Positions 1 to 64,000 of a stretch of 64,000 bases of DNA are shown here, in pieces. Positions within the stretch are counted from its first letter, which is position 1. The number at the start of each line of letters is the position of its first letter. Origin of the DNA: Patescibacteria group bacterium. GTDB lineage: Bacteria; Patescibacteriota; Patescibacteriia; XYB2-FULL-38-15. The stretch lies in contig JBAZJZ010000001.1 of assembly GCA_041650995.1 (NCBI GenBank), forward strand, positions 71,891 through 135,890. Direction: 5' to 3'. The translations under genes were made by a program, and so were the position numbers. The notes under the pieces are model-generated. The model was given only the letters and a program-made list of their open reading frames with translations, did no database searches and was not told the origin of the DNA.

Positions 1-13
1 GGGCTATTGGGGC

Positions 14-574
14 GTGGCACTTTTTCTTTTTCCGATTTTACTTGGCGTAATTTTTGCCCTAAAAATTTTTATCGTTTGGTATTACAACGCTTTCATTATT
101 ACAAACCGGCGAGTTATCGATCTTGACCAGAGAGGATTTTTCGAACGGATTGTTTCCGAAGCGGCGCTAGAAACAATCCAAGATGTTTCCCACCGCCGCA
201 AAGGAATTTGGCAGACGATTTTTCGCTATGGCGATGTTAGAATCCAAATTGCTGATACGGACACGGGTCTTGAAATAAAAAATGTCCGCGCCCCAGAAGT
301 TACCCAGCAACTTATTTCCGACCTGCTCCATCCCACGCGGCGCAAGCCGGACGGAACTCCGGATTTGTCCATTGCTCCGCCGAATGATGAGGAATTTAAA
401 ATTATTAAAGAAAATATTGCTGACCTCGACGAAAGGCAACTTGAGGAAATTGATAATTTAATTAGAGATAAAATCCGTCAGGCAAAATTAAAAAGACTTG
501 AAGAAATAAAAAATATTGGCCAGAAAGAAGAGAGCTCGACCCGCATTCCTAAAAATGATATACTTAGAGAGTAA
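14..574 (+). CDS. hypothetical protein with N-terminal transmembrane segment and C-terminal charged coiled-coil; ORF may start upstream of the window
   Basis: ORF track 186 aa; hydrophobic N-terminus MALFLFPILLGVIFALKIFIV, K/E-rich C-terminus; no recognisable family. Confidence 0.35.
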   Translation: MALFLFPILLGVIFALKIFIVWYYNAFIITNRRVIDLDQRGFFERIVSEAALETIQDVSHRRKGIWQTIFRYGDVRIQIADTDTGLEIKNVRAPEVTQQLISDLLHPTRRKPDGTPDLSIAPPNDEEFKIIKENIADLDERQLEEIDNLIRDKIRQAKLKRLEEIKNIGQKEESSTRIPKNDILRE

Positions 575-587
575 ATCCTTTTGAATT

Positions 588-983
588 ATGAAGAAAGAAT
601 TGAATGCCAAGCGAGTTATTTCCTCAAAACTCTTTTTATTTTTAGGTGTTATTGTTTTGGGATTTTTAATTTTTTCTTTTGGAAAGAAATTTTTAGAAAG
701 CCGGGAAATTGACAGGGAAATAAAAGAGACAGGGGATGAAATAGCGCGGCTTGAGGCGAAAGATAACGAACTTGAAAGTTTTTTAAATTTCTTGAGTACA
801 GACGATTTTTTGGAACAGGAAGCTCGGTTGAAATTTAATTTACAAAAACCAGGGGAATCGGTCGTGATTGTTCCCGGAACAGGTGTAGAAAGCGCAAATA
901 GCGGGGATCAAAAAGAGTCAGCGGTCGGCAACCAGACATTTAGTAATCCCCAAAAGTGGTGGAATTATTTTTTTAAAAGTTAA
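588..983 (+). CDS. ftsB: septum formation initiator (FtsB/DivIC-like) cell division protein
   Basis: 131 aa; single N-terminal TM followed by coiled coil (EIDREIKETGDEIARLEAKDNELE) and a GESVVIVP-type C-terminal motif typical of FtsB/DivIC. Confidence 0.5.
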   Translation: MKKELNAKRVISSKLFLFLGVIVLGFLIFSFGKKFLESREIDREIKETGDEIARLEAKDNELESFLNFLSTDDFLEQEARLKFNLQKPGESVVIVPGTGVESANSGDQKESAVGNQTFSNPQKWWNYFFKS

Positions 984-1005
984 ATATTAAAGATTAAAAA
1001 CATTT

Positions 1006-2016
1006 ATGGATTTATCTTCAAACGAAAATCAGGAAAAGGAAGTGGGAATTTTGGAAAATAATCCCGAAACTGCTAAAACGGCGGAACTTCCACAAAATTT
1101 AAAAAAGGACGGATTGAAAAAGTTTTTTTTGGGCCTCGGACTTGGCGTGTTGAGCGTTGTAATTTTAGCTGCGGTTATTTTTGGCGTTGGAATCTATCGT
1201 TTCGGCTGGAGCGGCGAGATTGTCGCAAAAATTACCAAAGTGGCGCCGTACCCGGCGGTGTTTGTTAATTGGCGGATGATCGGGTATTACGATTATGCTG
1301 ATGACGTGGAAACCTTGAAGACTTTTTTTGCTAGCCAGGGAGAAGATCTTGGCGCGGCCATTCCGGATGATAAGGAAATAAAAAAGCAGGTTTTGGACAG
1401 GCTTGTTAAAAATGAACTTTCATATCAGTTGGCAAAAAAATACGGCATAAAAATTTATGATGAAGATTTAGAGAAGGAAATTCAAAACATTGTTGATCAG
1501 AGCGAATCAAGGGAAAGTGTTGAGCAAACCTTGGAGGAGCAATACGGCTGGGGAATTGAAGAATTTAAAGAAAAAGTTTTGAAGCCATTTCTTGTGCAGC
1601 AAAAATTACAGGAGGCAATCTCAAAAGATGAAACTTTAAATCAGGAAGCGAAGAAAAAAGCAGAAGATGTTTTAGCTGAAATTAAAAAAGGAGAAAAAAG
1701 TTTTGAAGATTTAGCTAAAGAATACGGTGAAGACGCGACCGCGGAAGACGGAGGTGATTTGGGCTATTTTGGCAAAGGAACAATGGTTAAGGAATTTGAA
1801 ACAGCGGCGTTTTCTTTAGGAGTCGGCGAGACAAGCAGTTTAGTTTTAACAGAATATGGTTATCATGTTATTAAAGTTACGGAGCAGATAAAAGATGAAG
1901 CAGGTGAAGTGAGCGAGGTGCGGGCCAGCCATATCTTGATTAGGACAAAAAGTTTAGATGATTTCTTGACTGAAGAACTAGAAAAGGCAAGGGTTTGGCA
2001 GTGCGTTAAATTATAG
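1006..2016 (+). CDS. membrane-anchored parvulin-type peptidyl-prolyl cis-trans isomerase (PrsA/SurA-like)
   Basis: 336 aa; N-terminal TM; PpiC-type rotamase signature SHILIRTKS ... GGDLGYFGKGTMVKEFETAAFSL...GYHVIKV. Confidence 0.7.
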   Translation: MDLSSNENQEKEVGILENNPETAKTAELPQNLKKDGLKKFFLGLGLGVLSVVILAAVIFGVGIYRFGWSGEIVAKITKVAPYPAVFVNWRMIGYYDYADDVETLKTFFASQGEDLGAAIPDDKEIKKQVLDRLVKNELSYQLAKKYGIKIYDEDLEKEIQNIVDQSESRESVEQTLEEQYGWGIEEFKEKVLKPFLVQQKLQEAISKDETLNQEAKKKAEDVLAEIKKGEKSFEDLAKEYGEDATAEDGGDLGYFGKGTMVKEFETAAFSLGVGETSSLVLTEYGYHVIKVTEQIKDEAGEVSEVRASHILIRTKSLDDFLTEELEKARVWQCVKL

Positions 2017-2071
2017 AAAAAGAAAAATTGATAATCAAAAAACAGCCTTCAAAAAATGAATTGCTGTTTTC

Positions 2072-2147
2072 TGGAGCCGACGGTGGGATTTGCACCCACG
2101 ACCTCTGCTTTACGAAAGCATTGCTCTGCTGGCTGAGCTACGTCGGC
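2072..2147 (-). tRNA. tRNA-Thr (anticodon CGT)
   Basis: Reverse complement GCCGACGTAGCTCAGCC...TTTCGTAAAG...GGTCGTGGGTGCAAATCCCACCGTCGGCTCCA: 7-bp acceptor, T-loop GTGCAAATCC, encoded CCA, loop with CGT. Confidence 0.8.
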
Positions 2148-2149
2148 AA

Positions 2150-2220
2150 AGCGGGATACCGGAATCGAACCGGCGCCTCAACCTTGGGAAGGTCGCATAC
2201 TGCCACTATACTAATCCCGC
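2150..2220 (-). tRNA. tRNA-Gly (anticodon CCC)
   Basis: Reverse complement GCGGGATTAGTATAGTGGCAGTATGCGACCTTCCCAAGGTTGAGGCGCCGGTTCGATTCCGGTATCCCGC; anticodon stem CGACC/GGTTG, loop TTCCCAA; no encoded CCA. Confidence 0.75.
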
Positions 2221-2288
2221 GCTTTTTTGTAAATATTAATCTAATTCTAGGATATTTTAGAAGAAAAATCAAGTCCGAAGTTTTAAGG

Positions 2289-2317
2289 TTGGCATTTTAA
2301 AAAGAATCACGTATAAT
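2289..2317 (+). promoter_or_regulatory. sigma70-type promoter upstream of ftsE (TTGGCA-17-TATAAT)
   Basis: TTGGCA at 2289-2294, 17-nt spacer, TATAAT at 2312-2317, 9 nt before the ftsE ATG. Confidence 0.5.
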
Positions 2318-2325
2318 GATTTAAT

Positions 2326-3006
2326 ATGATTGAGTTTCGAGGCATAGAAAAAATTTATCCTCCAAATATAACCGCTCTGGATGGTGTTAATTTGAAAATT
2401 AACGCCGGAGAGTTTGTTTCTATTGTGGGTCAGTCAGGAACAGGCAAGACAACTCTTATAAAACTTTTGACTGCGGAGGAGCGTCCAACGCGAGGAAAAA
2501 TAACTATTTCCGACTGGGATATCACAAAAATCAGGCGTTCTGAAATTCCGACGCTTCGCCGGCAGATCGGAGTTATTTTTCAGGATTTTAAATTATTGCC
2601 TAAAAAAACTATTTTTGAAAATGTTGCTTTTGCCCTGGAAGTTTGCGGCGCGTCATCCCACAGAATAAAAACGATTGTTCCGCAGGTTTTGCGCATTGTG
2701 GGTTTGGAAGAAAAATCTGGCCGCTATCCAAAACAGGTTTCTGGCGGTGAACAGCAGAGAGTAGCCATTGCCCGCGCTCTTATCCACCGGCCGAAAATTT
2801 TGGTTGCCGATGAGCCGACAGGAAATTTAGATTCCATTAACACAAGAGAGATTGCCGATTTACTTTTGAAAATAAATGAGTTTGGCACGACAGTTATTTT
2901 AGTTTCTCACAATCGGGAGCTGGTGAATTCCTTGCGGCGAAGAGTTGTGACACTCGAGCAGGGGACGGTTATCAGTGATCAGGAAGTTGGGAAATACGTT
3001 CTATAA
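2326..3006 (+). CDS. ftsE: cell division ATP-binding protein FtsE
   Basis: 226 aa; Walker [13 protein letters not shown] signature [15 protein letters not shown], Walker [13 protein letters not shown]; directly upstream of ftsX. Confidence 0.9.
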
Positions 3007-3015
3007 TTTTTCAAT

Positions 3016-3090
3016 GTAATTACTCAATTACTAATTACCCAATTACTTCACTACAATCTGTAATTAGGTAATTAATGGTAATTAGGTAAT
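3016..3090. repeat. imperfect inverted repeat built from AATTAC/GTAATTA hexa-heptamers in the ftsE-ftsX intergenic region
   Basis: gtaattactcaattactaattacccaattac ... gtaattaggtaattaatggtaattaggtaatt; the arms are reverse-complementary in their repeated AATTAC units. Confidence 0.6.
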
Positions 3091-3099
3091 TTTCTAATA

Positions 3100-4014
3100 A
3101 TGTTCTCGGCGTTATTACGTATTCTAAAATTTTCTTCTCAGGATTTCTGGAGAAATTTTTGGCTTTCCACGGCCACGATAGTAGTTTTGGTTTTGACATT
3201 GGTTTCCATAAATTTTTTAATAACTTTGAATTTTTTGACGAAAACTGCGGTAGCCGAAGTGGAAAATAAAATTGATGTCAGTATTTATTTTAAGCAGGGA
3301 GTGGCGGAAAGCGAAATCGGAAATATAAAATCATATCTTCTAAGTTTATCTACAGTGAAGGGCGTGAAATATGTTTCGCCCGAAGAAGCACTCCGAGAAT
3401 TTGAAAAAAAACATAAAAACGACGCGATAATTAAAGAATCGCTTGAAGAAGTCGGAGAAAATCCCCTGGGAGCGACGCTTGTAATCCGGGCGCATAACAC
3501 GGCGGATTATCCGGAGATTTTGAAAGTTTTTGACGCCGCGCAATACGTCAATATTATTCAAGAGAAAAATTTTGAAGATCACGAAGTCGTAATTAAAAAA
3601 ATTGATTCCATTTCGGAAAAAGCAAAGACAACAGGTGCGGGTCTCGCCGGACTTTTCGCCGTGATCGCGGTTTTGATCGGGTTTAACACGGTCCGTATGA
3701 CGATCTACACGCATCGCGAAGAAATTGGGGTGATGAAATTAGTCGGCGCGGCCAACTGGTTTGTCCGGGCGCCTTATGTCGCGAGCGGAATTTTTTACGG
3801 AATTTTTGCCGTGCTTTTCACGGTTTTAATTACCTTTCCGGCAATCGGTTTTGCCGAGCCGTATTTGGCAGGATTTTTCGGCGGTTCAGAATTCAATTTA
3901 CTCGGATATTTTTCAAATAATTTTCTGCAGATTTTTGGCTGGCAGTTTGTGGGCGTAGTTCTTCTGAATATGGTGACAAGCAGTCTGGCGGTCGGCCGGT
4001 ACTTGAAAGTTTAA
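3100..4014 (+). CDS. ftsX: cell division permease FtsX
   Basis: 304 aa; N-terminal TM, large extracytoplasmic domain, three C-terminal TM helices typical of the FtsX-like permease family; follows ftsE. Confidence 0.85.
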   Translation: MFSALLRILKFSSQDFWRNFWLSTATIVVLVLTLVSINFLITLNFLTKTAVAEVENKIDVSIYFKQGVAESEIGNIKSYLLSLSTVKGVKYVSPEEALREFEKKHKNDAIIKESLEEVGENPLGATLVIRAHNTADYPEILKVFDAAQYVNIIQEKNFEDHEVVIKKIDSISEKAKTTGAGLAGLFAVIAVLIGFNTVRMTIYTHREEIGVMKLVGAANWFVRAPYVASGIFYGIFAVLFTVLITFPAIGFAEPYLAGFFGGSEFNLLGYFSNNFLQIFGWQFVGVVLLNMVTSSLAVGRYLKV

Positions 4015-4030
4015 AAGAAAAAAGATAAAA

Positions 4031-4058
4031 TACAGACAAGCTGAAATGTCTGTTTTTT
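4031..4058 (+). terminator. rho-independent terminator after ftsX
   Basis: acagacaagctgaaatgtctgt followed by ttttttt. Confidence 0.7.
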
Positions 4059-4065
4059 TATTTCA

Positions 4066-4139
4066 TTCCGGGATCGTCTAATGGCAGGACAGCAGCCTTT
4101 GAAGCTGTTTATCTTGGTTCGAATCCAAGTCCCGGAGCC
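4066..4139 (+). tRNA. tRNA-Gln (anticodon TTG)
   Basis: TCCGGGATCGTCTAATGGCAGGACAGCAGCCTTTGAAGCTGTTTATCTTGGTTCGAATCCAAGTCCCGGAGCCA; anticodon loop CTTTGAA; encoded CCA. Confidence 0.85.
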
Positions 4140-4244
4140 AAGGGAAAGTTTGGGTATCGACCCAGACTTTCCCTTGATCTCGCGGACGGGCGATTCAACC
4201 GAGCCCCCGAACCGGCCGCTTTGTCCTTCCGGCACCGAGGAGCC

Positions 4245-4267
4245 TTCGAATCCAAGTCCCGGAGCCA
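4245..4267 (+). repeat. direct copy 1 of tRNA-Gln 3' end (T-loop to CCA, 23/23 nt), preceded by conserved junction caccgaggagcc
   Basis: ttcgaatccaagtcccggagcca is identical to 4117-4139; it lies 105 nt downstream of the tRNA. Confidence 0.85.
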
Positions 4268-4273
4268 TTAAAT

Positions 4274-4447
4274 ATGAATAAAAACATAATTAGAATACTG
4301 TGTTTTGTTTTTGCTATACTGCTTGGTGTTTTTATGTTTGTATATGGGGAATTTGATGATAGCCCAGGAGGACAATTGCTCGGACTTATAGTAGTTGTCA
4401 TTGGCATTGTGGGTATTATAAGAAGTAAGAAAAAAATTTCAAACTAA
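4274..4447 (+). CDS. 58-aa predicted membrane protein carried between the two tRNA-Gln 3'-end repeats
   Basis: ATG at 4274, stop at 4445-4447; MNKNIIRILCFVFAILLGVFMFVYGEFDDSPGGQLLGLIVVVIGIVGIIRSKKKISN has two hydrophobic helices; below the 60-aa cut-off of the ORF track. Confidence 0.45.
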   Translation: MNKNIIRILCFVFAILLGVFMFVYGEFDDSPGGQLLGLIVVVIGIVGIIRSKKKISN

Positions 4448-4456
4448 CGAGGAGCC

Positions 4457-4479
4457 TTCGAATCCAAGTCCCGGAGCCA
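4457..4479 (+). repeat. direct copy 2 of tRNA-Gln 3' end (23/23 nt), preceded by acgaggagcc
   Basis: ttcgaatccaagtcccggagcca repeated a third time. Confidence 0.85.
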
Positions 4480-4527
4480 AAGAAAAGTACAGATTCTTGT
4501 TCTACACTTTTCCTTGGCTCGTGGTAG

Positions 4528-5691
4528 TTGTTTTTTAATATGGGTAATACTTTATTTGATAATTTTAATAGAACTTACGATGGCCCAGCTAACTATACGG
4601 AATCCGAGTTTGATTACTTAAATAAATCAGCACGTGAAGGTTGTGAAAATGCACGAAAATGTCTAGATTTGTGGTTTAGAGAATATTGCATTAGATACCC
4701 GTCTGCCATAAAAGATTTTAAAGGGCGATTCTGTTCTCAGAGTGATGAGCAGCATCTTGGAGCTATTACTGAACTTTATTTGCACAATTTTTTATTAAAA
4801 AGTGGTTATAATAAAATTGAGAATCATCCAGAGACAGAATCCGCCAAGCATCCAGAATTTTTAGTATTGGACGATGGTAAGCCCTTATTTTTTGCAGAAG
4901 CCGCTATGGTTTATGGTCGTAGAGATAGGGGTCGTGTAAAAAAATTCGAAGCAACCATACTTGATTCCATAAATACTATTGAATCACAAAATTTTTTAAT
5001 CTTAGTTGAAATAGAATCAGTTGATTCTAATCGGCCGCCCTCCACGAAAAAAATAAAAGAGTGTATCGAGAAACAATTAAATTGCCTGGATTACTGCGAA
5101 GTTCTAGAAAAAGATGAAGAGCAATATCCAAAATGGGAGTATAGAGAAAATAATTGGAAATTAAACTTTATTGCTTCTCCCATTGAGGCGGAGGCTCGTC
5201 ATTATCAAGATAGATTTCCTTCTAGGAATATTGGGAGCATTAATTACCCTATTAAACAAATTGAATTAGACGAAGAGATTAAGGAAACCGTTTCGAAAAA
5301 AAGCAAAAAGTATGGCAATTTAAGATTACCTTTTATTATTGTGTTAAATGTAATTAGCGACAGTATATTCTATAGCGATGAAGTGGCTATAAGCGCATTA
5401 TTTGGTAAGCGGACGGTTCAATCTGTCACTGATGCTAATGGCACAAGGACAATTAAGCAGGGACGTACATTTGATGGAATTATTGTACATCCAGGAACAG
5501 GCATTCAAAACACCAAGATGTCGGGCTTGTTAATAATGAAAAATCTTACTAGTTTTACATTAGAAAACGTCAAACCAGTTTTGTGGCATCATCCAAAAGC
5601 TAAATATCCATTTGATGTCAATTTTTTAAAAGATATTGATCATAAAATTTATAATCCTAGCAGCGGCAAAATGGAAGATAAAATGTCATAA
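4528..5691 (+). CDS. hypothetical protein (387 aa), orphan immediately downstream of the tRNA-Gln repeat cassette
   Basis: Long ORF with no family recognised by eye; codon and composition match the host AT-rich genome. Confidence 0.4.
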   Translation: MFFNMGNTLFDNFNRTYDGPANYTESEFDYLNKSAREGCENARKCLDLWFREYCIRYPSAIKDFKGRFCSQSDEQHLGAITELYLHNFLLKSGYNKIENHPETESAKHPEFLVLDDGKPLFFAEAAMVYGRRDRGRVKKFEATILDSINTIESQNFLILVEIESVDSNRPPSTKKIKECIEKQLNCLDYCEVLEKDEEQYPKWEYRENNWKLNFIASPIEAEARHYQDRFPSRNIGSINYPIKQIELDEEIKETVSKKSKKYGNLRLPFIIVLNVISDSIFYSDEVAISALFGKRTVQSVTDANGTRTIKQGRTFDGIIVHPGTGIQNTKMSGLLIMKNLTSFTLENVKPVLWHHPKAKYPFDVNFLKDIDHKIYNPSSGKMEDKMS

Positions 5692-5697
5692 TCAAAT

Positions 5698-6564
5698 ATG
5701 TCCGACTATATAATCCTAAAAACTAAACCCTCGGCTGATTACGAGCTAATTGATTCCGGAGAGGGAAAAAAATTGGAACGCTATGGGCGGTTTGTTTTTT
5801 CGCGCCCGGATCCGCAGGCCCTTTGGCCAAAATTAAATTTGGCCGCGTGGAAAAAAGTGGACGGCGAATTTAAGCGCAGCGCGGAATCGGCAGAATGGAA
5901 AATAAAGCGTGAAGTTCCCGGTCGTTGGCAGATAAATTTGGCGGGTTTGGATTTTTGGATAAAACCCACGACTTTTAAACATTTGGGAATTTTTCCGGAA
6001 CAAGTCGGAAATTGGGAATGGATTAAAAATTTGGTCGGTAAGGCGAAAAGAAAAGTTTCAGTCTTAAATCTTTTTGGCTATACGGGCGGCGCGACGCTTG
6101 CCGCGGCCGCGGCTGGCGCGGAAGTATGCCACTTGGATGGATCAAAAGTTGCGATTACCTGGGCGCGAGATAACGCGGCTTTGTCAAAATTAGATAAAAA
6201 ACCGATTCGCTGGATTTTGGAAGACGCGGTGAAATTCGTAAAACGGGAAATTAAACGCGGCCATCGCTATGAGGGAATTATTTTGGATCCGCCGGCGTTT
6301 GGTCACGGTCCAGGCGGTGAACTTTGGAAAATTGAAGATAATTTTTTAGAATTAATGGATTTGTGTTTTAAATTACTTTCCGAAAAGCCTCTATTTTTTC
6401 TGATAAATGGTTATGCTTCAGGATATTCGGCGACTGCTTATAAAAATAATTTGTTGCCGCTCGTTAAAAAATATGGCGGAACACTCGAGGCGGGAGAATT
6501 GACAATTGAAGAAAAAAGCGGCCGGCTCTTGCCTTGCGGAATTTTTGCGAGGTGGAATTCTTAA
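5698..6564 (+). CDS. class I SAM-dependent RNA methyltransferase (RlmI/RlmK-like, COG1092-type)
   Basis: 288 aa; LNLFGYTGGATLAAAAAGA (motif I) and ILDPPAFG (DPPxF motif IV) typical of the RlmI/YccW family. Confidence 0.6.
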   Translation: MSDYIILKTKPSADYELIDSGEGKKLERYGRFVFSRPDPQALWPKLNLAAWKKVDGEFKRSAESAEWKIKREVPGRWQINLAGLDFWIKPTTFKHLGIFPEQVGNWEWIKNLVGKAKRKVSVLNLFGYTGGATLAAAAAGAEVCHLDGSKVAITWARDNAALSKLDKKPIRWILEDAVKFVKREIKRGHRYEGIILDPPAFGHGPGGELWKIEDNFLELMDLCFKLLSEKPLFFLINGYASGYSATAYKNNLLPLVKKYGGTLEAGELTIEEKSGRLLPCGIFARWNS

Positions 6565-6566
6565 AT

Positions 6567-7235
6567 ATGAAGTTGAATGTTTTATATGAAGATAATCATT
6601 TGATCGTGGTGGAAAAACCAGCTGGGATGCTTGTGCAAGGAGATAAAACTGGTGATCCCTGTTTAATGGATGAAGTAAAAAAATATTTGAAAGAAAAATA
6701 TAAAAAATCGGGCAATGTTTTTTTGGGACTTGTGCATCGGCTGGATCGTCCGGTCGGCGGTGTCGTGCTTTTTGCGAAGACGGGCAAAGGTGCCTCAAGG
6801 CTCTCTGCGCAGTTTCGCGAGCGAAGTGTGGAAAAATATTATTTTGCGGTTGTCGTCGGAAAAATGAAAGAGAAAAGCGGCAAGATTGTAAGTTTTTTGA
6901 AAAAAGATGAAAAGAAAAACGTTGCAGAAGTTTTTACGTGCGAAGTGCCCGGAACAAAACGCGCTGAGCTTTTTTGGGAACAAGTTTCTTCCGGCAAAGA
7001 AAATTCACTTTTAAAAATAAAATTGGGAACAGGCCGGACGCACCAGATTCGCGCTCAGCTTGCTTCGATTAATCATCCGATTTTGGGCGATGTAAAATAT
7101 GGCGCGCCAAAACCTCTGCCCGATAAATTTATTGCTCTTTTTGCCGCTTCACTTTCTTTTAAATTGGCCACGCAAGATGAGGCCAAAACGATTGAACTTC
7201 CTTGGCCAAAAGTTTGGGAAAAATATTTAAATTAA
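6567..7235 (+). CDS. RluA-family RNA pseudouridine synthase
   Basis: Catalytic motif LVHRLDRPVGGVVLFAKT and HQIRAQLA; the start is taken at the ATG at 6567 because the upstream in-frame extension overlaps the preceding gene. Confidence 0.8.
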   Translation: MKLNVLYEDNHLIVVEKPAGMLVQGDKTGDPCLMDEVKKYLKEKYKKSGNVFLGLVHRLDRPVGGVVLFAKTGKGASRLSAQFRERSVEKYYFAVVVGKMKEKSGKIVSFLKKDEKKNVAEVFTCEVPGTKRAELFWEQVSSGKENSLLKIKLGTGRTHQIRAQLASINHPILGDVKYGAPKPLPDKFIALFAASLSFKLATQDEAKTIELPWPKVWEKYLN

Positions 7236-7272
7236 TCCGGCTTCGCGAAAAAAGATTTTTCCGACCGGTTTT

Positions 7273-7653
7273 TTGATTAAATTTTTAACATTACAAAGTA
7301 TGGCAAATCTTCAAGAAGTTTGGCTCCGCATGCAAAAAACAAAAAAGAAACAAAAAGAAATAAGATCCGCGTATAAAGACGCGTTGGCCAATAGCGCTGA
7401 TTATGGAAAAATCGTGGAAGATTTAAAAACCCTTCGCGAAAAAAAGAAAAAAATTGAAATGGATGTGCGAGGAGATTTTTCTTCCGAGTTTAATGAACTT
7501 GAAACTTTGAAAGCGGACACGGAAACCGACGCGGAAATGCTTTCGGATTTAGCTTTAAATACCTTCGTGAAAGGGGAGACGGTCCAAGTGACTGATGAAT
7601 ACGAAAATAAATACGAGCCGGTTTTTGTCGTGAAATTTAAACGGGTATATTAA
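7273..7653 (+). CDS. hypothetical coiled-coil protein
   Basis: 126 aa, K/E-rich, no recognised domain. Confidence 0.35.
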   Translation: MIKFLTLQSMANLQEVWLRMQKTKKKQKEIRSAYKDALANSADYGKIVEDLKTLREKKKKIEMDVRGDFSSEFNELETLKADTETDAEMLSDLALNTFVKGETVQVTDEYENKYEPVFVVKFKRVY

Positions 7654-7732
7654 CGTTATAATGGAAATGGACGTTGATTTTTAAAAATGGTAAAATTTAA
7701 TCAGCGTCCGGCTAAGTCATAATCTTAAAATT

Positions 7733-8464
7733 ATGAAAAAACAAGTATTTTCCATTGTAGTTTTGGCCGCCTTAGTCGTTGGTTTTTGGCCAGCGGCGGA
7801 AGTTAGGGCCGGGGAATGTTGCGGCTGTGATCCGATTTACGACCGCGATTTGCGCGGCGAAGTTATTATTAGTGCTTATGTTAGAAATGAGCCATGCACG
7901 GTGAATTCCACGATTTTGAAAACCGTGGTCAAGGGGTCAGTCATTAAAGTTATCGGTGAAACCGACGGTTGGTATAAAGTGGAATTGGCTGACGGAACAG
8001 TTGGTTGGGTTGGGCAAGTTTTGATGCAAATTACAAGCAAGGCTCTGACAAACACCTCGGGAACAACAAGCGGAACTTCTGGCAGCTCGGCCTCTACGGC
8101 AAGTTTGGCGAAATATTTGGGATATATTTTCTTGGCCGTGGAAAAACATGGCGAGGCATACTACTATTATCCGGTAAATCAAAAAGGATATTACCTGGGG
8201 AGGCCGGCCGATGCGTTTAATGTGATGCGGACGTTGGGACTCGGCGCCACACACGAATTTATCCAGAACACAACTTATTTCCCATCGCACGTTGTCGGAA
8301 GAATTTTACTTGACGTCCAATCGCACGGCGAAGCTTACTACATTTATCCAAAAGACAGAAAAAAATATTATCTTGGCCGGCCGGATGACGCGTTTAGAAT
8401 TATGAGAGAGTTAGGTTTAGGGATTAGCAATACGAACTTGACGGCGCTGCCGCTCGCGCAATAA
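7733..8464 (+). CDS. secreted protein with a bacterial SH3-like domain and two internal about 60-aa repeats
   Basis: Signal peptide MKKQVFSIVVLAALVVGFWPAA; SH3b-like GSVIKVIGETDGWYKVELADGTVGWV; duplicated HGEAYYYYP...YYLGRP(A/D)DAF..M..LGLG modules. Confidence 0.5.
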   Translation: MKKQVFSIVVLAALVVGFWPAAEVRAGECCGCDPIYDRDLRGEVIISAYVRNEPCTVNSTILKTVVKGSVIKVIGETDGWYKVELADGTVGWVGQVLMQITSKALTNTSGTTSGTSGSSASTASLAKYLGYIFLAVEKHGEAYYYYPVNQKGYYLGRPADAFNVMRTLGLGATHEFIQNTTYFPSHVVGRILLDVQSHGEAYYIYPKDRKKYYLGRPDDAFRIMRELGLGISNTNLTALPLAQ

Positions 8465-8526
8465 AATTATACCCCGGATTAATTTCCGGGGTTTTGGTAT
8501 AAATTTATCAAGAAGGGGGTGAATTT

Positions 8527-8901
8527 ATGAATTGGAAAAAAGCCATTGGTTTTGGCGCTCTTCTTTGGGTGCTAATGTTTGTCATAGTTTGTATTTTTAT
8601 TGGTTTTAAAGTTCCTGAATCAACTTGGCTAAACATTGGATACGCTATTATTGCCGGCATTATCTCTTTCATTTTGGCTGGTTACGTTAAGCCAAAAAGT
8701 TATGGTTTAGCTTTGGGTTACGGCATTTCATGGCTCGTGGTTGGCGTGATTTTGGATGCCATTGTCACGATGCGATTTAACCCGGCGATTTTTTCTTCCT
8801 GGACGCTTTGGCTCGGCTATGGTCTTGCTATCGTAGCGATTCTTTTGCGGGTTAAAAAAGTTCCGACAATGATCGCACCGCCTCCACCACCGCAAGTGTA
8901 A
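8527..8901 (+). CDS. small integral membrane protein (4 predicted TM), unknown function
   Basis: 124 aa, hydrophobic throughout, proline-rich C-terminal tail. Confidence 0.45.
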   Translation: MNWKKAIGFGALLWVLMFVIVCIFIGFKVPESTWLNIGYAIIAGIISFILAGYVKPKSYGLALGYGISWLVVGVILDAIVTMRFNPAIFSSWTLWLGYGLAIVAILLRVKKVPTMIAPPPPPQV

Positions 8902-9028
8902 AATATATTTAGTCGCGACTAAATACTCGCCCAAAGGCGGGTATTTTGTTTGCGGAAATTTTTTATTTATGATAGGACAGATTAAAGCCCTGGGCGAATA
9001 GGCGCCTAGCGGTTACAAGAGGGAGGGC

Positions 9029-9598
9029 GTGATGGAGGAGAGGAAAGTCGGCTGGGGAGACCGGGTATTAAAACCGATCGTCAAGCGAATCCCATCCTGG
9101 ATCAAGCCCAATCACTTGACCTACGTTCGCGCTGCGATGGTTGCGCCCGTGGTCGCCTGCCTTTGGTATGGCTTGAACATTCTAGCGGTGGTTTTTCTTT
9201 CTGTAGCCGTGTTGCTGGACGCGTTGGACGGCGCCATGGCACGAATCCGAAATCACCAGACTTCAAATGGCGAGTGGCTCGACGCTTACGCTGACAAGCT
9301 GCTTATCGTTGGATTGCTTCTGAGCTATGGCTGGGATCACTTCCCGCCAGTGCTCATCTGGCTCGTCTTCACGGTTGAAATTGTCCTTTGCCTTGGCCGG
9401 CCAATTAAAATCCAGCTCGGCAAATCGGGCAAGGCCAACGTTTTCGGCAAGATCAAGATGTGGCTACAGAGCGCGGCTGTCATTGGACTTGCGGCGCATG
9501 CCGACTGGACGCTTGTCGTTGCCAACGTCGCTCTTTGGGCGGCGCTTGGTTTCGCCGCGTTGAGTCTCGCTGGCCACATTTGGGACATTGCCGCATGA
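9029..9598 (+). CDS. CDP-alcohol phosphatidyltransferase family protein
   Basis: DALDGAMAR-x8-G-x3-DAYADK matches the D-G-x2-A-R...G-x3-D-x3-D motif; multi-TM; GC content clearly higher than the flanking genes. Confidence 0.65.
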   Translation: MMEERKVGWGDRVLKPIVKRIPSWIKPNHLTYVRAAMVAPVVACLWYGLNILAVVFLSVAVLLDALDGAMARIRNHQTSNGEWLDAYADKLLIVGLLLSYGWDHFPPVLIWLVFTVEIVLCLGRPIKIQLGKSGKANVFGKIKMWLQSAAVIGLAAHADWTLVVANVALWAALGFAALSLAGHIWDIAA

Positions 9599-9748
9599 AG
9601 TCAGTTAGCCGCTGGGCAAGGAGAACCTGGGCGGTTCATCCCGTATTTTGTCCTCGGACAGGGTACGGGATTTTTTTATTTATTAATCTGTGGTAAAATA
9701 ACAATAAGAGAATTTAGCTAAATTCTATAATATTTAATTGAGAATTTT

Positions 9749-10060
9749 ATGGGCAAAAACACATTCATGAAGGGTGCGCTCCTCGGGGCCCTTATTGGCA
9801 CGGCTGTCGCACTTTTCACAACTAAAAAAACCGGTAAACAAAGGCAGGAAGAATTTAAAAAAGCGCACCCGGAACTTTCCGCTAAAATTTTAGAAGCGGT
9901 TGGAAAAATGAAAGTGATGAGTAAAGAAAAGTATGATGAAATTGTGGAAAAGGCGGTTATGGAATATGGCAAAAGAAAGAATTTGGCAAAGACCCAAGTT
10001 GCGGCAGTTATAAAAGATCTGAAGGCAAAGTGGAGCGACGTCAAAAAACAGTTGAAGTAA
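9749..10060 (+). CDS. YtxH-like small membrane-anchored protein
   Basis: 103 aa; N-terminal TM GALLGALIGTAVALF followed by K/E-rich helices, resembling the YtxH/DUF948 architecture. Confidence 0.4.
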   Translation: MGKNTFMKGALLGALIGTAVALFTTKKTGKQRQEEFKKAHPELSAKILEAVGKMKVMSKEKYDEIVEKAVMEYGKRKNLAKTQVAAVIKDLKAKWSDVKKQLK

Positions 10061-10218
10061 TTTTAAAAAGTAAGTCTGGGATTTAACCGGGCTTATTTTT
10101 TTATTTTTTTAATATTTTTAGCGGAAACAAACTTCCCCCTTGACTTCAGCGGGGATTGACAAAAATGGTAAAAAGATATAAGCTTTAAACATAAATTAGG
10201 CTAAAACAAAGCTTCATT

Positions 10219-11760
10219 TTGAATTTTCGGGAAATTTATTTTATGAAGATAAAAGATAAGACAAAGTATAGAATATTGGAAATTATTCCAGGCGCACTCG
10301 TCTGGGTTACTTTTATTTTGGCAATTTTACTTTCTTTCTGGAAGCCGCTTTGGGTAATTTATTTTGTCATAGTTTTTTGTATTTATTGGCTTTTTCGCGT
10401 GCTTTATTTTGTTTTCTACATGGCGATTTCTTGGCGGCGTTTTAAAAAAGACGTGGGAACAAACTGGCGGGAAAAAGTTCAAAAATTGCCAGACTGGCAG
10501 AATTATTATCATCTAATAGTTTTACCGACGTCCAAAGAACCGATTGAGGTTTTGCGTTCCACTTTTGAAAATTTGGAAAACTCACATTATGCTTTGGATA
10601 AAATGATTGTGGTTTTTTCCGGAGAAGAAAGAAATAAAGAAATTTTTTCGCAGAATGCTGAAATAATTAAAAAAGAATTCGGCGATAAATTTTATCAGTT
10701 GCTTATTACCATGCACCCGGATAATTTGGTTGGAGAAATCAAGGGTAAGGGGGCAAACGCGCACTGGGCTGGATTTAAAGCCAAGGAATTGATTGATGAA
10801 CTTAAAATTCCTTACGAAAAAATTGTTGTCTCTTATTTTGACAGCGATACCTGCGTACATCCAGAATACTTTGCTTGCTTGGCGTATAAATATATTACTC
10901 ATCCTAAACGTGAGCACGCGGCTTTTCAGCCGGTGGCGCTTTATAATAACAATATTTGGGACTCAATGTCTCTGATGCGCGTCGCGGCCTTTGGTACAAC
11001 CTTTTGGCTTTTAACTGAACTCGCGAAACCCGATAGACTTTTTACTTTTTCTTCGCACAGCATTGCCTTCAAGGCGCTTGTTGATGTTGATTTTTGGCAG
11101 AAAGATGTTGTGACCGACGACTCAAGAATTTTTTTGCAATGTTTCATCCGTTATGGCGGAGATTTTGAAGTGGTGCCGATGTATGTCCCTGTTTCCATGG
11201 ATACGGTTATGGCAGAAACGCCTTGGCGGAGCTTAGTTAATCTTTATAAACAGCAGCGGCGTTGGGCTTGGGGAGTGGAGCATTTTCCTTACATGGTTTG
11301 GCATTTTTCCCGCGGAACTTTAAAAACCGACAAGGGAGAAATTTCGGTTCCTAGAATTCCTTTTTGGAAAAGAGTTAAATATCTCTGGAATTTAGGAGAG
11401 GGAATGTATTCCTGGGCAACCGCGCCGATCTTGATGTTTGTTTTAAGTAAATTACCGCTTTGGGTCGGAAAAGATGAAATTGGAACGACGGCATTTTTTC
11501 AAACCGCACCTCTTGTTTTAAAGTGGCTTTTGACCGCGGCAATGCTGGGCATGGTTGTTTCGGCAATTTTATTTTTATTTTTATTGCCGCCTCGACCAAA
11601 AAACCAAAGCCCGTTTAAATTTGTCATTATGCTTGTGCAGTGGGCATTGCTTCCGGTGTCTTTAATTTTGTTTGGCGCAATTCCGGCTGTTGAAGCGCAG
11701 ACAAGATTGATGCTCGGAAAGTATTTGGGTTTTTGGGTAACGGAAAAAGCGAGAAAGTAA
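10219..11760 (+). CDS. multi-pass membrane processive family-2 glycosyltransferase (cellulose/chitin-synthase-like)
   Basis: 513 aa; DSD-type motif VVSYFDSDT, QQRRWAWG (Q-x2-RW) motif, several N- and C-terminal TM helices. Confidence 0.65.
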   Translation: MNFREIYFMKIKDKTKYRILEIIPGALVWVTFILAILLSFWKPLWVIYFVIVFCIYWLFRVLYFVFYMAISWRRFKKDVGTNWREKVQKLPDWQNYYHLIVLPTSKEPIEVLRSTFENLENSHYALDKMIVVFSGEERNKEIFSQNAEIIKKEFGDKFYQLLITMHPDNLVGEIKGKGANAHWAGFKAKELIDELKIPYEKIVVSYFDSDTCVHPEYFACLAYKYITHPKREHAAFQPVALYNNNIWDSMSLMRVAAFGTTFWLLTELAKPDRLFTFSSHSIAFKALVDVDFWQKDVVTDDSRIFLQCFIRYGGDFEVVPMYVPVSMDTVMAETPWRSLVNLYKQQRRWAWGVEHFPYMVWHFSRGTLKTDKGEISVPRIPFWKRVKYLWNLGEGMYSWATAPILMFVLSKLPLWVGKDEIGTTAFFQTAPLVLKWLLTAAMLGMVVSAILFLFLLPPRPKNQSPFKFVIMLVQWALLPVSLILFGAIPAVEAQTRLMLGKYLGFWVTEKARK

Positions 11761-11762
11761 TT

Positions 11763-12761
11763 ATGAAAGTTTCTATAAATTTAGTAACCTGGAACGGGAA
11801 AAAGTATTTACCACATTGCCTGGATTCGATTGCTAAACAAACTTTCCGCGATTTTTCATTATTTATTTTGGACAATGGTTCAACTGACGGCACAGTAGAA
11901 TATTTGAAAAATTCCTTATTGCCCGTTACCAACTGTCGACTGGAGTTTAATGAAGAAAATATCGGGTTTGCCGCCGGCCACAACCAGGCGATCCGCACGA
12001 CAGAGGGTGATTATGTTTTAATGTTGAATCAGGATATAATTTTGGAGCCAAATTTTTTGGAAGAAATAATTAAATTTTTAGATAATAATAAAGAGGTGGC
12101 GGCTGTAACAGGAAAACTTTTGTATTGGGATTTTGCCAATAACCAAAAAACAGATTTGATTGATTCTGTCGGCATAAAAATTTTTAAAAATCATCGGGCG
12201 ATTGAACTTGGGGCAGGGGAAATGGATTTGGAAGAATGGAGCGCGCCGCGGGAAGTGTTTGGTATATCTGGGGCAGCACCAGTTTATCGGAGGTCGGCTC
12301 TGAGCGAAGTGGCAATTAACGGTGAAATTTTTGATGAAGATTTTTTTAGTTATAAAGAAGATCTGGATCTTGCATATCGATTGCGGCTTGCCGGTTTTAA
12401 AGCGTGGTTAATACCCACGGCCAGAGGCTACCATGACAGATCCGCGAGGAGCATAGCTAAAACAGATTTTGCAGTAGTAAAAGCGCGAAAAAGTAAATCG
12501 TCTTTTGTTAATTATCACTCCTATAAAAATCATTTGTTTTTTCTTCTGAAAGATGTCCCGGTGGGAGTGTGGTGGCGCTACGGTTATCTAATAAAATGGT
12601 ATGAATTTAAAAAATTTATTTATCTTTTAATTTTTGAAACGAGAACACTTGGGAGTTTGGGGGAGTTTTTCAAGAAATTTTCCAGGATGTGGAAAAAAAG
12701 AAAATGGATTATGAAAAATAAAAAGGCGGATATGGCGGAAATAAAAAAATGGTTTTCTTAA
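11763..12761 (+). CDS. glycosyltransferase family 2 (rhamnosyltransferase-like)
   Basis: N-terminal GT-A fold: SINLVTWNGKKYLPHCLDSI...LDNGSTDGT ... DxD-type NQDIIL; start placed at the ATG at 11763 after the upstream stop. Confidence 0.75.
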   Translation: MKVSINLVTWNGKKYLPHCLDSIAKQTFRDFSLFILDNGSTDGTVEYLKNSLLPVTNCRLEFNEENIGFAAGHNQAIRTTEGDYVLMLNQDIILEPNFLEEIIKFLDNNKEVAAVTGKLLYWDFANNQKTDLIDSVGIKIFKNHRAIELGAGEMDLEEWSAPREVFGISGAAPVYRRSALSEVAINGEIFDEDFFSYKEDLDLAYRLRLAGFKAWLIPTARGYHDRSARSIAKTDFAVVKARKSKSSFVNYHSYKNHLFFLLKDVPVGVWWRYGYLIKWYEFKKFIYLLIFETRTLGSLGEFFKKFSRMWKKRKWIMKNKKADMAEIKKWFS

Positions 12762-12764
12762 AAT

Positions 12765-13571
12765 ATGGACTTATCAATCATCATTTTAAATTACAAAGCG
12801 CGAGGACTCCTAAAGGAATGTCTAAAGGGCATTGAAATGGTTCAGCCGAAATTGGATTATGAAATTATTGTGGTTGATAATGCCTCGGGCGATGGAACAG
12901 CCGCGATGATGCGCGAAAATTTTCCGGATATTAATTTTATCTCTTCGGAAGAAAATTTGGGGTATGCCAAGGGAAATAATTTGGGAATACAAAAGGCAAG
13001 CGGTCGTTATGTGATGATTATGAATCCGGATATTATTGTTTTTTCCGGTGTTCTTGAAAAATTAATCCAGTTTTTAGACGAGAGGCAGGACGTGGGAATT
13101 GTCGGACCGAAACTCTTAAATCCAGACAAATCATTGCAATATTCTTGTTATCGTTTTCCAGATTTTTGGGAACCGGTTTACCGCCGAACGCCGCTCGGCC
13201 GGTTTAATTTTGCTAAAAAGAAACTGGATCAATATTTTATGAAAGATTTTGATCATAATTCCGCGAAAGAAGTTGATTGGCTTTTAGGCGGTTGTCTTTT
13301 AATCCGGCGCAAGGCTCTGGAAGATGTTGGTTTTTTGGATGAAAGATATTTTGCTTATTTTGATGATGTTGATTTATGCAGAAGTATGTGGGAGAAAAAA
13401 TGGAAGGTGGTTTATGATCCAGAAATTTCCGTGATTCATTTCCATCGTCGCGAATCAGCCGAAGGAAATTGGTGGAGCGCAATTTTTAAAAAAGTTACAA
13501 GAATCCATTTGGCAAGCTGGCTGAAATATTTTAAAAAATGGGGGAGAAAAACAACAGCAACGGAAAGATAA
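12765..13571 (+). CDS. glycosyltransferase family 2
   Basis: LSIIILNYKARGLLKECL...VDNASGDGT...MNPDII GT2 signature. Confidence 0.75.
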   Translation: MDLSIIILNYKARGLLKECLKGIEMVQPKLDYEIIVVDNASGDGTAAMMRENFPDINFISSEENLGYAKGNNLGIQKASGRYVMIMNPDIIVFSGVLEKLIQFLDERQDVGIVGPKLLNPDKSLQYSCYRFPDFWEPVYRRTPLGRFNFAKKKLDQYFMKDFDHNSAKEVDWLLGGCLLIRRKALEDVGFLDERYFAYFDDVDLCRSMWEKKWKVVYDPEISVIHFHRRESAEGNWWSAIFKKVTRIHLASWLKYFKKWGRKTTATER

Positions 13572-13589
13572 AAAATAATTGTAAAATTT

Positions 13590-15587
13590 ATGAATTTTAG
13601 GGGGACCAATTTTTTGGATATTGTTCGTCCGGCCAGGGCGGAGCGGCGGCGGGCAATTTTGTTTATTAAAATTTTACTTTACTCTTTTGTTGCGGTAGTG
13701 GCCGTGAGTTTAATTTTAGTTGGTATTTATTTTGGAACCGCTCGCAAAGTTTACAGCTTGTCGGATCAAGGAAAACAAAATTTAGAATTGGCTTCAAATG
13801 AAATTTCTGCGTTGAATTTAGCAAAAGCTGGGATGTATTTAGCGGAGGCGGAAAGTAATTTTAGCGAAGCCGCGGGAAGCTTTAATAAATTAAAATTTTT
13901 GAGTAAAATTCCTTGGGTTGGAAATCAGTATGATGCCGCTTCGGGTTTGCTTCAGTCGGGAATCCAGACCTCGTCAGCTCTTCGCGATCTTGTAGGTGTG
14001 GCAGAAGAAATTATAAGTGTCATGGGAGACGCGGAAGCGTTGGTGCAGGGAATTCCATCAATTTCCAGCGAAACAAGTTTCGCGGAAATTAGCCCGGAAA
14101 AAAAGCGCGAGCTTTTACAAAAACTCTTTGAGTCGCCGCCACGCCTTCAGGGAGCAAAAGCAAAAATAGATTTGGCGTTGCTCGCGCTCGACCAAATTAA
14201 CGAAGATGATGTTGCGGGTCAGATTTTAAAAATTTTAGCGCCGGTGAGAGAAGCTTTGTTAAAAGTTCAAGGAATACTTGTTAAAGCAATTCCCGCGGCG
14301 GAAATTTTGCCAAAAATTGCCGGTTATCCGGAAGGTAAAACTTATCTTTTTCTTTTGCAAAATAGTGACGAACTCCGGCCGACAGGCGGATTTATTGGGA
14401 CTTACGGAATTGTAAAGGTAAAAGACGGCAATGTGGAAATATTTGATACGGACAATGTTTATGCTCTAGACGGGGCAGCGGCAAGCTATTTGCGAATTAC
14501 GCCTCCCGCTCCAATTATAAAATATTTAAGAGTTAATGCATGGTTTTTGCGCGACTCAAATTGGTCGCCGGATTTTCCGACCGCGGCGGCGCAAGCTGAA
14601 TGGTTTTATAAGGCCGAAGGCGGCAGGGAGAAAAAAATTGATGCCGTGATTGCTGTTACGCCGACTTTTATTGAAAATATTTTGCGCCAGATCGGCAATA
14701 TTGAAATGGACGGAGAAACTTTCACCCCGGAAAATTTGATGGATGTTCTTCAATATAAAGTGGAAAAAGAATATTATGAAAAAGGAATTCCGGAAATTCA
14801 AAGGAAAGACATCGTTGGTGATTTAGGAGAAAAGATTTTTGATCGTCTAACAAGTCTTCCGTCATCGCGTTGGTCAAGTCTTTTTAAAGTTGCCGACCAA
14901 GCCTTAATCGAAAAACATCTTCTTATTTGGAGTGAGGATCAAGAATTACAATCAATCATTGTCCGCGAAGGTTGGAGCGGAAAAATTTTGGAAACAAGCG
15001 GAGACTATCTCTCGGTTATTGATGCAAATTTAGCTGCCTACAAAACCGATGGTGTAATGGATAAAAAAATAAATTATTCTTTGTCAAATGATTCGTCGGG
15101 AAATCTTCGCGCTAAAGTAGAAATTAATTACAGAAACAACGGCTCATTCACTTGGAAAACTACGCGCTATAGAACTTACACTAGAATTTATGTTCCGGAA
15201 GGGAGTGTTTTAATTGGTGGCAGCGGCATGCTGGAGAATGATAAAATTTTTAATCCGTCTGGACGACCGGGAAAAATTGATGTTGGAGAGGAGGCGGGAA
15301 AAACTTATTTTGGCGCTTTCATTTCTATTGAACCGGGAAAAGAGGGAACACTAAGTTTTGAATACGCTTTGCCGGAAAAAATTAATGATCAAGTTAATCA
15401 GGGGCTGTATAAATTATTAGTTCAAAAACAATCCGGCACTATCGCTCATCCCTTGACTTTAAACCTTAATTTTGGTAAAAATATTAAACAAGCCAGTCCG
15501 GCGGAAGAGCAGAAAAATTGGGGAGATGCGGTATACAAATTACAGACTAATTTAAGAGAAGATAAAACAATTGAAGTCGGATTTTAA
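13590..15587 (+). CDS. large N-terminally membrane-anchored extracytoplasmic protein of unknown function (possibly DUF4012-like) within the envelope polysaccharide locus
   Basis: 665 aa; single TM near the N-terminus (ILLYSFVAVVAVSLILVGIYF), otherwise soluble; no catalytic motif recognised. Confidence 0.4.
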   Translation: MNFRGTNFLDIVRPARAERRRAILFIKILLYSFVAVVAVSLILVGIYFGTARKVYSLSDQGKQNLELASNEISALNLAKAGMYLAEAESNFSEAAGSFNKLKFLSKIPWVGNQYDAASGLLQSGIQTSSALRDLVGVAEEIISVMGDAEALVQGIPSISSETSFAEISPEKKRELLQKLFESPPRLQGAKAKIDLALLALDQINEDDVAGQILKILAPVREALLKVQGILVKAIPAAEILPKIAGYPEGKTYLFLLQNSDELRPTGGFIGTYGIVKVKDGNVEIFDTDNVYALDGAAASYLRITPPAPIIKYLRVNAWFLRDSNWSPDFPTAAAQAEWFYKAEGGREKKIDAVIAVTPTFIENILRQIGNIEMDGETFTPENLMDVLQYKVEKEYYEKGIPEIQRKDIVGDLGEKIFDRLTSLPSSRWSSLFKVADQALIEKHLLIWSEDQELQSIIVREGWSGKILETSGDYLSVIDANLAAYKTDGVMDKKINYSLSNDSSGNLRAKVEINYRNNGSFTWKTTRYRTYTRIYVPEGSVLIGGSGMLENDKIFNPSGRPGKIDVGEEAGKTYFGAFISIEPGKEGTLSFEYALPEKINDQVNQGLYKLLVQKQSGTIAHPLTLNLNFGKNIKQASPAEEQKNWGDAVYKLQTNLREDKTIEVGF

Positions 15588-15598
15588 ATAAGAGATTT

Positions 15599-16606
15599 AT
15601 GCTTCGTAAGAAAATCGGCATTGACCTTGGAACAACAAACGTCCTGGTTCATGTTCCAAGAAGGGGAATTATTATTAACGAGCCGTCGGTTGTCGCGCTT
15701 TCTGTTTCTGATAGAAAAATTTTGGCTGTTGGCCATGAAGCAAAAGAAATGCTCGGTCGCACCCCAGAGACGATTGTCGCGCGCCGTCCGCTGAAAGACG
15801 GCGTGATTGCCGATTACAAAACAACGGAGACCATGCTTAGATATTTTATTAATAAAGCTTTGGGTGGCATGCGACTTTTCCGCCCGGAAGTAATGGTGGC
15901 TGTACCAGCGGGAATTACCTCCACGGAAAAAAGAGCGGTAATTGACGCGACGATTACGGCCGGAGCCAAGGCGGCATATGTTATTAAAGAGCCGGTGGTA
16001 GCCGCGATCGGCGCTAATATTCCAATCGGCAGCGCCTCGGGCCACATGATTATTGATATCGGCGGCGGCACGTCGGAAATGGCCGTGATTTCTCTCGGCG
16101 GGATTGTTTCTTCCGCGTCAGTTCGAATTGGCGGAAATAAATTGGATATGGCTCTAGCTGAGTTTGTCCGCCGAAAATACGGTTTGGCCATTGGCGAGAG
16201 AACGGCCGAGCAAATTAAAATAGAAATTGGTTCAGCTCTGTATCTTGAAGATAAATTAAGAATGGAAGTGCGCGGCAGAGATATGATTACGGGTTTGCCG
16301 CGAACGATTATTGTTACTTCCGATGACGTGACTGATGCTTTGGGAAACGAGCTAGAAGGCATTATTGCCGCGGTTAAAGAAGTTTTATATAACACTCCGC
16401 CAGAACTTTCTGCCGACGTGATTGACAAGGGGATTGTTCTTTCCGGCGGGACAGCGCTTCTTAGAAATCTTGATCAATTAATTTCCCAGGCGACTGGAAT
16501 TCCTACTTACGTGGCAAATGATCCTTTGCTTTGCGTGGCAAAAGGAACAGGTATTGCCTTGGAAAATTTGGAATCTTACAAGAAGAGTATTTTGGCGACG
16601 AAGTAA
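15599..16606 (+). CDS. mreB: rod shape-determining protein MreB
   Basis: 335 aa; actin-fold motifs [44 protein letters not shown]. Confidence 0.9.
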   Translation: MLRKKIGIDLGTTNVLVHVPRRGIIINEPSVVALSVSDRKILAVGHEAKEMLGRTPETIVARRPLKDGVIADYKTTETMLRYFINKALGGMRLFRPEVMVAVPAGITSTEKRAVIDATITAGAKAAYVIKEPVVAAIGANIPIGSASGHMIIDIGGGTSEMAVISLGGIVSSASVRIGGNKLDMALAEFVRRKYGLAIGERTAEQIKIEIGSALYLEDKLRMEVRGRDMITGLPRTIIVTSDDVTDALGNELEGIIAAVKEVLYNTPPELSADVIDKGIVLSGGTALLRNLDQLISQATGIPTYVANDPLLCVAKGTGIALENLESYKKSILATK

Positions 16607-16621
16607 AAATAATATTTACAC

Positions 16622-17740
16622 ATGACGATTGGTATCGACGCCTCGCGCGCCAATAAAATCGAAAAAACCGGTACTGAGTGGTATTCTTATCATTTAATCC
16701 AGGAATTAAAAAAAATTACTGATCAAAAAGATCAGTTTATTTTGTATTCGCGGGAAAAATTGAGAAGTGAGTTGGGAGAATTGCCATCAAACTGGCAGAA
16801 CCGTGTTTTAAATTGGTCGCCCCAAAAATTATGGACGCAGGTGCGATTTTCCGCTGAAATGTGGCAGAGGCCGCCGGAGCTGCTTTTTGTTCCCGCCCAC
16901 ATTCTTCCAACGATTCGTCCGGAAAAAGTTGTGACAACTTGCCATGATGTCGCATTTCTCCGGTTGCCGCAAGTTTACGATTGGGCGGCTTTAAAATATC
17001 AGAAGTTAGCCGTGAAGTTTGCTATTCGCCACGCGACAAAAATTATTGCCGTTTCGGAATTTACAAAAAGTGAACTTGTAGAATTTTTTAAAATTTCTCC
17101 GGAGCGGATCGTAGTCGTGTCGAACGGTTACGACAGCGAACGGTATAAAATAATTGAGGATAGGGGAGAAGTGGAAAAAGTTTTAATAAAATATAATATT
17201 CGTGGCTCATACGTTTTATATACTGGCCGTTTGGAATTGAAAAAAAATATTCCAGGATTGATTGAGGCATTTAAAATTTTGAAAAAAAATTACAAACAGC
17301 CATTGAAATTAGTTTTGGTCGGCCAGCCGGGTTTTGGTTTTGAAAAAGTTACAAAAGCGATAATAGAAAATAATTTGTCCGATGAAATAATTATACCCGG
17401 CTGGGTGGGAAAAGACGATTTGCCATACTTAATGAACGGCGCGACAGCTTTTGTTTTTCCATCTCTTTACGAGGGTTTTGGCATTCCGGTTTTGGAAGCT
17501 ATGGCTTGTGGTACGCCGGTTGTTGCTTCTGGAATTCCCGCGCTTCGCGAGGTAGCGGGCGAGGCGGCGTATTTGGTTGACCCGTATTCCGTAGAAAATA
17601 TTGCCGAGGGGATGAATCGCGTTTTAACTGATGAACATTTACGAGAAGGTTTAAAAATCCGCGGGCTTCGGCGGGTAAAAGATTTTAGTTGGGAAAGGTG
17701 TGCGCGGGAAACGTGGAAAGTTTTAGAAAGTATAAAATAA
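16622..17740 (+). CDS. glycosyltransferase family 4 (GT-B, group 1)
   Basis: 372 aa; C-terminal EGFGIPVLEAMACGTPVVAS motif. Confidence 0.8.
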   Translation: MTIGIDASRANKIEKTGTEWYSYHLIQELKKITDQKDQFILYSREKLRSELGELPSNWQNRVLNWSPQKLWTQVRFSAEMWQRPPELLFVPAHILPTIRPEKVVTTCHDVAFLRLPQVYDWAALKYQKLAVKFAIRHATKIIAVSEFTKSELVEFFKISPERIVVVSNGYDSERYKIIEDRGEVEKVLIKYNIRGSYVLYTGRLELKKNIPGLIEAFKILKKNYKQPLKLVLVGQPGFGFEKVTKAIIENNLSDEIIIPGWVGKDDLPYLMNGATAFVFPSLYEGFGIPVLEAMACGTPVVASGIPALREVAGEAAYLVDPYSVENIAEGMNRVLTDEHLREGLKIRGLRRVKDFSWERCARETWKVLESIK

Positions 17741-17846
17741 AAAAAGAGAGGCCCGTCCGCAATTAGGATTTAGAGTCCTATTCGCAGGCAGACCTCAATG
17801 GGTGGGATAGAAGAGTCCCGAGAATCGAGACTCAGGCGGGAACGAA

Positions 17847-18101
17847 CTAGTAGAGATCGTCGGCGGGATCCTCGAGCTGCCCGCCGGTGGCGAGCAGTCG
17901 GATGTGGTCATCATCGCTGGCCCAGGCGATCGCGCGGTCGCGGTCGCGGGTCTGGCGCCAGACACCGTCGGGGTCCCTCTCCAGGTCGGCGGGGTCGTCC
18001 TCGCCGTCCTCACCACGCAGATCGGGCGGAAGCAGTTCGCGCAGTTCCTCGGACAGTTCGCCGCGGTTCAAGTCGCACTCCGCGAAACGTCGGCAAGCCA
18101 T
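17847..18101 (-). CDS. small acidic protein (about 84 aa) with high-GC, Actinobacteria-like codon usage; probable foreign gene or gene fragment
   Basis: MACRRFAECDLNRGELSEELRELLPPDLRGEDGEDDPADLERDPDG...; the three codon positions are strongly periodic (GC1 about 80%, GC2 about 50%, GC3 about 80%) in a genome that is otherwise about 38% GC; SD ggaaggagg sits 8 nt upstream. Confidence 0.4.
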   Translation of the reverse strand: MACRRFAECDLNRGELSEELRELLPPDLRGEDGEDDPADLERDPDGVWRQTRDRDRAIAWASDDDHIRLLATGGQLEDPADDLY

Positions 18102-18240
18102 TCTTCCCACTCCTCCTTCCCAACTCCGCTCGGATGAGCGAAGTGATGACCTCCTCCTGATAGCCATCCAGTTGCGTAGAAATTTTTTTCTAACCAACTG
18201 GATAATTATCAGGTTTATCCGCCGAAAAGGCGGGATTTTT

Positions 18241-18500
18241 AAAAAAAGTAGGGGCTTCAAGACTCGCGTCCATCCACCCCCTTGTCATCGCATTGCGCGA
18301 TATCTTCCCGTTACGGGAAGGGCATTCGGCTTTCCTCCCTCTGCTTGATGCGGGTGTCTGCCGCTGAATGTGGTCCAGAACACCCTGGTAGTGGCCTTGG
18401 CGGCTGCCAGCAGCGATAGCGTAATTTCGCCATCACCGTGGTCAGCGCCTTGGCCGTTTGCAATGCCTCATCGCCGTGACAGAGCTTCCCCACGTTCGGT
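18241..18500 (-). ncRNA. candidate structured ncRNA A (about 255 nt), GC-rich, identity unknown
   Basis: Minus-strand promoter TTGACA(17)TAAAGT from the 18529 palindrome; GC-rich body; ends with GGGG...CCCC hairpin plus U7 (plus-strand a7 at 18241-18247); a 74-aa ORF overlaps it, so a small protein cannot be excluded. Confidence 0.3.
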
Positions 18501-18528
18501 GCCTTTACTTTAACATATTTTAATAATT

Positions 18529-18548
18529 TTGTCAAGAGTTGTTGACAA
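18529..18548. promoter_or_regulatory. palindrome TTGTCAA-N6-TTGACAA (copy 1), providing a -35 TTGACA on both strands
   Basis: ttgtcaagagttgttgacaa; a perfect 7-bp inverted repeat with a 6-nt spacer; the identical motif recurs at 19868-19887. Confidence 0.55.
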
Positions 18549-18628
18549 AATATACAAAAAGCCCTAAGTTTATAGGGCTTTTCTTTATTCTTTATTTATG
18601 TTATGATAGGTGAATAATTAAATAAAAA

Positions 18629-19399
18629 TTGTTAATATTTATGTTGGAAAAAGAATTACAAAAATTAGGCTTATCAGATAAAGAAGCCAAGGTTTATTTA
18701 TCTTCAATGGAACTTGGCCCATCGCCGGTGCAAAGCATCTCGAGTAAAGCTGGCGTAAATCGTGCTACAACTTATGTGATGATTGAATCGCTAATCGGTC
18801 GCGGTTTGATGAGCTCTTTTGAAAAAGGAAAAAAGAGATTTTTTACGGCCGAGTCTCCAGATCAACTCCTCGCTATTCTTCACAAAGAGGAATTGGAGGC
18901 AAAAGAAAAAACGCGGCAATTTGAAGGAATTTTGCCGGAGTTAAAAATTCTTTTTTCTGCCGCAGAAGAAAAACCCCGTTTGAGATTTTTTGAGGGCATT
19001 GAAGGTCTTAAGGCTATTCAGGAGGATATATTGAAATCAAAATTTGAAAGTTTTGAAGAGGTCGTTGCTCTAGATGAATTTTATAAAATTTTTCCTCCTG
19101 ATGATAAGGATCATAGAAAAAAGTTAGCCGTTAAGACAGAAAAGATGTTAGTGAGGATTATTTATACTGGAGCTAAAGGAAAAGTTTTAGCAGCAAAAGA
19201 AGGGTTGAAAGAAAGAAGATATATTCCACCGGAAAAATTTCCGTTTTCTACAGATATTGTGATTTATGGGACTAAAGTTGCAATCGGAGTTTGTAGAGGT
19301 AAAATTATAGGAGTAATTATTGAAAGTAAAGAGGTCAGTGAGGCTTTGCGCGCGATTTTTAATTTGGCCTGGGAGGGTGCAGAAAAATATCAAAAGTAA
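18629..19399 (+). CDS. TrmB-family transcriptional regulator
   Basis: N-terminal winged HTH LGLSDKEAKVYLSSMELGPSPVQSISSKAGVNRATTYVMIESLIGRGL typical of TrmB; coiled-coil region; C-terminal effector-like domain. Confidence 0.65.
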   Translation: MLIFMLEKELQKLGLSDKEAKVYLSSMELGPSPVQSISSKAGVNRATTYVMIESLIGRGLMSSFEKGKKRFFTAESPDQLLAILHKEELEAKEKTRQFEGILPELKILFSAAEEKPRLRFFEGIEGLKAIQEDILKSKFESFEEVVALDEFYKIFPPDDKDHRKKLAVKTEKMLVRIIYTGAKGKVLAAKEGLKERRYIPPEKFPFSTDIVIYGTKVAIGVCRGKIIGVIIESKEVSEALRAIFNLAWEGAEKYQK

Positions 19400-19407
19400 A
19401 ATTAAAT

Positions 19408-19838
19408 AAAAAAAGCCCGAGATTGGTGCGCTCTTTCGCTTTGTCGCGATGGCGTTGCCACCAAATTCCCGGGCTGTGCGCCGTGGGAAAATCAGCAGTT
19501 TGCATGGTCTCCCAAGCGCGAAGATCGTCAGGATCACGTTGTTGAGTTTGTTGAGCCGTTGCCGTTGAGCGTCGTCACCCACCTTCTCCGCAGTTCGCGG
19601 TTCGTCGCTTCTGCAACCACTTCTTGCCTGTGGATTTGCCACCCCAAAACATGATCGAACCTCCTTTCGGAGGACAATATCTGAAGCAGCAAGCCAAGAC
19701 CCGAAGGCCTCAAAGCTAAGCCGCGCATTTCGGCAATTGTTGTTTGCCTCGCGGCAGTCGCTCGCTGACCTAGAAGAGTCAAGTACCCACTACAACAGAA
19801 AAGCCTCCAGTTCGCGGACGGGGAAGCCCCGTCACTTC
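19408..19838 (-). ncRNA. candidate structured ncRNA B (about 430 nt), GC-rich, identity unknown
   Basis: Minus-strand promoter TTGACA(17)TAAATT (plus 19846-19851 and 19869-19874); no convincing ORF; the 3' end is a long hairpin (plus 19415-19474) followed by U7. Confidence 0.4.
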
Positions 19839-19867
19839 TGCTTTTAATTTAACATAATCGCAGGGAT

Positions 19868-19887
19868 TTGTCAAGTCAAATTGACAA
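19868..19887. promoter_or_regulatory. palindrome TTGTCAA-N6-TTGACAA (copy 2), upstream of holB and at the 5' end of ncRNA B
   Basis: ttgtcaagtcaaattgacaa, followed by TATAAAT and the holB ATG at 19905. Confidence 0.55.
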
Positions 19888-19904
19888 ATTATAAATAAGA
19901 GACA

Positions 19905-20885
19905 ATGTTTTCTAATATTATCGGCCATAGAAATATCACAAGTTTTCTGGAAAAAAGCTTGAAAAATTGGGAAATTTCCCATGCGTATTTGTTTTATGGT
20001 CCGGCGCATTTAGGCAAAAAAACTGTGACTAGTTGTTTTGCTGAAAGCCTGCTCGGCCAGCCGATTTTAAATCATCCTGATGTTTATGAAGTTCGCCGCG
20101 AGCGCAAGGAAAAAGAAGAAAAATTAGCTAAAAATATTAGTATTGAGCAGGTTAGAGAATTTCAACAAAAATTATCTTTAACCTCCTTTTTAAATTCATA
20201 TAAAATTGGTATTATAGAAGAGGCGGAAACCCTGAGCACTGAGGCGGCCAACAGTTTATTGAAGACCCTGGAAGAGCCGACGCCGAAAACCGTGATTATT
20301 CTTCTTTCCGCGACTATTTCTGCCTTGCCGGCGACGATTGTTTCCCGTTGCCAGACTTTGAAATTTTTGCCGGTCGCGAAAGAAAAAATTTATGATCAGC
20401 TTTTGAATCTTGGGGCAAGTCGTGATGAGGCAAGAGATTTGGCGGGAATTTCTTGGGGAAAACCAGGGCTTGCGTTTGATTTTTGGAAAGCTAAAAAAGA
20501 AGAGGGTAAGGATTCGGCCATGGCAGATTATGAAGAACAGGTGCAAAACATTTTGGATTTAATGAAGGCAGAAACAATGCGCGATAAAATGAAGATTTTT
20601 GACGAGGTTTTGGGAAAAGATTCGGGCACGGAAGATTTGTTTGGTTCGTTAAATCAGATTTTAGCTCTCTGGACTTCAGTTTTACGCGACGCGGTAATGC
20701 TTCGCCACGGATGTCCGGAACTCGTGGCTAACGCCAAATTTTCTGAAGAGATAAAAAAAGTTTCCAGCCGTTTTAGCGTAGATTTTTTTCCGCGGCTTTG
20801 TCGGGAAATCCGGCGCACGGGAAAATATTTTGGAGAAAATTTAAATCCGCGTTTGGTTTTAGAAAATTTATTATTATCATTTTAA
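19905..20885 (+). CDS. holB: DNA polymerase III subunit delta-prime (HolB)
   Basis: 326 aa; AAA+ clamp-loader fold: HAYLFYGPAHLGKKT (degenerate Walker A), IIEEAETLS, SRC arginine finger motif. Confidence 0.75.
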   Translation: MFSNIIGHRNITSFLEKSLKNWEISHAYLFYGPAHLGKKTVTSCFAESLLGQPILNHPDVYEVRRERKEKEEKLAKNISIEQVREFQQKLSLTSFLNSYKIGIIEEAETLSTEAANSLLKTLEEPTPKTVIILLSATISALPATIVSRCQTLKFLPVAKEKIYDQLLNLGASRDEARDLAGISWGKPGLAFDFWKAKKEEGKDSAMADYEEQVQNILDLMKAETMRDKMKIFDEVLGKDSGTEDLFGSLNQILALWTSVLRDAVMLRHGCPELVANAKFSEEIKKVSSRFSVDFFPRLCREIRRTGKYFGENLNPRLVLENLLLSF

Positions 20886-20979
20886 AAATGTCATTGCGGG
20901 GAGTCCCGACTTTGCTCGGGCAACGCGGCAATCCCATTGCTTGAGATTGCTTCACTTCGTTCGCAATGACAATGTGATT

Positions 20980-22035
20980 ATGAAAAAAATCTATTTTGTT
21001 TTTTTTCTTTTGGCTGGTTTGGTTTTGACAGGCGCGGGTTGCATAAGTTTTACCGGCGGTGACCAAAGCGGGACGGACGGCGGGATTTTTAAATCAGTTG
21101 ATAAGGCGGAAAATTGGTTACAAAAAACGGCGGTGGCGGCAGTGAAGCCGGGAAGTTTGGCAAACGTGAATGTTGTGTCTTTGGTTTTTGATCCGCAAGA
21201 TTCAAAAACAATGTATTTGGCCACAGCCGAGAATGGCCTTTTTTATACGATTGATGGCGCGGAATCATGGTTTATTGCCGGCTCGCTTTCCGGCGGTAGA
21301 ATTAATGCCGTGGCGCCGGACGCGAAAGACAAATGCAACCTTTACGCCGCCGCGGGAAATAAAATTTTTAAAACAACAGATTGTACAAGAAGCTGGCAAA
21401 ATATTTATGTTGATACCAGAGCAGACCAGGTTGTAACCGCGCTCGCGACAGATTCTTACACCCCGAACATAATTTATGCCGGGCTTTCAGGCGGCGATCT
21501 TTTGAAATCCACAGATTCCGGAGCGAGTTGGACTGTAATTAAACGTTTTGAAAATGAGGTCAAGAAAATTTTGGTGAATTTTTATGACACAAGAATAATT
21601 TATGTGGGCACCCAGGGGCGGGGAGTTTGGAAAACAACCGATGGCGGGGCAAACTGGACGGACTTGAGTGAAAAATTAAATGAGTTTGATGGAGCGCGGG
21701 ATTTCAAGAACTTGATTTTGGATTTTTCCAAACATGATTCTTTGATTTTGGCGTCTCGCTACGGTTTGCTCCGGACGGCAGACGGCGGAGCGAACTGGCA
21801 GGCAATTCAGCTTTTGACGCCGCCGGGCAGCGTGGATATTTTTTCCTTGGCTGTGAATCCGCAAAATGGAAATGAAATTTATTATGGAACAAGTTCCACA
21901 CTTTACAAAACAGTGGACGGCGGAGCAAGATGGGTAACAAAAAAATTGCCAACCACTCGCGCCGCGACATATCTCCTGGTTGATCCGGGAAATGGCAACA
22001 TAGTATACCTCGGCACAACAAGATTTCAAAAGTAA
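20980..22035 (+). CDS. BNR/Asp-box repeat (Ycf48/sortilin-like beta-propeller) lipoprotein
   Basis: Lipoprotein signal FLLAGLVLTGAGC; repeated S-x-D-x-G-x-(S/N)-W motifs (TDGGANWT, TDSGASWT, ADGGANWQ, VDGGARWV). Confidence 0.6.
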   Translation: MKKIYFVFFLLAGLVLTGAGCISFTGGDQSGTDGGIFKSVDKAENWLQKTAVAAVKPGSLANVNVVSLVFDPQDSKTMYLATAENGLFYTIDGAESWFIAGSLSGGRINAVAPDAKDKCNLYAAAGNKIFKTTDCTRSWQNIYVDTRADQVVTALATDSYTPNIIYAGLSGGDLLKSTDSGASWTVIKRFENEVKKILVNFYDTRIIYVGTQGRGVWKTTDGGANWTDLSEKLNEFDGARDFKNLILDFSKHDSLILASRYGLLRTADGGANWQAIQLLTPPGSVDIFSLAVNPQNGNEIYYGTSSTLYKTVDGGARWVTKKLPTTRAATYLLVDPGNGNIVYLGTTRFQK

Positions 22036-22054
22036 TTTATAAACAAATAATTTT

Positions 22055-22381
22055 ATGACAGAAAAATTTCGAGGTGAGGGGGAGTCAACGTCAGAAAGTT
22101 TGCGCGCGGCGTATCGTGAGGCGAGGAAAGAGGGAGGTGCAATAGTGGCAGAACTACTTCAAGCGGTTAGAGAGATCGCGGCGAGCATGCCAGGCAAGGA
22201 AGAGTCAGTAATACAAGGCGAGTTACGCAAAAATATCCGGGTAAGGGAGATCTATACCCGATGGGACAAGGCAATAGCGAGAAGACAGAAAGCTTACGGA
22301 GAGTGGAGAAGATTTAGAGATACTGAGGGGGACCAGGCGGTGTACGAAGAAGATGAAGAAGAAGATTGGGAAAACTGGTGA
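22055..22381 (+). CDS. hypothetical acidic protein, moderately GC-enriched
   Basis: 108 aa; R/E-rich with an acidic tail EEDEEEDWENW; no family recognised. Confidence 0.35.
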   Translation: MTEKFRGEGESTSESLRAAYREARKEGGAIVAELLQAVREIAASMPGKEESVIQGELRKNIRVREIYTRWDKAIARRQKAYGEWRRFRDTEGDQAVYEEDEEEDWENW

Positions 22382-22418
22382 AGATTTTTGATAAGTAATA
22401 TTTTATAAGTTCAAAAAT

Positions 22419-22973
22419 ATGAATAATTTTTTAGAAACACACAAAGAAGATTTTACAAAAGTCGTGGAGCATTTGAAGGGCGAGCTTTCATCGCTCCGAA
22501 CCGGACGGGCGAACGCCTCGCTTGTGGAAAATATCACAGTTGAAGCGTACGGCGTCAAAACCCCGATCCGCGGTTTGGCTAATATTACCGTTCCTGATCC
22601 GAGAACCTTAGTTATTGAACCTTGGGATAAAAGTGTTATTAAAGATATGGAAAAAGCGATTCAGATGGCGAACACGGGTATTAATCCGGTAAATGAAGGA
22701 ACAAAAATTCGGCTTTCTATGCCACAGATGACCGAAGAAAATAGAAAAGAGATGATAAAAATTCTTGGCCAAAAGCTGGAGCAGGCGAGGATAAGTTTAC
22801 GAAACGTCCGCGAAACGGTGAAAGATGAAATTGCGAAAGCGGAAAAAGATAAAGAAATTGGTGAAGATGAAAAATTCAGGTTTCAGGAGGAATTGGAAGA
22901 ATTTGTTAAAGAAAAAAATGAGGAAGTAAAAGAGATTGGGGAGAAGAAGGAGAAGGAGTTGATGACGATTTGA
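22419..22973 (+). CDS. frr: ribosome recycling factor
   Basis: 184 aa; EHLKGELSSLRTGRANASLVENI...NPVNEGTKIRLSMP conserved Frr blocks. Confidence 0.9.
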   Translation: MNNFLETHKEDFTKVVEHLKGELSSLRTGRANASLVENITVEAYGVKTPIRGLANITVPDPRTLVIEPWDKSVIKDMEKAIQMANTGINPVNEGTKIRLSMPQMTEENRKEMIKILGQKLEQARISLRNVRETVKDEIAKAEKDKEIGEDEKFRFQEELEEFVKEKNEEVKEIGEKKEKELMTI

Positions 22974-22978
22974 TTGAA

Positions 22979-23003
22979 GTAACGAGTAACGGGTAACGAG
23001 TAA
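22979..23003 (+). repeat. tandem heptamer repeat GTAACGA/GTAACGG x3.5 immediately after the frr stop
   Basis: gtaacgagtaacgggtaacgagtaa; the same heptamer family occurs at 53383-53417, 51772-51806 and 3016-3090. Confidence 0.6.
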
Positions 23004-23015
23004 ATTTATTTTTTT

Positions 23016-24704
23016 ATGAAAAAAGAAAAAAATAATGGCGTCGAGTTGATGGATAAAATCGTTTCGCTCTGTAAGCGGCGCGGTTTTATTTTTCCCGGTT
23101 CGGAAATTTATGGCGGCATGGCAAATTCTTGGGATTACGGGCCGCTCGGAGTGGAATTGAAAAATAATATTAAACAGGCTTGGTGGAAAAAATTTGTTCA
23201 TTCTCGGACAGATATGGTTGGGATTGACGCGGCGCTGATTATGAATCCGAAAGTTTGGGAAGCGTCGGGGCATTTGAAAAATTTTACCGATCCACTCGTG
23301 GAATGTAAAAAATGCCACGAGAGATTTCGCGCGGATAAGCTGATCAGTGATAATCAAAAAGTTGTTCTATTGCAAAAAGAGTTATCAGATTTTATAGAAA
23401 AATATTTGAAGGATAACCTCGGCGAGGCGGAAGGTAAGGCAAACCAAGTTGAATATCTTACCTTGGGGTTTGATGGTGAGATTAAAGATTCTGATTATTC
23501 AGGGAGAGAACAGGAAAAAATTATAAAGTATTTTAAAAAAGCTGCCCAACAAGCATTTGATTTAATACATTACGACGTAGACGTTAATGAGGAAGGTCAC
23601 TATGAAGGTGGGTGGGATTTTAGGGAAGCATTTCTGCGACGATTTTCCCCAGTAGACATAAAAGATTTAGCTGAAGAATTATATCTTGATCGCGAAATAA
23701 AGTGCCCGGCTTGTGACGGGAGGGATTGGGGCGCTACACGTCAATTTAATTTGATGTTTAAAACTTTCATCGGTCCGGCTGAAGAGTCGGCGAATGTGGC
23801 GTATTTCCGGCCCGAAACGGCGCAGGCAATGTTTGTGGATTTTAAACAAGTGGCGGAAACTTCAAGAAAAAGAATTCCCTTTGGCATTGCCCAAATTGGC
23901 AAGGCTTTCAGAAATGAAATTACACCGGGAAATTTTATTTTTCGCACCCGCGAGTTTGAACAAATGGAAATAGAATATTTTATCCGGGAAAAAGATTGGG
24001 AAAAGACTTTTGAATATTGGCATGAGGAAATGTATAAATGGATGGGGGAGTTGGGTTTGAAAAAAGAGCATCTGCACGATTTGGAAGTTCCGGAAAAAGA
24101 ACGGGCGCATTATTCCAAACGGACAATTGATATTGAATATGATTTTCCTTTTGGCACGGATGAACTTTACGGCCTGGCTTATCGCACAGATTTTGATTTA
24201 GAAAATCACGCGAAAGCGAGCGGCCAGAGTTTAGAATATTTGGATCCGGAAACGCAGGAAAAATTTATTCCGCACGTGATTGAACCGACTTTTGGAGTGG
24301 ATCGTTCTGTTCTCGCTGTGCTTTGCGAATCATATAATGAAGAAGAAGCGCCGACGGCGGAAGAAGGAAAAACAGAGCCACGGGTGGTTTTAAAATTTCC
24401 GAAATGGCTCGCGCCGATTAAAGTCGCGATTTTGCCGCTTTCCAAAAAAGAGGAATTGGCAAAAGTGGCTCGGCCGATTTACGAAGACTTGGTCAAATAT
24501 TTCATTTGCGAATACGACGAAACGCAATCCATCGGCAAACGCTACCGTCGCCAGGATGAAATCGGCACGCCGTATTGTGTGACAGTTGATTTTGAAACTT
24601 TGGAAGATAAATCCGTGACGGTGCGCGACCGCGACACAATGAAACAAGAAAGAATAAAGATTGAGGAATTGGTTGATTATTTAAAAATTAAATTGGAGGA
24701 GTAA
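23016..24704 (+). CDS. glyQS: glycine--tRNA ligase (class II, alpha2-type)
   Basis: 562 aa; GFIFPGSEIYGG, FRNEITPGNFIFRTREFEQMEIEYF motif 2/3 region and a C-terminal anticodon-binding domain. Confidence 0.85.
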   Translation: MKKEKNNGVELMDKIVSLCKRRGFIFPGSEIYGGMANSWDYGPLGVELKNNIKQAWWKKFVHSRTDMVGIDAALIMNPKVWEASGHLKNFTDPLVECKKCHERFRADKLISDNQKVVLLQKELSDFIEKYLKDNLGEAEGKANQVEYLTLGFDGEIKDSDYSGREQEKIIKYFKKAAQQAFDLIHYDVDVNEEGHYEGGWDFREAFLRRFSPVDIKDLAEELYLDREIKCPACDGRDWGATRQFNLMFKTFIGPAEESANVAYFRPETAQAMFVDFKQVAETSRKRIPFGIAQIGKAFRNEITPGNFIFRTREFEQMEIEYFIREKDWEKTFEYWHEEMYKWMGELGLKKEHLHDLEVPEKERAHYSKRTIDIEYDFPFGTDELYGLAYRTDFDLENHAKASGQSLEYLDPETQEKFIPHVIEPTFGVDRSVLAVLCESYNEEEAPTAEEGKTEPRVVLKFPKWLAPIKVAILPLSKKEELAKVARPIYEDLVKYFICEYDETQSIGKRYRRQDEIGTPYCVTVDFETLEDKSVTVRDRDTMKQERIKIEELVDYLKIKLEE

Positions 24705-24708
24705 AATT

Positions 24709-25002
24709 ATGCCAATCAACAATCCATCAGGAGAACAACACGCAGAACAACTTAGGATGCACGGCGAAGAACTTAGAGATCAATTCGAAAAAATAACGCA
24801 AAAACTTAACGCGGTTTTTGGCGCGGATGGTTATAGTATTGATACAGATGGTTTTGTTGTTCTTACTAATCCAGAAAATTCATTAACAGAAGCCGAACAG
24901 AAAACTTTGGTTGAAGGAGACACGGAAGTCCACAGGATTTATGATGAATCTAAAAAATTAGGTTTGGATATTTTTAGAAGACCTTCGGATAAGATTCATT
25001 AA
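24709..25002 (+). CDS. hypothetical protein
   Basis: 97 aa, no recognised domain. Confidence 0.3.
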   Translation: MPINNPSGEQHAEQLRMHGEELRDQFEKITQKLNAVFGADGYSIDTDGFVVLTNPENSLTEAEQKTLVEGDTEVHRIYDESKKLGLDIFRRPSDKIH

Positions 25003-25040
25003 TTTTGAGATGTATCTGTAAAAATCGTCTAATTATTTTT

Positions 25041-26309
25041 ATGTTTGAAAAAAAAGTATTAAAGAGCGGATTGCGTTTGATTACTTCGCCAATTTCCGGC
25101 ACGGAAGCGGCGACGATTTTGGTTTTGTGTAAAGTCGGTTCGCGTTATGAAGAGTTGGCGCAAAATGGCGTTTCCCATTTTATTGAACACATGATGTTTA
25201 AGGGAACAAAAAAACGGCCAGAGACGATTGATATTTCCCGCGATTTGGACAGCGTGGGGGCCGAGTATAATGCTTTTACTTCGCGCGACAACACTGGTTA
25301 TTATATAAAAATTGAGCAAGATAAAATTGAGTTGGCGCTGGACATGCTTTCCGATATGCTTTGGAATTCTAAATTCGATGAAAAAGAAATTAAGAGCGAA
25401 TCGGGAGTAATTTCTGAAGAAATCAGGATGTATGAAGATAATCCAATGATGTTTATTGAAGATCTTTTGGAGCAGACAATGTTTGGCGATCATCCGCTCG
25501 GACGGAAAATCAGCGGTGATGTGGCGACCGTGAAAAGTTTCAATAGAAAAATGATGTTGGAATACAGAGATAAATTTTATCAGCCAAATAATACGGTTCT
25601 GGCTTTGGCCGGAAAATTTGATAATAAGGCCGTGGTGCTCGCGGAAAAATATTTTGGCGCGGGCGGAGTTAAAGTAAAACCAGCTTTTAAAAAATTTGAT
25701 TTTTCCGTAAAAGAAGCTAAGCCGAAATTAAAAGTTCAATTTAAAGAAACCGAGCAGGTTCAGCTCGCTATCGGCTTCCCTGGTTTTTCCCATTCCGATT
25801 CGAAACTTTACGCGCTTCAATTGATGAGTATAATTTTGGGCGGCTATATGAGTTCACGCCTTTTTATTTCCATTCGCGAGAAGCGAGGATTGTGTTATTT
25901 TATCAGATCATACACGAATGTTTATGAAGACACAGGAAATTTAGTAATCCAGTCCGGACTTGATAAAACAAGAATTACCTCGGCAATCGGCGCGATTTTT
26001 GAAGAGCTGGATAAAATTGCCCGAAACGGCGTGACCGAGGAAGAATTAGAACGGGCGAAGGAGTGCGTTAAAGGGCGCCTCGTTTTGGCGCTTGAAGATT
26101 CAAGCCAGGTGGCTGATTGGTATGCCAAGCAGGATCTTTTGACTGGAGAAATTTTGACACCGGAAGAAAAAGTGAAAAAAGTTTTTGCCGTGGCAGCGGG
26201 CGATATCAAAAAAATTGCCGAAGAGGTAATGCAGAAAAAAAATATGACAGTTGCTCTGATCGGGCCGTTCAAAGATGAAACGCCGTTCGCGAAATTTTTA
26301 AAGTTATAA
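25041..26309 (+). CDS. M16-family zinc metallopeptidase (insulinase/pitrilysin-like)
   Basis: Inverted zinc-binding motif HFIEHMMFKGT (HxxEH) and a downstream E; start placed at the ATG at 25041. Confidence 0.75.
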   Translation: MFEKKVLKSGLRLITSPISGTEAATILVLCKVGSRYEELAQNGVSHFIEHMMFKGTKKRPETIDISRDLDSVGAEYNAFTSRDNTGYYIKIEQDKIELALDMLSDMLWNSKFDEKEIKSESGVISEEIRMYEDNPMMFIEDLLEQTMFGDHPLGRKISGDVATVKSFNRKMMLEYRDKFYQPNNTVLALAGKFDNKAVVLAEKYFGAGGVKVKPAFKKFDFSVKEAKPKLKVQFKETEQVQLAIGFPGFSHSDSKLYALQLMSIILGGYMSSRLFISIREKRGLCYFIRSYTNVYEDTGNLVIQSGLDKTRITSAIGAIFEELDKIARNGVTEEELERAKECVKGRLVLALEDSSQVADWYAKQDLLTGEILTPEEKVKKVFAVAAGDIKKIAEEVMQKKNMTVALIGPFKDETPFAKFLKL

Positions 26310-26319
26310 AAATTTTAAT

Positions 26320-27093
26320 ATGAAAAAAAAGATTTTTGTCGCCAACTGGAAGATGAACCTGACTGTCGCCGAAACAGAAAATCTTACGGAAAAATTGAGC
26401 CAAGAATTACGGACTCTCGCGGATAAAAAAACAGAAATAATTCTTTGTCCGGCTTTTCCCGCCCTGGACAATCTTTCAGCTATTTTAAAAAAAGAAAATC
26501 CCGCGGATTTTAAAATTGGGGCGCAAGATGTTTTTTGGGAAGAGAAGGGCGCGTTTACCGGAGAAGTTTCAGTGAAAATGTTAAAAGAAGCCGATTGCCA
26601 ATATGTGATTGTCGGTCATTCGGAGCGGCGGAAAAATTTGGGAGAGACAGACGAGATGGTAAACAAAAAAGTAAAAATTTTATTAGAAAACGATCTTACT
26701 CCGATTGTTTGTGTTGGAGAAACTTTTGAAGAAAGACAAAAAGGAATTCGCGACGTCGTCGTGGCGCGAGAAACTGCGGCGGCGATGGATGGCGTAAATC
26801 TTTTTGGAAATAAAAAAATTATTATTGCTTACGAACCGGTCTGGGTTATCGGCACGGGCCAGGCAGTGGAGCCTGAAGACGCGGAACATTCTCATCGGAT
26901 GATCCGCGAGGCGCTGTTTGAAATTTTTCCGGTAGACATCGTGGAAAAACATTTCCAAATTATTTATGGCGGCAGCATTGACGACAAAAATATAAAAGAT
27001 TTTTTGGAGCGGGAAAATATAGAGGGAGTTTTGGTCGGCGGCGCTTCGCTTAAAACCGAAGAATTTGTTAAAATGATAAAAGCGATAGCATAA
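26320..27093 (+). CDS. tpiA: triosephosphate isomerase
   Basis: VANWKMN, VIVGHSERR, AYEPVWVIGTG, IIYGGS active-site blocks. Confidence 0.9.
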   Translation: MKKKIFVANWKMNLTVAETENLTEKLSQELRTLADKKTEIILCPAFPALDNLSAILKKENPADFKIGAQDVFWEEKGAFTGEVSVKMLKEADCQYVIVGHSERRKNLGETDEMVNKKVKILLENDLTPIVCVGETFEERQKGIRDVVVARETAAAMDGVNLFGNKKIIIAYEPVWVIGTGQAVEPEDAEHSHRMIREALFEIFPVDIVEKHFQIIYGGSIDDKNIKDFLERENIEGVLVGGASLKTEEFVKMIKAIA

Positions 27094-27098
27094 TTTTT

Positions 27099-27965
27099 AT
27101 GCCACTTGTCCACATCAAAAATTTATTGAAAGATGCGAGCCGCGGGGAATACGCCCTCGGCGCGTTTAACACGCAGAATCTGGAAACTACTTTGGCGATA
27201 ATGCGCGCAGCCGAAGAAAATCGCGCGTCGCTTGTGATTCAAGTCAGCGAGGCGACGATTGATTACGCTGGTTTGGAATCAATCACGGAAATTATGAAAA
27301 CCGCGGCGAAGAAGGAAATGAAACTCGGACGGGCGGCCCTGCATCTTGATCACGGGAAAAAATTTGAATCAATAGTAAATTGCATTAAGGCCGGGTTTTC
27401 TTCAATTATGATGGACGCATCGCATTTGCCCTTTCGAGAAAATATCGCGATAACGCGACGGGCGGCGCAATACGCGCATAAACACGGAGTTTTTGCTCAA
27501 GGAGAATTGGGGCGTCTCGCGGGCGTGGAAGATGTTGTTCGCGTTGCCGGACACGAAGCTTTTATGACGCATCCGGATGAGGCGGCGGAATTTGTTAAAA
27601 AAACCGGCATTGACACGCTCGCGGTTTCCGTTGGCAATGTTCACGGCATAATGAAAATAAGAAAAGGCGTGCCAAAATTAGACCTCGCGCGCTTGAAAGA
27701 AATCGGAAAAAAAGTTAAGGTCCCATTAGTGTTGCATGGCGCTTCAGGCATTCCAAAGGAAGAAATAAAAAAAGCGATAAAATTAGGTATCAGAATTATT
27801 AATATTGATACAGAAATCAGGTTGGCTTTTACGGATTCTCTTCGAACAACACTTTCAGGAGATAAAAGTATTTTTGATCCAAGGAAAGTTTTGACGCCCG
27901 CGATGACGGCGATGGAAAAAGTTGTGGCAGAGAAGATAAAGATTTTTGGCAGCGCGAGGAAATAA
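27099..27965 (+). CDS. fba: class II fructose-bisphosphate aldolase
   Basis: GEYALGAFN, HLDHG, metal-binding histidines, LVLHGASG. Confidence 0.85.
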   Translation: MPLVHIKNLLKDASRGEYALGAFNTQNLETTLAIMRAAEENRASLVIQVSEATIDYAGLESITEIMKTAAKKEMKLGRAALHLDHGKKFESIVNCIKAGFSSIMMDASHLPFRENIAITRRAAQYAHKHGVFAQGELGRLAGVEDVVRVAGHEAFMTHPDEAAEFVKKTGIDTLAVSVGNVHGIMKIRKGVPKLDLARLKEIGKKVKVPLVLHGASGIPKEEIKKAIKLGIRIINIDTEIRLAFTDSLRTTLSGDKSIFDPRKVLTPAMTAMEKVVAEKIKIFGSARK

Positions 27966-27980
27966 TTTTAATTTTAAAGT

Positions 27981-28763
27981 ATGTCTCCTTACGATATTAT
28001 TCCATTAGGAATTATAGCACTTTCTTTGGCCGGAATTATTTTTATTATTGTTAAGAAATTTCCCATTTTGGCGTCCATTAATATTGAAACTATAAAGAGT
28101 GAGCAGGAGGCTGTTAAAAAAGAAAAAATAGTCGCGGAAAGACTTAGCCGAAAAATTTCCAGCATGGGAAAGTTTCTGTACGCGCTTCTTTTGCCGATCG
28201 GCCGAGTCCTAAAGTTATTCTTTTCAAAAATTTACGAGAAAGTTTTGGATTGGGAAAAAAAATATGGCAAGAAAAAGAAAAAGCCTATTTCGCTTCCTGA
28301 TTCAGAGGAAGAAATTAAAACTCTTTTTTTTGAAGCGGAGGAATGTTCAAGAACAGGAAAGTTGGAAGAAGCAGAGCAAAAATGTATAGGTATTATTTCT
28401 CTCGATCATAAAAATATAGACGCGTATAAAAAATTGGGCGCGATTTACGTTGAACAAAAAAATTATGAGAATGCTTTTGAAACTTTCAGGCATATTCTCA
28501 AATTAAATCCCAATGACGTAGAGACGATTTTTGATTTGGCTTCACTTCATCGAGAGCGGGGAGAAAATGAGGAGGCACTCGCAAATTTCAAGCGAGCAGT
28601 TGAACTTGAACCGACAAGTCCTAAAAACCTTGATTTTTTAATTGATATAAGTATAATAGTAAAGAATAAAGATTTGGCCGAAGAAACACTTAAGAAGCTA
28701 AAAGAGGTTAATCCTGAAAATCAGAAGCTCGCGGAATTTGAAGAAAGAATAAAAGCAATGTAG
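27981..28763 (+). CDS. membrane-anchored TPR-repeat protein
   Basis: N-terminal TM; C-terminal tetratricopeptide-like repeats (AYKKLGAIYVEQKNYENAFETFRHILKLNPND ... ALANFKRAVELEP). Confidence 0.5.
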   Translation: MSPYDIIPLGIIALSLAGIIFIIVKKFPILASINIETIKSEQEAVKKEKIVAERLSRKISSMGKFLYALLLPIGRVLKLFFSKIYEKVLDWEKKYGKKKKKPISLPDSEEEIKTLFFEAEECSRTGKLEEAEQKCIGIISLDHKNIDAYKKLGAIYVEQKNYENAFETFRHILKLNPNDVETIFDLASLHRERGENEEALANFKRAVELEPTSPKNLDFLIDISIIVKNKDLAEETLKKLKEVNPENQKLAEFEERIKAM

Positions 28764-28820
28764 GGCGATTTAAAAAAATTGAAGACCGCGCATAAACTTT
28801 TTTATTTTTAGCTATTTTAG

Positions 28821-28896
28821 GCCGTTGTAGCTCAGTCGGTAGAGCAACTCCATGGTAAGGAGTAGGTCGCCGGTTCAATTCCGGCCAACGGCTCCA
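28821..28896 (+). tRNA. tRNA-Thr (anticodon GGT)
   Basis: GCCGTTGTAGCTCAGTCGGTAGAGCAACTCCATGGTAAGGAGTAGGTCGCCGGTTCAATTCCGGCCAACGGCTCCA; loop ATGGTAA; encoded CCA. Confidence 0.85.
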
Positions 28897-29005
28897 TTCT
28901 TTTTAAAACGGAGCCCCCAAACGAAGTTTGGGGAAACGCAGGGCGGCGAGCGTAGGGCAAGTCCCGGCCAGTTGGACGCAGCCGAAAGCTCGCAAGCCCA
29001 AGTAA

Positions 29006-29088
29006 GGGCAGGTACCGAAGTAGTCAAACGGGGCAGACTGTAAATCTGCTGGCTCACGCCTTCCAAGGTGCAAATCCTTGCCTGCCCA
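29006..29088 (+). tRNA. tRNA-Tyr (anticodon GTA), class II with long variable arm
   Basis: GGGCAGGTACCGAAGTAGTCAAACGGGGCAGACTGTAAATCTGCTGGCTCACGCCTTCCAAGGTGCAAATCCTTGCCTGCCCA; anticodon loop CTGTAAA. Confidence 0.75.
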
Positions 29089-29096
29089 TTGGGTTT

Positions 29097-29169
29097 GCCG
29101 ATGTAGCTCAGCTGGTAGAGCAACGGTTTTGTAAACCGTAGGTCGCCGGTTCGAACCCGGCCATCGGCT
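29097..29169 (+). tRNA. tRNA-Thr (anticodon TGT)
   Basis: GCCGATGTAGCTCAGCTGGTAGAGCAACGGTTTTGTAAACCGTAGGTCGCCGGTTCGAACCCGGCCATCGGCT; loop TTTGTAA. Confidence 0.85.
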
Positions 29170-29209
29170 TTGAAATAAAAATCTAAAATCATAAATCTAA
29201 AATAAATTT

Positions 29210-29365
29210 ATGTCACAGGAAAATTTAATCAAAATGGAGTGTTCAGTCTGTAAGCACGTCAATTATTTTTCCCATAAAAATAAAAAGACATTGAAGAACA
29301 GACTGGAGCTCAAAAAATACTGCAAGTGGTGCAAAAAACACACTGCTCACAAAGAAACGAAATAA
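29210..29365 (+). CDS. rpmG: 50S ribosomal protein L33
   Basis: 51 aa, [51 protein letters not shown]; C-x2-C...C-x2-C zinc ribbon and a RLELKKYC...HKETK L33 signature; below the ORF-track length cut-off. Confidence 0.8.
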
Positions 29366-29366
29366 A

Positions 29367-29400
29367 AACCCGTCCGCCGTGGAGGCGGGCGCGTAATTTT
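29367..29400 (+). terminator. intrinsic terminator after rpmG
   Basis: cccgtccgccgtggaggcgggcg followed by taattttttc. Confidence 0.6.
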
Positions 29401-29406
29401 TTCTTT

Positions 29407-30969
29407 ATGCCCGAAGAGCGAAAGCAGGAAGTTCTAAAACTCCCGAGCCTCATTGTTTTCGTGAGCAGTTTTTGTCTCATGGTCTTGGAACTCGTGGCCG
29501 GAAGACTTATGGCGCCATACCTCGGCGTCTCTCTTTATACTTGGACAAGTATTATTGGTATAATTTTAGCCGGCATCAGTTTGGGGAATTATTTGGGCGG
29601 CCGCCTTGCCGACCAGAAACTTTCTAGGCAAATTTTAGGATCAACTTTTTTTCTCGCGGGAATTTCTTCCGCCGCCGTGCTTTATCTTGTCCCAACGCTC
29701 GGAACGGTTTTTGGGAAAATGAATTTGCCGCTCGCTCTTTCAACTTCTCTCTTTTCTTTAGTTATTTTTTTTCCGGCAAGTATGTTTTTAGGATGCATTA
29801 CGCCGATGGTTATAAAGTTTGATTTAAAAAATTTGGAGAAAACCGGGCGGACGGTCGGAAAAATTTCCGCCATGGCCACACTTGGAAGTATTTTGGGAAC
29901 TTTTGCCACGGGATTTTTTCTAATTTCTTTTTTTTCCACAAAGTTCGTGGTGATTGGCATTTCAGCAGTTTTAATTTTTTTGGGAATTTTGGTTTTTGGC
30001 CAAGGCCAAGGAAAAGGGTTATTAAAAGATAAGGCTAATATAATTTTCAGTTTGATTTTTGTCGGGAGTTTTTTTCTGCCACAAACCTGCGATAAAGAAA
30101 CAAATTATTATTGCATCAAAGCGTCGGTGACAGAGAGTGAAAGCGAAGCGGCTCAGGGCTACATTTTAAAACTTGACCACTTAATCCATAGTTTTGTCTA
30201 TCCGGGCCGCGAGGAAATTCTGACTTACGATTACGAAAAACTTTATAAATTTCTGACTGATTATTGGATAAACGATAACGGCAAATCAAATTTTTCAGCG
30301 CTTTTTTTAGGCGGCGGGGGATACACCCTGCCCAGATATTTTGAAAAAAATTATTTAAGCGGCAATCTTCTGGTGGCGGAAATTGATCCGGGCGTGACAA
30401 ATTTCAATTATCAAAAATTAAGTTTAAACCCGGAAACGAAAATCAAGACCATAAATCAAGACGCGCGGATATATCTCCAGCGGTTGCCGGCCGACCAAAA
30501 ATATGATTTAATCCTTGGAGACGCTTTCAATGATTTTTCCGTGCCGTATCACCTCACAACTCTGGAATTTGGGAAAGTGGTGAAGGAACATTTGGCGCCC
30601 GGCGGATTTTACGCCGTGAATGTGATTGATGATTACCAGCATGGAAAGTTTGTCAGTTCTTTTGTAAAAACCTTAGAAGAAATTTTTCCGTATGTATATC
30701 TTGCCCCACTCACCACAGATTGGCAAAAAGCGCACCGCAATACCTTCGTTGTTTTAGCGAATGAAAAACCAATAAATGAGGACCAATGGGCCGCGGTGCT
30801 TCGAGTATTGGAGCAAGGCGGGCAATATAGCAATATGGATAAAGCGAGTTATCTTGTGGGCAAAGATGAAACGCAGAAATTTTTGGAAGAAAAGGGAGCG
30901 ATTGTTTTGACCGACGATTATGTTCCGACCGACAATCTCTTAGCGCCGGTTTTCAATTACGCGTATTAA
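29407..30969 (+). CDS. fused polytopic membrane domain / spermidine synthase-like (class I MTase fold) protein
   Basis: About 8 N-terminal TM helices, then LFLGGGGYTLPRY (GGGxG-like) and LILGDAFNDF blocks typical of spermidine synthase-family proteins. Confidence 0.6.
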   Translation: MPEERKQEVLKLPSLIVFVSSFCLMVLELVAGRLMAPYLGVSLYTWTSIIGIILAGISLGNYLGGRLADQKLSRQILGSTFFLAGISSAAVLYLVPTLGTVFGKMNLPLALSTSLFSLVIFFPASMFLGCITPMVIKFDLKNLEKTGRTVGKISAMATLGSILGTFATGFFLISFFSTKFVVIGISAVLIFLGILVFGQGQGKGLLKDKANIIFSLIFVGSFFLPQTCDKETNYYCIKASVTESESEAAQGYILKLDHLIHSFVYPGREEILTYDYEKLYKFLTDYWINDNGKSNFSALFLGGGGYTLPRYFEKNYLSGNLLVAEIDPGVTNFNYQKLSLNPETKIKTINQDARIYLQRLPADQKYDLILGDAFNDFSVPYHLTTLEFGKVVKEHLAPGGFYAVNVIDDYQHGKFVSSFVKTLEEIFPYVYLAPLTTDWQKAHRNTFVVLANEKPINEDQWAAVLRVLEQGGQYSNMDKASYLVGKDETQKFLEEKGAIVLTDDYVPTDNLLAPVFNYAY

Positions 30970-30990
30970 AAAAATATCATAATTTTCCAT

Positions 30991-31061
30991 GGGGGTGTAG
31001 TTCAGTGGTAGAACACTGGTCTCCAAAACCAGGGATGAGGGTTCGATTCCTTCCGCCCCCG
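30991..31061 (+). tRNA. tRNA-Trp (anticodon CCA)
   Basis: GGGGGTGTAGTTCAGTGGTAGAACACTGGTCTCCAAAACCAGGGATGAGGGTTCGATTCCTTCCGCCCCCG; loop CTCCAAA; CCA not encoded. Confidence 0.8.
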
Positions 31062-31166
31062 CTTGGATAAATAAATCACATTTGTGATTTGTTTATCCAT
31101 ATGAGCGGAGTTGGAGAGAAACCTCGCACTGTAAGTCCGTTGCGGCCGTTTCTGCACCGAGGAGCC

Positions 31167-31186
31167 TCCGATTCCTTCCGCCCCCG
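31167..31186 (+). repeat. direct copy of tRNA-Trp 3' end (T-loop to acceptor, 19/20 nt), preceded by caccgaggagcc, exactly 105 nt after the tRNA
   Basis: tccgattccttccgcccccg versus tRNA ttcgattccttccgcccccg; the 12-nt junction caccgaggagcc is identical to the one at the tRNA-Gln copies. Confidence 0.8.
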
Positions 31187-31232
31187 TGGAAAATTATGAT
31201 CTTAAAGTAGGAAAATAATTTAACTTAAAAAT

Positions 31233-31721
31233 ATGAACAACGAAAACAAAGAATGTTGCCCAAAATTTAATCCAGAAAAATGGGACGAAAAAACGTATAC
31301 CTGGGATAACAAGCCGTTCATAAAAGAAACTATTCCCACATTTTTTCACATACCGCTTTCCTCAATGATTGGTAAAAAAGTTACTAAAATGTGCAAGATG
31401 ATGGAAGATTCAAAAAAGGCAGAGGCTAATAGTGAAGATGTTTTATTATTATTTCACGATCCCAGCGCCTTTAAATCAGAAATATTTTTATCGGTTACCG
31501 GTCTGGTGGAAAACGCGAATAATGTAAATCTTTCCGGCACATTTGTTGCTAAAGTTTTTTCCGGCCCATATAATTCCATCCCAAAATTCGTAAAACAAAT
31601 TGATGAATATTTGGCGGCGCAAGGAAAGAAAGCTAAAGATTATTATGTTCATTACGCCTACTGCCCCAAGTGCGCGAAAAAATACGGCGATAACTACATG
31701 ATTTTATTTGCCCAGATTTAA
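31233..31721 (+). CDS. hypothetical cysteine-containing protein
   Basis: 162 aa; CC near the N-terminus and CPKC near the C-terminus; no family recognised. Confidence 0.35.
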   Translation: MNNENKECCPKFNPEKWDEKTYTWDNKPFIKETIPTFFHIPLSSMIGKKVTKMCKMMEDSKKAEANSEDVLLLFHDPSAFKSEIFLSVTGLVENANNVNLSGTFVAKVFSGPYNSIPKFVKQIDEYLAAQGKKAKDYYVHYAYCPKCAKKYGDNYMILFAQI

Positions 31722-31820
31722 ATTTTGCCCCCAATAGAAAGTTTTGATTTAAAAAACAGGAATGTGAGTTCGCCAGAACCTGCTCCGAATCGGCCAAAAG
31801 CCGATTTTTAGTTTCCCTCC

Positions 31821-31849
31821 TTGACAGAGTTTCTTTTCCGTGTTATACT
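31821..31849 (+). promoter_or_regulatory. consensus sigma70 promoter (TTGACA-17-TATACT) with an about 115-nt leader ahead of the DEAD-box helicase gene
   Basis: TTGACA at 31821-31826, TATACT at 31844-31849; a preceding hairpin plus T-run (ccgaatcggccaaaagccgattttt) terminates the upstream gene. Confidence 0.6.
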
Positions 31850-31965
31850 AAGTAATCTTAACTAATGTCGCGACTAATTTTTGTCCCGACAAGACTCGAA
31901 CCTCTTTTGTGTCATGCATTAAATTATGTGGCCCCTATCGGAGAAATCGGGTCACTAATTTTTTT

Positions 31966-33240
31966 ATGACAACAAAAACACAAACGGCTGTTCGCTTTAG
32001 CGATCTTGGTCTCTCGGGAAAAATGCTTTCCATTCTGGAACGGCAAAATTTTTCCGTTCCAACTCCTATTCAGCATAAATGTATTCCCTCGGCCTTGGAA
32101 GGGCGGGATATTGTGGGTATTGCTCAGACAGGCACGGGCAAGACCCTGGCTTTTGGTTTACCGATGATTGAGCGGTTGGCAAGAAACAGGGGACAGGCTT
32201 TGATTTTAATGCCGACAAGAGAACTTGCTCTTCAGGTTGATGAGGTTTTGCAGAAAATCGGACGCCAAATCGGCCTTAAAACCGCGGTCGTGATCGGCGG
32301 CGCGTCTTCATATCAGCAATTACAAATGTTACGTCGCAGACCGCACGTCGTGGTTTCAACACCTGGCCGTTTGATTGATCATCTTCAGCAAAAAAATTAT
32401 TCGTTGCGAAACGTAAAAATTATTATTTTGGATGAAGCCGACCGTATGCTGGATATTGGTTTCGCGCCGCAACTCAAACAGATTTTATCTATGGCGCCGA
32501 CCGAGCGGCAAACTATGCTTTTTTCCGCGACAATGCCAGGAGCGATCGCCCAAATCGCCGCGGGGCATATGAAAACCCCTATGCGGATTGAAGTTGCGCC
32601 GTCTGGCACTCCGGCTGAAAATATTGACCAAAAAATATTTATTATCAGTAAGGAACGAAAAATGCAGTTGTTGGATAAAACGTTGACTGATAATTTTGGG
32701 ACAGCGTTGATTTTTGCCCGCACAAAATTCGGCGCTAAAAAAATCGCGGCAAATTTGAGCGCGTCAGGATATCGGGCGGCGGAAATTCATTCCAATCGGT
32801 CTCTCGCCCAGCGCAAAGAGGCACTCAACGGATTTAAGTCCGGAAAATATCGCGTGCTAGTTGCTACGGATATTGCTGCTCGCGGCATTGATGTTAATGA
32901 CATTGCTATGGTTATAAATTTTGATTTGCCTGATAATCCGGAAGATTATGTCCATCGCATCGGACGCACCGGCCGAGCCGGAAATTCCGGCCAGGCAATA
33001 TCGTTTGCCACTCCGGCGGAAACATATGACATTCGGCAGATTGAGCGGTTGATCAGACGAGCAATTCCTGTGGTGGGATTGCCGGTTTTGCCCGAGCGTC
33101 GCGTTAGTTTTCAAGAAACCGACCGAGGCCATAGTCGCGGAAGTGGCAACTTTGCCCGAAGCAAAAATCATAATTTTGGCGGCCGAAGCGGCAATTCAAA
33201 AAGAAGAAATCCGGGGAGACAGTGGAGAGGCCGTTCTTGA
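31966..33240 (+). CDS. DEAD-box ATP-dependent RNA helicase with C-terminal RGG/RS-rich tail
   Basis: AQTGTGKT, PTRELA, DEAD, SAT, HRIGRTGRAG motifs; the tail is SRGSGNFARSKNHNFGGRSGNSKRRNPGRQWRGRS. Confidence 0.9.
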   Translation: MTTKTQTAVRFSDLGLSGKMLSILERQNFSVPTPIQHKCIPSALEGRDIVGIAQTGTGKTLAFGLPMIERLARNRGQALILMPTRELALQVDEVLQKIGRQIGLKTAVVIGGASSYQQLQMLRRRPHVVVSTPGRLIDHLQQKNYSLRNVKIIILDEADRMLDIGFAPQLKQILSMAPTERQTMLFSATMPGAIAQIAAGHMKTPMRIEVAPSGTPAENIDQKIFIISKERKMQLLDKTLTDNFGTALIFARTKFGAKKIAANLSASGYRAAEIHSNRSLAQRKEALNGFKSGKYRVLVATDIAARGIDVNDIAMVINFDLPDNPEDYVHRIGRTGRAGNSGQAISFATPAETYDIRQIERLIRRAIPVVGLPVLPERRVSFQETDRGHSRGSGNFARSKNHNFGGRSGNSKRRNPGRQWRGRS

Positions 33241-33342
33241 TTTGACTTTTTATTAGGTTTAGTTCATACTTATATTATAAAAATTAAGTAGAAATATCGT
33301 CGAATTTCTACAGAGACTTTATTTATTTTGTCGTCGTTTATT

Positions 33343-33543
33343 ATGAAAGGTACAATCAAAACCTTGGTAGCGGAAAAGAATTTCGGTTTTATCACCCCAG
33401 AAGACGGATCAAAGGATGTCTTTTTCCATGCCACAAGCCTTCAGGGCGTTGAATTCGGACAATTGCAATCAGGCGATGCTGTGACGTTTGACGTCGAGCA
33501 GTCGGAAAAAGGTCCGAGAGCCGTGAATGTTGCAAAAGAGTAA
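33343..33543 (+). CDS. cspA: cold-shock protein (CspA family)
   Basis: MKGTIKTLVAEKNFGFITPEDGSKDVFFHATSL... RNP1/RNP2-like motifs; 66 aa from the ATG at 33343. Confidence 0.85.
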   Translation: MKGTIKTLVAEKNFGFITPEDGSKDVFFHATSLQGVEFGQLQSGDAVTFDVEQSEKGPRAVNVAKE

Positions 33544-33692
33544 AAAATTCGAAAACAGAGCCAAGTAAAACGGCTCTGTTTTTGTTTTGTATTTAAACTA
33601 TTTTCCCTTGTTATTTTCGGCAGTTTTTGCTATGATAAAGGAATAAATACGGAGAGGAATAGTCGTCGATTAATCATTAATTAATAAAATTT

Positions 33693-34325
33693 ATGCCCAA
33701 AAAATTATTAGTTTTAGCCGCGATTTTTGCTTTGGCTCTTTCTGGCGCGGGTTGCGGAGAAAAAGAAGAAACGCCGGCGGCGGAAAATGAAAATAAAAAC
33801 GCAAATGTCATCACGGCAAATGTTAACGGCACGGTTATTGAATTAGTTGAACCGTCGGAGCCGGGAGAAGAGGAAGTCGGCGGAGTGGAGTTTGTGGAGT
33901 ATATTAATAAATCATTTGGTTACAAAATTGTCCGGCCTAACAAATGGTATTGGCAGCATCTTATCCAGAGAGAAATCGGCGAGGCCATGCCTGAGGTAGA
34001 CGATTTGTTTGTTACCGATCCAAACCCGCTGCCAGCGCTTGGCACAGAATATCTCGGGAGAATTGTGATTGAAGTTTCAAGGAGAAGTTTAATAGACTTA
34101 GAAAGAAATTATTCTGATTTAACTTCTTCGGCCGTGACAGTCGGCGGAATTTCCGCGACAAAGTATGAGGGAGTGCGTTCAAACGAAATGGTGGAAAATC
34201 AGAAAATCATTGTTTATCTTTTCCAAAAAGACGGAAAGACTTACAGAATTGTTTACACGAAATTTAATAGCGTCGCAGAAGAAGAGGCAGTGTTTCAAAG
34301 AGTGGTAGAAAGCCTAAGTTTCTAA
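33693..34325 (+). CDS. hypothetical lipoprotein
   Basis: Signal with lipobox ALALSGAGC; no recognised domain. Confidence 0.4.
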   Translation: MPKKLLVLAAIFALALSGAGCGEKEETPAAENENKNANVITANVNGTVIELVEPSEPGEEEVGGVEFVEYINKSFGYKIVRPNKWYWQHLIQREIGEAMPEVDDLFVTDPNPLPALGTEYLGRIVIEVSRRSLIDLERNYSDLTSSAVTVGGISATKYEGVRSNEMVENQKIIVYLFQKDGKTYRIVYTKFNSVAEEEAVFQRVVESLSF

Positions 34326-34377
34326 AATATAAATTAAAAGTTCCGCCGGGAGGAGGCGGAATTTTTATAGATCGCGA

Positions 34378-34845
34378 ATGTTTAACGTTGTTCTTTTAGC
34401 TGTAGGAAAAGTTAAAGAAAAACATTGGCAGACGGCAGTGAAAGAATATTTGGCGCGGTTAAAGCCGTACGCCAGAGTTATTATTGAAGAAGTGGAGCCT
34501 GAACCATTTAAACGGGAATCGGACAAGGAAAAAGCAAAACAAAAGGAAGGGGAAAGGTTGCTCACGGCGTTATCCAAATATTCAGACAGCGAAATCATTA
34601 TTCTTGATGAACGCGGTCGGGAATTAACTTCGCTGGAATTTTCTGAATTTTTTAGTCGTGAGCCGCGGCGTGTGGTTTTTGTTATCGGGGGCGCCTTAGG
34701 TTTCAGTGAAAATTTTTCCAAAAGAACTTTTACTAAAATAGCTCTGTCAAAAATGACTTTGCCGCACGAATTCGCGAGAGTGGTTTTGTTGGAACAAATT
34801 TATCGGGCGGCGACGATTGTTTCAGGAAAGAGTTATCATTATTGA
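34378..34845 (+). CDS. rlmH: 23S rRNA (pseudouridine1915-N3)-methyltransferase RlmH
   Basis: 155 aa SPOUT family; VVLLAVGKVKEKHW...IILDERG...VFVIGGALGFS...LSKMTLPHEFARVVLLEQIYRA. Confidence 0.8.
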   Translation: MFNVVLLAVGKVKEKHWQTAVKEYLARLKPYARVIIEEVEPEPFKRESDKEKAKQKEGERLLTALSKYSDSEIIILDERGRELTSLEFSEFFSREPRRVVFVIGGALGFSENFSKRTFTKIALSKMTLPHEFARVVLLEQIYRAATIVSGKSYHY

Positions 34846-34859
34846 GAATAATTTAGGAT

Positions 34860-35645
34860 ATGACTTTTTTTCACGCGATAATTTTGGGAATAGTTGAGGG
34901 TGTTACAGAATTTCTCCCGGTTTCTTCGACCGGGCATTTGATTTTGACTTCAAAACTTTTTCAACTTCCCTCAACAGAATTTTTAAAAAGTTTTGAAATC
35001 GCCATCCAGCTCGGAGCGATTTTAGCAGTAGTTGTTCTTTATTGGAAATCTTTCTTTGTTAAGTTTGAAATTTTGAAAAAAATAATTGTCGCTTTTCTGC
35101 CAACGGCGGCGCTCGGATTAATTTTTTACAAAATCGTCAAGCAATTTTTGTTGGGAAGCGAGGAAGTTGTTTTATGGGCGCTGTTTTTAGGCGGTGTTTT
35201 TTTGATTATATTTGAATGGAAATATAGTGAAAAACCGGACGCCGTGGATGGCGTGGAAAAAATAACTTGGCGGCAAGCGATAGTAATTGGTCTTTTTCAG
35301 TCGGTGGCGATTATTCCCGGGGTTTCCCGCGCCGCCGCGACAATTGTCGGCGGTTTAATTCTTGGTTTAAAAAGAAAAACAATTGTTGAATTTTCTTTTC
35401 TGCTTGCCGTGCCAATCATGGTTGCAGCTACCGGACTTGATCTTTTAAAAAGCGGCGGAAATTTTTCTTTGAGGGAGTTTGGCCTTATTGCCATCGGCTT
35501 TGCTTTTTCCTTTTTCACGGCGCTAGCGGCGATTAAATTTTTCTTGAATTTCATCAAAAATCATTCTTTTATTTTTTTCGGAGTTTATCGAGTTCTTTTG
35601 GCGCTTGTTTGGTGGGTTGGCGCGCTGTTTATCTTGCGGGTTTAA
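34860..35645 (+). CDS. uppP: undecaprenyl-diphosphate phosphatase
   Basis: GVTEFLPVSSTGHLIL and PGVSRAAATIVGGL conserved BacA/UppP motifs; 8 TM. Confidence 0.85.
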   Translation: MTFFHAIILGIVEGVTEFLPVSSTGHLILTSKLFQLPSTEFLKSFEIAIQLGAILAVVVLYWKSFFVKFEILKKIIVAFLPTAALGLIFYKIVKQFLLGSEEVVLWALFLGGVFLIIFEWKYSEKPDAVDGVEKITWRQAIVIGLFQSVAIIPGVSRAAATIVGGLILGLKRKTIVEFSFLLAVPIMVAATGLDLLKSGGNFSLREFGLIAIGFAFSFFTALAAIKFFLNFIKNHSFIFFGVYRVLLALVWWVGALFILRV

Positions 35646-35658
35646 AATGATATAATGT

Positions 35659-36651
35659 ATGAAGGTTTGTTTGTATCTTGAATTTAAGCGATTTTTAAAA
35701 GGTTATTTTTATAAAAACGCGGGAACAGGATTTTTATCATCCTTTAAAAATTATTTAAAAGCGCTGAGTTTGACCGAAGTGGAAGTCACGGAAAATTTAA
35801 AAGATAAATACGACGTTTTGCACGTTAACGTTCCATTTCTAAGATCTCTTTGGGCAGTTTGGCGAGCGAGGCGAAGAGGAATAAAAATTGTGATGTCGGC
35901 CCACGCTACGGCGGAAGATTTTAGGGGTGTCTGGCGGGCCAGTAATTTATTAATGCCACTCGCGCGCCGTTATTACAGGTTTGCTTACAACCAGGCGGAT
36001 GTGGTGATTACTCCGACAATTTACACAAAAAGTTTGCTTCAAAAATATCCTTTGAAAAGAAGAATTGAGGTTACCTCTTGCGGCGTTGATTTTATAAAAT
36101 TTTTTGTCGGAGGAGAGGGGAGAAATTATCAAAAATCGGAAAAGGAAATAGTTGTTTTTAATGTTGCGAATGCGATCCCAAGAAAAGGCATAGAGAGTTT
36201 TATTGGTCTGGCCCGGAATTTTCCCGATAATAAATTTTTTTGGTACGGAAAAATTTTTAAATCTTTTTTATATAAAAGGTTGCCAAAAAATTTACCGTCT
36301 AACCTAGAATTTAAGGGATTTGTGTCAGACATCATCGCGGCTTACCGAGACGGAGATATTTTTGTTTTTCCGTCACACGAAGAAAACCAAGGGATGGTTA
36401 TTTTGGAAGCCGCGGCTGCCGGGTTGCCGATTTTAGTGAGAGATCTTCCGGCTTACCGAGAGTGGCTTGTTCATAATAAAAATTGTTTAGTGGCTAAAAA
36501 CGAAGAAGAATTTCGAAAGTATTTAAATGAATTGATTTCCAACTCCGGACTTAGGGAGCGGTTGGGTGCGGCGGCAAAAAAATTAGCCGAATCGGAAGAT
36601 TTAAAAATTATTGGAAAACGTTTGCAAGAAGTTTACCAAAGCTTAATATGA
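35659..36651 (+). CDS. glycosyltransferase family 4
   Basis: FVFPSHEENQGMVILEAAAAGLPILV GT4 C-terminal motif. Confidence 0.7.
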   Translation: MKVCLYLEFKRFLKGYFYKNAGTGFLSSFKNYLKALSLTEVEVTENLKDKYDVLHVNVPFLRSLWAVWRARRRGIKIVMSAHATAEDFRGVWRASNLLMPLARRYYRFAYNQADVVITPTIYTKSLLQKYPLKRRIEVTSCGVDFIKFFVGGEGRNYQKSEKEIVVFNVANAIPRKGIESFIGLARNFPDNKFFWYGKIFKSFLYKRLPKNLPSNLEFKGFVSDIIAAYRDGDIFVFPSHEENQGMVILEAAAAGLPILVRDLPAYREWLVHNKNCLVAKNEEEFRKYLNELISNSGLRERLGAAAKKLAESEDLKIIGKRLQEVYQSLI

Positions 36652-37382
36652 AAATATCGATAATTATTCCAGCCTACAACGAAGAAAAATTATTGCCGCG
36701 ATGCTTAAAATCAATTTTTTCAGCTCATCATTCGGAAGAGCACGAAGTGATTGTCGTAAACAACGCTTCAACCGACCGGACAGAAGAAATTGCCAGAAGT
36801 TTCGCTGGCGTTAAGGTTGTCGCAGAATTAAATAAAGGAATCACAAGAGCTCGGCAGGCGGGATTTCTTGCTGCGAGCGGTGATATTTTGGTTTTCTTTG
36901 ACGCGGACACAATTATTCCTCCAGATTGGTTTTGTGTTGCTGTGACAAAATTTAAATCTAATCCCAAACTAATGGGCGTTTCCGGTCCGTATCATTTTGA
37001 AGCAATATCTTGGTGGGCGAGGGGATTGGAATGGTTTTATAATTATGTTGTTATGCCGACCGGAGAATTTGTTTGGAAATTTATTCTGCGCCAGGGAGGG
37101 ATAATGCTTCTGGGAGGAAATTTTGCCGTGAGGCGTGAAGCGCTTACGGCCGTGAACGGTTTTAACACAGAAATAGATTTTTACGGTGAAGATACAAATC
37201 TTACCCGACGAATGGCGAAAATTGGAAAAATTGATTACACGAATAAATTATTTGTTTATTCTTCTCCACGCCGCTTTGAGGGAGAGGGCGGGTTAAAGCT
37301 CGCGTTTAAATACGTTATAAATTTTTTAGGGGAATGGATTTTTAAAAAGCCGATAAATAAATCTTACGAAGATTTTAGATAA
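36648..37382 (+). CDS. glycosyltransferase family 2
   Basis: ISIIIPAYNEEKLLPRCL...VVNNASTDRT...FFDADT GT2 signature. Confidence 0.75.
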   Translation: MKISIIIPAYNEEKLLPRCLKSIFSAHHSEEHEVIVVNNASTDRTEEIARSFAGVKVVAELNKGITRARQAGFLAASGDILVFFDADTIIPPDWFCVAVTKFKSNPKLMGVSGPYHFEAISWWARGLEWFYNYVVMPTGEFVWKFILRQGGIMLLGGNFAVRREALTAVNGFNTEIDFYGEDTNLTRRMAKIGKIDYTNKLFVYSSPRRFEGEGGLKLAFKYVINFLGEWIFKKPINKSYEDFR

Positions 37383-37408
37383 AATTTACTGGTGAATAAA
37401 TTATTGAA

Positions 37409-38779
37409 ATGAAGAACGGAAAAAATCATAATAATCATAATCACGGCTATCAGAAAGCGTGGGTTGTTACGGTGGATATGGGCTACGGGCATCAGCGCGC
37501 CGCTTTTCCGTTGAAGGGTTTGGCCTACGGCGGAAAAATTATTAATGCTTCCAATTATCCCGGGATGCCGCGTGTTGATAGAAATACCTGGAGAGAAAGC
37601 AAGAGATTTTATGAATTTATGTCGCGTTTCAAGCGGATTCCCGTGGTAGGAGAGGCGGCTTTTAATATTTACGACAAGCTGCAGGAAATACCTTCATTTT
37701 ATCCCAAACGGGATCTTTCCGATCCGAGTGTGCAAATTGAACAAACTGTGGCTTTGATTAAAAAAAGAGAATGGGGCAAACATTTAATTCATACCTTGAA
37801 TAAGAAAAAAATTCCTTTGATCACAACATTTTTTATTCCGGCTTTTATGGCTGAGGCCTGGGAATATGAAGGAGATATTTATTGCGTAATTTGCGATGCG
37901 GATATTTCGAGGGCCTGGGCGCCGCCCGATCCGACGCAAAGTAAAATAAAATATTTCGCTCCCAATTATAGGGTTGTTGAACGCTTGAAGTGTTACGGCG
38001 TGCGGGCGGAAAACATTTTTTTGACCGGCTTTCCGTTGCCTGAAGAAAACACGGGCGGGAGGTATCTTGGAAATTTACATCATGACTTGGGAATAAGACT
38101 TACTCATCTTGATCCTAAAAAAATTTATACTTCAAAATACGCGCTTACGATAGATGAATATTTAGGAACAAAATGGCCGCCGCCAAAGACAAACGGTTCG
38201 CCGACATTGATGTTTGCGGTTGGTGGCGCTGGCGCGCAACGGGAATTGGGAGTGGAAATAGTGAAAAATTTGGCGCATAAAATTAAGGCAAAAAAAATAA
38301 AAGTGATTCTTGTTGCCGGCATCAGGAACGAAGTAAACCAGTATTTTAAAAAGCACGTTAGACAATTGGGGCTCGGGGGACATCTTGATAAAAATATTAA
38401 AATAATTTTTGGCGAAAGCACTGAAGATTATTTCAAAAAATTTAATCGAGCGCTGAGAAAGGTTGATGTTTTATGGACCAAACCTTCTGAACTTTCTTTT
38501 TATACTGCTTTGGGTTTGCCTGTTATTATTTCTTCACCCATCGGTTCACAGGAAGAATTTAACAGAAAGTGGCTTATTGCGATTGGTTCTGGCATTGATC
38601 CTGAAGACGTAAAATACGTTGATCAGTGGTTTTTTGACTGGATTGATTCGGGCTGGTTTGCCCGGGCAGCAATGCAAGGATTTATGGAGGGAGGAAAATA
38701 CGGGGCTTATAACATTGAGAAATTTATCAAACATAAACTAACTGAGGTAAAAGCAGTGAAGATGACTTTACAGTATTAA
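37409..38779 (+). CDS. putative GT-B fold glycosyltransferase (MGDG-synthase/UgtP/MurG-like N-terminus)
   Basis: WVVTVDMGYGHQRAA resembles the G-G-H nucleotide-sugar acceptor-domain loop of GT28-type enzymes; remote similarity only. Confidence 0.35.
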   Translation: MKNGKNHNNHNHGYQKAWVVTVDMGYGHQRAAFPLKGLAYGGKIINASNYPGMPRVDRNTWRESKRFYEFMSRFKRIPVVGEAAFNIYDKLQEIPSFYPKRDLSDPSVQIEQTVALIKKREWGKHLIHTLNKKKIPLITTFFIPAFMAEAWEYEGDIYCVICDADISRAWAPPDPTQSKIKYFAPNYRVVERLKCYGVRAENIFLTGFPLPEENTGGRYLGNLHHDLGIRLTHLDPKKIYTSKYALTIDEYLGTKWPPPKTNGSPTLMFAVGGAGAQRELGVEIVKNLAHKIKAKKIKVILVAGIRNEVNQYFKKHVRQLGLGGHLDKNIKIIFGESTEDYFKKFNRALRKVDVLWTKPSELSFYTALGLPVIISSPIGSQEEFNRKWLIAIGSGIDPEDVKYVDQWFFDWIDSGWFARAAMQGFMEGGKYGAYNIEKFIKHKLTEVKAVKMTLQY

Positions 38780-38783
38780 TTTC

Positions 38784-39791
38784 TTGTTAATGTATTCATT
38801 TTTTAAAAAAATATTTATTGCCATTAGCGCGATCATAGTCACCGCGGTTTTGTTTATTGCCATTTTATGGCTGCCGTTTTTTAACTCACCGAAAGAAATT
38901 AAATTTGGAGTGAGTTTTAGCAAAACATACGCCGCGGATTATTTGGAATTGGATTGGAAAGAAATGTATCTCGCGATTTTAGATGAATTAAACCCGCCGC
39001 TTTTGCGCCTTCAATCAGATTGGGATAAAACAGAGTTGTCGGAAGGAAATTTTGATTTTTCCGATCTTGATTGGCAAATGACCGAAGCGGAAAAACGGGG
39101 CATTAAAGTATTGCTCGTGGTTGGGCGCCGTCAGCCACACTGGCCAGAGTGCCATATTCCAGAGTGGTTAGCGGATGTGCCAGAAGCAGAAGTTCAAGAC
39201 AGAGCCCTTGAATTTGTAAAAACAACGGTTTTAAGATATAAAGACTCTCCGGTGCTTATGATGTGGCAGGTGGAAAACGAGCCGCTTTTGAATGCTTTTG
39301 GAGAATGTCCTCCGGCAGACATAAATTTTTTGAAACGGGAAATTACTCTCGTGGAATCTTTAGATGATCATCCTATATTGGTTACTGACAGCGGGGAATT
39401 ATCAACTTGGAGAAAAACAGCGCACCTTGGCGATTATTTTGGCACAACAATTTATCGTCGTGTTTATAGCAATTATTGCGGATATTTCCGCCATTTCTTT
39501 GCCCCGGCGTTTTATCGGCTAAAAGCTAAATTAGTCGGCTTGTCCTCGGATAAAATTATTATTTCTGAATTGCAAGCAGAGCCGTGGATGCCGGATGGGA
39601 AAGAGGGCAGAGGAAGCCTTGAGGATCAAAAAAGTGTAATGGATAATGAATTTATAAAAAAACAGATCGAATTTGCCCGTAAAACAGGTTTTTCAGAAGC
39701 TTATATTTGGGGGGTGGAATGGTGGTATTGGATAAAACTTCAGGGAGATGATTCCATTTGGAATATAGGCAAGGACATCTGGCAGCCTTGA
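38784..39791 (+). CDS. membrane-anchored TIM-barrel glycoside hydrolase-like protein (GH5/GH42-like, ENEP motif)
   Basis: N-terminal TM; MMWQVENEPL catalytic acid/base-type motif and IISELQAEPW. Confidence 0.45.
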   Translation: MLMYSFFKKIFIAISAIIVTAVLFIAILWLPFFNSPKEIKFGVSFSKTYAADYLELDWKEMYLAILDELNPPLLRLQSDWDKTELSEGNFDFSDLDWQMTEAEKRGIKVLLVVGRRQPHWPECHIPEWLADVPEAEVQDRALEFVKTTVLRYKDSPVLMMWQVENEPLLNAFGECPPADINFLKREITLVESLDDHPILVTDSGELSTWRKTAHLGDYFGTTIYRRVYSNYCGYFRHFFAPAFYRLKAKLVGLSSDKIIISELQAEPWMPDGKEGRGSLEDQKSVMDNEFIKKQIEFARKTGFSEAYIWGVEWWYWIKLQGDDSIWNIGKDIWQP

Positions 39792-39869
39792 TTCCCTTTA
39801 CTTTTACTTAAAAAGTGCTATAATTAGATAAAAGTTATACACAGGGCTAATTTTTAACTTTTTAGGACT

Positions 39870-40040
39870 ATGGCCAACGAACCAGTGATAGCTTATTGCG
39901 TAAAATGCAAGGCTAAAAAAGAAATGAAAGACCCCCAAGAGGTGGAAATGAAGGGAAAGGGCGGCGTGACACGAAGAGCCATGACCGGCACCTGCCCAAC
40001 TTGCGGCACAAAGATGTTTAGAATCATGGGTAAAAAATAG
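39870..40040 (+). CDS. small zinc-ribbon protein (56 aa)
   Basis: MANEPVIAYCVKCKAKKEM...TGTCPTCGTKMFRIMGKK; C-x2-C...C-x2-C; below the ORF-track cut-off. Confidence 0.5.
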   Translation: MANEPVIAYCVKCKAKKEMKDPQEVEMKGKGGVTRRAMTGTCPTCGTKMFRIMGKK

Positions 40041-40338
40041 TAGATTTTGATAGTTTTGACTAAAAAATGCTGAAATTAATTTTTTTCGGCATTTTTTTGG
40101 TTTTAGGAAGCGATGGCTGGGTCGCGATTTAATCTTTTTTTAATTTTTGTAGGTTATAGTTTAGATGAGGGGCAATCGATTGCGAGAGGTTCGTCTTTGG
40201 CGAATCTGCAAATCAAAATTTGCATGCAAAGCAGTGGATTGTCTCTCGCCAAAAGATTCTCTGTTATTAGGGGATTTTTTGTTTTTATGATAAAATAAAG
40301 CAAAAGATAAATTTTATCCCATTTTTGCTTATGCGCTT

Positions 40339-41829
40339 ATGCCATTTTTTAAAATAAAAAAATTAGACTTTGAAACCGGCGGGCGGTGGATTATTGTTTT
40401 GCGTGAAAAAGAGGCTCAAGCTTACGGTATTAGAATGGGCGATAAATTAAAGTTGAAATGGGATAGTCGCGAAACGGTGGTGACAGCTAATTTTACCCAT
40501 GCAAAAGTTGATGAGGGCGAAATCGGGCTTTTTAAGGAAATTTGGAAGCACTATACTTACAAACCCGGAGAAATGGTGGAATTATCCCTGCTTGAACGGC
40601 CGGCCTCAATTGAATCAATTAAGAAAAAACTTTTGGGAGGAGAATTGAATTATAAAGAAATGCGCGCGGTCGTGAAAGACATCGCCGACTATGTTTTGGG
40701 CGATCTTGAAATAACTTATTTTGTCGCTTCCGGTTTTGCCAGAAAATTTTCCAATCGCGAACTTTATTATCTTACAAAGTCTGTCGCGGAAACAGGCGAT
40801 ACGCTTCGCCTTCCGGGTCAGGTGGTAGATAAACATTCAGTCGGCGGTTTACCCGGGAACAGAACAACGATGCTTGTGATTCCAATTATCGCGAGTTTAG
40901 GTTTAAAAATTCCCAAGACTTCTTCGCGAGCGATCACTTCGGCTGCCGGGACAGCCGACACAATGGAGGTTTTGGCGCCCGTGACTTTTCCAATGAAAAA
41001 AATAAAAGAGATTGTGAAAAAAACTAACGCTTGCATTGCTTGGGGCGGAGGAACGCGGATTGCTCCGGCTGATGATAGAATCATTAAAGTTTCTTATCCG
41101 CTGTCTCTTGAGCCATATACAAAAATGATTGTTTCCGTGATGGCGAAAAAAGTGGCCATGGGAGTGAAACATTTAGTGATTGATTTGCCGGTTGGCCCGA
41201 CAGCCAAAATTCACCGTGTCTCCGATGCCAAAAAAATTGAACGAATAATGAAATATTTGGCCAAAAGATTTGGCATTAAAATAAAAGTTGATATTAATGA
41301 AGCCTTGAAGCCGATTGGTCGCGGCGTTGGGCCGGCGCTTGAAGCGCGAGATGTTTTGCGCGTGCTACAGAGAAAAGAACATCGGCCGCTCGACTTGGAA
41401 GAAAAAGCATTGGAACTTGCGGGTGAACTTTTGGATTTGGTGGGATTTACGAAAAAAGGAGAGGGTTACGACGCTGCCGCGGGAGCGCTTCGAAGCGGTA
41501 AGGCCTGGAAAAAAATGCAGGAAATAATTCTGGCCCAGGGAGGAAAGGCAAATATCGATGCGGAAGAAGTTGTTTTAAGCGATAAAATTTTAAAAATTAA
41601 AGCAAAAACCGACGGTCAGATTGCCAGTTTTGACAATAAGGCCATTGTGGCGATTTGCCGAATTTTGGGAGCGCCCTCTTGCAAAATTGCGGGAATTTAC
41701 TTAAATAAGGTGATGGGAGACCGGGTAAGAAGAGGAGATGTGCTTTTTACGATGTACGGAGAAAGCGAAGATAGGCTTGTCTTAGCGGAAAAGGCTCTTG
41801 GAAAAAACGAGGTTTTAAAAATAAAATAA
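40339..41829 (+). CDS. AMP phosphorylase / thymidine-phosphorylase-family protein (archaeal-type with N-terminal extension)
   Basis: 496 aa; glycosyl transferase family 3 core (HSVGGLPGNRTTMLVIPIIASLG, TSSRAITSAAGTADTME) plus an about 90-aa N-terminal domain as in archaeal DeoA AMP phosphorylases. Confidence 0.65.
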   Translation: MPFFKIKKLDFETGGRWIIVLREKEAQAYGIRMGDKLKLKWDSRETVVTANFTHAKVDEGEIGLFKEIWKHYTYKPGEMVELSLLERPASIESIKKKLLGGELNYKEMRAVVKDIADYVLGDLEITYFVASGFARKFSNRELYYLTKSVAETGDTLRLPGQVVDKHSVGGLPGNRTTMLVIPIIASLGLKIPKTSSRAITSAAGTADTMEVLAPVTFPMKKIKEIVKKTNACIAWGGGTRIAPADDRIIKVSYPLSLEPYTKMIVSVMAKKVAMGVKHLVIDLPVGPTAKIHRVSDAKKIERIMKYLAKRFGIKIKVDINEALKPIGRGVGPALEARDVLRVLQRKEHRPLDLEEKALELAGELLDLVGFTKKGEGYDAAAGALRSGKAWKKMQEIILAQGGKANIDAEEVVLSDKILKIKAKTDGQIASFDNKAIVAICRILGAPSCKIAGIYLNKVMGDRVRRGDVLFTMYGESEDRLVLAEKALGKNEVLKIK

Positions 41830-41871
41830 TAGCTAACTAAAACGGCAAAAATCATTAAATTTTTTTAGTTT

Positions 41872-42582
41872 ATGAGTATATTTAAGAAAATTTTTAAGGG
41901 CAATACCTTGTATTATCCGGGATGCCTTTCCAAATTTGTGGCAAAAGAATTGGTGGAAAATTATCGCCGGATTTTGCGCGAGGCTGGAGTTGATTTTATT
42001 GAACTTTCCGACCTTGAGGTTTGTTGCGGTTCGCCAGCGCTTAAAGCCGGCTATACCGACGATTTTAGAAAATTGGCGGAAAAGAATTTACAAATTTTCA
42101 AAGATCATTCGGTTGATAAAATTGTTACCCATTGCCCGGCGTGTTTTATGATTTTTAAAAAAGAATATCCCAAAGTTTTGGGGGAGAAGTGGGATATTGA
42201 AGTAGCGCACGCGACGGAAATTTTAAATCAGAAAACAAAAAAATCAGAAAGCATAAAAGGCGCGGTTACGTATCACGACCCATGCCACCTTGGCCGACAG
42301 ATGGGAGTTTACGAGCCGCCGCGAGAGATTATTAAATCTTTGGGTTATGAAATAAAAGAAATGGAATTAGCTGGTAAGGAAAGTTTTTGCTGCGGCGGGG
42401 GCGGGGGAGTCCAAGCAAACGAATCGGAGTTGGCCGATAAAATTGCCAAAGACAGAATCGCTATGGCGAAAAAAATCGGCGCGAATATTTTGGTTACGCC
42501 CTGCCCGCTTTGCTATATGCATTTGAAGAAAAATTCAGAAGGAGAAGATATTGATGTTAAAGAATTATCCCATTTGATGTAA
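41872..42582 (+). CDS. (Fe-S)-binding protein with two cysteine-rich CCG domains (LutA/GlcF/HdrD-like)
   Basis: C-x-C-C-G and HCPACF / CPLC motifs repeated twice. Confidence 0.55.
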   Translation: MSIFKKIFKGNTLYYPGCLSKFVAKELVENYRRILREAGVDFIELSDLEVCCGSPALKAGYTDDFRKLAEKNLQIFKDHSVDKIVTHCPACFMIFKKEYPKVLGEKWDIEVAHATEILNQKTKKSESIKGAVTYHDPCHLGRQMGVYEPPREIIKSLGYEIKEMELAGKESFCCGGGGGVQANESELADKIAKDRIAMAKKIGANILVTPCPLCYMHLKKNSEGEDIDVKELSHLM

Positions 42583-42584
42583 AT

Positions 42585-43841
42585 ATGCAAAAAGAATTTT
42601 TATCAAAAGAAACAAAAGAAAATATTTGGAAAGTTGTTTTTGAGTACAAAGCCAAGCGAGAAAAAACTTTGGCTGATTTAGGATTGGATCCGGAAAAATT
42701 CCGCGATGAATTTAGAAAAATGAAAGAGGATGCTTTTCGTGATATGGAAAATTTGCGGCGTCGAGCCATAGCCAATTTAGAAAAAAATGGAATAAAAGTT
42801 TTTGAGACAAAGGGCCCTGCCGAGGCGCAGAAGATTTTAAGAGATCTGACTGCTGGCGAAGAGATGATCATCAAATCAAAAACTTCCGCGGCCGACGAAA
42901 TTGACGTAGATAAAATTTTGGGAGAAAAGCTTGTGAGTACCGATCTTGGAGACTTTATTATGAGTGTGGCAAAAGTTCGCGATATGCATCCTGTTTTCCC
43001 GGCCTATCATTTATCTCCAAAACAAATTTCAGAAATTATAAAAAACAAATTCGGCGTTGACGTCACTCCTGACGCCAAAAGCATCGCCGTTTTTGCGAGA
43101 AAATATCTGCGGGAAAAAATGGTTTCGGCTGGAGCAGGCATCACGGGCGCAAATGTCATAACTGCTGATGGTCGAATTGTAGTTTTGGAAAACGAAGGAA
43201 ATATTTCTTTGGTTTCTCGTTTGCCGGCGAAGCACATTATAATTTCCGGTTGGGAAAAGATTGTGCCGACCATGGAGGACGCCATGAAAGTCGTTCGGGC
43301 CGCTGCCGTCTGGGGAACCGGGCAAGACTGGCCGGTTTATGTTTCCATAATTTCCGGGCCATCCAAAACCGCTGATATTCAAAATGAACTCGTGGTTGGA
43401 GCGCAAGGTGCCAAAGAAGTCTATTTAATTTTATTGGATAACGGCCGAGAAAAAATAATGGAAGATGGTTTTGAAGAATTACTGTATTGCATTAACTGCG
43501 GCGCTTGTTTGAATTTTTGTCCGGCATATCACGAACTTGGGACAAAATACGGCGATAAATATTTAGGAAGTAAGGGGATTATTTTATCGGCGTTTATGGC
43601 CGAACTTTTACGTGCTAAAGAATCGGGTTGTTATTCCTGCACGCTTTGCTCAGCTTGCCAAGAAAATTGTCCCGTAAAAATTGATTTGCCCGGTATGATG
43701 AAAAAAATCAGGACCAAGTTGAACGCGGAAAATTTAGAAACCGGCGAAAATAAAAAAATGATTGGAAACACGCGCGAGTTTGGCAATCCATTTGGCGAAC
43801 TCTCTGAGGACGGTACGCCGAAGGAACTTTATTGTTGCTAA
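42585..43841 (+). CDS. LutB/LldF-like iron-sulfur protein (LUD domain plus 4Fe-4S ferredoxin motifs)
   Basis: CINCGACLNFCPAYH and CTLCSACQENCP ferredoxin-type cysteine clusters; adjacent to the LutA-like gene. Confidence 0.55.
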   Translation: MQKEFLSKETKENIWKVVFEYKAKREKTLADLGLDPEKFRDEFRKMKEDAFRDMENLRRRAIANLEKNGIKVFETKGPAEAQKILRDLTAGEEMIIKSKTSAADEIDVDKILGEKLVSTDLGDFIMSVAKVRDMHPVFPAYHLSPKQISEIIKNKFGVDVTPDAKSIAVFARKYLREKMVSAGAGITGANVITADGRIVVLENEGNISLVSRLPAKHIIISGWEKIVPTMEDAMKVVRAAAVWGTGQDWPVYVSIISGPSKTADIQNELVVGAQGAKEVYLILLDNGREKIMEDGFEELLYCINCGACLNFCPAYHELGTKYGDKYLGSKGIILSAFMAELLRAKESGCYSCTLCSACQENCPVKIDLPGMMKKIRTKLNAENLETGENKKMIGNTREFGNPFGELSEDGTPKELYCC

Positions 43842-43909
43842 AAGGTTAATACGTTTTTTAAAAAAACACGGCCGTTGAGCCGTGTTTTAAATTTATTTTT
43901 TTAATTTTT

Positions 43910-44866
43910 TCAAGATAGATAATTTAAGAAAATTGTGGCGATCAAAAAGTAAATAAGAAGACTTGAAATGTCTCTGACAATTGTGGCGAAAGGACCGCTT
44001 GTTATTGCCGGATCAAGTTTTATTTTTAAAAACAAAGAGGGGAGAAGGATAGCGACAATAATAGCGATAATAATGGTTGTAAAAAAGGAAAGGGCCAGGA
44101 CAAGGCCGACAAGCAATAATTTATACCAAAGCAAACCGACCACACCCATTATAAGGGCCAGAACTAGAGCCAGGGAAAGGCCGACTTTTATTTCTCTTAA
44201 AATGTATTTTTTAAAATTTAATTTGTGATCAATCGCTAAACTCCTGATGTAAAGAGTCTGGGTTTGGGCACCAACGGCGTCGGCAATATAAACAATTGAT
44301 GGTATAAAAGCTGCGAAAATTAATTGAATTTTTAAAATTTCAGTAAAAGAATTTACAATAAAAGCGGCGATGGTCCCACCAGCAAGACCGAGAATTAGCC
44401 ATGGCAACCTTTTTTTAAAATGCAGGAGAGCTGGTGCTTGAATTATACTTACGGCCGGATCCTTGAATTTGTGGATACCAGCTGAAAGTAGAGCATCTTC
44501 AACATTTTCATTATGCAAAATCCCCAAAATCATATCAGATGGTACGACTCCAAGAAAATTATTTTCTTTATCAACGATGGGAATAGCTTTTAAATTGTTT
44601 TTTAGAGCTAAAAGAGCAACCCTTTCCGGTTTAGTGTGGAGATGGGCCTTAATAACATCACTAGTTAAAATATCTGAAATTTTTGTTTCGCAAGATTTTT
44701 GGAAAATTTTTTTTATAGAAAAAACGCCCACAAGTTTATTTGTGGCGTCCATTACATAAATATAATTTATTGTTTGAAATTGCCCCATTTTTTCTTGAAG
44801 CAATTTTAAAGCATCGTCTAAAGTTTGACTGGGGCGGATAATGGGCACTAGTTGTTTATCTATCAT
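43910..44866 (-). CDS. MgtE-like divalent cation transporter (CBS pair plus MgtE membrane domain)
   Basis: CBS-like VMDATNKLVGVFSIKKIF, C-terminal TM domain with IADAVGAQTQT; start chosen at the internal ATG (MIDKQL) because the longer ORF overlaps tRNA-Pro. Confidence 0.5.
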   Translation of the reverse strand: MIDKQLVPIIRPSQTLDDALKLLQEKMGQFQTINYIYVMDATNKLVGVFSIKKIFQKSCETKISDILTSDVIKAHLHTKPERVALLALKNNLKAIPIVDKENNFLGVVPSDMILGILHNENVEDALLSAGIHKFKDPAVSIIQAPALLHFKKRLPWLILGLAGGTIAAFIVNSFTEILKIQLIFAAFIPSIVYIADAVGAQTQTLYIRSLAIDHKLNFKKYILREIKVGLSLALVLALIMGVVGLLWYKLLLVGLVLALSFFTTIIIAIIVAILLPSLFLKIKLDPAITSGPFATIVRDISSLLIYFLIATIFLNYLS

Positions 44867-44929
44867 TTTTCCACCTGCTGAATTTTTTGGATAAATTTCA
44901 GGCATAACTTTAGAAAAGTTAGATCGAAG

Positions 44930-45003
44930 TCGGGGTGGAGGGATTCGCACCCTCGATCTCACGGTCCCGAACCGTGCGCCTTAGACTACTGGGCCACACC
45001 CCG
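44930..45003 (-). tRNA. tRNA-Pro (anticodon CGG)
   Basis: Reverse complement CGGGGTGTGGCCCAGTAGTCTAAGGCGCACGGTTCGGGACCGTGAGATCGAGGGTGCGAATCCCTCCACCCCGA; loop TTCGGGA. Confidence 0.7.
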
Positions 45004-45126
45004 TTAGAAATAAAAGACCGCGAAAGGTCTTAAAATTATTATACAAGATAATTTTTTTTTCGTAAACCCCAGTCACTTCACTAAAATATAAATAAAGAGT
45101 AAAATATATATACCTAAAATAACTTT

Positions 45127-46386
45127 ATGCAAGACCTATTTGACGGAAAATTAAATCAAGATTTAGCCAAAAACGCGCCACTCGCGGATCGCCTTAGGCC
45201 CGAGTTGCTTGATGAGTTTGAGGGACAGGAGGACTTGGTTGGCCCGGACAAAATGCTCCGCAATTTGATTCAAAACGACGAAATTCCTTCAATGATTTTT
45301 TGGGGTCCGCCTGGTTCTGGTAAAACAACTCTCGCCCGGATTATTGCAAAAATGACAAAATCCGAATTTATTCAGATGTCGGCGACGGCTTCGGGGCTGG
45401 CTGATCTGCGGAAAATTGTTTCCGCGGCGCAAAGCGGGCGAAAGTTTAATAACCGCCGGACAATTTTATTTATTGATGAAATCCACCGCTGGAATAAATC
45501 GCAACAAGATTCGCTTTTGCCGTACGTGGAAAACGGAACAATTACTTTAATCGGCGCGACCACGGAAAATCCATCATTTGAAGTTAACTCCGCCCTACTT
45601 TCCCGCTCGCGGGTTTTTGTTTTAAAATCTTTAGCCACAGAAAATATAAAAAATATTTTGAAGCGGGCGATTTCCGACAAGGTTCGCGGTTATGGAACAC
45701 TTGACGTGCAGATTCTTGACAAGACTCTCGACTATTTGGCTGGAGTAGCCAATGGTGACGCGCGGATTGCCTTGAATGCCTTGGAGTTTGCAGTGAAGGC
45801 TTCTCGAAAAGTAGATCAAAAAATGATACAATTAAATCAGGAAATGATTCGCGAAGCGTTGCAAAAAACTCATTTACTTTACGACCGGGCCGGCGAAGAA
45901 CATTTCAATATTATTTCCGCGCTTCATAAATCAATGCGAGGTTCGGATGCCGACGCGGCTCTTTATTGGCTTGGCCGGATGGTTGAGGCAGGGGAAGATC
46001 CGCTCTATATTGCCCGCCGTTTAGTTCGTTTCGCTTCGGAGGATATTGGCCTGGCTGATCCGCAGGCCTTGGTGCAAGCGACGACGGCTTACACCGCTTG
46101 CCATTATTTGGGTATGCCGGAATGCAACGTGATTTTGGCGCAAGCCGTGGCATATCTTTCTCGCGCTCCGAAGTCAAATGAACTTTATACTGCTTACGGC
46201 GAAGTCCAGCGTGATATCCGGGAAACGGAAAACGAACCAGTGCCGCTACATTTGCGGAATGCTCCGACAGACTTGATGAAAGATTTGGGATATGGAAAAG
46301 GATATAAATATAATCCAAATTTTAAAGAGCCGGTGCAGCAAGATTATTTTCCACTAAAATTAAAAGGAAGAAAATATTTAAAATAA
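45127..46386 (+). CDS. rarA: replication-associated recombination protein A (AAA+ ATPase RarA/MgsA)
   Basis: FWGPPGSGKTTLARIIA Walker A, ILFIDEIHR Walker B, C-terminal MgsA domain. Confidence 0.85.
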   Translation: MQDLFDGKLNQDLAKNAPLADRLRPELLDEFEGQEDLVGPDKMLRNLIQNDEIPSMIFWGPPGSGKTTLARIIAKMTKSEFIQMSATASGLADLRKIVSAAQSGRKFNNRRTILFIDEIHRWNKSQQDSLLPYVENGTITLIGATTENPSFEVNSALLSRSRVFVLKSLATENIKNILKRAISDKVRGYGTLDVQILDKTLDYLAGVANGDARIALNALEFAVKASRKVDQKMIQLNQEMIREALQKTHLLYDRAGEEHFNIISALHKSMRGSDADAALYWLGRMVEAGEDPLYIARRLVRFASEDIGLADPQALVQATTAYTACHYLGMPECNVILAQAVAYLSRAPKSNELYTAYGEVQRDIRETENEPVPLHLRNAPTDLMKDLGYGKGYKYNPNFKEPVQQDYFPLKLKGRKYLK

Positions 46387-46390
46387 TAAA

Positions 46391-46729
46391 TTGAAGTCTA
46401 TGACTGATGAAAAATGGCTGGATACAGTTTCCATATTAAAAGATAAATTTCCGATCTTGGAGGAGGGGAAAGAAGATCTGCCCGAGGAAGTTGGCCGGGG
46501 CTTTCGCGAATTTGTGATTTTCAACGGACCGTTCGGCAAAATGAAAATTGAGCGGACGACCAAGGCTATTGTCACCGGCAAAAAAACTTTAGGCTCGAAA
46601 AGAATGGGAAGTCAGGCGGCGGTGGAATACGTTTATTCCGATACGGAAAAAAGCCAGAAATTTAAAGCTTATAAATGGGATGATGGGCAAAATGATTGGA
46701 CGGAGATTACTTTAGAAGGAAGTTTATGA
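46391..46729 (+). CDS. hypothetical protein
   Basis: 112 aa, no recognised domain. Confidence 0.3.
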   Translation: MKSMTDEKWLDTVSILKDKFPILEEGKEDLPEEVGRGFREFVIFNGPFGKMKIERTTKAIVTGKKTLGSKRMGSQAAVEYVYSDTEKSQKFKAYKWDDGQNDWTEITLEGSL

Positions 46730-48564
46730 GTAGATTCAGAAAGAGAAAAAAATTTCGCGAAAGGGCGAGCGAGGGAGATCGCCGTTTAAAAATTATCAAG
46801 ATAGTTATTTTTTTATTCGCGGGAGTGATTGCTCTTCGCCTTTTTAGTTTACAGGTTTTGAATAATGATTTTTATTCCGCTCTCGCCGCCGGACAGCACG
46901 ATATTTACAAAGCGATTTTTCCCGAGCGCGGAAGAATTTTGATGCAGGAAACCGGTGGCAGCAACACGTCGCAAGATGAAAAACTGTATCCCTTGGCCAC
47001 GAATCAATCATTATACCTTATCTATGTTGATCCTCGTAAAATAGAAAATGCCGAAGAATTATCAAAAAAATTAGTTGATATCTTGTACGTGAGAGAGAAA
47101 AAAGAAGGCGAAAGGTTGACGGCGGAAGAAATTGAAGCAGTGGAAAAATCGGAAAAAGAAAAGTTGGGAGAAGAATTTTTGGCAAAATTAAAAAAAGAAA
47201 ATGATCCATACGAACCCCTGCGCCATGGGGTGGCAGAGGTGACGCTTGAAAAAATCAAGGAACTTGGGGCAGGGGGAGTCGGCTATATTGAAGAGGAGGC
47301 GCGTTATTATCCGGAAAATAATTTGGGCAGTCATTTTTTGGGATTTGTTGGGACAAAAGATAATAAAAAAATTGGGCAATACGGACTTGAAGGTTATTTT
47401 GAAGAAGAGCTTGGCGGCGTTCAAGGTTTTCTTTCATCGGAAAAAGACGTGGGCGGCCGATGGATTCCGGTTTCCGGGCGGGAATGGCAAAAGGCCGAGG
47501 ACGGCGCGGATATTGTTATTACCATCGATAGAAATATTGAATATTTCGCCTGCGGAAAATTGAAAGAAGCTGTGGAGCGTCATGGCGCGGACGGCGGTTC
47601 GGTGATAATTATGGATCCGAAAACTGGGGCGATTCTCGCGATGTGTTCTTATCCGGATTTTAACCCAAATGAATATGCCAAAGTAGAAGACATTAATATT
47701 TATAACAATCCAACGATTTTTTCTCAGTACGAACCAGGATCAATTTTCAAAGCCATAACTATTGCCGCGGCGTTGGACGTGGGAAAAATTACGCCGACGA
47801 CCACTTATGTTGACGAGGGAGAAATAAAAGTTGATGATCGCACGATTAAAAATTCCGATTTGAAAGCGCATGGGGTGCAAACAATGACGCAGGTTTTAGA
47901 TGAATCATTAAATACCGGCGCGGTTTTTGCTGTTAATACAATTGGTCCAGAGGTTTTTAAAAAATACGTAGAAGATTTCGGATTTGGAACGCGGACAGGG
48001 ATTGAGTTGGATTTTGAAAATCCTGGTAGTATTAGTTCTTTGGGTAAAAAGGGAAAAATTTGGAGCGCCACAGGATCGTTTGGCCAAGGGATTTCCGTCA
48101 CGCCGATTCAGGTTGTAACCGCTTTTTCAGCGATCGCGAACGGCGGAAAATTGGTTAAGCCATACATTGTTGACCGAATTATAAAAAGTGATGGTGCAAT
48201 AATAAAAACCGAGCCGAAAATTATCCATCAGGCGATCTCTGGGAGAACATCAGCTCTTTTGGGAGGAATGCTTGTTTCCGTGGTGGAAAACGGCCATGGC
48301 AAGCGGGCTGGCGTTTCCGGATACTACGTGGCGGGAAAAACCGGTACGGCCCAAGTCGCGAAAAGAGATGGAAGCGGCTATGAAAAAGATGTCACCATCG
48401 GCTCATTTGTCGGCTTCGCGCCAGTGGAAGATCCGAAATTTGTTATGTTGACAAAGATAGATCATCCTCGCACCACTATCTGGGCCGAAGCTACGGCCGC
48501 GCCGCTATTTGGCGAAATTGCTAAATTTGTGCTAAACTATATGAAAGTACCTCCAAGCAGGTAA
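46726..48564 (+). CDS. penicillin-binding protein 2 / FtsI-type D,D-transpeptidase
   Basis: N-terminal TM, PBP dimerisation domain, transpeptidase motifs SIFK (SxxK), SLN (SxN), KTGT. Confidence 0.8.
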   Translation: MSRFRKRKKFRERASEGDRRLKIIKIVIFLFAGVIALRLFSLQVLNNDFYSALAAGQHDIYKAIFPERGRILMQETGGSNTSQDEKLYPLATNQSLYLIYVDPRKIENAEELSKKLVDILYVREKKEGERLTAEEIEAVEKSEKEKLGEEFLAKLKKENDPYEPLRHGVAEVTLEKIKELGAGGVGYIEEEARYYPENNLGSHFLGFVGTKDNKKIGQYGLEGYFEEELGGVQGFLSSEKDVGGRWIPVSGREWQKAEDGADIVITIDRNIEYFACGKLKEAVERHGADGGSVIIMDPKTGAILAMCSYPDFNPNEYAKVEDINIYNNPTIFSQYEPGSIFKAITIAAALDVGKITPTTTYVDEGEIKVDDRTIKNSDLKAHGVQTMTQVLDESLNTGAVFAVNTIGPEVFKKYVEDFGFGTRTGIELDFENPGSISSLGKKGKIWSATGSFGQGISVTPIQVVTAFSAIANGGKLVKPYIVDRIIKSDGAIIKTEPKIIHQAISGRTSALLGGMLVSVVENGHGKRAGVSGYYVAGKTGTAQVAKRDGSGYEKDVTIGSFVGFAPVEDPKFVMLTKIDHPRTTIWAEATAAPLFGEIAKFVLNYMKVPPSR

Positions 48565-48656
48565 TTTTGAATTATTAGCGATGTAAGGTGAGAGAAAAAA
48601 TGTTTACATTTTTTCCGAGCCGAGGAGCTAATCTGTGTTTACATATAAATTCATTT

Positions 48657-49949
48657 ATGAAAAAAATAGTTCAGAAGATTTTATACTTTTTGGCTAAAAG
48701 AGTTTTGAAAAAATACGAGCCAGAAGTGATAGGGATCACGGGAAGCATGGGTAAAACTTCAACTAAAGAGGCTATTTTTGCCGTATTATCTTCTAAATTC
48801 CGCGCGCGCCAGAATTTAAAAAATTATAATAATGAACTTGGCGTGCCGCTTTCCATTTTAGGATCTGAATCAGGCAGTAAATCTGTTCTAAAGTGGCTCG
48901 GCATATTCTTCCACGGCATAAAATTAATTTTGGTTCGTGATGCCGACTATCCGCAAATTTTAGTTTTGGAAATGGGAGCCGACCATCCGGGCGATATAAA
49001 ATATCTGACAGAGCTCGCGCCATGCAAGGTGGGCGTTGTGACAGGTATCGGGCCAGCTCATTTGGAATTTTTTGAAAGTATTGAAAAAATAATTAAAGAA
49101 AAAAGAATAGTGGTAAGCAATCTCAAGCCCGAAGGTTTCGCGGTCCTAAATCGTGATGACGAAAAAGTTTATGAGATCCGGGAAAAAACACGAGGCAAAA
49201 TTTTAACTTACGGTTTTAGTTCTGACGCCGAGGTTCGCGCGCAAGAAGAGGGGATGATTGGAGAAGGAGTGGAAATTTCCGGAATGAATTTTAAATTGAG
49301 TTATGCCGGCGCAATGGTGCCGATTTTTCTGCCGGGCGTTTTGGGCCGTCAGCATATTTACGCGGCGCTTGCCGGAGCGGCCGTCGGGATTACTTATGGG
49401 ATGAATCTTGTGGAAGTCGCCGAGAGTTTAAAAAGATACCAGGCGCCAAAAGGCCGGATGAATTTGATTCTAGGAATTAAGAGAACTTTAATTATTGATG
49501 ATACCTATAACGCTTCGCCAATCCCAACAGAAGTAGCGCTTGAAGTGATGAAATCAATAAAATTACCGGCGGAAGATGATAAAAAATTCGCGGTGCTAGG
49601 AGATATGTTGGAACTTGGAAGTTTTAGCGAGGAAGGACATAAACAAGTTGGCCGGGCCGTGGCAGCGAGCGGCGTTGATTATTTGGTGACAGTCGGCGAG
49701 CGTTCGCGCGATATTGCGAGGGCGGCGAAAGAAGCTGGGATGAGCGAAGATAAAATTTCAAATTTTCCGACGCCGGAAGAAGCAGGGCTTTTTGTTCAAG
49801 GAAAAATGAAACAAGGCGATGTGGTACTCGTCAAAGGTTCGCAGGGAATGAGAATGGAAAAAGTTGTTAAAGAACTTATGGCTGAACCACTGCGGGCGTA
49901 TGAACTCTTAGTAAGACAAGATTTGTCCTGGGCGCGCAAAAGAGAATAA
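48657..49949 (+). CDS. murF: UDP-N-acetylmuramoyl-tripeptide--D-alanyl-D-alanine ligase
   Basis: Mur ligase P-loop GITGSMGKTSTKE, central and C-terminal Mur ligase domains; follows the PBP gene. Confidence 0.8.
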   Translation: MKKIVQKILYFLAKRVLKKYEPEVIGITGSMGKTSTKEAIFAVLSSKFRARQNLKNYNNELGVPLSILGSESGSKSVLKWLGIFFHGIKLILVRDADYPQILVLEMGADHPGDIKYLTELAPCKVGVVTGIGPAHLEFFESIEKIIKEKRIVVSNLKPEGFAVLNRDDEKVYEIREKTRGKILTYGFSSDAEVRAQEEGMIGEGVEISGMNFKLSYAGAMVPIFLPGVLGRQHIYAALAGAAVGITYGMNLVEVAESLKRYQAPKGRMNLILGIKRTLIIDDTYNASPIPTEVALEVMKSIKLPAEDDKKFAVLGDMLELGSFSEEGHKQVGRAVAASGVDYLVTVGERSRDIARAAKEAGMSEDKISNFPTPEEAGLFVQGKMKQGDVVLVKGSQGMRMEKVVKELMAEPLRAYELLVRQDLSWARKRE

Positions 49950-50054
49950 ATCTATAATTCAAGAAGGCGAGTCAAAAGGCTCGCTTTTCTCTTAGTTTTA
50001 GTTAGTGACAAATTTTTATAATTCTGATATACTGGAAATCAGTTAAAAATTTAC

Positions 50055-50132
50055 GGCCTCATCGTCTAGCCTGATCTAGGACGCCTCCCTCTCACGGAGG
50101 AAACTCGGGTTTAAATCCCGATGGGGCTACCA
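50055..50132 (+). tRNA. tRNA-Glu (anticodon CTC)
   Basis: ...CGCCTCCCTCTCACGGAGG... anticodon arm CCTCC/GGAGG with loop CTCTCAC, T-arm TCGGGTTTAAATCCCGA, encoded CCA; the exact 5' end of the acceptor stem is ambiguous (wobble pairs). Confidence 0.6.
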
Positions 50133-50283
50133 AAAATAAATTGGGAATTAAATATAAACTAGCAAAAAGAAATTACTGCGAATTTGTCTCGAGGGATTTA
50201 AACCAGGGAAGGGTCGGAAACCGTCAGGTTTCCGTTCGCGGAAATATTAAAACCGCAGGGTTTTAAAGAGCGAAGCGACGTTT

Positions 50284-50330
50284 AATTTCCCGATGGGGCT
50301 ACCAAAAATAAATTAGGAATTAAATATAAA
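50284..50330 (+). repeat. 44-bp direct repeat of the tRNA-Glu 3' end plus 30 nt of downstream sequence (compare 50114-50158), bracketing a 128-bp hairpin-rich insert
   Basis: tcccgatggggctaccaaaaataaattaggaattaaatataaa versus tcccgatggggctaccaaaaataaattgggaattaaatataaa (1 mismatch). Confidence 0.8.
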
Positions 50331-50334
50331 ATGT

Positions 50335-51021
50335 ATGATTACAAAAATTTCCGAAATTATTTTTTTGGTGGGTGTTTTGGCACTCGTGGGTGCTGGCTGT
50401 GGCAATAAAAATTCTGCTGATAACAGAGAACCAGCTGAAAGCGGTTTAACTAGTCTTTGCGACTCGGCCAAAGAAATGGAGGCACCCAGTGATTTAGCAA
50501 AAGAATTAAAAAAAATTTTTGAAGAAGCCGGCGGCAAGGTAAAAATAACCGATAGTGTTGAGCAAGATTTGGCAAATGGAGAAACCTTTACTTTTGTTTG
50601 GGAAAACACTCCTACAGCCAAGGATTTAGAAGATGCTTTTAAAAAGCACGGTTACAAAATAGAAGTGCCGGGTACAGCCATGGTGGTTTCAAAAAATGAT
50701 ATTGTTCTTGAAATTAATTTAACGGAAGAAGTTGAATGTTCGCAAATTATTGTTAAAAAAACAGAGGGGCCGTTTGATCGAGCCAGCAGAGTGACAATTA
50801 ATGAATGCGCGGAAATGAAGGCGCTAGCTCTCCATGCTGATATAAGAAATCATGATTTTGCTACCGCTATGATTTGGGGCAAAAAATTGTACGATAGAAT
50901 GATTGTGCTTGCGGCAAAATATGGTATCTCGGTGGAAAAACTCGAGACGACTTGCGAGGCGAAAGTTAATGAACCAGGGTTTGACAACGCGGTGGATGAA
51001 TGGGTGCGGTTATTAAAATAA
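50335..51021 (+). CDS. hypothetical lipoprotein
   Basis: Lipobox LALVGAGCG; 228 aa, no recognised domain. Confidence 0.4.
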   Translation: MITKISEIIFLVGVLALVGAGCGNKNSADNREPAESGLTSLCDSAKEMEAPSDLAKELKKIFEEAGGKVKITDSVEQDLANGETFTFVWENTPTAKDLEDAFKKHGYKIEVPGTAMVVSKNDIVLEINLTEEVECSQIIVKKTEGPFDRASRVTINECAEMKALALHADIRNHDFATAMIWGKKLYDRMIVLAAKYGISVEKLETTCEAKVNEPGFDNAVDEWVRLLK

Positions 51022-51048
51022 GTAAGCAGGGTTTATAAATTTTTATTT

Positions 51049-51768
51049 ATGCTTCACGTTTTTTGGCACGATTTTCTCTACACCCCACTTCTGAATTTTT
51101 TGATTTGGCTTTACAATGGCCCGGCTTTTGGAAATTTAGGCGTGGCGATTATTTATTTAACAATCATTATTCGTATTGTTCTTTTGCCTTTCACCGTTGT
51201 TTCGGAACGCAGTAAAATTTTGTATGGAAAACTCAGCCAAAAAATAGATAAGATTGGCCAGGATTTTAAAAACGATCCGATTCAAAAAAAGGAGATGATC
51301 CGCAAAGTGATGAGAGAACACAGAGTCAGTCCCTGGGCAAAAGTTATGGTGCTCGGCGTGCAGGCTTTGATCTTGGTTCTCTTGTATCAAGTTTTTATCG
51401 GAGGAATTAATGGAAAACTTGGTGATCTTTATTTTTGGGTGACGCGCCCTGATTTTATTAATACTGATTTTTTTGGTTTTGATTTGGGTGAAACAAAAAA
51501 TTTATTCTGGAGCGGCCTTGTTGGAGCGATTCTTTTTTTAGAAATTTTTATTGACTATCGCAGCAAGTCAACCGGCCTGACTAAATCAGAAGTAGCCTAT
51601 ATGATATTTTTTCCAGCGGCTTGTTTTTTTATCCTTTGGGTTTTGCCAATAGCCAAATCAATTTTTATTTTAACATCGTTGTGTTTTTCTTTTCTCGTGA
51701 TATTTTTCAGACAGATATTTAAAAATAAATTTAAAATTGGAGAAGCGGTGGACGTTAAGGCAAAATAA
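51049..51768 (+). CDS. yidC: YidC/Oxa1-family membrane protein insertase (short form)
   Basis: FGNLGVAIIYLTIIIRIVLLPFT...KKEMIRKVMREHRVSP matches the conserved TM2/cytoplasmic loop of Gram-positive-type YidC. Confidence 0.6.
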   Translation: MLHVFWHDFLYTPLLNFLIWLYNGPAFGNLGVAIIYLTIIIRIVLLPFTVVSERSKILYGKLSQKIDKIGQDFKNDPIQKKEMIRKVMREHRVSPWAKVMVLGVQALILVLLYQVFIGGINGKLGDLYFWVTRPDFINTDFFGFDLGETKNLFWSGLVGAILFLEIFIDYRSKSTGLTKSEVAYMIFFPAACFFILWVLPIAKSIFILTSLCFSFLVIFFRQIFKNKFKIGEAVDVKAK

Positions 51769-51771
51769 AAA

Positions 51772-51806
51772 GTAATTAGTAAATAGTAATTGATAATTGA
51801 TAATTG
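51772..51806 (+). repeat. tandem heptamers GTAATTA/GTAAATA/GTAATTG/ATAATTG x5 after the yidC stop
   Basis: gtaattagtaaatagtaattgataattgataattg. Confidence 0.6.
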
Positions 51807-51881
51807 AGTTTTGGAGCCAACTGAAAAGTTGGTTTTTGTATTTTCCCCTCTTAAGATAAGAGGGGATTAAGAGGAGGGAAC

Positions 51882-51910
51882 TTGACAAAATTTTATAGTT
51901 ATGTTATAAA
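51882..51910 (+). promoter_or_regulatory. consensus sigma70 promoter (TTGACA-17-TATAAA) driving the GC-rich ncRNA C; paralogous over about 30 nt to the minus-strand promoter at 18505-18536
   Basis: cTTGACAAAATTTTATAGTTATGTTATAAAAG versus (minus strand) cTTGACAAAATTATTAAAATATGTTAAAGTAAAG. Confidence 0.6.
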
Positions 51911-51916
51911 AGATAC

Positions 51917-52727
51917 GATACGGTGAAATGCCGTAAGCGGCTGGGTCCAAGAGGACGCCTTGGCTCTATCTGGCTCTTCATGCCACTGCGCAATGGATTG
52001 CGTGGTGGAATAATCTCCGCCCGTAAGGGAAAAATTAAAAAGCGAAGAAAGGGAGAAAAAGCGTCAATACCGGGCGCAAACAATCCGGTCTTGGCGCCAT
52101 GAAGATTCAGGAGATCTAAGGAGAGAGGGTTTGATTCCCTCCAGCCGCACTGGGTCTTGGTGGTAGCCGAGCAGCGGATTTCTGCATTGCTCACTGCGAT
52201 GTGGAAGGCCGACGGCAGCCATTGTGGGGTACGCGCTGCGAACCCCGCCATCAAGGCCAAAGATGGCGACTGACCTTGAATGGCAGTCGTCGATTCCTCG
52301 CTGACCTTCAAGAGTTGGCGAGCAGGGACTCTCTCTGCCAAGGGAGGGTCCGCCTGAAGCTTCCGCGAGCCTCGGCTCGCGTTGGCACAAAGTTGCGATC
52401 GCACAGCTCTGGTCATGGCTACCATGGGGATTTCCCCGAAAGCCTAAGTGCGATCGCGGCTCGCGACGTTCCATAGGGAGACGCTCGCGTTTCCTGAAGT
52501 TTCCCAGTCTCGTGCTGGGCGGAACGGCGCGGAATTTCAGCCCCCGGCGGACTTGCCCGCGCGATGGCGCTCGCATGCGTGAGCACGCGAAAAAGGCAAG
52601 TGTGGGTACCCCGGCTCTTCTGCGCCGCCCAGAAGAGCCACTTCAAAAGATCCTCTAAGCGCAGTTCGCTGCGCGGAGAGGTCTGCGATACGCGCCGTGA
52701 TGATTCATTCGTCACGGCGTTCTTTTT
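51917..52727 (+). ncRNA. candidate large structured ncRNA C (about 810 nt), GC-rich, with an embedded tRNA-like acceptor/T-arm domain; identity unknown
   Basis: GC much higher than the genome; only short overlapping ORFs in all frames with junk-like translations; 5' GCGGCTG (51937-51943) pairs perfectly with CAGCCGC (52142-52148) next to a T-arm GAGGG-TTTGATT-CCCTC; bounded by a promoter and a strong terminator. Confidence 0.5.
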
Positions 52728-52728
52728 T
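52693..52728 (+). terminator. intrinsic terminator of ncRNA C
   Basis: cgccgtgatgattcattcgtcacggcg followed by ttctttttt. Confidence 0.7.
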
Positions 52729-52738
52729 ATCTCTAATC

Positions 52739-52766
52739 TTGACAAAAAATAGAAAAGGACTATGAT
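52739..52766 (+). promoter_or_regulatory. sigma70 promoter (TTGACA-16-TATGAT) upstream of the SPFH gene
   Basis: TTGACA at 52739-52744, TATGAT at 52761-52766. Confidence 0.5.
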
Positions 52767-52811
52767 TAACCATAGAAACTTAAATATTAAATTTAAGATA
52801 CAAAATCAAAT

Positions 52812-53393
52812 ATGGCTGATTCCTTAGACAAAATAATGTATTCGTTTGTCGTGGAGGACGTCTTAAAGGGTTTTTTCATCACTGTCCCGCCGGGTTATGT
52901 TGCCTGCGTTTACGATTTGGGCAGGGGAGTCCTGAAAAAAGTTTTGCATCCGGGTTTGCATCTCAAAATCCCATTTTGGCAGAGAGCCAAACTATTTAAT
53001 ACTCAAACCCTGGAATATAATATCAGCAAGGATTTTAATATTGATAATATCCGAGCTTTGGGCGACACGCCGATCGGTTCGGTAACTTTGGATAGTAAAA
53101 GTATAGCGATTGAAGGAACAATTCTTTTGCGGCTGGATATGGAACAGATTCCATATATTTGGCAAAATATTGGCGAAGATTTTGTGGAAAAAATTATTCG
53201 GCCGACAATTAGAAGTCGGCTCCGCATGATCGCTTCGCTTTATTCCGCCCAGGATATTGTTTCGCTTCAGAGAAATCAAATCGAAATGGCGATTACCAAT
53301 GAACTGGACAGAATTTTCCATCCGCGGGGAATTCACGTTGAAAACGTTCTTCTCTCGGAAATTGGACACCAGTTTGGTAAAAGTAACGGGTAA
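52812..53393 (+). CDS. SPFH/band-7 domain protein (stomatin/prohibitin-like)
   Basis: 193 aa; N-terminal hydrophobic region then SPFH core (VPPGYVACVYDLGRGVLKKVLHPGLHLKIPFWQRAKLFNTQTL). Confidence 0.65.
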   Translation: MADSLDKIMYSFVVEDVLKGFFITVPPGYVACVYDLGRGVLKKVLHPGLHLKIPFWQRAKLFNTQTLEYNISKDFNIDNIRALGDTPIGSVTLDSKSIAIEGTILLRLDMEQIPYIWQNIGEDFVEKIIRPTIRSRLRMIASLYSAQDIVSLQRNQIEMAITNELDRIFHPRGIHVENVLLSEIGHQFGKSNG

Positions 53394-53417
53394 CGAGTAA
53401 CGGGTAATGAGTAATTA
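53383..53417 (+). repeat. tandem heptamers GTAACGG/GTAACGA/GTAATGA/GTAATTA x5 overlapping the SPFH stop codon
   Basis: gtaacgggtaacgagtaacgggtaatgagtaatta. Confidence 0.6.
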
Positions 53418-53428
53418 ATATAAAAAAT

Positions 53429-53965
53429 ATGCAATCAAAACAGTGGACAGCAATTCTTATCGTGGTAATTGTTACGGCGATTGTGGTTGGCGGCGGAGTT
53501 TATCTTTGGCAAAGACAGCAAACGCCCACCCAGGAATCCATTGAATTGAGTAATTTGGAAAACACGCCGCCTGTTTCCGGGGAAAATCAAGTGGGCCCGG
53601 AGTATGTTAATCAGAATTTAAAATTTTCTCTTCAAATTCCAGACGGCTACATTGTCGATAAAACAAGTGAAAACACATTTCAGATTGTAAGTAAGCCGAC
53701 ACCGCAAAATGAAACACCCTTACCGGAAGTTAATATCAAGGTAGGGAATTTGGATGATATAAAATCAGATATAATTATTAAAGAAGAAAATGTTCTAGTC
53801 GGCGGCATTGCCGGGAAAAAATTTACTGTCTCTTTTGGAGAAGGGCAATGTCCGATTTACAGATTTGATTCGCAAGGTAAGATTTACGAATTTAGTTTAT
53901 ATGAATGTTTAGAGTCAAATATTTTTGAAGACGTGGTAAAAAGCTTCAAGATCATTTCAGAATAA
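53429..53965 (+). CDS. hypothetical membrane-anchored/secreted protein
   Basis: N-terminal TM AILIVVIVTAIVVGGGVYLW; no recognised domain. Confidence 0.4.
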   Translation: MQSKQWTAILIVVIVTAIVVGGGVYLWQRQQTPTQESIELSNLENTPPVSGENQVGPEYVNQNLKFSLQIPDGYIVDKTSENTFQIVSKPTPQNETPLPEVNIKVGNLDDIKSDIIIKEENVLVGGIAGKKFTVSFGEGQCPIYRFDSQGKIYEFSLYECLESNIFEDVVKSFKIISE

Positions 53966-53989
53966 ATATAAAATAAAAACACGAATCTC

Positions 53990-54017
53990 TTGACCGGGGT
54001 TCGTGTTTTGTTATAAT
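53990..54017 (+). promoter_or_regulatory. sigma70 promoter of the hrcA heat-shock operon (TTGACC-16-TATAAT)
   Basis: TTGACC at 53990-53995, TATAAT at 54012-54017, immediately followed by CIRCE. Confidence 0.65.
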
Positions 54018-54021
54018 GAAA

Positions 54022-54048
54022 CTAGCAGTCCTTGACGTCGATTGCTAA
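54022..54048 (+). promoter_or_regulatory. CIRCE operator (HrcA binding site)
   Basis: CTAGCAGTC-cttgacgtc-GATTGCTAA matches the consensus TTAGCACTC-N9-GAGTGCTAA at 15/18 positions, inverted-repeat arms CTAGCAgTC/GAtTGCTAA; sits between the -10 box and hrcA. Confidence 0.8.
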
Positions 54049-54068
54049 TCGTTGTAAAATAGTTTAAT

Positions 54069-54761
54069 ATGGAAAAACGAAAGGAAAAATTGCTCTTGTC
54101 AGTCATTCACGAATATATAAAAAAAGCCACGCCGGTCGCTTCAAAAATGTTGGCCGGGCGGGGCGGTTTTAAAATAAGTTCGGCAACATTACGAAATGAA
54201 ATGGCAGATTTGGAAGAAGAAGGATATTTGGTCCAGCCGCATACTTCAGCCGGCCGGATTCCAACCGAAGCAGGTTTCAATTTTTATCTCGCCAATCTGC
54301 CGGAAGGAAAACTGGAAGCCGCGGGAAAAGAAAAAAAAGAACTGGAACGGGCGGCGCGGGCAACAGAATTCCCGGAAAAAAATCTGGCTAAAGTTTTGGC
54401 CGAACTTTCCAAAGAGGCCGTGATCCTCGCTTTCGGGAAAAATGATGTTTATTACACCGGGCTTTCCAATCTTTTCGCCAAACCGGAATTCCACGACCAG
54501 GATTTGGTTTACCGGATCGGCGAAGTGGTTGATCATCTGGACGAAATTATCAGTGAAATTTTTGAAGAGACAAAAGAGGAAATAAAAGTTTTAATCGGAA
54601 AGAAAAATCCTTTCAGCGCGGATTGCGGCGCCGTGGTTTCAAGATATTGCGGAAAAAATAAGAAAGTTGGACTTGTCGCCGTCTTGGGACCGATCAGAAT
54701 GGATTATGGAAAAAATATCGCGCTTGTCCGCGAAGTCAAAGATTTGTTAAATAAAATATAA
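54069..54761 (+). CDS. hrcA: heat-inducible transcription repressor HrcA (short form)
   Basis: N-terminal winged helix LLLSVIHEYIKKATPVASKML...SSATLRNEMADLEEEGYL; followed by grpE-dnaK-dnaJ. Confidence 0.8.
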   Translation: MEKRKEKLLLSVIHEYIKKATPVASKMLAGRGGFKISSATLRNEMADLEEEGYLVQPHTSAGRIPTEAGFNFYLANLPEGKLEAAGKEKKELERAARATEFPEKNLAKVLAELSKEAVILAFGKNDVYYTGLSNLFAKPEFHDQDLVYRIGEVVDHLDEIISEIFEETKEEIKVLIGKKNPFSADCGAVVSRYCGKNKKVGLVAVLGPIRMDYGKNIALVREVKDLLNKI

Positions 54762-54763
54762 TT

Positions 54764-55294
54764 ATGGCAGACGATAAACAAAAACCAGAAGAAAAAAAAG
54801 ACGCGGCGCTCTCGGAATTGGAAGCGTGTAAAAAACAAGCTGAAGAATATTTAAATGGTTGGAAGCGGGCCAAGGCGGATTATTTGAATTTGAAAAAAGA
54901 AAATGAAACAGCCAGCGCGGAATTGGCGCAATTTATCGCGGGCGGAATGTTAATGAAATTTTTGCCGGTTTATGATGGTTTGAAGCGCGCATGTCAGATT
55001 ATGCCTTCGACAAGCTCAGGCAATAACTCTTTATCCCCTGAGCGAGCGGAGCGAGTCGAAGGGTGGGCCGAGGGAATTTTAAACATTAAAAAACAATTTG
55101 AAGAAGTTTTTAAAAGTTTTGGCGTGGAAGAAATAAAAACCATCGGAGAAAAATTCAATCCGGAATTTCACGAAGCGATCAGCCGGCAGAAAAAAGATGG
55201 GGTTGAATCCGATATAATTATTGAAGAAGTCGGCGGCGGGTATATGATGAACGGAAAAACGATTATTCCGGCGAAAGTAATTGTCAGCGAATAA
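54764..55294 (+). CDS. grpE: nucleotide exchange factor GrpE
   Basis: Coiled-coil N-terminus, YLNGWKRAKADYLNLKKE, C-terminal beta-domain; synteny with dnaK. Confidence 0.85.
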   Translation: MADDKQKPEEKKDAALSELEACKKQAEEYLNGWKRAKADYLNLKKENETASAELAQFIAGGMLMKFLPVYDGLKRACQIMPSTSSGNNSLSPERAERVEGWAEGILNIKKQFEEVFKSFGVEEIKTIGEKFNPEFHEAISRQKKDGVESDIIIEEVGGGYMMNGKTIIPAKVIVSE

Positions 55295-55316
55295 AAAATT
55301 ATTAATTTATAAAATT

Positions 55317-55730
55317 ATGCCAATTATCAAATGGAATCCTTGGGAACAATTTGGAGAGTTAGACAGATTTTTTGAAGAAGGCGCGGGAGGTTTTGTCCCG
55401 GCGTTGGATATTTATCAAACCAAAGACGCGGTCGTTGTTGAAACTCCGCTTGCCGGCATTGATCCGGAAGATGTGGAAATTTCCATTGAAAACGATATCT
55501 TGTCCGTCAACGGAAAAACCGAACGGCAAAGTGAAGTTGATGAAAAGAATTTTTACCGCAAAGAAGTCCGCTACGGAAGTTTTCACCGCTCGGTCCGTTT
55601 GCCGGTCGCTGTCCTTGGCGGCAAAGCCGAAGCCAAATCGGAAAATGGAATGTTGAAAATCACAATCCCCAAAGCGCCGGAAGCGAAGAGCAGGGCGATT
55701 AGGGTGAAAGTGGTGAAGGGGAAGAAATAA
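55317..55730 (+). CDS. Hsp20/alpha-crystallin family small heat-shock protein
   Basis: ALDIYQTKDAVVVETPLAGIDPEDVEISIENDILSVNGK...GSFHRSVRLP...GMLKITIPK alpha-crystallin domain. Confidence 0.85.
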   Translation: MPIIKWNPWEQFGELDRFFEEGAGGFVPALDIYQTKDAVVVETPLAGIDPEDVEISIENDILSVNGKTERQSEVDEKNFYRKEVRYGSFHRSVRLPVAVLGGKAEAKSENGMLKITIPKAPEAKSRAIRVKVVKGKK

Positions 55731-55757
55731 CATTTATTTTTTAATAACTTATAAAAT

Positions 55758-57425
55758 ATGAACTTGCCAGAGCCTCTGCATAAACAATTTTCTAATCTCA
55801 TGGATGATATCCAAACGGGGAGGTTGAAGATACCTCAGTTTCAAAGAGAATTTGTTTGGGATATAAAAAAATCAGCAAGCCTACTCGATAGTATAATTAA
55901 AGGATATCCAGTTGGTACTTTTATTTTTTGGAAAACAAAAGATAGATTAAGATCTGTTAAAGATATAGGCAATCTGAATCTTCCAGAGCCGGCCGTCGGT
56001 GATTATGTTAATTTTGTCTTAGATGGTCAGCAACGAATTACCAGTCTTTTCGCTGCATTTAAGGGAGAAAAAATATTGAGAAGCGATGGAAAAACAGAGG
56101 ATTTTTCAGAAATATATATTGATTTAGACGCGAAGGAAGACGAAAAAATAGTTACTTCAGAGGTTGACGACGGGAATTCAAAAAATTTAATAAAATTAAA
56201 GGATTTGCTATATGGGGGAATTACATTTCTCGCCAAATATCCAGAAAACTACCTGCATAAACTTGAAGAATACAAAAAGAGAATTGAATCTTATAATTAT
56301 TCCGTGATACAGGTTAATGAAGTACCCATAGATGTTGCTACTGAAATTTTTACAAGAATCAATGTTGGTGGTAAGCCACTGTCGTTATTTGAAATTATGG
56401 TTGCAAAGACATATGACTATGACAAAAATTTTGAACTTTCTGAAAAATTTGATGCCCTAGTTGAAAATTTAAAAAATGTTAATTACGAAACTATTTCTGA
56501 TGCAACGGTATTACAGATTATTTCTTTAATATTAACAAAAGAATGCAAGAGAAAAATTATTTTAAAATTGAAGAAAGATGAATTTATTGACAAGTGGGAC
56601 GAAGTTGTAAACGCAATCGAAAGCGCGGTGGATTACTTTAGAAGTTTCTACAGAATTCCTGTTTCGCAGATACTGCCGTATAATGCTTTGCTTGTGCCAT
56701 TTTCATATTTTTTCTACTACCATAAGGACAAACCGACCGGAGACAAACAAAAATACCTTCAAGATTTTTTTTGGCGAGTATCTTTATCCGGTAGATATTC
56801 ATCGTCGGTTGAAAGTAAATTAGCGCAGGACATTAAGAGAATAGATAAAATTTTAGAAGATAAATTACCGGATTATGACTGGCCAATTAATTTATCGCCC
56901 GAATTCATAAAAAATAATGGCTGGTTTAGCGCCGGCAGAAGTTATATAAAAGCAATATTATGTATCTATGCCTATCACCAGCCAAAATCTTTTAACGACA
57001 ACTCACTTGTAAATATTAGTAATTACTGGTTAAAACAAGCGAATAGCAAAAATTATCATCATTTTTTTCCACGTGCCTATTTAAGTAGATTGAATAAAGA
57101 TGAAAAAATGATAAATCATATAGCTAACATAACTATTGTCGACGATTTTCTTAATAAAAGAGAAATTAAAGATAAGCCGCCATCCAAGTACATGGAAAAA
57201 TTTAAAAAAGAAAACCCTCATCTTTCAGAAACAATGAAAACCCACCTGATTAATGATATTGATAATATGGGAATTTGGGAAGATAATTATGAATTGTTTT
57301 TTGAAAAAAGAATTGAATCGATTAGTAAGGATATTGAAAAAAGAATAATCCCACAAGAAATTGATGGGAAACCACAGGCTGATTTATCGGATGATGACTC
57401 CGTAGAAAGTTCAGAACAAGAATAG
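55758..57425 (+). CDS. DUF262 (ParB-like NTPase) plus DUF1524 (His-Me finger nuclease) fusion protein, GmrSD-like type IV modification-dependent restriction enzyme
   Basis: N-terminal IPQFQREFVWD (DGQQR-type DUF262 motif region, LDGQQRITSL present) and C-terminal NYHHFFPRAYL...NHIANITIV HNH-like DUF1524 block; inserted between hsp20 and dnaK. Confidence 0.6.
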   Translation: MNLPEPLHKQFSNLMDDIQTGRLKIPQFQREFVWDIKKSASLLDSIIKGYPVGTFIFWKTKDRLRSVKDIGNLNLPEPAVGDYVNFVLDGQQRITSLFAAFKGEKILRSDGKTEDFSEIYIDLDAKEDEKIVTSEVDDGNSKNLIKLKDLLYGGITFLAKYPENYLHKLEEYKKRIESYNYSVIQVNEVPIDVATEIFTRINVGGKPLSLFEIMVAKTYDYDKNFELSEKFDALVENLKNVNYETISDATVLQIISLILTKECKRKIILKLKKDEFIDKWDEVVNAIESAVDYFRSFYRIPVSQILPYNALLVPFSYFFYYHKDKPTGDKQKYLQDFFWRVSLSGRYSSSVESKLAQDIKRIDKILEDKLPDYDWPINLSPEFIKNNGWFSAGRSYIKAILCIYAYHQPKSFNDNSLVNISNYWLKQANSKNYHHFFPRAYLSRLNKDEKMINHIANITIVDDFLNKREIKDKPPSKYMEKFKKENPHLSETMKTHLINDIDNMGIWEDNYELFFEKRIESISKDIEKRIIPQEIDGKPQADLSDDDSVESSEQE

Positions 57426-57471
57426 AAACGTGATATTTATAAAAAAATAAAAATAATTAAGGATAAAAAAT

Positions 57472-57825
57472 ATGCCAGAAGTAGATAAAGAGACAATGAA
57501 AGAGTTAGATGATTGTATAAAGGAGGCAAACACTTGTCGCACGGAATGTTTTAACACAATTCTCGGATACAAATTTTTTATTGAAGGTATTTTTATAGGA
57601 ATTTTAGGAAATATACTCGCTAATTATATCTTCAATGTCTTTGATACGGGAAGTTTATTCTACTATCTATTTATCTACACAGTTACATTTTTTTTCAGCA
57701 TTTTTCTTTTTAAACATTTTAAGAAAGAAAAATTATTTTCAAAAATGTATTGGGAGTTTGAGAGAAAACAAAATGATTTGGGAAATCTTAAAAAACGTAT
57801 TGTTGTAGAAGATAATAAAGAATAA
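57472..57825 (+). CDS. small two-TM membrane protein of unknown function, co-inserted with the GmrSD-like gene
   Basis: 117 aa; hydrophobic segments FFIEGIFIGILGNILANYIF and LFIYTVTFFFSIFLF. Confidence 0.4.
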   Translation: MPEVDKETMKELDDCIKEANTCRTECFNTILGYKFFIEGIFIGILGNILANYIFNVFDTGSLFYYLFIYTVTFFFSIFLFKHFKKEKLFSKMYWEFERKQNDLGNLKKRIVVEDNKE

Positions 57826-57847
57826 AAAATAAATAATCATAAAAAAT

Positions 57848-59779
57848 ATGCCAAAGATTTTAGGTATAGATCTCGGAACTACAAATTCCTGCATGGCCGT
57901 CATTGAAGGTGGCGAGCCGAAAGTGTTGGAAAATAAAGAGGGCGCGAGAACCACGCCTTCGGTTGTCGCTGTAACAAAAAGCGGCGAGAGAATGGTTGGG
58001 CAAATTGCCAAGCGCCAATCGGTGACAAATCCGGAAAACACGCTTTATTCCATTAAGCGTTTAATCGGCCGGAGGTTTGACGACACGGAAGTTCAGCGCG
58101 ACATGAAAGTTTCACCTTTTAAAATTGTTCAGTCCGGAGTCGGCGTGAAAATAAAAATGTCTGACAAAGAATATTCTCCGCAGGAAATTTCCGCCATGGT
58201 TTTGCAAAAAATGAAAAGCGACGCGGAAGAAAAATTAGGAGAAAAAATAGAGGAAGCGGTAATTACCGTGCCGGCTTATTTTGACGACGCGCAGCGCCAG
58301 GCGACGAAAGAAGCCGGAGAAATCGCGGGCTTGAAAGTGCGCCGAATTATTAACGAACCGACTGCCGCGGCCTTGGCATATGGATTGGATAAAAAGAAAG
58401 GCCAGCAGATTGTGGTTTATGATTTGGGCGGCGGAACTTTTGATGTTTCTGTTTTGGATATTGGCCAGGACACGGTGGAAGTAAAATCCACAAACGGCGA
58501 CACGCATTTGGGCGGCGATGATTTTGACCAGAGAATTATTCAGTGGATTTTGGATGAATTCAGAAAAGATCAGGGAATTGATTTATCAAAAGATAATTTG
58601 GCGTTGCAGAGAATTAAAGAAGCGGCGGAAAAAGCAAAAATAGAATTATCAACCGCCATGGAAACAGAAATCAATCAGCCGTTTATTACTTCCGACGCGG
58701 CCGGCCCGAAACACTTGGTAATGAAAATGACGCGAGCAAAATTGGAAGAGCTGGTCGGCGATTTGGTTCAAGCGACTTTGGAGCCGTGCAAAAAAGCATT
58801 AGAGGACGCGAAGATGGATATTAAAGATATTGAAGAAGTGGTAATGGTCGGCGGAATGACGAGAATGCCTTTGGTTCTCCAGACCGTGGAAAACTTTTTT
58901 AGAAAAAAACCAAACTTGTCGGTGAATCCGGATGAAGTCGTGGCGATTGGCGCGGCAGTTCAAGCCGGAGTTTTGCAGGGAGAAGTCCGCGATATTTTAT
59001 TGCTTGATGTCACGCCATTAACTTTGGGTCTTGAAACCTTGGGCGGAGTGTTGACTCCATTGATAAATAGAAATACTACAATCCCGACTTCCAAATCGCA
59101 AGTATTTTCTACGGCGGCTGATGGACAGACATCAGTTGAAATTCATGTTTTGCAAGGCGAACGGCCAATGGCCTCCGACAACAAAACTTTGGGAAGATTT
59201 ATGCTTTCGGGAATTCCTCCTGCGCCGCGCGGCGTGCCGCAGGTGGAAGTTACTTTTGACATTGACGCCAACGGCATTTTAAATGTGAAAGCCAAGGACA
59301 AAGCGACCGGCGTTGAGCAATCAATTACCATTACCGCGTCAACCGGTTTATCAAAAGATGAAATTGAGCGAATGAAAAAAGAAGCCGAGGCGCACGCGGC
59401 CGACGATTTGAAGAAAAAAGAATTAATTGATTTGCGAAACACCGCTGAGACAATAATTTACACCACGGAAAAAATGTTAAAAGACGCGGGCGATAAAGTT
59501 AAGCCCGAAGATAAAAAAGCGATTGAAGAAAAAATGGAAGCGTTGAAAAAAGTGAAGGATAGTGAAGATAAAGAAGCTATTAAAAAAGCGGCTGATGATT
59601 TAGCGCAAACAGCGCAGAAAGTCGGCGCGGCCATGTATCAGCAGCAACAGCCGCCGCAAGGTGGTCCAGCAGCCGGCGGCCCTTCGACAGGCTCAGGGAA
59701 TAATGATGAAAAAAGAGATGAGAAGAAGGATAATAAAAAAGATAAAACAGTAGAAGGGGAATATGAAGAGGTGAAATAA
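57848..59779 (+). CDS. dnaK: molecular chaperone DnaK (Hsp70)
   Basis: [27 protein letters not shown]-terminal EEVK-like tail. Confidence 0.95.
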
Positions 59780-60856
59780 ATGGCAAAAGATTATTACAAA
59801 ATTTTAGGCGTTTCGAAAAGCGCGTCCGCGGAAGAAATTAAAAAAGCCTTCCGCGAGTTGGCGCACAAATATCATCCGGATAAAAACGGCGGCAACGCTG
59901 ATCAGTTTAAAGAAATAAACGAAGCCTACCAAGTTCTTGGCAATCCGGAGAAACGCCAGCAATACGATCAATTCGGAACCACCTTTGAAAACGCGCAAGG
60001 CCAGGGTGGATTTTCTGGTTTTGACGGCTTCCGGGATTTTTCTGGATTTGCCAATGGTTTTGATATGGGAGATTTGGGAGAGATGTTTGGTTTTGGCGAT
60101 ATTTTTGGCGGCGGGCGGAAGAGGGGGCGAGCAAGCCGCGGCCGGGATATTGAAGTTGAAATGCGCGTTGATTTTCGCGAAGCGATTTTTGGCGCGGAGA
60201 AAATTTTAGAAATGTATAAGCCATCTGTTTGCAAGAATTGCGGCGGGAGCGGCGCTGATCCAAAAAGTAAAATTACCACTTGTCCAAATTGTGGCGGCGC
60301 GGGCCGGGTGCAAGTTGTCCAGCGGACATTTTTAGGAAACATTCAAACCGTCACAACATGTGATAAATGTGGAGGAGTCGGAAAAATTCCGGAAAAAGAA
60401 TGTAGTATCTGCCGTGGCAAGGGCATAGTTCGTGACAGCCAGAAATTAAAAATAAAAATCCCGGCCGGGATTGATGATGGCGAAACAATAAAAATTTCCG
60501 GCGAAGGAGAGGCAGCCGAACACGGCGGAAAATCCGGAGATCTTTTCGTGACGATGCGAGTCGTGCCGGACAAAGAATTCAAAAGAAAGAAAGATGATAT
60601 TTTAAGTAGAGTGGAGATAAATTTTTCGCAGGCGGCGCTTGGCGATAAAATTGAAATAGAAACTTTAGACGGAAAAATTAAATTAACTATTCCAGCCGGA
60701 ACGCAGTCGGGGCAGATTTTTCGTTTGAAAGGGAAAGGCGTGCCGCATTTGAATAGTTACGGTCGCGGAGACCAATTGGTAGAAATTGTGGTGGTCACAC
60801 CGACTAATTTAAACAAGCGACAGAAGGAATTATTGGAAGAATTCGCTGCTAGGTAA
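59780..60856 (+). CDS. dnaJ: molecular chaperone DnaJ
   Basis: J-domain with HPD (KYHPDKN), G/F-rich linker, four CxxCxGxG zinc-finger repeats. Confidence 0.95.
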   Translation: MAKDYYKILGVSKSASAEEIKKAFRELAHKYHPDKNGGNADQFKEINEAYQVLGNPEKRQQYDQFGTTFENAQGQGGFSGFDGFRDFSGFANGFDMGDLGEMFGFGDIFGGGRKRGRASRGRDIEVEMRVDFREAIFGAEKILEMYKPSVCKNCGGSGADPKSKITTCPNCGGAGRVQVVQRTFLGNIQTVTTCDKCGGVGKIPEKECSICRGKGIVRDSQKLKIKIPAGIDDGETIKISGEGEAAEHGGKSGDLFVTMRVVPDKEFKRKKDDILSRVEINFSQAALGDKIEIETLDGKIKLTIPAGTQSGQIFRLKGKGVPHLNSYGRGDQLVEIVVVTPTNLNKRQKELLEEFAAR

Positions 60857-61053
60857 ATTTTATCATTTTAATTGTAAAAATCGTTGCTAAATATCGGCGG
60901 CGGTTTTTTTATTTAAAACTCTTGACAAAACAGAGAAAAAACATTTAAGTATAGTGAGGTTTGCCCAATAGCGGGTAGGCTCGCCTTGCCGTCTAGGCAG
61001 GCTTCGTTCCTTTGAAATTCGCTTCTTGGCCATTGGGCCAAAGGAGAGAAACA

Positions 61054-63072
61054 ATGAAAAAGGTGGTTGTCCTTTTCGTTCTGGTATTCGGGCTCATCCG
61101 AACGGCTTCCGCTTCGGCGGATCAGCCTGCCGATGAGACAGGGGAATCCCAGACCTACCTTGTCCAATGGGGAGATCGGCTGCCTCGGGTGGCAGCGCAA
61201 TTCGGTTTGACCCAGGAAGAGCTTTTGGCAGCCAATCCGCGCTCGGCCTATGGGATGAGCTGCGGTAATCCGCACACAGTCACGTTGCGTAATGGCGAAC
61301 GCCAAGCTCTCTGCGGTCGGCCAAGGCCATACCTCATTGCCGGCAAGACGCTTGTCATTCCCGTGCCCCGCGCCACGCTCCAGACTGAGAGTGTTCGGCT
61401 GAACGCCGAAGTTGTGGCGCTCCGCGCGGAGATGGCTCAATTGCGGAAGGCGCGCGAGACGGAGAAGTCCGAGCTTGCGGCCCTCGCGCAGGAACGCGAC
61501 AATCTCCAGAGCGAGAACGAATCGCTCGTTGCCGCGAAGGCTGAGCTTCAAGGCAAGTACAGCGAATCCCAGGCGGACTTCCGGGCGGTGTTTTCCCGAC
61601 AGCCGAAGCAGATTGAAGTTCAGAAGACGAATTTCAACCACATCGTTTTGGCAGTTGCCGTCACCGCTTTCGTGTTTGTGCTCATCATTCTCGCCATCTT
61701 GTCCCGCAAGGGCAAGAACGAGAAGAAGTTTGATCGCCTTGTCCGGCTTGTCCAGCCGAGCGTTTTGGAACAGGCCGAGAAGAACAAGCAGCGCGGCGCA
61801 GAGCTTGACCAACTAGCGAAGGAACTCGATCAACAGAAGCGAGAGGCAGACGACCTGCAAGCCAAACTGCAAGAGCAGAAGAGCGAGCAGGAGCGTTTGG
61901 GCAATGATCTTGCGACGCGCGAGGCAACCCTGAAGCGGGAGCAAGAAGAACTTGCCACGGCGAAGCGAGCCGTGGAAGAAAGGGAAGCTTTCTGCACCCG
62001 CCGTGATGACGAAATTCATGAAGCCGAGCGCGGACTCCTGGAACGCAGCGAAGCTTTCCGCGGGCATGTCCGGGCCGAAGAAGAACGCCTGAGAACAGAG
62101 AGCGTTGCTGTCGCGCGCGGCAAGGAAGAATTCCTTGCTGCACAGCGCGATCTGGAAGAGAAGAGAGCGCAGGTTGAAGCTGGATTGCGGACTCTTGAAG
62201 AAGATAGTCCCGCGATCCAGAGAGACAGGGAAGAAGCTGATCGGCGCGTCAGAGAAGCCGAGACTCGCGAGGAGAGTGCGAAGCGCGCCGCGGAAGACGC
62301 GGCGCAACGCGTCAGAGAAGCCGAGACTCGCGAAGCTGCGGCCACGAGACAGACAGAAGAAGCAGAAAGTCGAAAGGGCGCCGCAGACGAAGCAGAGAGG
62401 ATTCTCGCTCGCCGCGAAGAGGAAGTTGGGGGCAGGGAAGAAGAACTGCACCGGCTTCAAGATCAACTGAGACAGGAACGAACCGACTTCGAAGGGCAGC
62501 TTGGAGCGGCAGAACATACGCTTGAAGCTGCTGGCGGACTTGAGAAGGCAAAACGCATCATCAGCCGCGCCAAGCGCAAGGAAGAAATTGTTGCGGCTCT
62601 TGATAAGCGGGAGGTAGCTATTGCCGACCGCGAAGAAGTGTGCGCCCACCGCGAACACGAACTCGCCCTTTGGGCAGCGCAACTCGGAGCTCTGGAGGAC
62701 GACACTTCAGACGGGGAGGAAACCGTTCAGCGGCTTACCTTGGGAGCGGATGACACTTTTCAGGACGCCGCTGGGAGCATCACTTGCGCGGCTTGCGGCG
62801 GGAAATTTCCCGATCGCGGCGCGTTCGACGCGCACAAGGCGAGTTGCCCCAAAGCCGCGCCACACACACCGACTATTGTCGGGGCTCCGGCAGGAGGGCG
62901 GGCATCGGTTGTAGCGCCTCCTCCCAAACCGGTCCCGGGTGAGACTGTTCATGACTCTTCGTCGTCTGAACCCGTAGTCTACTGCCAACACTGCAAGGAG
63001 GGGTTTTCTCCCGAGGTCTACGCAGCAGAACACGCAACACACGACGAGGGATTGGCAGGAAAGAAGGGCTAA
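61054..63072 (+). CDS. GC-rich secreted/membrane-anchored LysM - TM - long coiled-coil - tandem C2H2-like zinc-finger protein (compositional outlier, probable horizontal acquisition)
   Basis: 672 aa at about 60% GC versus about 38% for the genome; signal peptide; LysM-like YLVQWGDRLPRVAAQFGLTQEELLAANP...IAGKTLVIP; TM LAVAVTAFVFVLIILAIL; E/R/A-rich coiled coil with repeated REAETRE units; C-terminal CAACGGKF..H....C and CQHCKEGF...H..H motifs. Confidence 0.6.
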   Translation: MKKVVVLFVLVFGLIRTASASADQPADETGESQTYLVQWGDRLPRVAAQFGLTQEELLAANPRSAYGMSCGNPHTVTLRNGERQALCGRPRPYLIAGKTLVIPVPRATLQTESVRLNAEVVALRAEMAQLRKARETEKSELAALAQERDNLQSENESLVAAKAELQGKYSESQADFRAVFSRQPKQIEVQKTNFNHIVLAVAVTAFVFVLIILAILSRKGKNEKKFDRLVRLVQPSVLEQAEKNKQRGAELDQLAKELDQQKREADDLQAKLQEQKSEQERLGNDLATREATLKREQEELATAKRAVEEREAFCTRRDDEIHEAERGLLERSEAFRGHVRAEEERLRTESVAVARGKEEFLAAQRDLEEKRAQVEAGLRTLEEDSPAIQRDREEADRRVREAETREESAKRAAEDAAQRVREAETREAAATRQTEEAESRKGAADEAERILARREEEVGGREEELHRLQDQLRQERTDFEGQLGAAEHTLEAAGGLEKAKRIISRAKRKEEIVAALDKREVAIADREEVCAHREHELALWAAQLGALEDDTSDGEETVQRLTLGADDTFQDAAGSITCAACGGKFPDRGAFDAHKASCPKAAPHTPTIVGAPAGGRASVVAPPPKPVPGETVHDSSSSEPVVYCQHCKEGFSPEVYAAEHATHDEGLAGKKG

Positions 63073-63094
63073 AATAATGGAGGTTACGCCGGAC

Positions 63095-63130
63095 AAGCGA
63101 GCATATCGCGAGTCCGGCGGTTTTTTTATT
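63095..63130 (+). terminator. intrinsic terminator after the GC-rich gene
   Basis: cgccggacaagcgagcatatcgcgagtccggcgg followed by ttttttt. Confidence 0.65.
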
Positions 63131-63176
63131 TGTTTTTTTATGCTATACTTAATAAAGTTAATAAAGTTTATAAATT

Positions 63177-64000
63177 ATGCGCCAAAGACTTTTTTTCATT
63201 TCATTGGTCCTTATTATTTTTAGCATAGCTAGTGGTCTTGGTTTACGTTATGCGCAAGCAATTGCATGGACCGAGCCGTCGGCCCTGCCGCCGGGTGATA
63301 ATGTTCCAGCTCCAATTAATGTTGGCGCGGGGGCGCAAATTAAAACAGGCGATTTAACTATCGGCGGGAATTTTGTTGTTGGAAGCGGAGCAGTTATCGG
63401 CGCCCCAGCTGGCGGAAACATGGGCGCGGGAACTTTGAACGCTGTGCAGCTTTGTATTCAAGGAAATTGCCGTAACAATTGGCCGGAAGCAGTGAGTGCT
63501 TTTGTTGATGAAGGGAATGTTGGTTTCGGTCCAACCGCGGTTTTGGGAACAAATGATAATGTGCCTTTATCTTTGGAAACGAATGGAGTTGGACGAATAC
63601 AGATTGGTGCCGCTGGTAATGTGGGAATTGGGACAACAAATACAGCGTTTAATTTAATGGTTGGCGGAGTGGCTCCGAGAATTTATCTTTTGCCAGCGCC
63701 GGGCAGTAATCCAGAATTTGATTTTGGCAGTCCGGCCATAGATACTCACTGGGCAATTTATCGCGATGTGGCGACAGACCAACTTCGTTTTTGGAGAACT
63801 GATAATAGATTAATTTTAACAAGTGACGGTAATGTCGGCATTGGAACAGATCCTGCTTACAAACTGGACGTAGCCGGACAAATAAACGCAAACACAAATT
63901 TAACGCCGGCGATCAGGGGAGTAAGTACAGCAGGTAATGGCAAGGGAATTTATGGTGAAGCGGCTGCTGCTGCAGGAATTAATTACGGTGTTCATGGAAA
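63177..64000 (+). CDS. secreted repeat protein with tail-fibre-like (N)VGIGTxxP/T...L.V.G repeats; 3' end runs off the window
   Basis: ATG at 63177 after an RBS-less AT-rich leader; signal MRQRLFFISLVLIIFSIASGL; repeated GNVGIGTTNTAFNLMVGG / GNVGIGTDPAYKLDVAG units; no stop before the window end. Confidence 0.5.
   Translation, partial: MRQRLFFISLVLIIFSIASGLGLRYAQAIAWTEPSALPPGDNVPAPINVGAGAQIKTGDLTIGGNFVVGSGAVIGAPAGGNMGAGTLNAVQLCIQGNCRNNWPEAVSAFVDEGNVGFGPTAVLGTNDNVPLSLETNGVGRIQIGAAGNVGIGTTNTAFNLMVGGVAPRIYLLPAPGSNPEFDFGSPAIDTHWAIYRDVATDQLRFWRTDNRLILTSDGNVGIGTDPAYKLDVAGQINANTNLTPAIRGVSTAGNGKGIYGEAAAAAGINYGVHG

Follow-up and report, generated by a model that had tools for sequence, protein, structure and literature searches.

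Introduction

A T-loop sublocation class of tRNA-integrating elements was reportedly set out by Williams in 2002. Among small elements of other kinds, CIMEs are kilobase-sized and are defined by the att sites of a known ICE, and MITEs carry terminal inverted repeats and short target duplications of fixed length. T-loop attB sites are known, for example that of mycobacteriophage Ms6 (PMC1762012), and in Prochlorococcus the tycheposons form tRNA-seeded islands in which arrays of partial tRNAs lie between successive insertions (10.1101/2020.12.28.424599).

The genomes of Patescibacteria are tiny, and their routes of gene gain are largely obscure. Here we analyze a 64 kb stretch of DNA from an ultra-small bacterium of the Patescibacteria (64,000 nucleotides, hereafter the window), which has 42% GC and nine tRNA genes (ARAGORN, Rfam). 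Directly behind several of these tRNA genes lie non-coding insertions of ~125 to 170 bases, a description of which was not found in full-text literature searches. The tRNA genes, element parts and reading frames described below all lie on the + strand, and loci from other genomes and metagenomes are given as L numbers.

Results

A Non-coding Element Behind tRNA-Trp

The gene for tRNA-Trp (CCA anticodon; 30991-31061; ARAGORN, and Rfam tRNA at 71.8 bits) is followed by an element with the same order of parts as one behind tRNA-Gln: a 16-bp hairpin, a GC-rich core, the string GCACCGAGGAGCC and a copy of the T-loop-to-3' end of the cognate tRNA. We refer to elements of this type as family 1. At tRNA-Trp the left-part hairpin lies at 31064-31099 by fold prediction. 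The initial annotation had called it a perfect palindrome; the hairpin stands, but it is not perfect, with 15 Watson-Crick pairs and one G:U among its 16 pairs. Its folding energy is -20.2 kcal/mol on the sense strand versus -15.9 kcal/mol on the antisense strand, no U-tract follows it, and homologous hairpins in relatives carry compensatory changes. Next comes a segment that we call the anti-T-loop, GGAGTTGGAG (31107-31116), which both the MFE and the centroid fold predict to pair with CTCCGATTCC at 31166-31175, including two G:U pairs. The small hairpin P2 (CYGYAA, a 5-nt loop, TTGYGG; 31129-31145) is conserved in alignments.

The constant right end of family 1 is the junction block GCACCGAGGAGCC (31154-31166). 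An identical junction string had been claimed for tRNA-Trp and tRNA-Gln, and it is in fact a shared 13-mer (4232-4244 at tRNA-Gln) that is also found at most other copies; four right ends of the family carry one to three substitutions in it. The right direct repeat TCCGATTCCTTCCGCCCCCG (31167-31186), which we read as the displaced original T-loop-to-3' end of tRNA-Trp, follows directly. As had been reported, 19 of its 20 bases are identical to tRNA-Trp positions 54-73, that is, to the T-loop-to-G73 segment at 31042-31061 which forms the left direct repeat; the one difference is U55 to C. The repeat period is 125 nt at tRNA-Trp and 127 nt at tRNA-Gln. The two spacers had been described as identical in length at 105 nt; their layout is similar, but identity depends on the tRNA end chosen, and the interior varies from 103 to 111 nt in the family. 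Likewise, a (g/c)cggccg(c)ttt motif noted in both spacers is present, but is poorly conserved across the family.

Further downstream, behind a Bact_hydrolase gene, lies a decayed older layer (31722-31790), seen by comparison with L002, L003 and L046. It still shows ttttgccccc, left over from the acceptor 3' strand of tRNA-Trp, together with a degenerate 3' half of the same tRNA. L053 also has a decayed layer further downstream.

An Array of Cassettes Behind tRNA-Gln

The tRNA-Gln gene (TTG anticodon; 4067-4140), with its left direct repeat at 4118-4140, is followed by a family-1 element at 4141-4244 (nhmmer E = 2.5e-11) that has an orthologue in L070. This element has its hairpin at 4141-4174 and an antisense stretch made up of CTCGCGGAC (4179-4187) and GATTCAA (4192-4198), and after its junction block comes a second tRNA-Gln T-loop-to-CCA segment (T54-A76; 4245-4267; 23/23). 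A second cassette (4268-4479) then contains a 57-aa two-helix membrane ORF (ORF57; 4274-4447) with a weak holin-like match, and is closed by CGAGGAGCC (4448-4456) and a third tRNA-Gln copy (4457-4479; 23/23).

The window array is tRNA-Gln / element / copy / ORF57 / copy, that of L070 is tRNA-Gln / element / copy / element / copy / ORF57 / copy, and L069 has a single element at tRNA-Gln. The ORF57 cassette with its terminal junction and copy recurs in L019 and L070. A 368-aa esterase gene lies between tRNA-Trp copies in L046, in a cassette that ends with GCACCGAGGAGTC, the copy and CCA; the same esterase gene is found in L002, behind a decayed copy. The ORF57 and esterase cassettes share the junction and copy ending of the elements but have neither core nor anti-T-loop. 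Past the tRNA-Gln array of the window lies a 387-aa ORF to which the database searches gave no assignment, and which L069, L070 and L071 do not share at the corresponding position.

Family 1 Recurs Beside tRNA Genes of Patescibacteria

The 12-nt junction occurs twice in the window, compared with 0.11 occurrences expected from shuffles, and the 9-mer CGAGGAGCC occurs three times (0.29 expected), each time directly followed by a cognate tRNA 3' copy. An exact scan for GCACCGAGGAGCCTNCGANTCC, using one genome per species, gave 11 matches. Seven of them directly follow a tRNA gene in MAGs of Patescibacteria (tRNA-Trp, n = 4; tRNA-Asn, n = 2; tRNA-Gln, n = 1), and in these loci the T-loop-to-3' stretch fits the adjoining tRNA, except in the decayed or rearranged L003 and L009; the remaining four are chance matches in unrelated genomes. 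A relaxed scan of metagenomes gave 41 matches, nine of which adjoin tRNAs (L012, L019, L032, L040, L043, L046 and three duplicates), while the others fall by chance within a conserved coding gene. All tRNA-adjoining matches are Patescibacteria-type loci. Extra members were gained by sampling through neighboring proteins, an approach which is unbiased toward the element.

In all, family 1 was found in ~19 places of other Patescibacteria assemblies, at tRNA-Trp, tRNA-Gln, tRNA-Asn and two tRNAs of unassigned type, with two sequence types each at tRNA-Trp and tRNA-Asn in the collection scans. From the tRNA-Trp and tRNA-Gln sites, the initial annotation had proposed that small elements or recombination products form a family for which the 3' segment of the tRNA is the site, and that the switch to the cognate tRNA falls exactly at position 54. 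Both proposals held: the junction followed by a T-loop copy recurs at tRNA-Trp, tRNA-Gln, tRNA-Asn and others in many Patescibacteria assemblies, rather than at two loci only, and the switch falls exactly at T54 in every case of the collection scans.

Interior length is 103-111 nt in 17 members, at five or more different tRNAs. In alignment, the tRNA 3' end is followed by a long hairpin whose sequence varies, a block rich in purines (GGAGTTGGAGAGAA and variants), the small hairpin CCGYAA-loop-TTGCGG, a linker (with an additional CCGAGGA in some members), the junction block, and the cognate tRNA from T54 onward. Junction and T-loop together are conserved across tRNA types over 22 nt.

Beyond chance matches, pattern scans for the junction and scaffold found none in 2.9 M viral contigs. 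Twelve viral-contig matches to the P2 motif were in unrelated contexts and are attributed to chance, and blastn gave no counterpart in phage records. At gathering thresholds only the nine tRNAs of the window match Rfam, and E-value scans of both element loci against Rfam returned only noise.

A Second Family at tRNA-Glu and an Antisense T-loop Segment

The target of a second family is tRNA-Glu (CTC anticodon; 50055-50132), which has a promoter-like site upstream at 50005-50033. The family-2 element is a 148-nt insert (50133-50280; nhmmer E = 7e-31) composed of an AT-rich left part, an anti-T-loop, a conserved scaffold with two hairpins, and the end ...GCGACG. It is followed by a copy of tRNA-Glu from the T-loop through CCA together with 26 nt of repeated flank (50281-50330). 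The T-loop of this copy is altered, with TTTAATTT in place of TTTAAAT, and the change from AAAT to AATT is typical of the family. The interior is unrelated to that of family 1; homologous inserts follow tRNA-Glu in L064 and tRNA-Tyr in L005.

Just before the conserved scaffold, each family-2 element carries a segment antisense to the T-loop of its own target. In the window this is GGGATTTAAACC (50193-50204), the reverse complement of GGTTTAAATCCC in the T-arm of tRNA-Glu (12/12); at tRNA-Glu of L064 the reverse complement is also exact (11/11), and at tRNA-Tyr of L005 GATTTGCAC is the reverse complement of GTGCAAATC (9/9). The target T-loops of family 2 are not palindromic, and the segment is therefore truly antisense. 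Behind 43 tRNAs that have no copy, no exact antisense run exceeds 7 nt. In family 1 the equivalent segment is weaker and includes G:U pairs: GGAGTTGGAG versus CTCCGATTCC for tRNA-Trp, GGGGTTCGGA for tRNA-Asn, GGATTTGA and GATTTGAA for tRNA-Gln, and GGTTGAG versus TTCGACT in L040. When Watson-Crick and G:U pairs are both counted, runs have a mean length of 9.2 where the tRNA has a copy and of 6.5 where it has none (Mann-Whitney p = 5e-7, a value that ignores relatedness). A duplex-energy test of cognate against non-cognate targets was dropped as too noisy, because the interiors are GC-rich, and this ungapped-run test was used instead. The only inverted match in the elements is internal, between anti-T-loop and copy.

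Occupied and Empty Sites

Orthologous loci were sampled through homologs of the neighboring proteins, independently of the element. The tRNA-Trp site is occupied in the window, L002, L053 and L058, and empty in L055 and L061; the neighboring protein is 83% identical in L053 and 69% in L058 among the occupied loci, and 83% in L055 and 67% in L061 among the empty ones. At tRNA-Glu the window and L064 carry an element and L063, L065, L066 and L067 have none; the tRNA-Gln site is empty in L071. Occupancy differs site by site within genomes: the genome that contains L055 and L064 is empty at tRNA-Trp and occupied at tRNA-Glu, and the genome that contains L053 and L065 shows the reverse. This patchiness is seen among genomes whose neighboring proteins are 83-91% identical. 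As orthologous tRNA loci are either occupied or precisely empty, the element behaves as a discrete indel. Alternatively, recombination between the direct repeats could have removed the element from the empty sites, and the pattern would then not reflect independent gains at the occupied ones.

The same downstream gene is present in L058 (occupied) and L061 (empty), and the sequence behind the copy in L058 (CCAgaaataaataatt...ATG) has its counterpart directly behind the tRNA in L061 (CCAtgaaaataataatt...ATG). It follows that the downstream copy represents the original 3' end, still joined to the flank that belongs to it. The present 3' end of the occupied tRNA-Trp, followed by CTT and the hairpin, is the part that arrived with the insert. 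The inserts are flanked by an intact tRNA at one end (upstream tRNAs intact by ARAGORN and Rfam) and by direct repeats of the tRNA 3' part. These repeats are 20, 23, 26 and 50 nt long, all starting from T54, and because their length varies they do not represent a target duplication of fixed length. Beyond what the initial annotation contained are the third tRNA-Gln copy with its junction (4448-4479) behind the 57-aa ORF, the tRNA-Glu family (50133-50330), the anti-T-loop, and the identity of the downstream copy as the original end.

Folding and Strand Bias

The three family-2 members are all predicted to fold alike (3/3), with a helix between the anti-T-loop and the T-loop of the copy closing around two or three hairpins. 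Their fold z-scores are -2.0, -4.4 and -7.1, and the consensus fold, from three sequences only, has an energy of -22.96 kcal/mol with four compensatory pairs. The family-2 stem has a conserved imperfection, T.T at position 59. In family 1 the named structure has 83% of its cells paired, compared with 32-49% when slid; over 13 members the anti-T-loop helix likewise has 83% of cells paired, and P2 has 91%, with wobble changes only. Covariation in the named structure of family 1 was not beyond that of shuffles, and RNAalifold gave no consensus for it. P1 was rejected as a locally conserved hairpin, as its pairing is not kept across the family. The anti-T-loop/copy stem is found in both non-coding families and is missing from the ORF57 and esterase cassettes; the region beside it does not extend as an L''/L' helix.

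On the tRNA-sense strand, stem cells with G:U outnumber those with A.C in the hairpins (18 versus 4), in the anti-T-loop helix (30 versus 8) and in P2 (12 versus 2). That the mismatches are mostly G:U on this strand points to sense-strand folding, either as RNA or as single-stranded DNA. We found no promoter-like site inside the elements, which would thus be read from the tRNA promoter.

T-loop Variants and the Search for a Recombinase

In all tRNA-Trp elements with the GCACCGAGGAGCC junction, the T-loop of the copy is TCCGATT; in L058, which has a variant junction, it is TTCGATT. The tRNA-Trp T-loop itself is TTCGATT (U55) at empty sites and in some occupied tRNAs, and TCCGATT (C55) in L002, L006, L043 and L053. 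These variants, and the family-typical change in the T-loop of the family-2 copy, fit a crossover region that includes the T-loop, as known for T-loop attB sites (PMC1762012). The argument from C55 is weakened by one tRNA-Gly that has the TCCGATT T-loop and no element.

The elements themselves contain no ORF. Pfam searches of the ~48 ORFs in the window gave no integrase, transposase or other recombinase (no Phage_integrase, no rve), and those of the genes flanking the elements in ~20 loci gave no adjoining recombinase; searches of the unassigned neighbors against NCBIfam, PHROGs, PADLOC and PDB sequences likewise gave none. No full-length relative or parent with an integrase and the same ends was seen in the genome, metagenome and viral scans.

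Discussion

Given this anatomy, a family spread over several tRNAs, precise presence and absence, arrays, and an antisense segment matched to the target, we lean, with modest conviction, towards the reading that the two unrelated families share one design, as miniature non-autonomous elements which recombine in the T-loop of a specific tRNA gene and are mobilized in trans. An element would recombine into the tRNA gene at a crossover within the T-loop and would supply its own T-loop-to-3' end, so that the tRNA stays intact; a family-1 element would also supply the hairpin directly behind the tRNA. The original 3' end and its flank would be pushed downstream, where they would appear as the copy behind the constant right end (GCACCGAGGAGCC in family 1, ...GACG in family 2). 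Repeated insertion at one tRNA would build arrays in which each unit closes with a junction block and a copy. The elements encode no protein, and so a recombinase made elsewhere would have to move them. The interior is predicted to fold on the tRNA-sense strand, where the segment complementary to the T-loop could pair with the T-loop of the adjacent copy.

We favor a tyrosine-recombinase-type exchange as the chemistry, presumably acting in trans. A double-stranded circle of 125 bp is implausible as an intermediate, and the constant junction block is unlike the T-stem 5' half-site, contrary to a symmetric core site. Counting against mobilization in trans as we picture it, a switch to a new tRNA without a prior chimeric tRNA lacks an account. 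The fold could be the recombination site itself, in the manner of attC, or a mask for the duplicated tRNA segment in the transcript; of the roles of site, mask and guide, that of guide is the least likely.

A bolder version, which we regard as doubtful, is an undescribed system of Patescibacteria in which a folded RNA or single-stranded DNA would pick its tRNA target by pairing with the T-loop, with the recombinase encoded elsewhere. Retargeting would then occur by a change of the anti-T-loop, and the same machinery would load promoterless cassettes behind tRNAs, in an integron-like or bridge-RNA-like manner.

It is also unlikely that the inserts are a structured non-coding RNA, of the host or domesticated, which is transcribed together with the tRNA ahead of it, inherited vertically and occasionally lost through the 20-50-nt direct repeats, with the antisense-copy stem serving as a partial tRNA mimic or as a processing or stability signal. 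Such an RNA would suit the GC-rich cores (50-70% GC in a 42% GC genome), the sense-strand bias of the stems, the multi-branch fold of family 2 with its compensatory pairs, the lack of an internal promoter-like site, the 22-nt conservation of junction and T-loop across tRNA types, and the right-hand units of L040 and L012, which are intact although their left repeats have decayed. It sits badly with patchy occupancy, site by site, where neighboring proteins are 83-91% identical, with tandem duplicate elements at one tRNA, and with coreless protein-coding cassettes that have the same junction and copy end. Two unrelated families with a common design also argue against it, as do the lack of a matching Rfam family and of significant covariation in family 1.

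The inserts might instead be dead scars, the attL-side and attR-side ends of large integrase-bearing islands or prophages left after internal deletion. Partial tRNA copies and degenerate remnants are indeed typical of tRNA-seeded islands, and decayed layers are present (31722-31790 in the window, L053, L003 and L046). We nevertheless judge this improbable, as 17 copies at five or more different tRNAs hold their interior at 103-111 nt, internal blocks are conserved, hairpins are kept through compensatory and wobble changes, tandem elements exist, and the genome, metagenome and viral scans gave no integrase-bearing parent with the same ends.

Similarly improbable is a site of the attC kind, in which, by analogy with integrons, the folded single strand would be the recombination site, pairing of anti-T-loop and copy would make its double-stranded core, and the tRNA T-arm would act as attI. 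Tiny cassettes would then be physically feasible, and this speaks to the 125-nt unit, which is too small for a double-stranded circle. The inverted (anti-T-loop) and direct (copy) matches flank a variable or structured middle as R'' and R' do, the family-2 stem has its conserved T.T imperfection at position 59, pairing is biased to one strand, and arrays include cassettes with and without ORFs. The ORF cassettes, however, have no anti-T-loop, no L''/L' helix continues beside the stem, and neither an intI-like gene nor GTTRRRY cores were found.

Less probable again is a guide RNA for an RNA-guided recombinase or nuclease made elsewhere (compare the IS110 bridge RNA and the TnpB omega RNA), with the anti-T-loop and the 3' copy as programmable parts pairing with the two strands of the tRNA gene. 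This would explain retargeting to different tRNAs, and it would agree with sense-strand folding, with two target-matched modules flanking a constant scaffold in two unrelated families, and with a target-identical stretch of 20-23 nt that starts exactly where the constant block ends, like a 3' guide from flanking DNA. But the two would-be guides are mutually complementary and would pair together, the copy is simply the displaced original tRNA end, and its T-loop often differs from that of the tRNA at the would-be seed positions; searches of the window and the sampled loci gave no TnpB, IscB, IS110-like or Cas gene, and no guide-RNA family of Rfam matched.

Three further candidates were rejected. 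A second tRNA or tRNA-like gene fails on a constant block that cannot pair with the varying T-stem 3' strands and on the lack of an acceptor 5' strand. A T-loop intron was suggested by L046, where a tRNA-Trp-like sequence has a 59-nt insert at 53/54, but as a rule the tRNA upstream is complete; the best reading of L046 and L003 is a deletion derivative, with a degenerate anticodon stem and no ARAGORN tRNA. A phage or plasmid origin found no true matches in the pattern scans of viral contigs or by blastn of phage records.

At these loci tRNA genes serve as loading docks, behind which small cassettes accumulate and differ between close relatives. The unit nearest the dock is conserved, protein-free, predicted to fold, and complementary in bases to the tRNA that it targets. 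Were they mobile in trans, the elements would offer a handle for finding the recombinase that serves them, and would be, to our knowledge, the smallest tRNA-integrating elements. If target choice by base pairing were true, it would be a new, compact and possibly programmable form of site selection. The partial tRNA copies account for breaks in assembly here and are a source of false tRNA-fragment annotation. That some tRNA-Trp genes have taken up the U55C change suggests an ability of the elements to alter the tRNA itself.

Comparison With Known Systems

With T-loop-integrating integrase elements such as Ms6 (PMC1762012), the elements share the T-loop crossover, a tRNA restored by the element, and the displaced 3' end as a direct repeat at the far end. 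They differ in being 125-170 bp long and non-coding, with no integrase in cis or in the 64 kb; here, moreover, one conserved right end serves several tRNAs, and there is an internal antisense T-loop copy. Likenesses to tycheposons are the streamlined host genome, repeated insertion at the proximal tRNA, partial tRNA copies between units, and decayed older layers with varied cargo downstream. Tycheposons have tRNA-specific tyrosine recombinases (10.1101/2020.12.28.424599), whereas none was seen here, and here the unit next to the tRNA is non-coding, conserved and predicted to fold.

As in CIMEs and MITEs, mobility genes are absent, the ends are kept, the units are small and repeated, and mobilization in trans or in cis is presumed. 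The direct repeats here, however, are 20-50 nt of tRNA, no parent element was found, and the elements have neither the terminal inverted repeats nor the short fixed duplication of MITEs. Integron cassettes with their attC sites also form promoterless arrays, some without ORFs, in which a terminal site has two inverted parts that could pair on one strand, and the crossover falls in 7 nt of core sequence that the acceptor site has as well. Here the acceptor is the tRNA T-arm and the ORF cassettes have no inverted part; there is no intI, attI/Pc platform or R/L box consensus, the junction and T-loop sequences do not fit GTTRRRY, and Pfam searches of the window and sampled loci gave no integron integrase. 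The IS110 bridge RNA and the TnpB omega RNA of IS200/IS605 resemble the elements in combining a constant scaffold with target-matched sequence that starts exactly at the element end. In contrast to these RNAs, the target-matched parts here are mutually complementary, sequence or Rfam similarity is lacking, and there is no effector gene, with no DEDD recombinase, TnpB or IscB found by Pfam in the window or sampled loci. Because the integrase, intI and effector features that were looked for are absent, the elements fall in no defined family; they look like an undescribed miniature variant of tRNA-targeting mobile elements.

Genes associated with the tRNA-Gln array

Within the tRNA-Gln array, a 57-aa ORF with two membrane helices forms a separate cassette (4268-4479) between two perfect copies of the tRNA-Gln 3′ segment. 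The ORF has a weak holin-like match in PHROG (E = 0.0013), and the upstream tRNA-Gln copy carries a GGAG, 9 nt 5′ of its ATG, that resembles a ribosome-binding site. The same cassette was also present in two loci from other assemblies, L019 and L070. Immediately 3′ of the last tRNA-Gln copy lies a 387-aa ORF (4528-5691), for which no match was found among Pfam, NCBIfam, PHROGs or PDB sequences; its position behind tRNA-Gln is taken by different genes in L069, L070 and L071. When homologs of the neighboring FtsX (window 3100-4014) were collected, many of their contigs were just 1-2 kb long, which may reflect assembly breaks at the neighboring repeated tRNA-Gln copies.

A second element and its downstream gene at tRNA-Glu

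A second small element, unrelated to that at tRNA-Trp and tRNA-Gln, is located behind tRNA-Glu (50133-50330). It combines an anti-T-loop, a segment complementary to the cognate T-arm at 12/12 bases, with a conserved scaffold of two hairpins and a 50-nt direct repeat. Behind it lies a 228-aa ORF (50335-51021) that is missing at five related loci, where yidC comes next after tRNA-Glu; one of these, L064, retains the element.

Two further features were seen around tRNA-Glu in relatives. L063 has a GC-rich block of ~200 nt upstream of the tRNA gene (about 4450-4620). Between yidC and the Band_7 gene of L063, L064 and L066 (about 5590-5860), ARAGORN made odd tRNA-like calls ("tRNA-SeC", "tRNA-???"), and the counterpart of this interval in the window (51770-52810) is without an annotated plus-strand gene.

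Elsewhere in the window, the 109-nt spacer between tRNA-Thr(GGT) and tRNA-Tyr (28897-29005; 58% GC) contains a terminator-like hairpin and another strong stem (z = -2.7), and its length ranges from 51 to 336 nt among relatives. PADLOC gave a strong match (PDC-M55C/HEC-05) to a GmrSD-type restriction endonuclease gene (55758-57425), placed between grpE and dnaK of an hrcA-grpE-dnaK-dnaJ cluster.

Variation and insertions at tRNA genes of related loci

U is normally invariant at tRNA position 55. A TCCGATT T-loop, with C in place of U55, was found in tRNA-Trp of L002, L006, L043 and L053 and in tRNA-Gly of L069 and L071.

Rearrangements with breakpoints within the anticodon loop were observed in three loci. 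L069 carries a GC-rich insert together with a repeated tRNA-Thr 5′ end (2475-2623), L070 has the 5′ half of an old tRNA-Thr followed by a different tRNA-Thr that is complete (2420-2503), and in L003 a tRNA-Trp of new type stands ahead of the 3′ remnant of the old one (4457-4632).

Inserts in which a small GIY-YIG nuclease ORF is accompanied by GC-rich hairpins lie 5′ of tRNA-Tyr in L005 (2195-2530) and of tRNA-Gln in L069 (about 4470-4792). Both have direct repeats on either side, made up of the initial 12-13 nt of the tRNA region. These inserts are the 5′-side counterpart of the 3′-side elements.

Follow-up and report, generated by a model that had tools for sequence, protein, structure and literature searches.

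Results

A separate transcription unit between yidC and the SPFH gene

We analyzed a 64-kb stretch of Patescibacteria DNA (the window), in which a GC-rich region separates yidC from a gene for an SPFH protein. The upstream flank encodes a 239-aa YidC (PF02096 was found on its homologues), and the downstream flank encodes a 193-aa SPFH/Band_7 protein (PF01145). Between them lies a unit at 51,882-52,728, whose predicted RNA covers 51,911-52,728 of the plus strand (~810 nt); we call this variant W and the loci of relatives L001, L002 and so on. The GC content was 0.50-0.65 over 51,900-52,700 versus 0.27-0.42 in the flanks (background ~0.38; window mean 0.419), in agreement with the sequence-only reading that this analysis followed up. 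The remaining GC-rich islands of the window are protein-coding and unrelated to the W RNA. The unit is delimited by four elements:

51813..51836, plus strand: intrinsic terminator of yidC, the left boundary of the RNA locus (terminator scan; a similar hairpin and T-run follow yidC in every relative)
51882..51910, plus strand: near-consensus sigma-70-type promoter, TTGACA-17 nt-TATAAA (TTGAC(A/G/T)...TA(T/W)AA(A) is equivalently placed in 14/14 variants)
52692..52728, plus strand: intrinsic terminator of W, with a 12-bp stem, a 5-nt loop and a T-run (terminator scan)
52739..52766, plus strand: promoter of the SPFH gene, outside the RNA, TTGACA-16-TATGAT, 11/12 matches (promoter scan)

The promoter (TTGACA 51882-51887, 17-nt spacer, TATAAA 51905-51910) and the terminator (12-bp stem 52692-52720, then a T-run) were both found where the earlier reading had placed them; our promoter scan left this promoter out because it demands a T at the last -10 position. 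A near-identical terminator, with compensatory changes, occurs in L002, L003, L004, L023 and L039. In L035, where the site is empty, the yidC terminator is immediately followed by the same SPFH promoter. Since the SPFH gene has a separate promoter at 52739..52766, the RNA is a unit of its own.

An SPFH-hrcA-grpE-hsp20 heat-shock cluster follows the W RNA immediately downstream on the same strand. With this placement, the RNA might be a cis-acting leader (an RNA thermometer or attenuator) for the cluster. However, the terminator with its 12-bp stem and T-run and the 11/12-match promoter separate the RNA from SPFH, L015, L018 and L035 have the operon without the element, and 0.4-1.4 kb is too long for such a role, far exceeding any leader known to us. 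We find a leader function scarcely credible.

Several origins of the element were rejected. The sequence CTTGACAAAA, repeated at both ends, is not a target-site duplication: it belongs to two similar promoters as their -35 region, and relatives do not have it consistently in duplicate. A multi-copy or mobile element was rejected, as no further copy of any module was seen in the 64-kb window or the flanks. A phage origin was dropped on BLAST and viral motif scans. BLAST of the RNA against phages returned no match, and two of the three viral motif scans were empty; the third gave three matches, of which two lay in high-GC coding DNA and the last, L046, is not homologous, scoring 9.3 bits (E=1.3) with the domain model at z = -1.5. 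Only ordinary phage tRNA-Pro genes were met when a T-arm/acceptor probe was run against viral contigs.

The W RNA encodes no protein

The sequence-only reading had described nothing but short junk ORFs in this region. Junk was correct and short was not, as overlapping ORFs of 173, 170 and 108 aa occupy the minus strand. These ORFs are without codon periodicity (phase spread 0.11 versus 0.118 +/- 0.022 in shuffles), whereas the GC-rich coding islands of the same window have a local phase spread of 0.27-0.40. The W ORFs gave no meaningful Pfam match (the sole match was DUF1122, E=0.38), and no relative of the 170-aa ORF was present among 5.8 billion predicted proteins. Therefore, we regard the three ORFs as spurious. 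A search with junk ORFs for closer relatives of the W-private segments found nothing. The W RNA encodes no protein, and a decayed GC-rich gene was rejected because neither codon periodicity nor protein homology was found. Gene callers set hypothetical proteins on this region and tRNA finders give suppressor-like or undetermined tRNAs; for both, the region is an annotation trap.

Predicted fold of the RNA

The plus strand folded with an MFE of -393.9 kcal/mol versus -318 +/- 6 for shuffles (z = -12.6), the minus strand gave z = -3.9, and only the plus strand has a T-run after the terminator hairpin. The strand asymmetry was also seen by segment (z-scores below). With this fold, and with a promoter and terminator recurring in 14/14 variants, the features picked out from the sequence exceed chance and describe an RNA gene that stands alone, has a promoter and a terminator of its own, codes for no protein and is highly structured. 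Its parts are as follows:

51919..51935, plus strand: leader hairpin, set off by 1 nt from the tRNA-like domain (RNAalifold pairs, alignment A1)
51937..52149, plus strand: tRNA-like (tmRNA-shaped) domain (covariation of W versus L006)
52060..52098, plus strand: hairpin with the conserved loop GCGCAAACAAU, holding most of a 9-codon frame (helix 11 of A1, 12 pairs)
52153..52258, plus strand: long hairpin just 3' of the tRNA-like domain, closed by GGUCUUGGUGG / CCAUCAAGGCC (z = -3.8 on the plus and -0.4 on the minus strand)
52263..52345, plus strand: two W-private hairpins (no BLAST match in any relative; z = -2.7 on the plus and -0.9 on the minus strand)
52356..52532, plus strand: conserved central core, family-defining (A3 covariation, covariance model R2)
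52536..52640, plus strand: W-private hairpins, including a near-perfect 13-bp hairpin at 52613-52639 (inverted repeat I5; z -1.4 and -4.3)
52649..52692, plus strand: conserved 3' module, a hairpin CCUCU...GCGCAG-loop-CUGCGC...AGAGG followed by UCUGCGAUAC (A4, homology)

Hairpins of the form CGGCAG-loop-CUGCCG, homologous to the leader hairpin, lie 5' of the tRNA-like module in L002, L003, L006 and L039. The closing stem GGUCUUGGUGG / CCAUCAAGGCC has counterparts in L004, L005, L006, L030, L039 and L042, with 81/81 cells paired and covariation at positions 6-11; the interior of that hairpin is private to W. No homologue of roughly 52,534-52,640 was found in the relatives. In all, ~290 nt of the W RNA are without a detectable homologue, so the structure predicted for the W-private parts has thermodynamics as its basis, and two sub-segments were not significantly stable (z = -0.4 and -1.4).

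A family of variants at a single chromosomal site

Thirteen further distinct variants, of 395-1,450 nt predicted length, occupy this yidC-SPFH site in MAGs of related Patescibacteria and in metagenome contigs. Their conserved blocks are collinear, and a promoter and a terminator are present at all 14 variants of the locus; the RNA is predicted to run from its own strong promoter to its own terminator, both conserved throughout. The family has so far been found only between yidC and the SPFH gene, in one Patescibacteria clade related to Candidatus Falkowbacteria. The sample of 14 variants is phylogenetically narrow, and most tests used 2-10 sequences. The site is empty in L015, L016, L018-20 and L035/36; as one of these empty-site relatives is equally close, the RNA is dispensable or, failing that, not bound to this site.

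Fourfold-type sites of yidC are 39-65 % identical to W (near saturation), and despite this the RNA blocks are 85-93 % identical. The same near-saturation of synonymous sites led us to reject the idea that near-identical strains differ by a hypervariable mosaic. The genomes are related at the level of species to genus, and the similarity of the SPFH protein simply reflects its strong conservation.

The central core consists of a block AAGCUUCC-hairpin-GUUGGCA-NN-AAGUUGCG, a helix GCGAUCGC.../...GCGAUCGC that encloses an insert, and a further helix CGCGACGUUCC.../...GGAACGGCGCG. In the core alignment A3 (7 sequences), 94.9 % of the cells of 39 pairs were paired and 10 pairs were changed on both sides. 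The covariation score was reached by 0/500 shuffles, a control that related sequences without structure can beat, but slid partners were only 34-48 % paired, which argues against that here. The core model R2 scored 151 bits on W, in a single copy in the window, and recovered 5 variants outside its training set at 24-79 bits; it had no match in the empty-site loci. The 3' module is homologous to ACUUCC...GGAAGUC-GCGAUAC of other variants and is present in 10/14, W among them; its alignment A4 (6 sequences) holds 26 pairs including the terminator, 4 of them changed on both sides. Judged from these alignments, the central core and the 3' hairpin module are under purifying selection, with compensatory base changes. 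No single element is universal, since the core model has no match in L042 and L021, and W is without a three-way-junction 3' domain that 10 relatives have. The RNA is modular, and from species to species the peripheral helices are freely replaced.

These data bear on whether the region is merely a non-functional GC-rich remnant, or a graveyard of tRNA fragments and palindromes, transcribed via a captured duplicate of the SPFH promoter. Such a remnant is hard to reconcile with blocks that stay 85-93 % identical while synonymous sites approach saturation, with compensatory helix changes well above controls, with a promoter and a terminator kept in 14/14 variants, or with a high GC content kept up by a genome-reduced lineage of 42 % GC; the lack of any codon periodicity counts against a recently decayed gene. 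In favor of a remnant, further GC-rich islands of seemingly foreign origin occur in the window, close relatives lack the element, both ends carry the -35 region CTTGACAAAA, and ~290 nt of W are private. Many of the hairpins are near-perfect, and young palindromic DNA, too, typically has hairpins that are near-perfect and very stable. We consider a remnant improbable.

The tRNA-like domain and its sister modules

The domain has a 7-bp acceptor-like stem (GCGGCTG 51937-51943 with CAGCCGC 52142-52148), a D-like hairpin at 51945-51956 with a 4-bp stem and a 4-nt loop but without GG elbow residues, a T-arm (GAGGG-TTTGATT-CCCTC, 52125-52141) and an unpaired discriminator A at 52149. A branched helix replaces the anticodon arm (insert about 150-190 nt), and the 9-codon frame GCA AAC AAT CCG GTC TTG GCG CCA TGA is at 52076-52102. 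The acceptor-like stem, T-arm, unpaired A and frame all lie at the positions first reported for them. The domain is a genuine tRNA-like one with a conserved fold: between W and L006 (A1), all 66 predicted pairs were intact (100 % paired in both), with 5 both-sided and 11 one-sided changes, versus 37-50 % paired and 0-1 both-sided changes in the slid-partner controls. A second tRNA-like subtype has 10 covarying pairs. When W is folded together with its relatives, helices covary in the core, the tRNA-like domain and the 3' module.

Most variants start at the 5' end with one or two tRNA-shaped modules, which are absent from L001, L009 and L021. The modules keep the acceptor stem, the T-arm and usually the D-arm; across 12 modules, the acceptor and T-arm either do not vary or covary. 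The anticodon arms are unconstrained, with loops of 4, 6, 7 or 8 nt or inserts of 80-190 nt. The relatives' modules score 27-62 bits as tRNA; ARAGORN reported 2-nt or 4-nt "anticodons" in L003b, L030, L039 and L042, UCA in L003a and CUC in L004, and L005 has an insert. No canonical cloverleaf tRNA, in which a sense anticodon sits in a loop of 7 nt, was found in W or among the relatives' modules, and neither ARAGORN nor the Rfam tRNA and tmRNA models found a tRNA or tmRNA in W. The discriminator plus CCA follows 5/12 modules, and the next conserved helix begins 3-4 nt later, an indirect sign of possible cleavage at the modules. Beyond what had been noticed from W alone, the tRNA-like part is optional, and the defining core lies mid-RNA (52,356-52,532) and not in the tRNA-like domain.

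The domain could instead be a tRNA gene with a divergent group I intron, the splicing of which gives a normal tRNA. Group I introns are frequent in Patescibacteria tRNA anticodon loops, and some are invisible to RF00028 and ARAGORN (PMC13011429). With introns allowed, ARAGORN read the L005 module as a tRNA-Ala(ggc) with a 71-nt insert; however, with the intron limit at 400 nt it detected no tRNA in either W or L006, and Intron_gpI (RF00028) had no match at E<=10. The inserts (about 150-190 nt in W, 71-80 nt in L005) are small for group I introns. The W insert folds as an anticodon-stem extension with side hairpins rather than as a P3-P9 core, and the W D-arm, with its 4-bp stem, 4-nt loop and missing GG, differs from that of a tRNA. 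In sister modules without an insert, the anticodon loops measure 4, 6 or 8 nt, so that none would yield a functional tRNA. Because of the insert size, the fold and the lack of a restored tRNA, we rejected the group I intron, which we hold to be very unlikely.

The domain also has the topology of a tmRNA, with an acceptor stem and T-arm that close a long helix. In W, a pseudoknot-like CUCC...GGGAG element, possibly a counterpart of PK1, and an A-rich stretch precede GCA AAC..., which recalls the resume context of E. coli tmRNA. Positions 51,937-52,149 might therefore be a reduced tmRNA or a paralogue that is charged and adds the tag (G)ANNPVLAP, with the 580 nt downstream as a removed trailer. 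At an 80 % threshold, ARAGORN called positions 27-240 of the transcript tmRNA-like with the tag GANNPVLAP, but at this setting its calls were unreliable, overlapping on both strands and giving a different, non-homologous tag in L006. Default ARAGORN was negative on the window, loci and transcripts, and the best Rfam trace was a 10-bit beta_tmRNA match to the 17-nt T-arm only. G3-U70 is the alanine identity element of all known tmRNAs; however, W, L006 and every other insert-type module have G-C as their third acceptor pair (GCGGCUG/CAGCCGC in W and L006, GAGGCUG/CAGCCUC in L008, L023, L030 and L042, GCGGCCG/CGGCCGC in L039). The W domain has no CCA (A-CUG follows). Moreover, the tag frame reads ANNPVLAP* in W versus TNNPDLAP* in L006. 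Neither substitution is silent: V becomes D through one half of a compensatory A-U to U-A exchange in helix 11, and A becomes T, at the resume codon, through a change in the loop. The other insert-type modules share no stretch homologous to the W tag frame. The tmRNA-like domain is missing from L001, L004, L009 and L035 and so cannot be the lineage's essential ssrA. The sequence-only reading had judged that classic tmRNA does not fit, and this held (G3-C70, no conserved tag, no ARAGORN or Rfam detection); its candidate of a tmRNA with large insertions failed on the G-C third acceptor pair and on a frame that is not conserved as coding. We give the tmRNA explanation very little credence.

Known RNA families

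For the window and L001-L006, Rfam 15 was run with gathering thresholds; for W, L021, L009 and L002, the cutoff was E<=10. No family matched W, even at E<=10; the scans returned tRNA-like modules only, plus chance matches far below threshold. GOLLD, ROOL, OLE, raiA and HEARO appeared neither in the gathering scans nor in the E<=10 scans of the four variants. The earlier suggestion of a divergent RNase P RNA, that is, an rnpB with insertions, drew some appeal from a GC-rich gene with the predicted architecture of a strongly expressed stable RNA, and in some relatives (L003, L009) AAGUCCGGG upstream and UUCCGGRC downstream might form a P4-like pseudoknot. However, bacterial RNaseP had no match at E<=10 in the four variants, where the only trace was a 10-bit archaeal RNase P match in L002. 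Both P4-like motifs, AAGUCCGGG and UUCCGGRC, are missing from W, and the window gave no match to the model of that domain. The element is absent from the yidC-SPFH site in close relatives (L015, L016, L018-20, L035/36), and its sequence turnover is far faster than expected of rnpB. On the Rfam results and the missing motifs, we rejected RNase P RNA as extremely unlikely.

Discussion

We propose that W is a gene for a large structured non-coding RNA of an undescribed, clade-restricted and dispensable family, with tRNA mimics as processing handles, a reading to which we assign a probability of roughly 0.6. A novel large ornate RNA with a tRNA-like module as processing signal had already been among the candidates of the sequence-only reading; we favor it and infer its processing part. 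The tRNA-like modules would not decode but would be handles for the tRNA-maturation machinery. RNase P would cut on their 5' side, and RNase Z, or exonucleases together with the CCA-adding enzyme, would act on their 3' side. Cleavage would free three products: the leader, the tRNA mimic as a stable RNA, and a GC-rich core RNA of ~580 nt that starts at the GGUCUU hairpin. The ~810-nt primary transcript is probably cut into such pieces rather than kept as one stable RNA, with the tRNA mimics as the probable handles for RNase P and RNase Z. Since L001, L009 and L021 have no tRNA-like module, processing is not essential to the core RNA.

A second reading, which we hold possible but rather doubtful, is that this giant modular RNA of a CPR lineage works intact. 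It would be either a GOLLD/ROOL-like, RNA-only assembly or particle that shows covalently linked tRNA mimics, or a decoy for tRNA-binding or tRNA-cleaving proteins (e.g., in phage/host conflict), the targets of which could include anticodon nucleases (phage or toxin). On this reading, W's tmRNA-shaped domain would be a mimic derived from tRNA-Ala/tmRNA, with its alanine identity lost. The size, the ornate structure, the conserved core with a variable 5' region, the tRNAs in or beside the RNA and the dispensability all parallel GOLLD (PMC12286853), although no sequence or structure match to GOLLD, ROOL or OLE was found. The mimics keep the elbow and acceptor with scrambled anticodon loops, as a non-decoding decoy would need. 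A GmrSD restriction gene lies 3 kb downstream of W, a weak point in favor of a decoy; however, housekeeping genes flank the site, with no defense island, the viral scans were negative or not significant, with no phage association, and three variants have no tRNA mimic.

To our knowledge, new classes of large ornate bacterial RNA are rare, the main ones being OLE, GOLLD, ROOL, HEARO and raiA. Each such class has opened unexpected biology, most recently RNA-only nanocages. We know of almost nothing on the non-coding RNA of CPR bacteria, whose genomes, as far as we know, are under strong reductive pressure. That a 0.4-1.4 kb GC-rich RNA is kept under a consensus promoter despite this pressure implies a real benefit. 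The family joins two themes that are usually separate, large structured RNA and non-decoding tRNA mimics.

Comparison with known systems

Like GOLLD (RF01998) and ROOL (RF03087), W is a large (0.5-0.8 kb and above), ornate, stand-alone and tRNA-associated bacterial RNA; unlike them, it has no Rfam match at E<=10. GOLLD has a conserved region plus a 5' region of lower conservation, with tRNAs sometimes in the linker, and ROOL is non-essential (PMC12286853). Both are mostly encoded by phages or prophages (of Bacillota, Actinomycetota and others), whereas the W family occupies one chromosomal site in a CPR clade and was not found in the viral collections searched. Moreover, the elements linked to GOLLD and ROOL are functional tRNAs, whereas those of the W family are non-decoding tRNA mimics. 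If the RNA acts intact, it would be a second, independent tRNA-linked giant RNA to set beside GOLLD.

The resemblance to tmRNA (SsrA, RF00023, clan CL00001) lies in W and L006, where the acceptor and T-arm close a long helix without an anticodon arm, and where a putative pseudoknot-like element and an A-rich linker come before the GCA AAC... stretch. Unlike tmRNA, W has G3-C70, no CCA, no conserved tag frame and no PK2-PK4, and its domain is dispensable, measures ~212 nt and is set within a longer RNA. tmRNAs are usually ~260-400 nt.

YrlA is a bacterial non-coding RNA of ~100-130 nt, encoded beside rsr (Ro60) and rtcB, with a tRNA-like part inside the Ro-binding stem. W shares with it a non-decoding tRNA-like module that mimics the acceptor, T-arm and D-arm; however, no rsr lies near W, the size and architecture are entirely different, and there is no Rfam match. 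The intron-containing tRNA genes of Patescibacteria come from the same phylum and likewise escape standard annotation through a large insert in the anticodon arm. In those genes, which are otherwise ordinary ones for tRNA-Asn, Asp, Met, Phe, Tyr or Thr, the inserts are group I introns that splice themselves and sit at positions 33-37 (PMC13011429). By contrast, the W insert is a helical extension without a group I core, and the uninterrupted sister modules have no usable anticodon.

MALAT1/mascRNA provides a precedent for a tRNA-like processing signal, as do the t-elements of plant mitochondria (PMC1920247). Like both, the W modules are non-decoding tRNA shapes within a longer non-tRNA transcript, in which the predicted acceptor/T-arm stack and elbow are kept and the anticodon arm is unconstrained. 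In t-elements and mascRNA, cleavage by RNase P and RNase Z has been demonstrated and sets the ends of the neighboring RNA; in the W family the same cleavage is proposed, for mimics that retain the parts recognized by RNase P, RNase Z and the CCA-adding enzyme. The known systems are organellar or eukaryotic and release an mRNA, whereas the W family is bacterial and would release a large structured non-coding RNA. If processing occurs at the mimics, the W family would be a bacterial counterpart of mitochondrial t-elements and MALAT1/mascRNA.

Features of the locus

The RNA locus of the window lies between genes for a 239-aa YidC and a 193-aa SPFH/Band_7 protein, and its GC content is 0.50-0.65 over 51.9-52.7 kb compared with 0.27-0.42 in the flanks and 0.419 in the window, which agrees with the sequence-only reading that the region is richer in GC than its surroundings. 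The positions proposed there for the promoter, terminator, acceptor-like stem, T-arm, unpaired A and nine-codon frame were all confirmed.

Features of the RNA locus
51,882-51,887 and 51,905-51,910, +, promoter TTGACA and TATAAA with a 17-nt spacer (read from the sequence)
51,919-51,935, +, leader hairpin
51,937-52,149, +, tRNA-like domain
51,937-51,943 with 52,142-52,148, +, acceptor-like stem, GCGGCTG with CAGCCGC (read from the sequence)
52,076-52,102, +, nine-codon frame GCA AAC AAT CCG GTC TTG GCG CCA TGA (read from the sequence)
52,125-52,141, +, T-arm GAGGG-TTTGATT-CCCTC (read from the sequence)
52,149, +, unpaired A after the acceptor stem (read from the sequence)
52,153-52,258, +, long hairpin with a shared closing stem and a private interior
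52,263-52,345, +, two hairpins private to the window RNA
52,356-52,532, +, conserved core
52,536-52,640, +, private hairpins 3′ of the core
52,649-52,692, +, conserved 3′ hairpin module
52,692-52,728, +, terminator, 12-bp hairpin then T-run (terminator scan)

A structured, noncoding RNA

The plus strand of the locus (814 nt) folded at -393.9 kcal/mol against -318 +/- 6 kcal/mol for dinucleotide shuffles, giving a z-score of -12.6 compared with -3.9 for the minus strand, and the earlier noncoding-RNA call held in this check. Successive plus-strand segments had z-scores of -3.8, -2.7, -2.7, -0.4, -1.4 and -4.3. The first two fell to -0.4 and -0.9 on the minus strand, an asymmetry that is the signature of G-U pairs, and only the plus strand carries a T-run 3′ of the terminator hairpin. 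The locus is a structured RNA of the plus strand. About 290 nt of it (transcript 249-432 and 624-730, approximately window 52,159-52,342 and 52,534-52,640) had no detectable homologue, and the structure of these parts is a purely thermodynamic prediction.

The sequence-only reading had found only short ORFs; the region did prove noncoding, but its ORFs are not all short, since those overlapping the RNA on the minus strand reach 173, 170 and 108 aa. Between codon phases, GC had a local spread of 0.11, where shuffles gave 0.118 +/- 0.022 and the three GC-rich coding islands of the window 0.27-0.40. The long minus-strand ORFs had no meaningful Pfam match, and the 170-aa ORF had zero relatives among 5.8 billion predicted proteins. 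The region is not coding.

In public records the RNA is overlaid by automatically called genes, mostly on the minus strand, for hypothetical proteins of 86-209 aa without a Pfam hit; these calls are systematic mis-annotations.

Gene calls overlying the RNA in relatives, mostly on the minus strand
L038, 849-1714
L039, 4271-4900
L040/L041, ~3390-3900
L042, 3855-4262

Other genes and GC-rich islands of the window

A further GC-rich island (17750-18530), where GC reaches 0.70 in a genome of 42 % GC, was probably acquired horizontally. It contains at least one small acidic ORF (17850-18110, minus strand, 87 aa, MACRRFAECDLNRGELSEEL...), which has a Shine-Dalgarno sequence of its own, shows strong codon periodicity (0.80/0.45/0.80) and had no match in Pfam. 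Two more GC-rich (0.59-0.66) and clearly coding genes lie at 61012-63072 and 9029-9598; one encodes a 686-aa protein with a weak, sub-threshold LysM-like match and the other a 189-aa CDP-alcohol phosphatidyltransferase (PF01066), and their composition suggests that both may be of foreign origin. At 55758-57425, after hsp20, lies a gene for a restriction endonuclease of the GmrSD type (555 aa, with an N-terminal PF03235 domain at E=4e-31). Because dnaK (HSP70) occupies this position in the relatives L012 and L013, the GmrSD gene appears to be a defence gene that was inserted into the heat-shock cluster.

Relatives at the yidC-SPFH site

Through the flanking YidC and SPFH proteins and one conserved DNA motif, we retrieved related loci from Patescibacteria MAGs (one labelled Candidatus Falkowbacteria) and metagenome contigs. 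The GC-rich element was present in 14 distinct versions of the yidC-SPFH spacer, the window counted, and all 14 had the same promoter type and a terminator, with predicted transcripts of ~395 to ~1,450 nt. No RNA module recurred elsewhere in the window or flanks. At empty sites, yidC and the SPFH gene are 4 nt (L015/L016), 120 nt (L018-20) or 131 nt (L035/36) apart. Since the empty site L035 is as close to the window as the element-bearing L001-L004, the element has been gained or lost within the clade, and it can be dispensed with, or at any rate is not fixed at the site. A role as a cis-acting leader of the downstream heat-shock cluster is unlikely, because a strong terminator and a separate SPFH promoter lie between the RNA and that cluster and some relatives have the same heat-shock operon without the element.

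Several short metagenome contigs (L012-L014, L025, L027-L029 and L037) stop at the element position or no more than a few hundred nt away from it; the GC-rich structured region, or strain variation there, may break assemblies. In several relatives the spacer also holds a ~58-nt palindromic element, TCGACTACGCTACGCTTCGCTCAGGAAATAATTATGGCCTGAGCTTGTCGAAGG, which looks like a MITE-like repeat able to sit inside genes. Its window copy (83 % match) lies within the grpE ORF (54764-55294), apparently in frame (...SSGNNSLSPERAERVEG...).

Sites of the TCGACTACGCTACGCTTCGCTCAGGAAATAATTATGGCCTGAGCTTGTCGAAGG palindrome
L001, 6788-6843
L002, ~6770-6830
L008/L023, spacers
window, 55004-55061, -

A second repeat family, CCCCTCTTAAGATAAGAGGGGATTAAG(A/G)GGAG..., has a short copy within window 51840-51880 that forms a perfect 10-bp hairpin (51844-51866) immediately 5′ of the RNA promoter. 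The copy in the relative L009 is a ~100-nt long hairpin (1689-1788) 3′ of the RNA terminator and gives rise to spurious Rfam matches to microRNA precursors.

Selection and covariation

SPFH is ~95 % identical among relatives. A reading of the locus as a hypervariable mosaic between near-identical strains is wrong, as synonymous sites show deep divergence: between the window and 12 element-bearing relatives (L021 left out), fourfold-type synonymous identity was 39-65 % for yidC and 59-81 % for SPFH. At such divergence neutral DNA should be nearly unalignable. The RNA blocks nevertheless remain 85-93 % identical across relatives, which indicates purifying selection on them, and in every variant they are collinear; where alignment fails, ordinary divergence and indels account for it. 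Decaying foreign DNA was likewise rejected, given conservation above the neutral level, covariation and no codon periodicity.

For the core (52,356-52,532), RNAalifold gave 39 pairs in five helices on an alignment of seven sequences, with 94.9 % of cells paired and both sides changed in 10 pairs, a covariation score that 0 of 500 column shuffles reached; when the 3′ partners were slid by 1-3 columns, 34-48 % of cells were paired and 0-4 pairs had changed on both sides. A covariance model of the core scored 151 bits on the window RNA, its single copy in the 64-kb window, and recognized five variants on which it had not been trained (L003 79, L030 55, L039 40, L006 40 and L001 24.5 bits), with no match in the empty-site loci, L042 or L021.

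Compensatory change extends beyond the core. Between the window and the relative L006 (71 % identity), none of the 66 predicted pairs of the tRNA-like domain is broken in either sequence, while five have changed on both sides and 11 on one; slid controls left 37-50 % paired, with 0-1 pairs changed on both sides. The domain has a second subtype (L008, L023, L030 and L042), which retains the closing stem and terminal hairpin and has 10 covarying pairs. The 3′ module with the terminator has 26 pairs, four of them covarying, in six sequences. The stem directly 3′ of the tRNA-like module is paired in 81/81 cells across seven variants, with several pair types at positions 6-11, and encloses interiors that are unrelated between variants. 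Ten relatives have a three-way-junction domain (GGCAC-AAUCGG...CCGGUU-C-CGGGCC...GGCCUG-CU-GUGUC; 19 pairs, eight covarying) that is absent from the window RNA; its covariance model scored 49-123 bits, and L002 has a second copy.

In the relative L023 (~4040-4075, spacer ~720-750), a T-arm-like sequence, CCGGGTTCGATTCCCGG, replaces one variable hairpin of the three-way-junction domain, which suggests that tRNA fragments have been recruited repeatedly into the RNA.

Searches of known families

At gathering thresholds, Rfam 15 matched only nine ordinary tRNAs in the whole window, all away from the RNA. At E<=10 with permissive filters the RNA itself gave only chance matches far under threshold, the lone tmRNA trace being 10 bits over the 17-nt T-arm, and ARAGORN found neither a tRNA nor a tmRNA in it. 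The same permissive search of the relatives L021, L009 and L002 returned no bacterial RNase P, tmRNA, group I/II intron, GOLLD, ROOL or OLE. The proposed Rfam check thus matched no known family, and our literature searches found no description of this RNA. The family comprises few sequences with a narrow distribution.

A divergent RNase P RNA, one candidate of the sequence-only reading, was dropped, as Rfam was negative and the motifs of that RNA are absent from the locus. Group I introns located within genes for tRNAs are documented for Patescibacteria (PMC13011429); here such an intron was rejected, since there is no core, the insert size is unsuitable and no canonical tRNA is restored. A phage origin was unsupported, and 50,697 phage records held nothing resembling the RNA. 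One viral contig (L046, IMG/VR UViG_3300045988_081481, 147 kb) has a ~400-nt GC-rich, ORF-poor island at 1230-1610 in an AT-rich phage, with the short motif GGUUCCGGAC...CUGCGGUGUCC in common; this island was not homologous by covariance model (9.3 bits, E=1.3), its fold had no unusual stability (z-score -1.5) and it had no Rfam hit.

tRNA-like modules

Relatives have no tRNA-like module (L001, L009, L021), one or two. Regular modules combine an acceptor stem of 7 bp with a canonical D-arm (UAGCUCAGNGGNAGAGC) and a T-arm (GGAGGUUCAAAUCCUCC), and as tRNA they score up to 62 bits. The anticodon arms differ in every species: the "anticodons" called by ARAGORN have 2 nt (L003b, L039) or 4 nt (L030, L042), or read UCA (L003a) or CUC (L004), and the L005 module has a ~80-nt insert. 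In the extreme form, that of the window RNA and L006, a ~150-nt branched helix stands for the anticodon arm and the D-arm is cut to a 4-bp hairpin. A discriminator and CCA follow 5/12 modules, and CUA, CUG, CCG or CCU most others. The parts needed for decoding are not conserved; the features that the modules do conserve are precisely those recognized by RNase P, RNase Z and the CCA-adding enzyme.

The 5′ domain of the window RNA and L006 could be read as a tmRNA: its topology is tmRNA-like, the GCA AAC... stretch lies 3′ of an A-rich linker, and at an 80 % threshold ARAGORN called it tmRNA-like with the tag GANNPVLAP. However, at that threshold ARAGORN also made calls elsewhere that overlap and fall on both strands, and the tag it picked in L006 is not homologous; dedicated tmRNA detectors at default settings detected nothing. 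All variants have G-C as the third acceptor pair, and the domain is not followed by CCA, in line with the earlier judgment that a classic tmRNA does not fit. A tmRNA with large insertions, still a candidate at that stage, fares no better. The frame is not conserved, as it has two substitutions between the window and L006 and neither is synonymous. One turns the Ala of the would-be resume codon into Thr; the other, Val to Asp, is one side of an A-U to U-A change in a hairpin of 12 bp, within which the remaining frame largely lies. The domain is also missing from several relatives. We therefore argue against a tmRNA.

ARAGORN called the L005 module tRNA-Ala, and the regular modules resemble E. 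coli tRNA-Ala in the acceptor and D-arm. Given their G3-C70 pair, descent from tRNA-Ala or a tmRNA, with alanine identity lost, is plausible.

In one module of the relative L003 (6908-6982), labelled tRNA-SeC by ARAGORN, the 7-nt anticodon loop is intact and its anticodon, UCA, would read UGA; a second module, with a 6/8-nt loop, lies 27 nt downstream. If charged, the UCA module would act as an opal suppressor in an organism whose code seems to be standard in other respects. The tRNA-Glu(CUC) 5′ of yidC (window 50055-50132) has an unusual length of 78 nt, with its anticodon at position 37, scores only ~50 bits and is kept in all relatives (same position in L001-L006).

Possible processing and comparison with known RNAs

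Overall, our sequence analyses demonstrate a noncoding, structured RNA, separately transcribed as judged from its predicted promoter and terminator, that combines a conserved core with tRNA-shaped modules unable to decode. Probably RNase P and RNase Z excise these modules, which would release a leader, a stable mimic of a tRNA and, from the GGUCUU hairpin onward, a GC-rich RNA of ~580 nt. MALAT1/mascRNA is processed at its tRNA-like element in the same manner. We also liken the proposed processing to that of plant mitochondrial t-elements, tRNA-like elements that are cut by RNase P and RNase Z (PMC1920247). Alternatively, the RNA might act intact and display its tRNA mimics, much as display has been proposed for the tRNAs linked to GOLLD (PMC12286853). 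Whether cleaved, as we propose, or intact, the RNA resembles in kind the giant ornate RNAs of bacteria that are found with tRNAs and belongs to none of them; new here are its CPR host and its tRNA mimics, which are fused to it and do not decode.

What the first reader, a model, noticed from the sequence alone, without database searches (positions are those of the whole stretch)
55758..57825. GmrSD-like type IV restriction gene (DUF262-DUF1524) and a small membrane protein inserted inside the hrcA-grpE-hsp20-dnaK-dnaJ operon
The heat-shock operon is interrupted between hsp20 and dnaK by a 555-aa ParB-like NTPase / His-Me nuclease fusion, typical of modification-dependent restriction systems (GmrSD, SspE, BrxU), plus a 117-aa two-TM protein. 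The insertion would be co-transcribed from the CIRCE-controlled promoter. A defence nuclease under HrcA/heat-shock control is unusual and may couple anti-phage activity to stress, or simply reflect a permissive integration hotspot.
Basis: partly seen in the sequence, partly recalled or inferred. Interest (0 to 1): 0.6.

Follow-up and report, generated by a model that had tools for sequence, protein, structure and literature searches.

The report
Restriction gene lodged in heat-shock operon
A horizontally acquired anti-phage nuclease gene of a known kind (GmrSD/BrxU-like) sits between hsp20 and dnaK in the heat-shock operon of a tiny Patescibacteria bacterium, and in this group that position is a general hotspot where each genome carries different accessory genes.

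Summary
Two same-strand ORFs (555 aa, 55758-57425; 117 aa with two hydrophobic segments, 57472-57825) interrupt a hrcA-grpE-hsp20-dnaK-dnaJ operon. The operon has one conserved CIRCE-like operator upstream of hrcA.

The 555-aa protein is a GmrSD/BrxU-like enzyme. Pfam finds GmrSD_N (4e-31), and the SLLDS and DGQQR motifs are present. The predicted fold matches BrxU over its full length (E 1e-13). Pfam does not detect DUF1524 in this copy, only in 5 of 31 close orthologues. A near-invariant HHxFP...N...N motif stands where BrxU has DHIYP.

It is foreign DNA. GC is 0.32 against 0.42-0.47 in the flanks, and only 1 of 73 relatives has it. Homologues 79-92% identical lie in R-M/OLD/Mrr/AbiJ defence islands and in DPANN archaea. 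The shared DNA is the gene alone, and dN/dS is 0.035.

The 117-aa gene is an independent ORFan, not a partner.

The hsp20-dnaK and dnaK-dnaJ junctions are hypervariable cargo slots across Patescibacteria. Co-transcription from the CIRCE promoter is plausible (no terminator, no second CIRCE) but untested.

Verdict: a new member of a known kind in an unusual, permissive location. Adaptive coupling of defence to stress is not shown.

The parts
53990..54017 (+). sigma-70-like promoter (TTGACC-16-TGtTATAAT) upstream of hrcA
   Evidence: 11 of 12 matches, extended -10; conserved in near relatives
54022..54048 (+). CIRCE-like operator CTAGCAGTC-N9-GATTGCTAA. A second promoter-like site (54032-54060) has its -35 inside the spacer.
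   Evidence: It is the only CIRCE-like site in the window. A CIRCE is found upstream of hrcA in 64 of 73 relatives and upstream of dnaK in 0 of 73.
54069..54761 (+). hrcA
   Evidence: Pfam HrcA 4.9e-18
54764..55294 (+). grpE
   Evidence: Pfam GrpE 5e-36
55317..55730 (+). hsp20 (ATG start as called on the source contig; the longest ORF starts at TTG 55281)
   Evidence: Pfam HSP20 9e-19; gene call in L001
55731..55757 (+). 27-bp AT-rich junction from hsp20 to the DUF262 gene, identical in sister genome L015. No terminator-like hairpin.
55743..57428 (+). extent of DNA homology to copies of the gene in unrelated contexts: the gene plus 15 bp upstream and 3 bp downstream (the transferred unit)
   Evidence: blastn; flank comparison
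55758..57425 (+). 555-aa GmrSD/BrxU-like gene (DUF262 NTPase, helical linker, divergent DUF1524-like His-Me nuclease)
55791..56408 (+). DUF262/GmrSD_N domain (aa 12-217), including SLLDS (aa 41-45) and DGQQR (aa 89-93, nt 56022-56036)
57057..57155 (+). putative His-Me finger core: HHFFP (aa 434-438), N453, N457, N466
   Evidence: invariant in 31 orthologues and present in 74-77 of 78 deep representatives. BrxU has DHIYP at the equivalent motif.
57439..57477 (+). copy 1 of a 39-nt imperfect direct repeat (85%), a duplicate of the dnaK leader plus ATGCCA, at the start of the 117-aa gene
   Evidence: family D1
57472..57825 (+). 117-aa ORFan with two hydrophobic segments; independent cargo gene
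   Evidence: (dN/dS 0.22 against L014)
57815..57853 (+). copy 2 of the 39-nt direct repeat, at the start of dnaK
57848..59779 (+). dnaK
   Evidence: Pfam HSP70 4e-261
59780..60856 (+). dnaJ
   Evidence: Pfam DnaJ, DnaJ_C and CXXCXGXG
60876..60908 (+). intrinsic-terminator-like hairpin plus T-run ending the operon

Best explanation
The 555-aa gene encodes a stand-alone, NTP-dependent restriction endonuclease of the GmrSD/BrxU class, and it probably targets modified DNA (type IV). By analogy with BrxU, the N-terminal DUF262 (ParB-like) domain binds and hydrolyses nucleotide through its SLLDS and DGQQR motifs, and this licenses a C-terminal His-Me finger nuclease (HHFFP...N...N) to cut foreign DNA. 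The gene arrived by horizontal transfer as a gene-sized unit in the common ancestor of this genome and one sister species. It landed in a slot between hsp20 and dnaK that, across Patescibacteria, accumulates and exchanges unrelated accessory genes. The 117-aa membrane-protein gene is a separate and probably older occupant of the same slot. Because the cargo is co-oriented, has no terminator at its junctions, and lies between the operon's only CIRCE promoter and dnaK, it is most likely transcribed by read-through. It would then be expressed at a basal level and rise when HrcA repression is lifted. That coupling is best read as a by-product of a permissive insertion site, not as a demonstrated adaptation. 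Shown here: domain and motif content, fold similarity, foreign origin, purifying selection and hotspot behaviour. Inferred: enzymatic activity, substrate, defence role and co-transcription.
For: Identity of the protein:
- Pfam GmrSD_N at 4.3e-31.
- PADLOC PDC-M55C at 2.5e-59 and HEC-05 (which is BrxU) at 8e-37.
- The only PDB sequence hit is BrxU 7P9K, at 7e-12 for the single sequence and 8e-18 for the profile.
- The AF2 model (pLDDT 81.6) matches BrxU at E 1e-13 over 637 alignment columns, followed by DndI and SspE.
- DGQQR, FQRxFxW, HHxFP, N457 and N466 are present in 74-78 of 78 cluster representatives down to about 28% identity.
- PF07510 is hit by 5 of 31 orthologues.

Foreign origin and selection:
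- GC is 0.321 (GC3 0.281) against 0.42-0.47 in the flanks.
- Synteny with relatives breaks at 55730-55736 and resumes at 57809-57842.
- Only L015/L096 shares the gene, with an identical 27-bp junction.
- Homologues 79-92% identical lie beside AlwI R-M plus an OLD/AAA_15 gene, AbiJ/Mrr/Eco57I, BsuBI-PstI R-M plus TIR, and C5-methylase/NOV_C/SNase genes. Others stand alone in DPANN archaea.
- DNA homology is limited to 55743-57428.
- dN/dS is 0.035-0.041.

Hotspot:
- Gaps longer than 300 bp occur at hsp20-dnaK in 41 of 56 loci and at dnaK-dnaJ in 32 of 42, against hrcA-grpE in 0 of 80.
- Near relatives carry different ORFan cargo, all on the + strand.

Transcription:
- No terminator-like site lies in the three intergenic junctions.
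- CIRCE is found upstream of hrcA in 64 of 73 relatives and upstream of dnaK in 0 of 73.
Against: - PF07510 does not match this protein itself, and the sequence alignment of the C-terminus to BrxU is not significant.
- The acidic residue of the (D/E)H motif, which is essential in BrxU (D474A) and in HEC-06 (E471A), is His here. Catalysis may differ.
- No member of this subfamily has been tested. PDC candidates are unvalidated.
- TM-scores to BrxU are low (0.41), as expected for flexible multi-domain proteins but still weak.
- AT-rich DNA gives several promoter-like hits inside the insert, so independent transcription cannot be excluded.
- dS between the window and L015 copies (1.35) is about three times that of the flanking genes, which does not fit simple vertical descent after one insertion.
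Confidence: 0.72

Rival explanations
1. Adaptive coupling. The defence nuclease has been recruited to the HrcA/CIRCE regulon so that it is induced when chaperones are titrated by unfolded protein, for example during phage capsid production or heat stress. This would make the enzyme stress-inducible or infection-inducible.
For: - There is a single CIRCE for the whole operon, and none upstream of dnaK in 0 of 73 relatives.
- Cargo is co-oriented with the operon in all near relatives.
- No terminator separates the genes.
- The arrangement has been kept in two species under strong purifying selection.
- The GroEL-titration model of HrcA control is established knowledge from Bacillus, not tested here.
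Against: - The same slot holds unrelated ORFans in other genomes, and only one (L023, weak HEPN_AbiU2 at 4.8e-5) looks defence-like. PADLOC finds nothing specific in the rest.
- None of the other 30 or so homologue contexts examined is a heat-shock operon.
- A hotspot flanked by highly conserved genes explains the location without invoking selection for regulation.
Confidence: 0.15
2. The DUF262 gene and the 117-aa membrane-protein gene form a two-gene system, for example a nuclease sensor with a membrane effector or an immunity partner.
For: The genes are adjacent and co-oriented, both are AT-rich (GC 0.32 and 0.27), and they are 46 bp apart.
Against: - L015 has the DUF262 gene (92% aa identity) with no 117-aa gene; only 32-40 bp separate it from dnaK.
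- L014 has the 117-aa gene (78% identity) behind a different 198-212-aa ORFan.
- DNA homology to other copies ends 3 bp after the DUF262 stop codon.
- The 117-aa protein has just one homologue among 5.8 billion clusters, while the DUF262 family has more than 4800 hits.
- A 39-nt direct repeat brackets the 117-aa gene alone.
Confidence: 0.04
3. The protein is not an immune nuclease. It could be a nucleic-acid scavenging or DNA-processing enzyme used by an episymbiotic, nucleotide-auxotrophic bacterium, or an NTPase or DNA-binding protein without nuclease activity.
For: - The canonical acidic residue of the DH motif is missing (HHFFP), and Pfam DUF1524 is not detected in this copy.
- The family is enriched in small-genome symbionts, both CPR and DPANN.
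Against: - The nearest homologues are embedded among R-M, OLD, Mrr, AbiJ and TIR genes.
- HHxFP...N...N is almost invariant across the family, which argues for a conserved active site.
- The best matches by sequence and by fold are the proven defence enzymes BrxU, SspE and DndI.
- Distribution among close relatives is patchy, which is typical of defence genes.
Confidence: 0.07

Closest known systems
BrxU (Escherichia fergusonii pEFER; PDB 7P9K/7P9M; identical to PADLOC HEC-05)
   Same: - Single polypeptide of about 555-590 aa with DUF262, a helical linker and a C-terminal HNH/His-Me nuclease.
- xL(F/L)DS and DGQQR motifs are present.
- It is the best PDB match both by sequence (7e-12; 8e-18 with the profile) and by fold (E 1e-13, full length).
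   Different: - Only about 16% identity in the structural alignment.
- The nuclease motif is HHFFP instead of DHIYP.
- The gene is not embedded in a BREX system.
- Pfam DUF1524 is below detection.
- Substrate specificity and the dimer-monomer cycle are unknown.
GmrSD (E. coli CT596 / Eco94GmrSD), type IV restriction of glucosyl-hmC DNA
   Same: Same Pfam N-terminal family (PF03235, named after it), same two-domain logic, and single-gene defence.
   Different: The C-terminal domain reaches PF07510 in only 5 of 31 orthologues. Nothing here indicates which modification, if any, is recognised.
SspE and DndI (phosphorothioate-sensing DUF262-DUF1524 nickases)
   Same: Weak full-length fold similarity (E about 2e-3) and a PADLOC SspE hit at 1.3e-5 on the N-terminal motif region.
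   Different: The similarity is far weaker than to BrxU. No sspABCD or dndBCDE genes lie next to it here or in the homologue contexts examined.
PADLOC candidate PDC-M55, component C
   Same: Best defence-database match (2.5e-59, aa 9-369).
   Different: PDC-M55 is a multi-gene candidate that has not been validated experimentally. Here the gene stands alone, the match does not cover the nuclease end, and no partner genes are present.
Core-gene-flanked defence or accessory hotspots (as described for E. coli and Pseudomonas pan-genomes; from my own knowledge, not checked against those papers here)
   Same: A fixed chromosomal position between conserved genes holds different cargo in different genomes.
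   Different: Here the slot lies inside a regulated operon, upstream of an essential chaperone gene. The cargo is co-oriented and mostly small ORFans, not recognisable defence systems. No integrase or tRNA is involved.

Membership tests
GmrSD-like type IV restriction enzymes (DUF262-DUF1524) | N-terminal DUF262/ParB-like NTPase domain (PF03235) | tested here: met
   4.3e-31, aa 12-217, above the gathering score; 31 of 31 orthologues
GmrSD-like type IV restriction enzymes (DUF262-DUF1524) | DGQQR nucleotide-hydrolysis motif and xLFDS nucleotide-binding motif | tested here: met
   DGQQR is at aa 89-93 and SLLDS at aa 41-45, the latter aligned to BrxU RLFDS. Both are invariant in A1, and DGQQR is present in 76-77 of 78 deep representatives.
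GmrSD-like type IV restriction enzymes (DUF262-DUF1524) | C-terminal DUF1524 domain (PF07510) | tested here: inconclusive
   There is no hit for the window protein even at E<=10. Five of 31 orthologues (65-92% identical) hit it, best 9.7e-6. Foldseek aligns the full length to BrxU. The HMMER C-terminal alignment to BrxU is not significant.
GmrSD-like type IV restriction enzymes (DUF262-DUF1524) | (D/E)HxxP His-Me catalytic motif followed by conserved Asn residues | tested here: inconclusive
   The motif here is HHFFP (aa 434-438) with N457 and N466. His, Pro and both Asn are near-invariant, but the acidic residue required in BrxU and HEC-06 is replaced by His.
GmrSD-like type IV restriction enzymes (DUF262-DUF1524) | Modification-dependent DNA cleavage and phage restriction | not testable with these tools
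   Needs biochemistry and phage assays.
GmrSD-like type IV restriction enzymes (DUF262-DUF1524) | Patchy, horizontally transferred distribution and association with defence islands | tested here: met
BrxU subfamily (BREX-embedded) | Embedded in or adjacent to a BREX (or Hma / type I R-M) system | tested here: not met
   The neighbours are hsp20 and dnaK. The homologue contexts examined show type II R-M, OLD, Mrr and AbiJ genes but no BREX.
PADLOC PDC-M55 (multi-gene candidate) | Presence of the partner components together with component C | tested here: not met
   Only component C matches (2.5e-59). The adjacent 117-aa protein gives only noise-level hits. The flanking genes are chaperones.
HrcA/CIRCE regulon | CIRCE inverted repeat (TTAGCACTC-N9-GAGTGCTAA) at the operon promoter, with hrcA encoded in the operon | tested here: met
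   The site is at 54022-54048 with 3 mismatches. The position is conserved, with perfect CIRCE in distant relatives and the same variant in the window's clade; 64 of 73 relatives have one.
HrcA/CIRCE regulon | The inserted genes are part of the CIRCE-controlled transcript | not testable with these tools
   Only indirect evidence: same strand, no terminator-like site at the junctions, and no CIRCE before dnaK.

The most novel reading that the evidence does not exclude
In Patescibacteria, the two junctions flanking dnaK inside the CIRCE/HrcA-controlled operon act as a natural expression slot for horizontally acquired, co-oriented cargo. The cargo would be exchanged by recombination anchored in the highly conserved hsp20 and dnaK sequences. 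A GmrSD-like nuclease placed there becomes inducible by proteotoxic stress, including the chaperone titration caused by phage protein synthesis. That would be an infection-responsive restriction enzyme in organisms that have very few regulators.
Probability: 0.15. Interest if true: 0.7.

Novelty: new member of a known kind. Interest (0 to 1): 0.38.

Why it matters
The gene itself adds little. It is one more uncharacterised branch of the GmrSD/BrxU family, though a large one: 8374 clusters at 50% identity. That branch has an HHxFP nuclease motif that current Pfam models mostly miss, and it is shared at up to 79% identity between CPR bacteria and DPANN archaea.

Two things are more useful. First, the heat-shock operon of Patescibacteria contains two hypervariable cargo slots around dnaK. 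This offers a defined place to look for accessory and possibly defence genes in genomes where classical islands are hard to recognise. Second, it is a natural case in which a restriction nuclease is probably transcribed with chaperones from a CIRCE promoter. That could be tested with existing groundwater metatranscriptomes.

If expression proved to be stress-coupled, it would bear on how minimal-genome symbionts regulate immunity.

Tried and rejected
- Pfam on the isolated C-terminal half at E<=10 gave no DUF1524, and NCBIfam gave nothing.
- I looked for mobile-element signatures around the insert and found none. There is no integrase, transposase or tRNA. The flanks of 10 homologous copies share nothing beyond about 15 AT-rich bases upstream. 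The 22-nt inverted repeat I3 (55726-55747 / 57437-57458) is AT-rich, has only 82% complementarity, and is absent from other contexts, so I treated it as chance.
- I tested whether the 117-aa gene is a partner and rejected that idea.
- I tested whether the cargo in relatives is defence-related. PADLOC found nothing, apart from generic protease-domain hits on a trypsin-like peptidase in L018 and a weak Pfam HEPN_AbiU2 hit in L023. The slot is therefore not a recognisable defence island.
- I searched for a second CIRCE upstream of dnaK and found none in 73 loci.
- The idea that the gene is decaying was rejected: both copies are intact 555-aa ORFs with dN/dS 0.035.
- Literature searches for a restriction gene inside a dnaK/hrcA operon found no precedent. 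The library does not cover all journals.
Full report
**1. What is there**

On the + strand the window carries these genes:
- hrcA (54069-54761)
- grpE (54764-55294)
- hsp20 (55317-55730; the longest ORF starts at 55281)
- a 555-aa ORF (55758-57425)
- a 117-aa ORF (57472-57825)
- dnaK (57848-59779)
- dnaJ (59780-60856)

A terminator-like hairpin lies at 60876-60908.

Upstream of hrcA there is a near-consensus promoter (53990-54017). It is followed immediately by the window's only CIRCE-like inverted repeat (54022-54048, 3 mismatches; 0.01 expected by chance). In 14 of 14 relatives inspected, a CIRCE sits at the same place. It is perfect (TTAGCACTC-N9-GAGTGCTAA) in distant relatives and takes the same TTAGCAGTC-N9-GATTGCTAA variant in the window's own clade.

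The source is a Patescibacteria (CPR) MAG, according to the name NCBI gives the identical protein.

**2. The 555-aa protein**

Domain and database matches:
- Pfam finds GmrSD_N/DUF262 (PF03235, 4.3e-31, aa 12-217) and nothing else. DUF1524/PF07510 is not found, even when the C-terminal half is scanned alone at E<=10. NCBIfam finds nothing.
- The best PADLOC matches are the unvalidated candidate PDC-M55C (2.5e-59, aa 9-369) and HEC-05 (8e-37). HEC-05 is BrxU, 99.2% identical according to the preprint 10.1101/2024.01.29.577857.
- The only solved structure found by sequence is BrxU (7P9K): 7e-12 with the single sequence and 8e-18 with a profile of 31 orthologues. The match covers the N-terminal and middle regions.
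- An AlphaFold2 model built on that alignment (mean pLDDT 81.6, pTM 0.61) matches BrxU over its whole length with Foldseek (E 1e-13, probability 1.00, 637 alignment columns). Next come the phosphorothioate-sensing relatives DndI (9JFL, 2e-3) and SspE (6JIV, 2e-3), and then, not significantly, ParB proteins. TM-scores are low (about 0.4). The HEC preprint reports the same problem for this flexible, domain-swapped family.

Motifs:
- BrxU's functional motifs are RLFDS, DGQQR and DHIYP (PMC8565348). Here the corresponding motifs are SLLDS (aa 41-45, aligned to RLFDS), DGQQR (aa 89-93) and HHFFP (aa 434-438). HHFFP is followed by N453, N457 and N466.
- All of these are invariant among 31 orthologues.
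- Among 78 full-length cluster representatives down to about 28% identity, the counts are D89-R93 in 76-77, H434 in 77, H435 in 75, P438 in 75, N457 in 77 and N466 in 75.
- When each of the 31 orthologues is scanned separately, 5 reach PF07510 (best 9.7e-6).

I conclude that the C-terminal domain is a divergent DUF1524-type His-Me finger lying just below Pfam's detection. It has one real difference: the acidic residue before the catalytic His is a His in this subfamily. That residue is essential in BrxU (D474) and in HEC-06 (E471). Membership of the GmrSD-like class is therefore well supported for the architecture and the N-terminal domain, and only indirectly for the nuclease.

**3. It is foreign, selected, and moves as a bare gene**

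- Composition: GC is 0.321 (GC3 0.281) for the DUF262 gene and 0.268 for the 117-aa gene, against 0.42-0.47 for the five chaperone genes and 0.419 for the window.
- Family size: more than 4859 hits in the word-indexed search, and 8374 clusters at 50% identity with E<=1e-3 in the exhaustive search.
- Taxonomic spread: identity stays very high across very distant taxa. It is 79% to an Aenigmatarchaeota MAG, 72% to another archaeon, and 65-69% to Nitrosococcus, Bacteroidales and Paenibacillus. It is about 60% on Roseobacter-group plasmids and 44% on one short (7.7 kb) unannotated record of the phage collection, assembled from a human faecal sample; this was the only strong hit there.
- Contexts of the closest homologues:
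  - P0002 (91%) lies next to an AlwI-type R-M system and an OLD/AAA_15 protein.
  - P0005 (86%) lies between an AbiJ-like gene and an Mrr-like gene, beside an Eco57I-type R-M system and a LexA-like repressor.
  - P0010 (79%, from the same sample as the window) lies next to a BsuBI/PstI R-M system and a TIR protein.
  - P0008 (79%) stands alone beside a split integrase, between housekeeping genes of an archaeon.
  - L107 (84%, apparently frameshifted) lies beside a C5 methylase and NOV_C, DUF2779 and SNase genes. L098 (78%) lies between archaeal gatD/gatE and a V-ATPase gene.
- Boundaries: DNA similarity between the window and all these copies is confined to 55743-57428. That is the ORF plus 15 bp upstream and 3 bp downstream. 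The flanks of ten copies share nothing else. No integrase, transposase, tRNA or convincing terminal repeat accompanies the gene in the window.
- Selection: dN/dS is 0.035 against L015 and 0.041 against L003, so the gene is functional.

**4. Comparative synteny**

A GrpE-anchored scan of one genome per species returned 80 Patescibacteria loci with 37-90% GrpE identity. Some of them are mislabelled in their records. I mapped the operon genes in each by tblastn.

- Only the closest relative, L015 (GrpE 90%, DnaK 97%; a Paceibacterota MAG), has the DUF262 gene (92% aa identity). Its 27-bp hsp20-to-DUF262 junction is identical to the window's, which implies one insertion in their common ancestor. 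The metagenome scan with the DUF262 protein found the same contig and no other heat-shock context among 24 loci.
- L015 lacks the 117-aa gene.
- Contig L014 (DnaK 93%) has the only homologue of the 117-aa protein found among 5.8 billion clusters (78% identity). There it sits in front of dnaK and is preceded by a different ORFan of 198-212 aa.
- The two inserted genes are therefore independent. The 117-aa gene evolves as a real gene (dN/dS 0.22), and its dS of 0.51 is close to the 0.58 of the adjacent dnaK.
- In the window, the 117-aa gene is bracketed by a 39-nt imperfect direct repeat (85% identical; 57439-57477 and 57815-57853). The repeat duplicates the dnaK leader and the first two codons, ATGCCA. 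Recombination between such repeats would produce the L015 arrangement. This is an inference.

**5. The slot is a hotspot**

- In every near relative, homology to the window stops at the hsp20 stop codon (55730-55736) and resumes 6-39 bp before the dnaK ATG (57809-57842).
- The intervening DNA differs from genome to genome:
  - four ORFs in L016
  - one in L017
  - three in L018, one of them a trypsin-like peptidase
  - one in L019
  - three in L020
  - two in L023, one with a weak HEPN_AbiU2 hit
  - none in L022, L026, L028 or L058

  All of these ORFs are on the operon strand, almost all have no Pfam or PADLOC match, and several are small membrane proteins.
- Number of loci with a gap longer than 300 bp, by junction:

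| Junction | Loci with gap >300 bp | Range or note |
|---|---|---|
| hrcA-grpE | 0 of 80 | maximum 175 bp |
| grpE-hsp20 | 2 of 60 | |
| hsp20-dnaK | 41 of 56 | 20-4069 bp |
| grpE-dnaK (no hsp20) | 12 of 17 | |
| dnaK-dnaJ | 32 of 42 | up to 4376 bp |

- Part of this variation reflects recurrent accessory families. One family of about 110-150 aa occurs in 21 loci, and a DUF3467 protein occurs in 17 loci. The rest are singletons.
- L016 carries an 80-bp duplicate of the hsp20 3' end after its first cargo ORF. This hints that cargo enters by recombination anchored in the conserved flanks.

**6. Regulation**

- None of the 73 loci that have both hrcA and dnaK has a CIRCE within 300 nt upstream of dnaK, whereas 64 have one upstream of hrcA.
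- In the window, no terminator-like structure lies in the three short AT-rich junctions of 27, 46 and 22 bp.
- Heat-shock control of dnaK must therefore pass through the cargo. This makes read-through transcription of the DUF262 gene likely, and it explains why the cargo is co-oriented.
- This remains an inference. The AT-rich insert also contains weak promoter-like matches, and there are no expression data.

**7. Judgement**

Its main identification is right in substance, although its own DUF1524 criterion is met only indirectly. Its 'pair' is not a pair.

Adaptive coupling of defence to stress remains an untested possibility.

One observation is not explained. Synonymous divergence between the window and L015 copies of the DUF262 gene (dS 1.35) is about three times that of the flanking genes. 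In addition, the window copy is as close to the defence-island copy in L003 as it is to the syntenic copy in L015. Relaxed codon constraint, or a later allelic replacement by recombination, could account for this.

Literature searches found no precedent for a restriction gene inside a dnaK/hrcA operon. A recent survey notes that small-genome symbionts such as Patescibacteria and DPANN archaea favour compact single-gene defence candidates (PMC12988326). That fits the distribution seen here.

Noticed in passing
window 51905-52727 (+): A GC-rich segment of about 820 nt (0.57-0.59 against 0.42 for the window) with no credible ORF, lying between a yidC-like gene and a Band_7 gene. It has a promoter-like TTGACA...TATAAA at about 51882-51912 and ends in a hairpin plus T-run at about 52693-52727. 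Rfam gives no match at gathering threshold or at E<=1. MFE is -397 kcal/mol, z about -10 against mononucleotide shuffles. Conservation at the syntenic position in relatives L016-L019 is patchy. It is a candidate large structured non-coding RNA of Patescibacteria.
   Followed up: partly
window 61012-63072 (+): A 686-aa ORF with a LysM-like N-terminus, one hydrophobic segment and a long Glu/Arg/Ala-rich, coiled-coil-like region. Its GC is 0.56-0.61, far above the window mean, directly downstream of the heat-shock operon.
   Followed up: no
L015-L094, dnaK-dnaJ junction (for example L035 11668-14225, L070 11019-13572, L082 11758-16050): The dnaK-dnaJ junction is as variable as hsp20-dnaK (2-4376 bp). 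Recurrent occupants are a DUF3467 protein of about 100 aa (17 loci), a Na/Ca exchanger, and unannotated proteins of 340-430 aa.
   Followed up: partly
L016 9286-9364: An 80-bp duplicate (93.8% identical) of the 3' end of hsp20 lies between the first and second cargo ORFs of this relative. It may be a scar of recombination-mediated cargo insertion.
   Followed up: no
L011 6001-7674 and L098 4055-5530 (DPANN/archaeal contigs): Copies of the same DUF262 gene, 78-79% identical to the CPR copy, occur in archaea, both times next to Glu-tRNA(Gln) amidotransferase genes (gatCAB or gatDE). This points to recent transfer between CPR bacteria and DPANN archaea.
   Followed up: partly
window 54032-54060 and relatives: In the window's clade the CIRCE spacer contains a TTGAC(A/G) -35 box, followed 17 nt later by TAAAAT. 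HrcA binding would therefore occlude a second promoter nested inside the operator. More distant relatives lack this arrangement.
   Followed up: no
L107 4001-5658: The copy that is 84% identical is split into two overlapping ORFs (342 and 219 aa), which looks like a frameshifted or inactivated copy in a defence-like island.
   Followed up: no
L017, L019, L022, hsp20-dnaK intergenic region: Relatives with little or no cargo share a GC-rich hairpin (for example GTTCCGTGC...GCGCGGAAC) followed by GAAATTTACAAATAATTAAGTATAAAAAATTATG just before dnaK. The window lacks it. It could be an ancestral attenuator or processing element that the cargo replaced.
   Followed up: no
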